DNA from: a virus
Lineage: Duplodnaviria > Heunggongvirae > Uroviricota > Caudoviricetes
IMG/VR virus record: IMGVR_UViG_2617270940_000002
Location: 1 to 7,808 of that record
Length of the DNA stretch: 7,808 bases
Strand: one strand, 5' to 3'
Shown here: in pieces, positions 1 to 7,808 of the stretch
How positions within the stretch are numbered: the stretch's first letter is position 1
Layout: each line of letters opens with the position of its first letter
The notes under the pieces: model-generated
What the model saw: the letters and a program-made list of their open reading frames with translations, nothing else
Databases searched by the model: none
Told to the model about the DNA's origin: nothing
Program-made: the position numbers and the translations under genes

Positions 1-436
1 CTCGCGCATACAACCGGGCAGCGATGTGATTGTCTGCGCTGAAATGGACGAACAGTGGGGCTACGTAGGTGCTAAATCACGTCAGCGCTGGCTGTTTTAC
101 GCGTATGACAGGCTCCGGAAGACGGTTGTGGCGCACGTCTTCGGTGAACGCACTCTGGCCACACTGGAGCGTCTTCTGAGCCTGCTGTCGGCCTTTGACG
201 TGGTGATATGGATGACGGATGGCTGGCCGCTGTATGAATCCCGCCTGAAGGGAAAGCTGCACGTAATCAGCAAGCGTTACACTCAGCGCATTGAGCGACA
301 TAATCTGAATCTGAGACAACATCTGGCAAGGCTGGGACGGAAGTCACTGTCGTTCTCAAAATCGGTGGAGCTGCATGACAAAGTCATCGGGCATTATCTG
401 AACATAAAACACTATCAGTAAGTTGGAGTCATTACC
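1..436 (+). mobile_element. IS1-family insertion sequence, partial copy (3' ~436 bp, cut by window edge) with terminal inverted repeat at inner end (~414-436)
   Basis: Frame 2-421 translates to the C-terminal part of IS1 InsB; the element ends ...CAGTAAGTTGGAGTCATTACC at 436, the reverse complement of the IS1 terminal IR GGTAATGACTCCAACTTACTG; an exact inverted duplicate lies at 7373-7808. Confidence 0.9.
2..421 (+). CDS. insB: IS1 transposase InsB, C-terminal portion (5' end outside window)
   Basis: Translation ...[30 protein letters not shown]...[15 protein letters not shown] matches IS1 InsB; the frame stays open to the window start; stop at 419-421. Confidence 0.85.
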
Positions 437-472
437 GGCGACACCCGTTGTTAACTTATCCATGGATTTCAT
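437..472 (-). pseudogene. essD: pinholin (S21/EssD-family) 5' fragment, first 12 codons only, truncated by IS1 insertion
   Basis: Minus-strand ATG at 472-470 preceded by SD GAGGTGGGG; translation MKSMDKLTTGVA carries the dual-start MKSM motif of the phage 21 S holin/EssD and runs directly into the IS1 end at 436; position matches essD next to nmpC in DLP12. Confidence 0.5.
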
Positions 473-600
473 AACCCCACCTCGCAGACAAAGCGGGTGT
501 AAATTGAGGGAATACAACGTATCGCAAAAAAGCAGAAACGTAACAGACTCGGAGTCAGTGAATAACTCAGGTATTGGGTTATCAGCTAATATCGAGACTC

Positions 601-633
601 AAAAAATGGAAAAACCCGCTCGACGGCGGGTTT
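601..633 (-). terminator. intrinsic terminator-like hairpin with U-tract (minus-strand orientation), ~130 bp upstream of the essD fragment
   Basis: Stem 612-619/626-633 (AAACCCGC/GCGGGTTT, 5 GC pairs) with loop TCGACG; on the minus strand it is followed by UUCCAUUUUUU (611-601); the plus-strand tail has only 3 T. Confidence 0.4.
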
Positions 634-639
634 AAGCTG

Positions 640-1059
640 TGTGACGAAGTAACCACTCTTAACAGCATAACCAATTTTTTACGTACGTAAACCACTAAAT
701 GATATTTGCGAGAATGCTACCGAGTATTGAAAACACCACTACAAATACATAAGCAAATCTCAACAAATAACCAACAAATAATTTCCAGCGTTATTTTTAG
801 CTGGTTTAAATTGAATCTTCAAATTATAGAGCACTTATAAATAACAGCCATTAATATAAATTGGCTAATAGATTTATTTTTATTCAGCCAAGAGCCATGA
901 ATAGGATTCGATAGAAAAAGTTCAGATAAAAATAGAGATCTACTTCACAAATCAAATGAGAAACCAAAACTTACATCTTGAAATAATCACATTGATTAGA
1001 TGAATATTTATCGCGCAGTGACATCATTTTTTAATAATAGTTCAAAAAAAGGGCTCACG
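640..1059. promoter_or_regulatory. AT-rich divergent regulatory region between porin start and the late-operon terminator; exact promoters unresolved
   Basis: ~420 bp, strongly AT-rich, no ORF of 60 aa or more; porin SD AAGGG at 1049-1053; tandem 11-bp repeat at 760-781; TATAAT hexamer on the minus strand at 828-823; no convincing -35/-10 pair found by eye. Confidence 0.3.
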
Positions 1060-2142
1060 ATGAAAAAATTAACAGTGGCAATTTCTGCTGTAGCTGCATC
1101 AGTACTGATGGCGATGTCTGCTCAGGCAGCTGAAATTTATAATAAAGACAGTAACAAGCTGGATCTGTACGGGAAAGTTAATGCTAAGCACTACTTCTCC
1201 TCTAATGATGCAGATGATGGTGATACTACTTATGCCCGTCTTGGCTTCAAAGGTGAAACCCAAATCAACGATCAACTGACTGGTTTCGGTCAGTGGGAAT
1301 ATGAATTCAAAGGCAACCGCGCTGAATCTCAAGGTTCCTCCAAAGATAAAACCCGTCTTGCCTTCGCTGGCCTGAAATTCGGTGACTACGGCTCCATCGA
1401 TTATGGCCGTAACTACGGTGTAGCATACGACATCGGTGCGTGGACTGACGTTCTGCCAGAATTCGGTGGCGATACCTGGACCCAAACAGATGTATTCATG
1501 ACTGGTCGCACCACAGGTGTTGCAACTTATCGTAACAACGACTTCTTTGGTCTGGTTGATGGCCTGAACTTTGCAGCTCAGTATCAGGGCAAAAATGACC
1601 GAAATGAAGTAACTGAAGCTAATGGCGATGGTTTCGGTTTCTCAACTACTTATGAGTATGAAGGATTCGGCGTGGGTGCAACCTATGCTAAATCTGATCG
1701 CACTAATAATCAGGTTATCTACGGTAACAACGGTCTGAATGCTTCTGGTCAAAATGCTGAAGTATGGGCAGCTGGTCTGAAATATGATGCGAACAACATC
1801 TATCTGGCCACCACCTATTCTGAAACCCAGAACATGACTGTTTTTGGTAATAACCATATTGCCAACAAAGCACAAAACTTCGAAGCTGTTGCACAATATC
1901 AGTTCGACTTCGGCCTGCGTCCATCCGTTGCTTACCTGCATTCTAAAGGAAAAGACTTGGGTGTTTGGGGTGATCAGGACCTGGTTGAATATGTTGATGT
2001 AGGTGCAACCTATTACTTCAACAAAAATATGTCCACTTTTGTTGACTACAAAATCAACCTGATTGATAAGAGCGATTTCACGAAAGCATCTGGCGTTGCT
2101 ACCGATGATATCGTTGCTGTAGGTATGGTTTACCAGTTCTAA
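1060..2142 (+). CDS. nmpC: phage-encoded outer-membrane porin, OmpC/OmpF superfamily (NmpC/Lc type), intact, 360 aa with signal peptide
   Basis: ATG 1060 with SD 6 nt upstream; signal peptide [23 protein letters not shown] then AEIYNKD...; C-terminal ...VAVGMVYQF ends in Phe as in beta-barrel porins; convergent with the Q gene as in DLP12. The ORF-track start at 1000 is an upstream in-frame extension. Confidence 0.9.
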
Positions 2143-2305
2143 TTTGATTACTAAAAGATATGTTGTGGGAGGCTTTGCCTCCCCAACATATAAGTGGCTC
2201 CCTCAAGCCACTTCCTTTAGAAGCACAACCTTGCTTCTAACTATACAAACCTTCTGTTATATATTACCCTTTATTTTTGGGGGCGTTTCAACGCCCCATT
2301 TTTAA
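2143..2305 (+). ncRNA. structured 3' region immediately downstream of the porin stop, candidate IpeX-like sRNA / 3'UTR
   Basis: Three strong consecutive hairpins (2158-2191, 15-bp stem with one bulge; 2192-2213, 8-bp stem; 2217-2240, 9-bp stem) then a terminator at 2280-2303; IpeX is described as lying immediately downstream of the nmpC stop codon and ~167 nt long, and this span is ~163 nt. Confidence 0.35.
2280..2303 (+). terminator. rho-independent terminator (plus strand) ending the porin/3'UTR transcript
   Basis: GC stem GGGGCG (2280-2285) / CGCCCC (2292-2297), loop TTTCAA, followed by A-TTTTT (2298-2303). Confidence 0.55.
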
Positions 2306-2330
2306 TAACTTTTAGTAAATAATTGGCGTA

Positions 2331-2714
2331 TTAATTAGAGTTATTAACAACGATATCCATCTCTAACCGGATATCTAATGCCATTAACATCCCTTCAATT
2401 ATGCCCTCAGCCTTCTGTAACCTTTTCCCGATATAACCATCAGAGCAGCAATGCTTACCTGCCAGTGACATGAATGTCATACCGACTACATAATAATCTA
2501 CTAATAAATCGTGCAAATCGCTGTTGTTCTTTTTCAGACGGGCCATGCACCCGCAAATGATCATCGCGTCATCGTCACAACATTGCGGGCGAGATTTTAC
2601 TTTTGAAGTAATTAATCCCTTAAAACCGGCGGCAATGGACGACCAGGTCACATCTTCATGATTATTAGCCGCCCACGCTCCCCAACGCTCAAGAACCATC
2701 TGAATATCACGCAT
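2331..2714 (-). CDS. quuD: late-gene antiterminator Q (DLP12 QuuD type), 127 aa
   Basis: Translation [26 protein letters not shown]...[16 protein letters not shown]... recognised as QuuD; ATG at 2714 with SD GGAG 8 nt upstream; the ORF-track start at 2729 is an in-frame TTG extension. Confidence 0.85.
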
Positions 2715-2799
2715 CAACTTACTCCACAAAAATCAGACCAGAACGCCAATTACAAGCAAAAATCAACGAAACAGTATTAGTTGATTGTTATCTCTGACT

Positions 2800-2940
2800 T
2801 CATACTCCTGCTCCTGTCAGGGTTTTGGCGTAATTCTTCAGTATTCGGTAATCGGTCAAAACAGAACCGGGGAAACGATATAAGCGCAGACGCCCCCAGC
2901 GGTGGCGAAGACGTTCTGCCATATAAAACTCAAACATCAT
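2800..2940 (-). CDS. ylcG: small protein YlcG-like (46 aa)
   Basis: Hand translation [46 protein letters not shown]; its ATG overlaps the rusA stop (ATGA at 2940-2937); size and position match ylcG between rusA and quuD in DLP12; below the ORF-track size cutoff. Confidence 0.6.
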
Positions 2941-3299
2941 TCATTCCCCATTTCGGTGATGGTCAGTTCCAGCCTCCCACCTTTGGTAACAGGCATCTTC
3001 ACAACGCGGTAATCAACGACCTGAGCATCATCCAGCCAGAAACCTGCTTTAGTGAGTGCGTCAAAAGCGGCTTTTTGCAGATTATCCAGGTCACGGCGAC
3101 GGCGATCCGGCATGTGGCACTCAATGCGGATTTTCACAGGCATAGCCAGGCCGATATCCAGCATTGCGTTTTTAATGATTCGGGCGACGTTATCGCGGTA
3201 TGCCTGCCCCTCTGCGCTGACGTGCGTGCGCCCGCGATTATGGCGGTAATAGCGATTATTGCTCGGAGGCCAGGGTAATGTGATGCTGTAGGTATTCAC
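2937..3299 (-). CDS. rusA: Holliday junction resolvase RusA (crossover junction endodeoxyribonuclease), 120 aa
   Basis: Translation [23 protein letters not shown]...[30 protein letters not shown]... recognised as RusA; GTG start overlapping the ybcO stop (GTGA). Confidence 0.9.
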
Positions 3300-3586
3300 G
3301 CCTTAATAACCCCCTCTTTCAGCCAGATAACCTGTGTTCTCGCCATACCTTCCAGCGCGCATTCTTTTGCATATGCAGCATCGACAAAATGTGTGCGGCG
3401 GTCGATTTCGTCGTGGCAGGCAGAACATGCAATGGTGGCAATCAGGTCTGGCGGTTTGGCACCGGTGCCGCACAATCCAGTCAGCCGGATATGTGCCAGT
3501 ACAGACGTTTCAGGGTTGCCATTACATACGCCAGGGATTCTTACCTGGCATTCCCGACTACGCGCTGCTTTTCTCAAATCAGCCAT
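3296..3586 (-). CDS. ybcO: YbcO-family putative nuclease (DUF1364), 96 aa
   Basis: Translation from ATG 3586: [37 protein letters not shown]...[11 protein letters not shown]..., Cys-rich; the ORF-track start at 3625 is an upstream extension; position between ninE and rusA as in DLP12. Confidence 0.8.
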
Positions 3587-3749
3587 GATTCCTCCTTGCT
3601 GCCAGTCGCAACCATTTTTTATCAACCAGGCTGGCGGTATATCCGAGCAGTGTTGGTATTTCGGAAGGCTTCAGCTCCGGTTTACGCTTACGACGATCTG
3701 GTACTCTGTAGATGTGTCCGTTCATGACACGAATAAGCGGTGTAGCCAT
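3579..3749 (-). CDS. ninE: NinE protein (56 aa)
   Basis: Hand translation [56 protein letters not shown]; its ATG overlaps the ybcN stop (TAATG) and its stop overlaps the ybcO start (ATGGCTGA); below the ORF-track cutoff. Confidence 0.75.
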   Translation of the reverse strand: MATPLIRVMNGHIYRVPDRRKRKPELKPSEIPTLLGYTASLVDKKWLRLAARRNHG

Positions 3750-4204
3750 TACGCCTCCTGCTTGTCGCGGAGCAGCTGGAACTCGCAGCTCTGCGGAATA
3801 GTCAGGTGGCAGCCAATATTCACCGCCCAGGCTTCAACCTTACACAGGAAGACATACATCTCTCCGGTATCAAGATCGGAGGTATGGCGTAACGACTGGA
3901 TAGTGGTGATATCACCGGTTACGACATCAACCAGGTCTTTGGTTTCATAACCGAGATATGTGTGTTTGAGAGCATCTTTTACCCAAGCTGGAGTAGCGAA
4001 CGTTTTACCCCTGCTGATGAGGTATTCACTGATTTCGCTGTACCACATGTGGCTGAGTGCATTCTGGGAAAGACTGCGTTTCTCACGCCACGGTTTAAGC
4101 ACCATGCGAAAGCATTTGCCCTCCTCCAGATAAGGCTGGATCTGCCGACCGATAGCGGTGAAGTTACCGCGATGTAATTTGATGCCATCTTGTGGGAGAT
4201 TCAC
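3749..4204 (-). CDS. ybcN: NinB/Orf-family recombination protein (YbcN-like), 151 aa
   Basis: Translation [15 protein letters not shown]...[21 protein letters not shown]... carries the NinB-like RSL-QN motif; GTG start at 4204 with SD GGAGGTG 5 nt upstream. Confidence 0.85.
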
Positions 4205-4302
4205 GCTTCACCTCCGCAGAGGTCAAACGCTGGATACAATATATCGCAGGTGCATTTCTGCATCTGTGGAGGGAGAAGAGAGTTTGGATTGTGTGTGCGC
4301 AT
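4201..4302 (-). CDS. ylcH: small Cys-containing protein, YlcH-like (33 aa)
   Basis: Hand translation [33 protein letters not shown]; SD GGGGA 6 nt upstream of ATG 4302; stop overlaps the ybcN GTG (GTGA); a 33-aa ORF directly upstream of ybcN matches ylcH in DLP12 by size and position only (sequence not recalled). Confidence 0.45.
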
Positions 4303-4391
4303 AAACGTCCCCGTTTAGCGCAGAAGTCACCGGAGTTGTTCAGGCTCCGATGACATGATTATGGCGAGTTGATTATCGCAAATCAAAGGTT

Positions 4392-4748
4392 TTAATTGTG
4401 CTTTATTCCTTCAAGCGTTGCCTTCATACCAACCAAAGAAATGTTTAGCTCTCCAACTTTCTCAGGGCTATATAATTCAGAATGAAGCCAATATTCTGAT
4501 TTATCTAAACATCTTTTAGCCAGCTCTCGATCAAAGTCTACGACTTGGGAAGACGCTTCATACCAAAGCCTATAAAGTTTTTCTTCTTCGTTTGGGTTAT
4601 TAGGCTCACCACGTTTTAATTTTTCAGTATATAAAATTGTTGAATAAATCGCAGGAGTTAATCCAGTGATTGCCCTCTGCCGCAGATCGGATTTGTTTGT
4701 TATCCACCCCAACAGACGATCTCCCATCCATGTGATAATTGTATCCAT
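4392..4748 (-). CDS. hypothetical protein, 118 aa, no family recognised
   Basis: ORF MDTIITWMGDRLLGWITNKSDL...EPNNPNEEEKLYRLWYEASSQVVDFDRELAKR...; ATG at 4748 with SD-like AAGAAGGG ~9 nt upstream; AT-rich like the recombinase; occupies the position taken by ybcM in E. coli K-12. Confidence 0.5.
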   Translation of the reverse strand: MDTIITWMGDRLLGWITNKSDLRQRAITGLTPAIYSTILYTEKLKRGEPNNPNEEEKLYRLWYEASSQVVDFDRELAKRCLDKSEYWLHSELYSPEKVGELNISLVGMKATLEGIKHN

Positions 4749-5209
4749 GCTTTAGCCCTTCTTAGTAAATAGTGTGTAGGGCGACTGAAGGACCGAGTTT
4801 ATGCTTTTTCGCATTGCTTTCAGTTAGTACACCGGTATCGCACCGGAAACAATCCTACGGCAAATTGGTTGTCTGACCTCTCGGTTTTTCGTGCATTAAC
4901 CGATACCCACTACAGTCTCGGCGAAAGCTGCACACCCCCAGGGTGTACTGGTAGCACTCGGCACAGCCTAGCACGCCACTTTCTTCTCACTATCCAGTCT
5001 AATTTTATCCCCTAGTCAGACACTCAGATGTAGTGCTCCGCAGCGGCATGCGGGGGAATACAAAAACTCGGACAAAATTGGGCCCTCCTTTTTGAATCAC
5101 TCGCGGGGATGTAGTTATTAATACATGGAAAAAGATCTGTTTTCAAATCCAACATTATATGGTTTCAATACCACGGGGTGGCTATGTGTTTCTCATTGTT
5201 AATTGGAAT

Positions 5210-5533
5210 CTACTGTAATCGATCCGAACGTAAATGCGGCAAAACTCGACTCCACTTATCATCCTGCCACGGCCGGAATTTTACATGTGCCGTTTCTCTG
5301 GCAAGGATTGCCTGTGCCTTATTGAGTATCTGGGGATATTCTTGCTCGATAGAAGTGAAGCGACCAGCTTCACGATGCTCCGCAACCTGAAGAAGAGGAG
5401 TAACGTTCTGGTAGGTAATTAACATCACATTCCCTGCTCGCCATAACCAGGCGAGTGTGCAAAGTTCGTTATCAGTGAATTGTTTTGTGATTGGGTATTG
5501 TTGAACTGCTAGAACGAGAACGCCAGCATCCAT
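5210..5533 (-). CDS. hypothetical protein, 107 aa, no family recognised
   Basis: ORF MDAGVLVLAVQQYPITKQFTDNELCTLAWLWRAGNVMLITYQ...; weak SD (GAGA); longest ORF in the region, overlapped by two shorter plus-strand ORFs; starts 111 bp downstream of the recombinase stop. Confidence 0.4.
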   Translation of the reverse strand: MDAGVLVLAVQQYPITKQFTDNELCTLAWLWRAGNVMLITYQNVTPLLQVAEHREAGRFTSIEQEYPQILNKAQAILARETAHVKFRPWQDDKWSRVLPHLRSDRLQ

Positions 5534-5644
5534 TGGCAGTCTCTATAGTAAAACCATAGCTCAGGACGCTTCGTTCAGGATAGATAATTTTATTGTACTT
5601 ACCTAACTTTCTTACTATAGCACGGTTGAAAAAGTGATTATTAC

Positions 5645-7171
5645 TCAAAAATAAACCTCACCATCAACCATATATTTGAGAGTACTTATCGCCTGCTGGG
5701 CGGATATTGTTTTCATTAAAGGATAGTGTTTAAAAACAATGCCATTCATAAAATAGATATCACAGGTTTTATTATCTGTATTGATTATGATTTTTTCGAA
5801 TGTTTTATAGGCAAGTGTACGACATAGCTCTCGCCCATTTTTACTGGTTAAGTCAATAGCATGAAAATCACCAAGTGAACTCACCGCTTTACTCTTCAAA
5901 GTTTTTAATGATACAGAAGCCCTTCGTAATTCCTTATCTAATACTCTGATTTTTTCTGCTATAGCGGTAACTTCAGGCGCAACAGATAATGCAGCAATTA
6001 AATTATTAATTTTCATCTGGAGCTCAATAATTTTCAACTCTAAAGTTTCATTAGCATCTTTCTTGTTTTCAACTGGTTGGATTTTACTACAATTAAAAAG
6101 CAACTCATTAATGATATTATAATCAACCAAATCTCTCTTTATTGATGGCCTGTCACATCGATGGAGTCTTCTCATCGGACAAACATAATAGCCATGCAAA
6201 CTTCCAGATACCGCATGAACAATCATGGTATTACCACAAGCCTCGCACTTCATAACTGTTCGAAGTAGATTTACCAACATAGGATTTTTGCTACTATTGC
6301 TAATACCAAAAGGTGCCAACCGAATTTCCTGTACAGCGTAAAACAAATCATCTGATATGACTCTGGGATAATAGCCAGCGATTTCACTTATTCCTTTACC
6401 TCTTGCACGATATGAAGGTACGCATATACCTATCAGAGCTTTATTCGCTAATAATTTTTCAATTACAGAAGGTCCCCATGCACTTTCTTTTCCTGAGAAA
6501 TTCTTTACAGCATGATCATTTAAATACTTGGCTATTGCATTCAATGAGCGCCTTTCCATCCTGAGTTTAAAAATTAGCTCAATAGTTTTCACCCTGTCGG
6601 GGTCTGGAACAAAAGCCGTTCTTTTGTCATCTAAGGAGAGACATCTCGGACAAGACGCCGTCATAATCGTACCTGATTCCAGTGCATCCTGCCGTTTTTT
6701 CTTCCATGATAATTTAACCCGACTTGACTTTATCTCGCTTTCTTCATTTGCCCTTTGTGCTATAAGTATGGCTTTTATTAATGAATATGGCTCATTCAAA
6801 GAGTCAATATTATAGACTGTATTGTCGCAAAGAGTTATAACATCAATACCGTGATTCAAAATCAATTTCAGACGTTCAATCGCTTCACCGACTTTTTCTC
6901 TTGAAAGTCTGTCCAGACTTTCAACTAACAATGTAGTTCCTGGCAATATATAACCATGCTCTATAGCATCTAAAAATTCCGAAAAAGCTCCTGATTGTGC
7001 ATGCTTTCCTTTGAATGCACTTAATCCTAAATCTTCATATGTTATGGTATCAAGATAATAATCACTATTTACCTTTAACCATTCAGCAATAAGTCTTCTC
7101 TGTCGGTTTAATGAGTCGCCAGACATCTGACCTGGTGATGAAAATCGCATATATGCTATGGCTTTTTTCAT
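5645..7171 (-). CDS. large serine recombinase (resolvase-type catalytic domain + recombinase domain + Zn-ribbon + coiled coil), 508 aa
   Basis: N-terminus AIAYMRFSSPGQ...RQRR fits the serine-recombinase active-site pattern (Y-x-R-x-S-S-x-x-Q); Cys pairs CPRC and CEAC...CPMRRLHRC; C-terminal heptad-rich region (ELKIIELQMKINNLIAAL); SD AGGTG before ATG 7171; strongly AT-rich. Same length and relative position as ybcK in DLP12, but the sequence was not verified. Confidence 0.85.
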   Translation of the reverse strand: MKKAIAYMRFSSPGQMSGDSLNRQRRLIAEWLKVNSDYYLDTITYEDLGLSAFKGKHAQSGAFSEFLDAIEHGYILPGTTLLVESLDRLSREKVGEAIERLKLILNHGIDVITLCDNTVYNIDSLNEPYSLIKAILIAQRANEESEIKSSRVKLSWKKKRQDALESGTIMTASCPRCLSLDDKRTAFVPDPDRVKTIELIFKLRMERRSLNAIAKYLNDHAVKNFSGKESAWGPSVIEKLLANKALIGICVPSYRARGKGISEIAGYYPRVISDDLFYAVQEIRLAPFGISNSSKNPMLVNLLRTVMKCEACGNTMIVHAVSGSLHGYYVCPMRRLHRCDRPSIKRDLVDYNIINELLFNCSKIQPVENKKDANETLELKIIELQMKINNLIAALSVAPEVTAIAEKIRVLDKELRRASVSLKTLKSKAVSSLGDFHAIDLTSKNGRELCRTLAYKTFEKIIINTDNKTCDIYFMNGIVFKHYPLMKTISAQQAISTLKYMVDGEVYF

Positions 7172-7372
7172 GGTGACACCTGCTAACGTATGCTTTTATA
7201 AACCTTAGTGGTGGGATATAATTTTTGTTTAATTTTTATTTAAAAAGACAATTAAGGTCACATTATCTTGAATATACAACAATAATCGTATTGCAATTTT
7301 CTTACGCCATAATCTTGAAAGCACAAAAGAATACATAAAAAAAATAAAGACATTAACAAAAAGCATAAAACG

Positions 7373-7808
7373 GGTAATGACTCCAACTTACTGATAGTGT
7401 TTTATGTTCAGATAATGCCCGATGACTTTGTCATGCAGCTCCACCGATTTTGAGAACGACAGTGACTTCCGTCCCAGCCTTGCCAGATGTTGTCTCAGAT
7501 TCAGATTATGTCGCTCAATGCGCTGAGTGTAACGCTTGCTGATTACGTGCAGCTTTCCCTTCAGGCGGGATTCATACAGCGGCCAGCCATCCGTCATCCA
7601 TATCACCACGTCAAAGGCCGACAGCAGGCTCAGAAGACGCTCCAGTGTGGCCAGAGTGCGTTCACCGAAGACGTGCGCCACAACCGTCTTCCGGAGCCTG
7701 TCATACGCGTAAAACAGCCAGCGCTGACGTGATTTAGCACCTACGTAGCCCCACTGTTCGTCCATTTCAGCGCAGACAATCACATCGCTGCCCGGTTGTA
7801 TGCGCGAG
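7373..7808 (-). mobile_element. IS1-family insertion sequence, partial copy, exact inverted duplicate of 1-436, terminal IR at inner end (7373-7395)
   Basis: Begins GGTAATGACTCCAACTTACTGATAGTG at 7373; 7373-7808 is the reverse complement of 1-436 (spot-checked at both ends; InsB translations identical). Confidence 0.9.
7388..7807 (-). CDS. insB: IS1 transposase InsB, C-terminal portion (5' end outside window)
   Basis: Translation identical to the left-copy InsB fragment; frame open to the window end. Confidence 0.85.

Follow-up and report, generated by a model that had tools for sequence, protein, structure and literature searches.

Inverted IS1 ends bordering a DLP12-like prophage segment in an IS1-rich Escherichia coli genome

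Gene content and relatives of the prophage segment

Analysis of a 7,808-bp stretch of DNA (the window) revealed a unique core of 6,936 bp (437-7372), which represents the nin/Q/porin part of a DLP12-like lambdoid prophage and which is bordered on each side by a part of IS1. The window is all of WGS contig JNPB01000136.1 (1-7808) of assembly GCA_000703445.1. The following features were assigned.

1..436, plus strand: IS1 stub, nt 333-768 of a 768-bp isoform (PF03400; identical to the copy in strain BY63); it holds the 3' part of insB (ORF 2/26-421), the right terminal repeat ends at 436, and position 1 is the contig terminus
437..472, minus strand: 5' remnant of the holin gene essD, 12 codons (MKSMDKLTTGVA), by alignment to intact essD in NCTC9699
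1060..2142, plus strand: intact porin gene of the NmpC/OmpD type, 360 aa (PF00267, E = 4e-152; RefSeq annotation ompC)
2331..2714, minus strand: quuD, late antiterminator Q, 127 aa (PF06530, E = 4e-53; annotated in relatives)
2800..2940, minus strand: ylcG, 46 aa (gene call, PF26818; annotated in relatives)
2937..3299, minus strand: rusA, Holliday junction resolvase, 120 aa (PF05866, E = 7e-23)
3296..3586, minus strand: ybcO, 96 aa, DUF1364, putative nuclease (PF07102, E = 4e-41)
3579..3749, minus strand: ninE, 56 aa (PF05322)
3749..4204, minus strand: ybcN, 151 aa, DNA base-flipping protein by annotation in relatives
4392..4748, minus strand: hypothetical protein, 118 aa, conserved in these prophages (gene calls, annotation), with no Pfam match
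5210..5533, minus strand: 107-aa ORF with only the C-terminal domain of a P22-type antirepressor (PF10548, E = 1e-15), probably a remnant
5645..7171, minus strand: ybcK, large serine recombinase, 508 aa (PF00239, PF07508, PF13408)
7229..7366, minus strand: ylcJ ORF, 45 aa (PF23688 gene call; alignment to the empty site)
7373..7808, minus strand: second IS1 stub, exact reverse complement of 1-436, with the right terminal repeat (IRR) at 7373 facing inward and the contig terminus at 7808

The original prediction had named a porin, Q, RusA and a serine recombinase as the cargo between the IS1 ends, and the Pfam search recovered all of them. In addition, the core contains ylcG, ybcO, ninE, ybcN, two small ORFs, and the P22 antirepressor C-terminal fragment. 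YbcN gave a weak NinB-like match below the Pfam cut-off (PF05772, E = 1.3e-4). The porin gene is a moron gene located between Q and the holin gene; its exact allele occupies this position in 9 of the 10 places shown and is widespread, being present in about 7,500 blocks of the collection. The exact ybcK allele was present on only two contigs in the public collection (exact-sequence look-up). An Rfam scan of the window returned no RNA family above threshold.

Comparison with complete E. coli genomes revealed the cargo in collinear form and free of IS1 in 56 genomes that cover at least 80% of the window, with 99.0-99.5% identity to the IS1-free prophages listed among them. Phage Turner is collinear over the full cargo length at 95.8% identity. 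The gene order ninB-like, ninE, ybcO, rusA, Q, (porin moron), holin is that of annotated prophages and phages; the DLP12-type defective prophage of K-12 and the functional phages Turner, PhiR70_1, Perceval, and 4A7 carry the same genes in the same order, namely ybcK, ybcN, ninE, ybcO, rusA, ylcG, quuD, porin, essD. Unlike DLP12, which lies at argU in K-12, the prophage of the close relatives adjoins ybhC, at the lambda attachment site. The segment studied here further differs from DLP12 in that its porin gene is intact and its essD gene is cut by IS1. No true plasmid was found to carry the cargo in the form of an intact unit.

IS1 ends and their junctions with the prophage

A repeat search of the window revealed one long inverted repeat of 436 nt, whose arms (1-436 and 7373-7808) are 100% complementary. 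The next-best inverted pair in the window comprises only 27 nt at 74%, so that the 436-nt pair lies far beyond chance. Each arm encodes the C-terminal 131-139 aa of InsB (PF03400, E = 5.8e-76, profile positions 2-131 of 131) and is closed on its inner side by the right terminal repeat of IS1, which reads ...CAGTAAGTTGGAGTCATTACC at 416-436. The IRR, GGTAATGACTCCAACTTACTGAT, forms the boundary with the flanking DNA at 414-436 and 7373-7395. A full 768-bp IS1 copy in strain BY63 ends in the same sequence as the inward tip of the stubs. Over the 436 nt, this isoform has diverged from IS1A by about 7%. The stub was matched at 100% by 6 of the 12 hits listed and at 99% or more by 85 records. The InsB C-terminal region, the IRR, and the clean join at the terminal nucleotide are features shared with IS1 simple insertions (768 bp, InsA/InsAB'). 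In contrast to a full IS1, the window holds only nt 333-768, with the left terminal repeat (IRL), insA, and the target duplications outside its view. The left end (IRL side) of this isoform is GGTGATGCTGCCAACTTACTGAT, and the full BY63 copy carries the 9-bp duplication GGTGATGAT. A 9-bp target duplication is classical for IS1 (PMC12428005).

The inner flanks of the two stubs differ, with GGCGACACC at 437-445 on the left and CATAAAACG at 7364-7372 on the right; each of these 9-bp stretches is the presumed target of the adjacent element. Alignment with uninterrupted prophage (NCTC9699, L003) revealed that homology stops exactly at 436|437 and 7372|7373. The essD start codon lies at window position 472 on the minus strand, and the left IS1 cuts the gene after codon 12; an ORF (356-517) runs from essD into IS1. 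The right IS1 is located in the 5' end of ylcJ, 6 nt beyond the called start and 201 nt upstream of the ybcK ATG (7171). An independent Logan assembly of SRR1186759 contains the right junction at 100% identity. The IS1-to-prophage junctions are shown to be real and distinct, the left one being known from the deposited contig. The structural part of the original prediction held: it had described the ends as exact reverse complements with the insB/IRR end of IS1 facing inward, on which the repeat search, PF03400, and the BY63 comparison agree, and it had placed two separate insertions correctly, in essD and 201 bp upstream of the recombinase gene. It had also called for empty sites in related genomes, which NCTC9699 provides, since its uninterrupted prophage aligns up to both IS1 tips.

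In 5,426 complete E. coli genomes, neither the whole window nor 140-nt probes spanning the individual junctions detected either junction. Matches that seemed to carry the left or right arm (H1-H3 and H19) were rejected because their IS1 is at another place, either about 2 kb farther outward or within ybcK. The exact junction patterns had no match in GTDB representatives or IMG/VR, and the left junction had none in JGI metagenomes. Two further IS1 junctions from this assembly, one located in phoE and one upstream of cbpA, were likewise found in no complete genome searched; apparent full-length matches of their probes consist of two pieces hundreds of bases apart.

Origin of the mirror-image contig ends

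The original prediction had cautioned that the window could simply be cut at a repeat, and the evidence supports this caveat. The identical 139-aa truncated InsB product is on record for 13 contigs. The 10 of these that were shown, the window included, all belong to GCA_000703445.1 and carry the stub at a contig end. In the 9 other contigs fetched, the 436-nt stub was byte-identical in 8 and had a single mismatch in 1; it occupies the terminus of each and is followed by a different, unrelated chromosomal flank. Like the window, contig L015 (6,581 bp) of the same assembly has IS1 at both ends. The stub begins at nt 333 of IS1, within 40 nt (305-344) over which two IS1 isoforms are identical; these differ by about 10% elsewhere, and the other end of L015 carries one of them. 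Such a start fits a break at an ambiguity in the assembly graph. The genome has many copies of this isoform, and the assembler, unable to cross them, halted at nt 333 each time, so that the two ends became exact 436-nt mirror images.

Because the stub is common to nine other contig ends, it is the assembler that produced the perfect symmetry and made the two copies look identical. The mirror symmetry of the window ends is an assembly artifact, and the arms are therefore uninformative on the identity or completeness of the two copies: farther from its inner tip, each arm represents a consensus of many copies, so that neither of the two copies need be full length. Repeat-bounded short-read contigs of IS-rich Enterobacteriaceae likewise end inside a multicopy IS at a fixed internal break, with the same stub at many ends. 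The window differs from them in nothing material; here both ends meet an IRR and are hence mirrored, an arrangement expected in about one-quarter of randomly oriented IS1 pairs. Two other explanations of the symmetry were rejected. A single collapsed IS1 copy is ruled out by the fact that one IRR end cannot meet two different flanks, and a circular excision product with one IS1 would have different IS1 ends, IRL and IRR, at its two termini.

Simple insertions, rearrangement, and composite transposition

We consider the locus to be an ordinary, strain-private IS1 pair in a prophage of an IS1-rich E. coli, with the holin gene inactivated by one of the two insertions, seen through a contig that ended at IS1 (probability of about 0.85). 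In the source genome, the core is bounded by two oppositely oriented IS1 elements, each with its IRR end facing the core. These elements would have arisen by two independent simple insertions mediated by the InsAB' transposase, each probably with its own target duplication of 8-9 bp in the outer (IRL-side) flanks, which lie beyond the contig. Such insertions predict, in window orientation, ...CTGCTGAGGTGCCATAGGCGACACC|GGTGATGCTGCC... on the essD/rrrD side and ...GGCAGCATCACC|CATAAAACGAGGCTCATATAAATAT... on the emrE side. With the orientation preserved, a contig from the essD/rrrD side would terminate in ...GGTGCCATAGGCGACACC joined to the IS1 left end, and a contig from the emrE side would start with the IS1 left end joined to CATAAAACGAGGCTCATAT. 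The inverted geometry with the same end inward is also what intramolecular replicative inversion by IS1 leaves behind.

An unlikely alternative is that the pair was made by, or has undergone, an IS1-mediated rearrangement, so that the segment is now inverted or joined to nonprophage DNA. The routes would be intramolecular replicative transposition of one IS1 or homologous recombination between the inverted copies, and inversion by either route predicts the swapped partners ...ATATTTATATGAGCCTCGTTTTATG|GGTGATGCTGCC... and ...GGCAGCATCACC|GGTGTCGCCTATGGCACCTCAGCAG.... IS1 is able to transpose replicatively (PMC12428005). Under the Shapiro model, a replicative inversion would leave two copies that point inward with the same end, although every inverted pair has this geometry and the contig looks alike in both orientations. 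The genome is rich in IS1, and a further stub of this isoform adjoins ybhN (contig L010), a gene that on the K-12 map is about 15 kb from the lambda attachment site. The proximity of this stub to the prophage site of the relatives makes local IS1 activity plausible; positive evidence for a rearrangement was not found. It is highly improbable that one or both IS1 joins are assembly chimeras, with no IS1 beside the segment. Draft assemblies are least reliable where a contig ends inside a repeat, and only the deposited contig backs the left junction. Against this, the independent Logan assembly gives the right junction base for base, and both joins combine the IS1 terminal nucleotide with a clean break of homology, as transposition yields and as would be unexpected of a misjoin.

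The main claim of the original prediction, a Tn1681-type transposon or invertible segment, found no support. Pairs of IS1 can mobilize the DNA between them, as in Tn9 with direct copies and Tn1681 with inverted ones, and the window resembles both in having two IS1 copies around a few kilobases, and Tn1681 also in their inverted orientation. Here, the inverted IS1 ends flank a 6,936-bp segment, which could suggest a composite transposon of about 8.5 kb that has moved or is moving as a unit via its outer IRL ends. A unit that had transposed would have nonprophage DNA outside both IRL ends and one common direct repeat of 8-9 bp. However, the cargo is in native order, and both inner flanks run on exactly as in the uninterrupted phage genome. 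Neither the IS1-cargo-IS1 unit nor its junctions recurred in the complete E. coli genomes, the junction searches in GTDB representatives, IMG/VR, and (for the left junction) JGI metagenomes point the same way, and no true plasmid carried the intact cargo unit. Unlike Tn1681 and Tn9, the segment has a native phage context, no second occurrence, and no sign of movement as a unit; neither several contexts nor foreign cargo was found. The identity of the arms carries no information on a transposon. With at least 13 copies of the isoform in about 5 Mb, we estimate the chance of a pair within 7 kb at about 0.2 under random placement, and it would be higher still in dispensable prophage DNA. Our literature search retrieved no paper supporting a composite transposon in the present case. 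We regard such a transposon as very unlikely.

The same low confidence applies to the view that the 6.9-kb Q-porin-rusA-ybcK segment has become a mobile or invertible cassette through the inverted IS1 elements. In principle, the DNA between any two IS1 copies can be mobilized or inverted, but nothing shows that this has occurred here. If the segment were invertible, an IS1-IS1 flip would break the link between the Q-dependent late promoter and the rest of the lysis genes; if it were mobile, a phage porin and a serine recombinase would be carried to new replicons. The evidence instead suggests ordinary IS-driven prophage decay and not a composite mobile element.

The biological weight of the finding is small, as work on E. 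coli and Shigella genomes routinely meets IS1 hits in prophage genes and contigs that end in an IS. When a window consists of a whole contig and has exact mirror-image ends, these are best taken for a repeat boundary as long as outer flanks are lacking. One modest point concerns the biology: the cut in the holin gene at codon 12 probably disables the Q-dependent lysis cassette of the prophage, while the porin, Q, RusA, and YbcK genes are intact.

Contig ends and the mirrored IS1 arms

A repeat search of the window revealed an inverted repeat formed by positions 1-436 and 7373-7808 (436 nt, 100% complementary); the next-longest inverted pair comprised only 27 nt at 74%. In each arm an ORF encodes the 131 C-terminal residues of the IS1 transposase InsB (PF03400, E = 5.8e-76, full 131-position profile). 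The right terminal repeat of IS1, ...CAGTAAGTTGGAGTCATTACC, closes the left arm inward at 416-436, and its complement starts the right arm from 7373. The bases located just inside the arms are GGCGACACC (left flank) and CATAAAACG (right flank). The repeat search, the ORFs and the PF03400 match thus bear out the mirror arms, the inward right terminal repeats and the differing inner flanks described in the original prediction.

An exact-protein look-up with YbcK revealed that the window is the entire contig JNPB01000136.1 (7,808 bp, 1-7808) of assembly GCA_000703445.1, so that both ends of the window are contig ends. The same type of look-up with the 139-aa truncated InsB product (window 2-421) gave 13 contigs with an exact match. 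All 10 of those shown, the window included, belong to GCA_000703445.1 and carry the stub at a contig terminus. The 436-nt stub DNA was found in nine other contigs (eight without a mismatch, one with a single mismatch), each of which enters a different chromosomal region past nt 436. Because the same stub occurs at other contig termini with a different flank each time, 436 nt is simply the point where the assembler halts on entering this isoform from the IRR end. The stop point corresponds to IS1 nt 333. Across the 40 nt that contain it (305-344), the window's isoform does not differ from another one that is about 10% diverged from it and is also present in this assembly, at one end of contig L015. 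This position fits a break at an assembly-graph ambiguity. The deeper portion of each arm is a consensus over many copies. Since many contig ends share the stop point, arm length, symmetry and identity hold no biological information. The caveat in the original prediction that the contig might have been cut at a repeat was therefore the correct interpretation of the symmetry, given a whole-contig window and the same stub on nine other contigs.

L015 (JNPB01000134.1, 1-6581; 6,581 bp) is a second contig with IS1 at both ends, which indicates that IS1-bounded contigs are common in this assembly. At one end it carries the IRR stub of the isoform in the window, differing only at nt 418, and at the other a 540-nt IRL-side stub of the different, about 10% diverged isoform. 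Its interior contains a fimbrial operon of the chaperone-usher type and a fragment of IS1.

The stub shows 92.7% isoform identity over 436 nt to an IS1A copy. The isoform is fairly uncommon in complete genomes (100% match in 6 of the 12 hits listed; at least 99% in 85 records). E. coli BY63 (L016, 369-1136) carries a full 768-bp copy with the first bases GGTGATGCTGCCAACTTACTGAT and the direct 9-bp duplication GGTGATGAT on both sides. In its length and duplication this copy fits classical IS1, which is described as 768 bp long, with the terminal repeats IRL and IRR and a duplication of 8-9 bp (PMC12428005). The duplication GGTGATGAT agrees at 8 of 9 bases with the IS1 left tip GGTGATGCT; the target of the BY63 copy thus resembled the element's own end.

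Insertion sites and gene content

The 6,936 bp between the arms belong to a DLP12-like lambdoid prophage and represent its nin-Q-lysis part.

Genes between the IS1 arms, in window order
ATG at 472, minus: essD holin gene, first 12 codons only
Between the essD remnant and quuD, plus: porin, intact, 360 aa
After the porin, minus: quuD, antiterminator Q
After quuD, minus: ylcG, rusA, ybcO, ninE and ybcN, in that order
After ybcN, minus: two ORFs of 33 aa and 118 aa
5210-5533, minus: 107-aa fragment of a P22-type antirepressor, limited to its C-terminal domain
5645-7171, minus: ybcK, large serine recombinase, 508 aa
Beyond ybcK, minus: ylcJ, last gene of the segment

The junctions were mapped by aligning the window to the uninterrupted prophage of NCTC9699. 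At both junctions, identity was perfect from the IS1 tip across the adjacent 79-83 prophage bases, apart from one base of an A run on the right, and homology was gone beyond the tips (436|437 on the left, 7372|7373 on the right). These breaks place the left IS1 within essD, after codon 12. On the right, IS1 sits upstream of ybcK on its emrE side, 201 nt from the start codon and within the 5' end of ylcJ. The right junction is repeated base for base in Logan, an independent assembly of read set SRR1186759, in which one contig matches window 2702-7398 at 100% and reaches 26 nt into IS1. The existence and position of both junctions and the interruption of essD are established, and the alignment agrees with the two separate insertion sites predicted originally from the inner flanks. 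Two different sites require at least two IS1 ends. A single collapsed IS1 copy was rejected, because one copy has just one IRR end.

The A run in ylcJ (window 7337-7344) is a homopolymer of polymorphic length: it counts 8 bases in the window and 7 in NCTC9699, whose ylcJ carries a frameshift annotation. The 107-aa ORF is followed by about 460 bp (4749-5209) that contain no ORF of at least 50 aa. Together they are probably a decayed antirepressor gene, which many relatives share in this form. Allele frequencies are very uneven inside this one module: the exact YbcK allele (5645-7171) occurs in the public collection only in two contigs, the window and its Logan twin, and about 7,500 blocks contain the allele of the porin gene located 3.5 kb from it.

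Relatives of the prophage and IS1 elsewhere in the assembly

At least 80% of the window is covered in 56 complete E. coli genomes, with 99.0-99.5% identity among those listed. Most listed relatives contain the segment as one collinear piece without IS1 at either boundary, and in all three records inspected the prophage adjoins ybhC, with integrase and excisionase genes alongside. Among sequenced lambdoid phages, Turner covers 100% of the module at 95.8% identity, and 82-85% of it is covered by PhiR70_1, Perceval and 4A7. The porin allele occurs widely in identical form; in 9 of the 10 places shown it is flanked by Q and the holin gene, the other prophage modules varying.

Prophages with the identical porin allele (L018, L021, L025 and L026, about 13,300-16,800) vary in the genes that separate replication gene P from ybcN. 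This slot contains ybcK and the P22-antirepressor fragment in the window (4749-7228), a SIR2-domain gene with a 285-aa partner in L025, a 631-aa NACHT/NB-ARC protein in L026, and an Arc-type repressor with a full antirepressor in L021. It resembles a variable hotspot for accessory or defence genes.

A further IRR stub of the isoform was found on contig L010 (JNPB01000027.1, 1-900) beside ybhN, with a 99-aa ORF between. On the K-12 map, about 15 kb separate this site from the lambda attachment site at ybhC, which the prophage occupies in relatives. IS1 may have hopped locally or mediated a rearrangement around the prophage. On contig L008 the phoE site carries IS1, and six unrelated complete genomes (H113-H118) have IS1 within a few hundred bases of that site, at a different nucleotide; IS1 may target phoE repeatedly.

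Origin of the arrangement

The original prediction proposed chiefly a composite transposon of the Tn1681 type or an invertible segment. The likeness to Tn1681 is limited to two inverted IS1 copies around DNA, whereas the second context or foreign cargo of a unit-mobile element was looked for and not found. Neither junction had a match among 5,426 complete E. coli genomes, in the GTDB representative genomes or in IMG/VR, and the left junction was not found in the JGI metagenomes. In the plasmid collection, just two records contain 80% or more of the cargo (94-95% identity); with lengths of 1.3 Mb and 4.9 Mb they are evidently chromosome-sized, and the other hits are partial phage-like pieces. 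The inner ends of the cargo are collinear with the phage genome, as insertion in place would predict, and the sequence gives no sign of transposed foreign cargo. Movement as a unit is accordingly very unlikely, and the proposal is unsupported.

IS1-mediated inversion, by replicative intramolecular transposition or by recombination between the inverted copies, is also unlikely, though less so. The geometry is compatible with it, and the contig would look identical in either orientation, but every inverted IS1 pair shows this geometry. A chimeric join at the IS1 boundary is the least probable explanation, since each join coincides precisely with the terminal nucleotide of IS1 and the right one was reproduced independently.

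Two other IS1 junctions of the assembly were likewise shared by no finished genome searched, indicating that the IS1 landscape is private to this strain. With random placement of at least 13 copies of this isoform in about 5 Mb, we estimate the chance of some IS1 pair within 7 kb at roughly 0.2 (1 - exp(-C(14,2) x 14 kb / 4.8 Mb)). This chance is higher in dispensable DNA, and inverted orientation would be expected for half of all pairs; the arrangement thus requires no special explanation. Its components, IS1, a DLP12-type lambdoid prophage and a repeat-bounded draft contig, are all already known. We consider it about 85% probable that the resident lambdoid prophage of an IS1-rich E. coli received two independent IS1 insertions. 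Each copy would be complete, with its own target duplication. The cut in essD would abolish holin function and hence Q-dependent lysis, and the insertions may persist because the prophage DNA is dispensable.

Follow-up and report, generated by a model that had tools for sequence, protein, structure and literature searches.

The 188-nt spacer between a prophage porin gene and the convergent gene of a Q-type antiterminator is densely packed with hairpins, which raises the question of what these hairpins do. The original prediction offered two answers, an IpeX-like small RNA and/or a terminator of late transcripts, and suggested alignment with the ipeX sequence of Escherichia coli K-12, RNA folding with covariation analysis, and 3'-end mapping on both strands as checks. 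Here, we analysed the spacer within the whole 7,808-nt stretch of IMG/VR record IMGVR_UViG_2617270940_000002 (the window), which is a segment of a DLP12-like lambdoid prophage of E. coli. Two genes define the setting:

1060-2142, plus strand: intact prophage porin gene, NmpC/Lc type (open reading frame list; Pfam Porin_1, E = 3.6e-152)
2331-2714, minus strand: quuD, Q-type late antiterminator gene, convergent with the porin gene (Pfam Phage_antitermQ, E = 3.5e-53)

The porin annotation is also found in genomes that are 100% identical. The stop codons of porin and quuD lie at 2140-2142 and 2331-2333, respectively. The hairpin array starts at position 2143 of the plus strand, directly behind the end of the porin protein at 2142, and is thus the 3' untranslated region of the porin gene. 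The window itself is bounded by two 436-nt IS1 ends in inverted orientation (1-436 and 7373-7808) and looks like a draft-assembly contig broken inside IS1. On the left, IS1 leaves only some 12 codons of the holin gene essD, whose ATG is at 472-470 on the minus strand. The two IS1 junctions occur together in no complete genome of our collection, the best coverage being 94%.

Folding of the spacer placed the following elements, all on the plus strand:

2158-2191, plus strand: hairpin 1, 8 + 7 bp (15 bp) with a bulged base at 2166 and a UUU loop, -22.2 kcal/mol
2192-2213, plus strand: hairpin 2, 8 bp, -10.4 kcal/mol; the two loop-closing pairs are absent from some variants
2217-2240, plus strand: hairpin 3, 9 bp, -9.6 kcal/mol
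2248-2276, plus strand: unpaired invariant segment, candidate seed for ompC (fold, duplex computation, and variants collected by BLAST)
2280-2303, plus strand: Rho-independent terminator of the porin/IpeX transcript, GC-rich stem 2280-2297 (7 bp, -12.5 kcal/mol) followed by AUUUUU (terminator scan and fold)

The three stem-loops and their coordinates are exactly those that had been predicted, and the plus-strand terminator was borne out by the terminator scan, the fold, and the equivalent 3' end mapped in K-12 by Term-seq. A 196-nt stretch covering the array folded at -67.7 kcal/mol on the plus strand compared with a shuffle mean of -35.2 kcal/mol (z = -8.3), and at -71.6 kcal/mol on the minus strand (z = -8.2). 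On each strand none of 200 dinucleotide shuffles reached the native value, so that the suggested folding check gave a z score of about -8 on either strand. Three stable hairpins, an unpaired segment of about 40 nt, and a terminator make up the architecture of IpeX, in which the hairpins would shield both IpeX and the upstream mRNA from nucleases; a 3' end mapped 3 nt past hairpin 1, described below, fits such protection.

Comparison with K-12 answered the question of identity. Together with its flanks, the spacer matched the nmpC-quuD spacer of K-12 prophage DLP12 with a mean column identity of 97% over 320 columns, and on its own it was 95.2% identical to MG1655 over 186 nt. About eight substitutions and a single 1-nt indel separate the two sequences, every one of them in loops, the bulge, or the flanks. 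The proposed alignment with K-12 ipeX thus returned 95-97% identity to the published locus, the Term-seq end coincides to the base, and the span, which had been put at about the K-12 length, is 188 nt here and 189 nt in K-12, in direct continuation of the porin stop codon. Matching sequence follows the lc gene in phage PA-2 and the porin gene in 36 phage records. We consider it very likely that this spacer represents ipeX in a prophage of the DLP12/PA-2 type, and with it the structured 3' untranslated part of the mRNA for the prophage porin, a judgment made jointly with the mechanism of OmpC repression discussed below. The element is therefore already known, and is found here with an intact porin gene upstream:

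2143-2303, plus strand: IpeX RNA, the 3' untranslated region of the porin mRNA, nominally beginning at the stop codon and ending with the U-run of the terminator (K-12 homology, Term-seq, and literature)

Of 5426 complete E. coli genomes, 2510 contain the array, never with an annotated feature beneath it. The K-12 RefSeq annotation lists micF and micC, and ipeX is absent from it; a scan of the whole window against Rfam at E <= 1 gave no match. A clean annotation is hence the main value of this work, as the RNA is left unannotated by RefSeq in some 2,500 complete E. coli genomes and has no matching Rfam model. In strains UTI89 and DLL7555, the array accompanies the porin gene at loci that lack quuD, indicating that it belongs to the porin gene and not to Q. 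IpeX represses OmpC and OmpF (PMC5069750, PMC7177473, PMC3333887), and a 2025 review describes it as an RNA of about 160-167 nt that is processed from a longer porin transcript.

We then placed the 3' ends listed for K-12 by Adams et al. 2021 (PMC7815308, Supplementary file 1) on the window. In K-12 the porin gene is on the minus strand, and the ends at 574367/574366 of that strand correspond by their listed flanking sequence to window positions 2303/2304, the last U of ...CGCCCCAUUUUU. The terminator call at 2280-2303 agrees to the base with this end, carried over by homology, and the plus-strand terminator may therefore be regarded as experimentally supported through its K-12 counterpart. 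A further end, at 574476 on the same strand (PMC7815308), falls on window position 2194, 3 nt past hairpin 1 and without a U-run, and was probably generated by nuclease trimming up to hairpin 1, which would guard it. This end points to an RNA that was trimmed or processed: the porin mRNA with a protected 3' end, or else a short piece from the 5' part of IpeX. At 5743xx-5745xx, the same tables (PMC7815308) list no other 3' end on either strand, and quuD is probably silent in K-12. For the mapping on both strands that had been called for, the K-12 tables thus give the ends at 2303/2304 and 2194 on the porin strand and none on the quuD strand, which says little, as quuD is probably silent in K-12.

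According to this arrangement, a transcript from the porin promoter runs through the porin gene and stops at the intrinsic terminator at 2280-2303, as the K-12 3' ends show by homology; its 3' part is then freed, as the literature has it, to give a small RNA with a length of about 160-167 nt. By the same terminator, porin transcription is kept from proceeding antisense into Q. We noted a weak sigma-70-like pair over the porin stop codon (2114-2143; TTGCTG, an 18-nt spacer, TCTAAT) that fell under the threshold of our scan and could provide IpeX with a start of its own. In K-12, strong 3' ends occur at the IpeX terminator despite the IS5 element between the array and the porin promoter.

Natural variation was assessed in 38 distinct versions of the array, all at least 90% identical, gathered from E. 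coli genomes by BLAST and from IMG/VR contigs by an exact 20-nt match at 2250-2269. The covariation analysis of these 38 versions revealed no two-sided pair changes and a score equal to that of shuffles, the divergence being too low. With no compensatory changes among copies this similar, the structure rests on thermodynamics and on the placement of substitutions. Of the cells, 97.4% were paired, compared with 41-48% when the partners were slid. In six pairs a one-sided change gave a further standard pair type, always a G-U wobble, the main case being A2221G in hairpin 3, which was found in 9 of the 38 variants. With the 20 selected columns set aside, variation was seen at 14 of 78 positions in stems versus 25 of 63 positions outside them (Fisher p = 0.005). 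The common polymorphisms lay at the bulged base of hairpin 1 (2166) and in each of the four hairpin loops. Judged on seven variants gathered without selection, the longest invariant stretch was the unpaired one that separates hairpin 3 from the terminator.

In different strains, insertion sequences are concentrated within and near the array. IS5 lies near the porin 3' end in K-12 (L001:4592-5786), the IS5-like ISKpn26 replaces most of the porin gene at another locus (L042:1375-2355), and IS1 sits just past the terminator at a third (L155, equivalent to window position ~2312). Locus L146 was considered as a candidate for an array without a porin gene and was rejected, as it carries an IS200-like insertion that separates hairpin 1 from the stop codon (equivalent to window positions ~2150-2155).

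The second part of the original prediction, a terminator of late transcripts, depends on where late transcription starts. The Q proteins of Stx phages share 78-81% identity with QuuD, and in these phages dRNA-seq and Term-seq locate the pR' start near Q, with tR' lying 258 nt downstream of it (PMC7547250). When the minus strand of the window was compared by BLAST with the sequence that follows Q in a Stx2 phage, an 83-nt match emerged at 610-692 and nothing within 2143-2330. We therefore define the following feature:

601-691, minus strand: late promoter (pR'/tR') module (conservation after Q in other loci, terminator scan, and the pR' start of Stx phages)

The module, which lies between the porin start and essD, consists of a -35 element TTTACG (691-686) within the perfect palindrome TTTACGTACGTAAA (691-678), a -10 element TATGCT (669-664), and a hairpin (633-612) followed by a T-run. 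The palindrome TTTACGTACGTAAA is a candidate Q-binding element. A scan for QuuD relatives, with one genome per species, gave 30 loci, and in ten of these the module begins about 30 nt past the Q stop codon. These ten loci are from Shigella/E. coli, Trabulsiella, Pantoea, Citrobacter, Xenorhabdus, and Providencia, and the module is also present in a Stx2 phage. Its consensus comprises AGTTTACGTACGTAAAAA, a -10-like TAnnCT, GTTAAGAGTGGTnACTTCGnCACA, and a hairpin with a subsequent T-run. In the record of Stx2 phage II (AP005154), the -35/-10 pair is annotated some 165 nt downstream of where this homology and the dRNA-seq distance place the promoter.

Since Q and the module are about 30 nt apart in those ten loci and about 1.66 kb apart here, the porin gene and the array constitute a cargo insert:

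~693 to ~2352, no strand assigned: cargo insert (moron) comprising the porin upstream region, the porin gene, and the IpeX array (gap between Q and the module of ~1.66 kb here and ~30 nt in ten loci)

The insert is self-contained and lies between two sites that are adjacent in relatives, as is characteristic of a moron. Promoter region, porin, IpeX, and terminator form one cargo unit, inserted antiparallel between Q and the late promoter. On the right, Q-gene homology ends after ...EMD, at about 2352, and the last ~7 quuD codons fall within the inserted segment. An 8-bp inverted repeat (GATATCC...GGATATC, 2352-2375) is located in the last quuD codons, where that homology ends, at the apparent right-hand joint of the insert. 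The gap between Q and pR' is a recurrent cargo slot, and other cargo occupies it at three further loci. In phage 1H12 (L006:2879-5360), the slot contains the blc lipocalin gene, convergent with Q like the porin gene; in Shigella phage 75/02 (L007:1882-2661), it holds about 780 nt with one open reading frame; and in Citrobacter braakii (L017:3891-6226), it holds about 2.3 kb encoding a 345-aa membrane protein and two small open reading frames. That the late promoter lies beyond the porin gene in DLP12-type prophages is one of two points at which our results go past the known element, the other being the ompC match described below. It also means that the late transcript never traverses the array, and the proposal of a late-transcript terminator fails.

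With the late promoter at 691-601, any transcript that leaves quuD through the array would be an early, pR-derived one. The minus-strand hairpins, mainly hairpin 1 with its CUUUUAG tail, could stop such transcripts and insulate the porin gene from an antisense run, possibly as a second role beside IpeX; we regard this as unlikely. The two genes are convergent, hairpin 1 is very stable (-22 kcal/mol), and the A-run 5' of it on the plus strand reads UUUU on the minus strand, so that the CUUUUAG tail noted in the original prediction is present, but the signals for ending quuD transcripts are weak. The run amounts to just four U adjoining an AU-rich stem base, no other hairpin has a U-run at that place, and the GC-rich terminator hairpin is followed on the minus strand by CAAAAAUAAA. 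That hairpin is flanked by T-runs on both of its plus-strand sides, which is not the arrangement of a bidirectional intrinsic terminator. The terminator scan made no minus-strand call within 2143-2330, and the lack of quuD-strand 3' ends at 5743xx-5745xx in the K-12 tables points the same way but adds little, as quuD is probably untranscribed there.

We return to IpeX as the RNA of the porin strand and to its known effect on OmpC. Duplexes were computed between the seed segment and the K-12 ompC leader (-81 to +60), and the two RNAs were also co-folded. In the computed duplex, 2248-2262 pairs with ompC -7 to -21 in 15 contiguous bp, including one G-U pair, and 2268-2276 pairs with -23 to -31 in 9 bp, the helices being separated by an internal loop of 5 nt and 1 nt. 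The whole duplex of 2248-2276 with ompC -31 to -7 had an energy of -26.4 kcal/mol. This value was matched by 1 of 500 shuffled segments and by none of 3000 natural 141-nt segments drawn from 1.45 Mb of enterobacterial and phage DNA, the best of which reached -25.7 kcal/mol. When full-length IpeX was co-folded with the leader, the four hairpins were retained and the same helix formed, with a net gain of -21 kcal/mol. The predicted site spans the Shine-Dalgarno sequence GAGGG (-13 to -9) and overlaps the site predicted in the same run for the MicC 5' end (-15 to -30), where the first 30 nt of MicC gave -26.5 kcal/mol on ompC.

The target is widely available, with an ompC leader at least 99% identical in 5365 of the 5426 E. 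coli genomes, and strain AH65 carries such a leader together with an exact copy of window positions 1900-2800. The duplex with ompF was weak (-18.8 kcal/mol) and not above chance, as 34 of 500 shuffles equaled it. Full-length IpeX gave long, loop-ridden duplexes with the ompC and ompF leaders that were no better than those of shuffles, and duplex computation found no match between the seed segment and the leader of the prophage's own porin. Beyond the 29 nt there is no ompC-like stretch and no wider homology to the ompC leader.

The literature on this point is not uniform. Reviews state that IpeX does not base-pair with ompC or ompF, the 2025 review describes the mechanism as not depending on complementarity alone, and IpeX has been called Hfq-independent (PMC8313858). 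Reports on its dependence on Hfq are inconsistent. In the literature that we found on IpeX with ompC and pairing, the duplex is not described; it may be noted elsewhere. The 2006 paper of Castillo-Keller, Vuong and Misra in J Bacteriol 188:576 is said to have found the ompC 5' UTR to be required, reportedly detected no complementarity, and is said to have shown a need for Hfq in the case of ompF and not of ompC.

In the mechanism that we propose, translation would be blocked by the unpaired segment 2248-2276, which would bind positions -31 to -7 of the ompC leader and mask both the Shine-Dalgarno sequence and the site of MicC. Such pairing would explain the known drop in OmpC upon expression of the phage porin. 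The reported 5' UTR requirement would fit a site within the 5' UTR, and a long accessible duplex with ompC beside a weak match with ompF would fit Hfq-free action on ompC and Hfq-dependent action on ompF. With moderate confidence, we propose that IpeX, carried by a phage, may mimic MicC in function, its invariant segment pairing with ompC -31 to -7 (15 + 9 bp) and occluding the Shine-Dalgarno sequence. This reading contradicts the review statement that there is no base pairing, and the complementarity to ompC is a computed one and no proof of an interaction. By matching the ompC ribosome-binding site over 29 nt, the segment offers a new, simple, and testable mechanism for IpeX. OmpC is the receptor of phages PA-2 and 434. 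If the mechanism is true, the phage would swap the host porin for its own and silence the host gene through a MicC-like seed carried on the same transcript.

Alternatively, the array might act only in cis, as a cargo terminator with hairpins that stabilize the 3' end of the mRNA, in which case it would have no role in trans and the ompC match would be coincidental. The stable end 3 nt past hairpin 1 is what exonuclease stalling would give, a terminator of its own is typical of a cargo gene, and no covariation was seen. Against these points stand the several papers that report OmpC/OmpF to be lowered by IpeX, as well as the features of the unpaired 29-nt segment, which is the most conserved part of the array and forms a computed duplex of -26.4 kcal/mol with the ompC ribosome-binding site, a value equaled by 0 of 3000 natural segments. 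We consider a purely cis-acting element to be quite improbable.

A still poorer account takes the array as the tR' of a late pR' transcript on which Q acts, as for lambda 6S RNA or StxS. The array does adjoin the Q gene, the place of pR'-tR' in lambda and Stx phages, but the module of this Q family, including the dRNA-seq-supported pR' of Stx phages, follows Q by about 30 nt in ten loci and is found here at 691-601, 1.45 kb further on the minus strand. Nothing in 2143-2330 resembles a pR' module, and the array does not lie downstream of a Q-dependent promoter on the Q strand, as a lambdoid tR'/pR' leader does; this account is very hard to uphold. Finally, we give practically no credence to a small protein or a REP-type dispersed palindromic repeat: a 53-aa open reading frame with a TTG start (2144-2305) is present in the mechanical list and old phage records annotate hypothetical open reading frames at the array, but 1-nt indels in natural variants at 2152/2153, 2166, and 2274-2275 break its frame, and hairpin 1 occurs at this locus only (2942 places in 2500 genomes, equal to the count for the whole region, with a median of 1 place per genome), which led us to reject a REP-like repeat.

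The IpeX locus of K-12 DLP12 (qsr') and the lc region of PA-2 are the closest known counterparts, with the same position, strand, hairpins, terminator, and mapped 3' end; nmpC of K-12 is split by IS5, whereas the porin gene described here is intact. The resemblance to MicC, the chromosomal repressor of ompC, would be a functional one that lies in the shared target site. The predicted IpeX site (-7 to -31) overlaps the MicC site on ompC (-15 to -30), the two duplexes have equal energies (-26.4 and -26.5 kcal/mol), and the seeds are alike, reading GUUAUAU-AUUAC-CCUUUAUU in IpeX and GUUAUAU-G-CCUUUAUU in MicC. The MicC seed is located at the 5' terminus of the product of a stand-alone gene, whereas the IpeX segment is internal and part of an mRNA 3' UTR, and the IpeX duplex, unlike that of MicC, also spans the Shine-Dalgarno sequence. 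Local alignment with micC gave only an 11-nt match, with no Rfam hit, and IpeX is not a member of the MicC family by homology. This 11-nt identity, CCAACATATAA, connects window positions 2182-2192, in the 3' arm of hairpin 1, with the internal nucleotides 63-73 of micC (L165:284-294). It includes CAUAUAA, a heptamer that also occurs in the ompC target site, and may be due to chance.

StxS and lambda 6S RNA are, like IpeX, prophage-encoded near Q and end at an intrinsic terminator, and StxS acts on host genes. These RNAs are transcribed on the Q strand from pR', whereas IpeX belongs to the porin unit on the opposite strand, with the pR' module elsewhere (691-601). Small RNAs that derive from 3' UTRs and share the terminator of the parent mRNA are a known class in Salmonella and E. 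coli. Unlike them, IpeX has a terminator tail of just five U, and its dependence on Hfq is reported inconsistently; like them, it resides in a 3' UTR, shares the mRNA terminator, has a U-rich stretch before that terminator, and is, according to the literature, released by processing.

Follow-up and report, generated by a model that had tools for sequence, protein, structure and literature searches.

It is rare to find a new class of structured RNA that exceeds 300 nt, and many of those already known have proved to be ribozymes, ribonucleoprotein scaffolds or sensors. Among the systems closest to the element described here, type III toxin-antitoxin loci (ToxIN, CptIN, TenpIN) have an antitoxin RNA made of tandem direct repeats, and in the RCd22-AbiF locus of a C. 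difficile prophage a non-coding RNA, a terminator and a small ORF follow one another in that order (bioRxiv 10.1101/2025.04.15.648962). ROOL and GOLLD are long, ornate, phage-borne RNAs that are known from comparative analysis and have no known partner protein (Rfam; bioRxiv 10.1101/2024.12.08.627333). The put element of the lambdoid phage HK022 is a cis-acting antitermination RNA (PMC9378689), and STnc6030 of BTP1 is a prophage antisense RNA that is expressed in the lysogen and has a defined complementary target (bioRxiv 10.1101/787010). Here we describe a slot in a lambdoid prophage whose most widely conserved part is a structured RNA.

The window, by which we mean the whole stretch of 7,808 nt that was analysed, contained the nin/Q region of a DLP12-like lambdoid prophage with its genes on the minus strand. 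Read from right to left, the order was ybcK, the slot, ylcH, ybcN (ninB-like), ninE, ybcO, rusA, ylcG and quuD, and after these came an intact nmpC-type porin gene on the plus strand. Partial copies of IS1, in inverted orientation, lay at both ends of the window. Comparison with DLP12 of E. coli K-12 by blastn showed 97.6% identity over positions 2101-4387 and 96.5% identity over positions 5606-7372, which bore out the collinearity of the flanks proposed in the first-pass annotation. The K-12 slot (ybcK - ybcL - ybcM - ylcH) has its flanks, gene order and orientation in common with the window at 96-98% identity; it differs in content, with a 1.8-kb ybcL-ybcM block where the window held 1.2 kb of unrelated sequence. 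The exchange had been placed at 4303-5644 and given the size of the K-12 segment. The replacement was real, but the actual block was narrower (Table 1), with 1218 bp in the window compared to 1813 bp, encoding ybcL and ybcM, in K-12.

No ORF of the slot matched PEBP or AraC proteins in Pfam, in agreement with the earlier reading, and neither tblastn nor sensitive blastn found remnants of YbcL or YbcM in the slot, frameshifted ones included (the best tblastn E-value was 0.63, for a match outside the slot). The position behind ybcK was variable, as had been proposed: K-12 carries ybcL-ybcM, phages of the Lambda_4C10 type carry a reverse-strand alpha/beta hydrolase behind the same recombinase, and the content of the window was different from both. 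Of 5426 complete E. coli genomes, 95 contained the exact slot sequence, and the lambda-like phage Turner, an isolated phage, carried the slot with 99.8% identity. Because it is present in this isolated phage, the slot belongs to a viable phage and not solely to a decaying prophage.

Table 1. Features of the slot and its flanks, with positions in the window.
Feature	Position	Strand	Basis
ylcH, 33 aa (left conserved flank)	4201..4302	-	translation matches K-12 YlcH; K-12-like sequence to 4387
Replaced block	4388..5605	-	without homology to the K-12 ybcL-ybcM segment; break-points from blastn of window against K-12
118-aa ORF, predicted four-helix bundle, PHROG 12412	4392..4748	-	ORF list; AlphaFold2
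ORF-free gap, 461 bp	4749..5209		
Putative ribosome-binding site of 118-aa ORF, AAGAAGGG	4756..4763	-	read from sequence; inferred
Conserved structured RNA core, ~329 nt	4783..5111	-	alignments A2 and A3; RNAalifold and pair counts; strand test; no Rfam match
Putative sigma-70 promoter of RNA	5118..5146	-	-35 TTGAAA at 5146-5141; 17-nt spacer; -10 TATTAA at 5123-5118
107-aa ORF, N-terminally truncated rha (antirepressor)	5210..5533	-	Pfam PF10548; Rha alignment
Right conserved flank	5606..7171	-	39 bp K-12-like, then ybcK; within the right-hand blastn block
ybcK, 508-aa large serine recombinase	5645..7171	-	Pfam Resolvase, Recombinase and Zn_ribbon_recom domains

The two ORFs and the ORF-free gap of about 460 bp that had been reported for the slot were all present. 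The 107-aa ORF matched P22AR_C (PF10548) in Pfam with an E-value of 1.1e-15 and 57.9 bits against a cut-off of 22.4, and was 82% identical to residues 152-249 of the 249-aa Rha of phage PhiR5_1, whose rha gene lies at the equivalent position, between ren and ninB. Full-length Rha proteins are ~250 aa long and carry an N-terminal Rha/ANT-type domain. The 107-aa ORF shares only the C-terminal P22AR_C domain with this Rha/P22 antirepressor family, and the N-terminal two-thirds of Rha was absent from every frame at its locus. On this comparison the ORF is a truncated rha gene, a remnant left over from the joining of the emrE-ybcK module to the region. PHROG profiles match the lengths of both slot ORFs exactly (phrog_7640 and phrog_12412), and RefSeq annotates the 107-aa and 118-aa ORFs as genes.

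AlphaFold2 gave a four-helix bundle for the 118-aa protein with a pLDDT of 94.8. The protein had no match in Pfam, NCBIfam, PADLOC or among PDB sequences, and the structure matches of the model were generic bundles only. Its close relatives were few and restricted to Enterobacterales. An exhaustive profile search returned a remote family of 351 cluster representatives, mostly of 118-135 aa, in which T37, Y40, W62, K83 and W87 were invariant. The stand-alone relatives that were looked up lay at prophage ends beside integrases; some remote relatives were fused to TM segments or to a PADLOC candidate PDC-S60-like region, and remote relatives were also found near a TIR/NUDIX island. A HEPN identity was considered for the 118-aa protein and rejected, with no conserved R...H pair or Rx4-6H motif and Foldseek matches to HEPN at E ~1. 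A known family of mundane function accounted for the 107-aa ORF and not for the 118-aa ORF. Nothing was found in support of the suggestion that the slot carries defence or conversion cargo, and PADLOC matched no slot protein.

The gap between the ORFs, which had been passed over as filler, was a conserved and structured element. It had been described as a GC-rich island; it was richer in GC than its neighbours (36-38% in ybcK and the 118-aa ORF), but its core had only 50.8% GC. The slot did hold undescribed content, as had been expected, in the 118-aa ORF and in this structured gap; the 107-aa ORF was ordinary, and the earlier emphasis on the ORFs was misplaced.

Over about 355 nt, the 461-bp gap shared 78% identity with the Klebsiella phage Kp4856-1 and 83% with E. 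coli strain 3426, and the genes on both sides of the RNA in Kp4856-1 and 3426 differed from those of the window. Motif scans of viral and metagenomic contigs, together with walks out from homologues of the neighbouring proteins, gathered 36 distinct variants of the RNA with 71-99% identity, all of them in the early-right regions of lambdoid prophages. The named hosts were Escherichia, Klebsiella, Enterobacter and Obesumbacterium. The RNA was 71-83% identical in Kp4856-1, E. coli 3426, Enterobacter, Obesumbacterium and metagenomic prophages, and both neighbours changed among these. It was present in 159 E. coli genomes (~3% of complete genomes), always as a single copy, and the RefSeq annotation showed nothing at the RNA locus in any of the 159. 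The RNA motif scan returned zero matches in species-representative genomes and none in plasmids.

A consensus structure of 103 base pairs was obtained with RNAalifold from an alignment of 26 sequences (A3). Standard pairs occupied 95.8% of the cells of this structure compared to 34-44% when the 3' partners were slid by 1-3 columns, and 27 pairs showed changes on both sides compared to 6-10 in the slid controls; these counts represent about ten independent lineages, and the structure was tested on the same alignment from which it came. On four of five measures, the covariation score included, none of 500 shuffles reached the observed value. One hairpin (alignment columns 226-250) was present in at least seven different sequences with complementarity kept. 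The folding energy of the single sequence was no better than that of shuffled sequences (z = -0.1), and this was so on either strand; a naive all-against-all covariation search for pseudoknots passed 458 column pairs and was noisy. Because single-column covariation was noisy, the case for the structure rests on helix-level evidence, and at this level the alignments show that the gap element folds as a structured RNA with helices kept by compensatory changes above the controls.

The strand test covered 299 G-U cells, and pairing was 95.8% on the minus (gene) strand and 85.2% on the plus strand. Since the G-U pairs favour the minus strand, the RNA is read in the direction of the genes. It is predicted to fold into two domains: the 5' domain occupies 5111-5006, and a long-range helix of 4999-4994 with 4788-4783 closes the 3' domain. 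A 48-nt stretch in the 5' domain was invariant in the first three lineages compared and nearly so across the family, and the junction nucleotides of the RNA were highly conserved. A small ORF within the RNA (AAGGAGG, TTG, 19 codons; 5075-5016) was rejected as a candidate: a 1-nt deletion frameshifts it in lineages L081 and L101, and its Shine-Dalgarno sequence is lost in L081.

Upstream of the RNA, a pattern of TTGnnn-17-T(A/T)(A/T)AAT was present in 25 of 26 distinct upstream variants with unrelated spacer sequences, with an 18-nt spacer in one. This footprint lay 6-7 nt before AUCCCC and the first paired nucleotide. The conserved hexamers and their spacing suggest a sigma-70 promoter, and we infer that transcription would start near 5110. 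The promoter of the RNA was not called by a strict sigma-70 consensus scan, because the -10 element lacks an A at position 2.

Most sister lineages had a CCGCC-N4-GGCGG hairpin and a T-run directly 3' of the RNA, beginning 8-10 nt past the 3' strand of the closing helix, and the scan formally called an intrinsic terminator in two of them (L071 and L063). The order in the sisters was promoter, RNA, intrinsic terminator, ribosome-binding site and ORF, with ~20-50 nt between the terminator and the start codon. In the window, no terminator was found after the RNA. The window lineage shares this state with three related lineages that carry the 118-aa gene, and in these the RNA runs into the ORF; in the window the ORF starts 31-48 nt past the end of the RNA with no terminator in between. 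The 118-aa ORF had no promoter signal of its own and would therefore be expressed from the RNA promoter or by early-right read-through.

The genes upstream of the RNA differed between lineages, and at least five unrelated genes were found downstream. Listed by lineage, the downstream genes encode the 118-aa protein, a 178-aa two-TM protein, a 183-aa protein with RHNLLH (Rx4H motif), a 177-aa protein, a 93-aa protein and DUF1367. The last of these is an ordinary nin gene, which follows the RNA and its terminator in lineage L056 with no cargo. Profile comparison with hhalign showed no homology among the cargo proteins, and neither Pfam nor PADLOC gave a match for them. At the edges of the RNA the mosaic changes abruptly, with the cargo changing right after it and the upstream genes right before the promoter.

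Within E. coli, the 118-aa gene was present in 158 genomes and the RNA in 159, nearly one to one, a co-occurrence that is equally compatible with functional coupling. In ~59 E. coli genomes the 118-aa gene was cut to ~66 aa and the RNA was still 95-99% identical, and remote homologues of both the 118-aa protein and the TM protein occurred without the RNA. The RNA was more widely conserved than either flanking ORF. Because the RNA is kept beside the truncated 118-aa gene, and because relatives of the 118-aa and TM proteins occur without it, it is the RNA that is conserved as a unit, with neighbours that can be exchanged.

The RNA was compared with known families and motifs. Searches of Rfam 15 (4227 covariance models) were empty at E<=1 for the full window and at E<=10 for a 421-nt slice, and ARAGORN found no tRNA or tmRNA. 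There were no tandem repeats in the RNA at a TRF score >=30, and the search for dispersed repeats returned only an 18-nt direct pair and a 13-nt inverted pair, with no meaningful direct repeats. Elsewhere in the Turner genome, the search for antisense targets gave nothing beyond chance matches of <=14 nt. No account of this RNA was found in the literature, whether the search was by sequence or by topic. By these comparisons, the RNA matches no catalogued RNA family.

The explanation that we favour, and hold to be probable by a small measure, is that the RNA is a stand-alone gene carried by lambdoid prophages, that it works by way of its fold and that here, without a terminator, it doubles as the leader of the 118-aa ORF. 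Within the nin region of a DLP12/lambda-like prophage, the slot would be a mosaic produced by recombination, made up of a dead, 5'-truncated rha, a self-contained RNA gene of ~330 nt and a small accessory gene for the 118-aa helical-bundle protein. A sigma-70-type promoter of its own would drive rightward transcription of the RNA, co-directional with the nin genes, and in most sister lineages the transcript would stop at the intrinsic terminator as a discrete, stand-alone accessory 'moron' RNA. In the window lineage the terminator would have been replaced, so that the RNA is fused to the 118-aa ORF as a long structured 5' leader. The long invariant junctions and loops, together with the lack of an antisense target in the phage, suggest that the RNA acts via its fold, by binding a protein or ligand, and not by base-pairing.

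It is possible, if unlikely, that the RNA is instead a leader acting in cis, like a riboswitch or an attenuator, which senses a ligand or the state of the cell and gates terminator read-through or translation. The layout of the sisters is consistent with this: the short distance from terminator to start codon leaves no room for another promoter, and a terminator placed so soon after the closing helix of the 3' domain is typical of riboswitch expression platforms. The high conservation of the junction nucleotides and the way in which the RNA abuts the 118-aa ORF in the window also fit a leader. However, riboswitches usually control one functional class, and this RNA precedes at least five unrelated proteins and, in L056, none of them. 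It also persists beside truncated ORFs, the candidate terminator/antiterminator pairing is mismatched in L004 and L101, and the downstream genes can be expressed anyway from the early-right transcript of the phage.

A more speculative form of regulation, which we think rather doubtful, is that the element serves as a portable sensor or gate made of RNA alone, in which a ligand or an infection-related signal releases whichever effector has recombined behind it. The effectors would be the four-helix bundle here and the two-TM, Rx4H-motif and other small proteins in the sisters. If true, this would be a plug-and-play cargo cassette with an RNA, and not a protein, as its conserved part.

By analogy with ToxIN or RCd22-AbiF, the RNA could also be the antitoxin or sensor partner of a toxic downstream effector, in a type III-like toxin-antitoxin or abortive infection system, and this we regard as improbable. 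The order of non-coding RNA, terminator and small ORF is that of type III loci and of RCd22/abiF, the downstream ORFs include the two-TM protein and the Rx4H (RHNLLH) protein, and some remote relatives of the 118-aa protein carry the PDC-S60-like region as a fusion, with relatives also sited near integrases and the TIR/NUDIX island. Against such a pairing, the RNA has no tandem repeats and no match to the abiF motif, and none of the partner proteins matches ToxN, Abi_2 or PADLOC entries. One conserved RNA would need to neutralise five unrelated proteins, and the RNA is found without a partner in L056, as partners are found elsewhere without the RNA.

The view with which the first-pass annotation began, that the cargo consists of the two ORFs and that the island is only spacer or promoter DNA or decayed coding sequence, is now very improbable. 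Both ORFs are intact, with PHROG profiles of exactly their lengths and RefSeq gene annotation, but the 107-aa ORF is an rha fragment, the island is more widely conserved than the ORFs and keeps its base-pairing by compensatory changes, and the sole candidate small ORF within it is frameshifted in two lineages. That the element works as DNA, as a recombination linker, module boundary or protein-binding site, would suit its location exactly at the mosaic junctions, where cargo and upstream genes swap at its edges, but is scarcely credible for a sequence with strand-specific, G-U-dependent pairing and with compensatory changes in hairpins and long-range helices that are unexpected of a duplex-DNA site.

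The element is a long RNA found in lambda-like phages, the best-studied temperate phages, and in ~3% of complete E. coli genomes, none of which has it annotated. It marks the recombination junction at which accessory genes are swapped, and a better understanding of it could show how those genes come to be expressed or are controlled. Tests of the RNA should be easy, since it is present in phage Turner, which has been isolated and can be engineered. Annotation can learn from this slot that its 'hypothetical proteins' were the less conserved part of the module.

When set against the known systems, the slot RNA fits the definition of none, be it type III toxin-antitoxin and RCd22, HK022 put, STnc6030, or ROOL and GOLLD. 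It shares with type III toxin-antitoxin loci and RCd22/AbiF the architecture of promoter, non-coding RNA, terminator and small ORF in a prophage. In contrast to the antitoxin RNAs of ToxIN, CptIN and TenpIN it lacks repeats, and it has neither the abiF motif, for which Rfam gave no match, nor a ToxN/AbiEii/Abi_2 toxin as in AbiF-RCd22 and type III systems, since Pfam and PADLOC gave no match for the 118-aa protein or the sister cargo proteins; its partners, moreover, are interchangeable and dispensable.

Like HK022 put, it is a nascent, structured RNA from a lambdoid early operon and lies upstream of terminators. The put RNA is ~65-70 nt long and lies just downstream of pL and pR, whereas the slot RNA has about five times that length, belongs to the nin region and apparently has its own, predicted promoter. 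Like STnc6030 it is an accessory RNA of a temperate phage outside the immunity region; unlike STnc6030 it has a conserved fold and no complementary target in its phage. ROOL and GOLLD resemble it as long, ornate RNAs found by comparative analysis in phages and without a known partner protein. Compared with these, the slot RNA is smaller (~330 nt), has no covariance-model match and is found only in lambdoid prophages of Enterobacterales, where it is fixed at the head of the nin region.

Within the 5' domain of the predicted structured RNA (window 5111 to 4783, minus strand), we found a 19-codon ORF that is probably non-coding, judging from its sequence in the sister loci. Its frame was lost by a 1-nt deletion in both L081 and L101, and its Shine-Dalgarno sequence was changed in L081. 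An RNA with a dual function, in which the ORF would be translated too, is conceivable. The coordinates of this ORF and of the other features described here are collected in the table.

Features in the window and in the compared loci (L-numbers)
Feature	Location	Strand	Remarks
Partial IS1 (insB) copy, left	window 26-421	+	junction ~436
Porin gene, prophage nmpC/ompC type	window 1000-2142	+	380-aa ORF, intact
13-nt inverted repeat TGATTATGGCGAG / CTCGCCATAACCA	window 4356-4368 and 5437-5449		arms 92% complementary
19-codon ORF (LSEFLYSPACRCGALHLSV)	window 5075-5016	-	in RNA 5' domain; TTG start after strong Shine-Dalgarno AAGGAGG
Partial IS1 (insB) copy, right	window 7388-7783	-	junction ~7373
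183-aa protein gene, 3' of RNA	L004 (Klebsiella phage Kp4856-1) 5416-5967		PHROG 27260, function unknown
AACCATA-N5-TATGGTT-type repeat	L065 ~640-700; likewise L063, L069, L071, L056		just 5' of putative RNA -35 element
Alpha/beta hydrolase gene in slot	L132 (Lambda_4C10) 2808-3851	reverse	immediately after ybcK homologue

The 118-aa gene downstream of the RNA was shortened to its first ~66 codons (PHROG 8527) in ~59 E. coli genomes, and the RNA 5' of this remnant kept 95-99% identity in the same genomes. Examples of the truncated gene are found in NZ_CP120568.1 and NZ_CP023346.1 and in loci L008 and L012. Three longer proteins remotely homologous to the 118-aa ORF (P0054, P0080, and P0045) carry its four-helix-bundle domain as an N-terminal module. 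In P0054, the C-terminal half matched PDC-S60, a candidate defence entry of PADLOC (E=8e-13), and P0080 is rich in TM segments. These are hints that the domain may serve as an adaptor or act in association with effectors.

In phage Kp4856-1, the 183-aa protein encoded behind the RNA showed no match in Pfam and PADLOC searches. It contains the segment RLRHNLLH, which is compatible with the HEPN Rx4H pattern.

In several sister lineages, the putative -35 hexamer of the RNA is overlapped by an inverted repeat with the sequence AACCATA-N5-TATGGTT or one close to it, which may function as an operator or form a hairpin. This repeat is not preserved in the lineage of the window. The RNA and the 118-aa gene are roughly enclosed by a separate 13-nt inverted repeat, whose arms lie in K-12-like flanking sequence (4356-4368) and within the rha fragment, the 107-aa ORF (5437-5449); this repeat may be due to chance.

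A third slot content, a reverse-strand alpha/beta hydrolase gene, was observed in Escherichia virus Lambda_4C10 and in six phages that resemble it. Window positions 5362-5602 showed 80% identity to ~240 bp of unannotated sequence in the Lambda_4C10 locus.

The entire 6.9-kb segment from nmpC to ybcK is flanked by an inverted pair of partial IS1 (insB) copies, in a layout resembling a composite transposon. With strain E7476 as the reference for comparison, the left IS1 junction lies in essD and the right junction in ylcJ; the right junction was matched in no complete E. coli genome, which suggests that the DNA may come from a Shigella or from a strain rich in IS1. The real start of the porin ORF is likely the internal MKKLTV. 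In K-12, nmpC is interrupted by IS5, whereas the porin gene of the window is unbroken.

Follow-up and report, generated by a model that had tools for sequence, protein, structure and literature searches.

A conserved noncoding RNA gene of about 330 nt with a complex fold in lambda-like prophages of Enterobacterales

Gene setting and composition of the locus

The DNA analyzed here (7,808 nucleotides at its full length, referred to as the window) makes up part of an Escherichia coli prophage that is DLP12-like and of the lambda type, and it has an IS1 copy on each side. On the minus strand the order was found to be ybcK, a 107-aa fragment, a gap, a 118-aa orphan gene, ybcN/ninB, ninE, ybcO, rusA, ylcG and quuD, and the porin gene of the window was located on the plus strand. 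The serine recombinase gene ybcK occupies 5645-7171 (minus strand), the 107-aa fragment (5210-5533, minus strand) carries the P22 antirepressor C-terminal domain, and the orphan gene (4392-4748, minus strand) lies directly downstream of the RNA described below. A tRNA/tmRNA scan gave no hit.

The gap at 4749-5209 had been described in the original prediction as a GC-rich island without any ORF of 60 aa or more. The ORF listing agreed with this, the longest frames inside the gap being 48 aa (4869-5015, plus strand) and 43 aa (5024-5155, minus strand); a 70-aa plus-strand ORF begins only at 5178 and leaves the region. The GC part of the description was confirmed in part, the enrichment being modest: the gap as a whole has a GC content of 46.2% and its conserved core at 4781-5110 one of 50.9%, compared with 38.1% in the 118-aa ORF and 46.9% in the 107-aa ORF, and the right-hand part of the gap (5111-5209) falls to 32.3%. 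It had also been considered unusual that such a gap should interrupt a string of minus-strand genes; we found that the RNA element forms a module of its own, oriented like the adjoining genes, and the string is uninterrupted.

A 330-nt core with a conserved two-domain fold

Positions 4781-5110 of the gap (minus strand) make up a noncoding RNA gene of about 330 nt whose complex fold is conserved. This structured core (5′ AUCCCCGCGAG ... CCUUCAGUCGC 3′) was 65-100% identical across about 20 clusters, which were drawn from IMG/VR, metagenomes, E. coli genomes and phage records. Sequence conservation began approximately 45-60 nt ahead of ATCCCCGCGAG and stopped at ...CCAGTCGCC.

The same two-domain fold was returned by RNAalifold from 3, 21 and 27 sequences. 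Domain 1 (RNA nt 1-104; 5007-5110, minus strand) comprises helices 1-5, in which a closing helix, AUCCCC/GGGGAU, holds two arms, and it includes a nearly invariant stretch of about 60 nt (UUUUGUCCGAGUUUUUGUAUUCCCCCGCAUGCC). Domain 2 (RNA nt 112-328; 4783-4999, minus strand) comprises helices 7-19, and its closing helix GACUGG/UCAGUC, which reads GAUUGG/CCAGUC in most relatives, surrounds a multi-branched core. Invariant sequence was concentrated in the junctions and in domain 1, and the compensatory changes were found mostly in domain 2 (helices 8, 9, 10, 12, 13 and 18).

The fold was examined in an alignment of 27 distinct sequences, in which the consensus has 105 pairs in 19 helices, and controls were prepared by sliding the 3′ partners by 1-3 columns and by 500 shuffles. 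Standard pairs filled 96.1% of the cells of the consensus fold against 34-43% in the slid controls, 30 pairs showed changes on both sides against 4-8, and the covariation score was 0.256 against about 0.06, the observed values being reached by none of the 500 shuffles; these figures count cells and not independent events. The family holds about 10 truly independent lineages, which recombine, and core identity is mostly at least 75%. In such a narrow and recombining family the independence of the covariation events is therefore overstated, although several pairs showed three or four pair types despite this narrowness. The folding energy of the single sequence was no better than that of shuffled sequences (z = -0.22 for the minus strand and +0.41 for the plus strand), and this test is uninformative here. 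By its conservation and covariation across loci, the RNA is more than a chance product.

A scan of the unpaired columns for complementary covariation revealed a long-range kissing interaction, with three adjacent antiparallel pairs that extend to 6 bp. One partner, CACUAC, lies in the hairpin loop of domain 1 (5030-5035, minus strand), and the other, GUAGUG, is the entire hairpin loop of helix 13 in domain 2 (4908-4913, minus strand). In other clades the partners were CACCAC/GUGGUG, CGCAAC/GUUGCG and CAUCAC/GUGAUG. Overall the kissing loop was 98.4% paired against 12-58% in the slid controls, and three of its six pairs covaried, with AU, CG and UA all occurring at one position. The RNA is thus made of two multi-helix domains held by a 6-bp kiss, either within one molecule or between molecules.

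The original prediction, in which a structured RNA was one of two readings of the gap, had proposed a covariation analysis across homologous loci, and the compensatory pairs above the controls, the covarying kissing loop and the conservation in unrelated gene contexts bear that reading out. The four motifs listed there are all present in the DNA, but only one of them belongs to the conserved fold. This is the stem ACACCC-CCA-GGGTGT (4933-4947), which is part of helix 12, a hairpin at 4930-4948 on the minus strand (GUACACCC-UGG-GGGUGUGC) with four pairs changed on both sides. The stems CCGCA/TGCGG (5038-5053) and CGGTT/AACCG (4881-4901) were not kept in homologues, and their bases pair elsewhere in the consensus fold, while the supposed GAAA loop (4920-4929) reads UUUC on the transcribed strand and belongs to two helices.

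Transcribed strand

Among the cells of the fold, 239 were G·U and only 6 were A·C, some of the G·U pairs being invariant, and it follows that the minus strand is the transcribed one; only 85.5% of the cells would pair if the sequence were read as the plus strand. We hold with high confidence that a real structured RNA gene lies on the minus strand. A plus-strand transcript running antisense into the 107-aa ORF had been anticipated from a sigma70-like pair, TTGAAT (5092-5097) and TATTAA (5116-5121) with an 18-bp spacer. Both hexamers are present at these positions, but TTGAAT lies inside the core and reads CTGGAT in most relatives, so that the pair is not conserved as a promoter. Moreover, the many G·U pairs of the fold would become A·C on that strand, and the 107-aa ORF is missing from most loci that carry the element. 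Transcription of this kind is accordingly regarded as highly improbable.

Coding potential

The other reading in the original prediction was a decayed protein gene, for which the only argument is that a gene-dense string has no long ORF here. No ORF was common to the homologues, and the ORFs present in the core differed from copy to copy. The variable columns were distributed over the three codon phases as 65/49/60, without codon periodicity, and the indels in the core were 1 and 2 nt long. Together with the compensatory changes in the helices and a conservation exceeding that of the flanking genes, these observations led us to reject a pseudogene remnant, to which we leave practically no probability.

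A small-protein gene inside domain 1 was considered as well. A strong SD-like sequence, AAAGGAGG (RNA nt 19-27), is followed 8 nt on by UUG and a 19-codon ORF, MSEFLYSPACRCGALHLSV; hardly any variation was seen in the SD-like box, in its spacing or over the first 12 codons, and a 2-nt indel shared by three loci (L052, L053 and L167) falls in the spacer, outside the ORF. However, a 1-nt deletion shifts the frame in L070/L090, and UGA ends it after 12 codons in a common E. coli variant (L006). Synonymous positions were as invariant as the others, and the same bases make helices 3-5, with G·U pairs and compensatory changes. A peptide encoded here therefore appears very unlikely.

The homology search against Rfam that had been proposed for the gap was run with Rfam 15, and no family was matched in the window at the gathering score, in the RNA core at E<=10 or in five other clades at E<=1. 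Likewise, no description of this RNA was retrieved from the portion of the literature within reach of our search.

Distribution and mobility of the RNA

The 461-base stretch was found in 159 of 5426 complete E. coli genomes, in 157 of them at nearly full length, and none of the 40 E. coli (RefSeq) records listed has an annotated feature under the match. E. coli E7476, EC93 and NCTC9699 are among the carriers. Four phage records carry the RNA. It is present in the Escherichia phages Turner and IdasGreatGrand, which are isolated E. coli phages; two Klebsiella phages match at 78% identity, and another E. coli prophage, with quite different neighbours, at 83%. Copies of 65-90% identity were obtained from lambda-like prophages of Klebsiella, Enterobacter and Obesumbacterium, those of Obesumbacterium proteus and Enterobacter bugandensis being reached via homologues of the linked 118-aa gene. 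When IMG/VR and the JGI/ENA metagenomes were scanned with conserved blocks, about 100 loci in about 20 clusters were collected. Two degenerate patterns for more distant relatives gave only L110 and L174-L176, which belong to the same family, and nothing beyond about 65% identity.

The RNA element was found in no plasmid. Among the GTDB species-representative genomes, pattern 1 gave no match, and pattern 2 gave 10, all in unrelated taxa and none detected again by the later element search. Its absence from plasmids and from this set of one genome per species indicates that the element is strain-specific prophage cargo of Enterobacterales.

The position of the RNA was always between the replication genes and ninB, and the flanking genes differed among loci. 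The RNA sequence was more conserved than these genes, and pairwise identity dropped to about 62-65% when the flanks were included. The DNA on either side of the most divergent copy is similar to Klebsiella, Enterobacter and phi80-like phages. The RNA is a self-contained module of lambda-like Enterobacterales prophages that lies in the early-right transcription direction and recombines freely with either flank. A site for the neighbouring YbcK serine recombinase was also thought of and was rejected because other loci lack ybcK.

Promoter-like and terminator signals

Upstream of the core, a -35-like hexamer, TTGAAA (5141-5146, minus strand), was kept at constant spacing in nine types of upstream sequence, in which it reads TTGAAA, TTGAAT, TTGTAT or TTGATA. 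A -10-like A/T box (TATTAA / ATTAAT; 5117-5123, minus strand) lies 6-7 nt ahead of the first base of the core and aligns with TTTAAT, TTAAAT or TTATAT in relatives, usually with TG just before it. The distance between the two boxes is constant and the 17-18 nt spacer varies freely, which is the pattern of a real promoter. The -10-like box is a weak match without the canonical -11A/-7T combination, and a consensus promoter/terminator scan of 4300-5700 did not call the promoter-like element and called no terminator after the RNA.

In most relatives a strong intrinsic terminator follows the RNA at its 3′ side, formed by a stem and 6-8 U, for example ACCGCCUCAUGGCGGUAUUUUUUU, or ACCGCC-UCAU-GGCGGU and then 6-8 U. 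These terminators are mostly homologous to each other. The terminator is missing in the lineages of the window, L061, L056, L167 and L172, and the copies that precede the 118-aa gene have none. In the window, the junction between the 3′ end of the RNA and the start codon of the 118-aa gene is 32 nt (4749-4780, minus strand) and holds a ribosome-binding site, AAGAAGGG, and no terminator. In this lineage, barring processing, the RNA would consequently form the 5′ portion of the mRNA for the 118-aa protein.

Neighbouring genes and the question of a cis-acting role

The gene upstream of the RNA varied and could be an antirepressor fragment, a lipoprotein-like ORF, a dATP/dGTP pyrophosphohydrolase-type gene (annotated as such in L002) or others. 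The downstream gene was one of at least six unrelated families, namely the 118-aa orphan, a 178-aa protein with hydrophobic ends, orphans of 183, 177 and 95 aa, and a DUF1367 protein, and the gene after it was usually ninB. Apart from the DUF1367 family, the downstream families matched nothing in Pfam and PADLOC. Searches of the neighbouring proteins against Pfam, PADLOC, PHROGs and PDB sequences gave only entries of 'unknown function', the 118-aa protein belonging to a PHROG of that kind. An AlphaFold model of this protein is a four-helix bundle that had no significant fold match in the PDB; HEPN toxins came up only at E of about 0.8-1.7, and no Rx4-6H motif was seen.

Linkage between the RNA and certain downstream genes was close. 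Relatives of the 118-aa gene had the RNA directly upstream in 46 of 47 IMG/VR loci, and so did three further homologues (69-79% identity; Obesumbacterium proteus, Enterobacter bugandensis and one more assembly), while relatives of the 178-aa gene were linked to the RNA in 8 of 9 loci, down to 53% protein identity. The linkage is not obligatory, as downstream-gene homologues at 39% and 51% identity occurred without the RNA. Furthermore, the RNA of L090 is the most divergent from that of L093, yet their downstream proteins are 95% identical, and in L174 and L176 the same RNA clade lies beside a different gene. The downstream gene assorts independently of the RNA clade.

The main rival to a stand-alone RNA gene is a cis-acting leader or sensor, riboswitch-like or attenuator-like, which together with the terminator would set how much transcription reaches the variable downstream gene, so that this gene may switch on upon a signal such as infection or induction. 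In all loci examined a same-strand ORF begins 33-122 nt after the RNA, too short a distance for the ORF to have its own promoter, and this fits a cis role equally well. In at least three lineages the lack of a terminator means that the RNA and the 118-aa ORF must be co-transcribed, and the near-perfect linkage with the 118-aa and 178-aa genes points in the same direction. Long-range kissing loops are common in large riboswitches. On the other hand, at least six unrelated orphan families downstream are unlike a coherent riboswitch regulon. The terminator stands 10-20 nt past the closing helix, and the sole alternative pairing found by eye, GUCGCC/GGCGGU, has 6 bp with 2-3 wobbles. In addition, the 118-aa ORF, or the match to it, ends at about 66-67 codons in the lineage of L010 and at 24 more loci from IMG/VR, and the RNA is intact there. 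On balance we regard a cis-acting leader as rather unlikely, though it deserves more weight than the other rivals.

The same gene layout (promoter, RNA, terminator and small orphan gene) is seen in type III toxin-antitoxin systems and in the prophage-borne AbiF/RCd22 of C. difficile (PMC12373285), in which a structured noncoding RNA neutralizes the toxin in cis and in trans (PMC12373285). By analogy, the RNA could serve as antitoxin in a toxin-antitoxin or abortive-infection pair resembling type III systems or AbiF, with the terminator providing an excess of RNA that neutralizes the downstream protein. As candidate features read from the sequence, two putative TM segments in one downstream family and a PIN-like IIDSNAW motif at the start of another would suit such a role. 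However, no tandem or direct repeats were detected in 4700-5260 by TRF and a direct-repeat search, no Rfam abiF or ToxI model was matched, and no toxin family was found among the downstream proteins: Pfam/PADLOC gave no endoribonuclease toxin of the ToxN/AbiQ, CptN or TenpN type (five families, the sixth being DUF1367), and Pfam gave no Abi_2 domain. It is also hard to reconcile a specific RNA-protein recognition with one conserved RNA beside at least six unrelated proteins that are shuffled independently of it. An antitoxin role is therefore considered improbable.

Proposed mode of action

The best explanation overall appears to be a stand-alone RNA gene of lambda-like prophages that acts by its shape, and we give this reading about an even chance; taken separately, the stand-alone and shape-dependent mode of action is held a little more cautiously, at slightly under even. 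According to this proposal, a weak sigma-70-type promoter of its own would drive the RNA in the lysogen, and in lytic growth the RNA would be produced within the early-right transcript as well. The strong intrinsic terminator would be its end point in most phages and may also limit read-through into the adjacent accessory gene. The RNA would then act via its three-dimensional shape, either in a complex with a host or phage protein or by self-assembly. Antisense pairing is disfavoured because the conserved unpaired runs of the RNA are only 3-8 nt long.

Two further, non-exclusive ideas are offered as speculation, and even jointly we consider them doubtful. The RNA may be the sensor of a modular prophage cassette for defence or induction response, or the kiss may be intermolecular and lead to an RNA-only particle like those of ROOL and GOLLD. 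If the former were true, the RNA and its terminator would silence a swappable, possibly toxic effector and let transcription through once superinfection, a nucleotide messenger, a phage protein or another such signal is sensed, and an arrangement of 'one sensor, many effectors' would be built from RNA and not from protein.

Comparison with known RNAs and phage modules

ROOL, GOLLD and OLE RNAs are roughly 580-800 nt in size, their hosts are Firmicutes or they come from lake metagenomes, and ROOL and GOLLD are often prophage-borne. The RNA described here is similar to them in being a large, intricately folded noncoding RNA with long-range loop-loop contacts. It differs in that it matches no Rfam model, has a core of 330 nt (below 500 nt) and has its host range in Enterobacterales. 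Ornate RNAs of the ROOL/GOLLD/OLE type are reported to form homo-oligomers (PMC12286853). In comparison with these, the covarying kissing loop found here could equally be intermolecular.

With the AbiF RNA (RCd22/abiF motif) and ToxI the element has in common that a small accessory gene directly follows a structured prophage RNA (PMC12373285), and that a terminator, found here in most relatives but not in the window lineage, stands between RNA and gene, an arrangement that keeps the RNA in excess (PMC12373285). In contrast to the tandem direct repeats of about 30-40 nt in ToxI-like RNAs, the element has no repeats. Neither model matches it, and the proteins downstream are not Abi_2 or ToxN-like and are interchangeable beside the same RNA.

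Terminating riboswitches and long leaders share with it the series of promoter, folded domain in a 5′ untranslated region, terminator and gene, as well as a kissing loop that joins distant parts. They differ from it in the coherence of their gene sets, since the genes downstream of the RNA form no such set, and here neither a convincing antiterminator nor a known aptamer family was recognized, and the RNA persists by a shortened ORF.

DicF, IpeX, IsrK/IsrJ, AsxR/AgvB, P22 sar and P1 c4 are base-pairing RNAs of about 60-170 nt that have Rfam models. Like the present RNA they are encoded in lambda-like prophages, some of them near antirepressor genes. None of them matches it, however, and it is at least twice as long and lacks a long conserved single-stranded seed. 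The window copy lies near an antirepressor gene, as some of these known prophage RNAs do.

The element resembles phage 'morons' in being a self-contained unit with a promoter-like element and a terminator, in its hypervariable accessory region and in a base composition unlike that of its neighbours. It is distinguished from them by its cargo, which is RNA and not protein. To our knowledge, an RNA-only moron of this size has not been described from lambdoid phages, and the literature search also found none.

Bacteria have few large RNAs with an intricate fold, and the majority of these have proved to work as ribozymes, as riboswitches or within molecular machines; the few exceptions (OLE, ROOL, GOLLD and raiA) occur in organisms that are hard to handle. 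The RNA reported here bears the same hallmarks, namely many covarying helices, a long-range kissing loop, invariant junctions and the lack of an Rfam match, and it appears to represent a new large structured RNA family, with a narrow distribution. As it resides in prophages of E. coli and Klebsiella, its function is directly testable by standard genetics. It also marks a recombination junction beside a hypervariable slot for accessory genes, and it may help to explain how genes are traded among lambda-like phages.

An antitermination site, HK022 put-like or nut-like, was rejected by eye, with no boxA, the wrong size and a conserved terminator directly downstream. One helix of the RNA, AUGC-GAAAAA-GCAU, is only loosely boxB-like.

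Predicted promoter and conserved elements of the RNA

The predicted -10 region upstream of the structured RNA (window 4781-5110, minus strand) is a near-palindrome, GTAGTTATTAATACATG, at window 5111-5125, and a -10-like TATTAA can therefore be read on both strands. The original prediction had proposed a plus-strand promoter, composed of TTGAAT (5092-5097) and TATTAA (5116-5121) with 18 bp between them; this was the wrong strand, and the near-palindrome was probably the reason for the error.

An almost perfect Shine-Dalgarno sequence (AAAGGAGG, minus strand, window 5084-5092, RNA nt 19-27) was found 8 nt 5′ of a UUG, which opens a 19-codon frame (MSEFLYSPACRCGALHLSV, minus strand, window 5016-5075, RNA nt 36-95) located where the RNA varies least. 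This frame was disrupted in some clades of the RNA, and the exposed GGAGG might have an alternative role, namely contact with the ribosome or with a protein.

Natural variants of the RNA

Two of the other loci carrying the RNA are natural recombinants. In L046 (3060-3390), the final ~45 nt, starting inside the GCGAAAAAGC hairpin, have given way to unrelated sequence, while in L067 (about 7573-7620) the -35 region was exchanged and the -10 box and the RNA were retained. Both can be used as test cases for the importance of individual parts of the RNA. Among the E. coli genome matches, the match in five listed records (H55-H59) spanned 464 bases versus 456 query bases at 96-97% identity, implying about 8 additional bases in these genomes.

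Genes and RNAs downstream of the RNA

At locus L010, the 118-aa gene ended after 66 codons and the ninB start was about 137 nt nearer than in the window, which together suggest a deletion. In 24 further IMG/VR loci (L134-L157) the match to the 118-aa protein was limited to residues 1-67; these and L010 make up the IMG/VR branch with 96-98% matches to E. coli H46-H59, and every one of these loci has an intact RNA upstream. For the stump of the 118-aa gene there is a 66-aa PHROG (8527).

At two other loci (L101 and L070), an ORF for a 177-aa protein began about 53 nt 3′ of the RNA; its first residues, MKNIIIDSNAWNFLF, are reminiscent of the acidic motif at the N-terminus of PIN-domain nucleases, and no match to the protein was obtained in Pfam, PADLOC or PDB sequence searches. 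Furthermore, one metagenomic prophage (L175) gave a match to the sRNA isrJ (RF01393) above the gathering score (3314-3392, plus strand; 45.3 bits, E = 8e-6) roughly 2.3 kb further downstream than the structured RNA, so that some carriers have two different prophage RNAs in one region.

Surrounding prophage segment

The 107-aa ORF (window 5210-5533, minus strand) matched Ant-type antirepressors at their C-terminal end only (P22_AR_C), aligning with positions 245-318 of 319 of PHROG 245. It has the appearance of a 3′ fragment that lost its N-terminal part beside ybcK, although it has a PHROG of its own (7640). The entire window is flanked by two identical 131-aa IS1 InsB ORFs in inverted orientation (26-421, plus strand; 7388-7783, minus strand); the stretch of prophage running from the porin gene through ybcK is thus enclosed by inverted IS1 copies, an arrangement resembling either a composite transposon or a rearrangement mediated by IS1.
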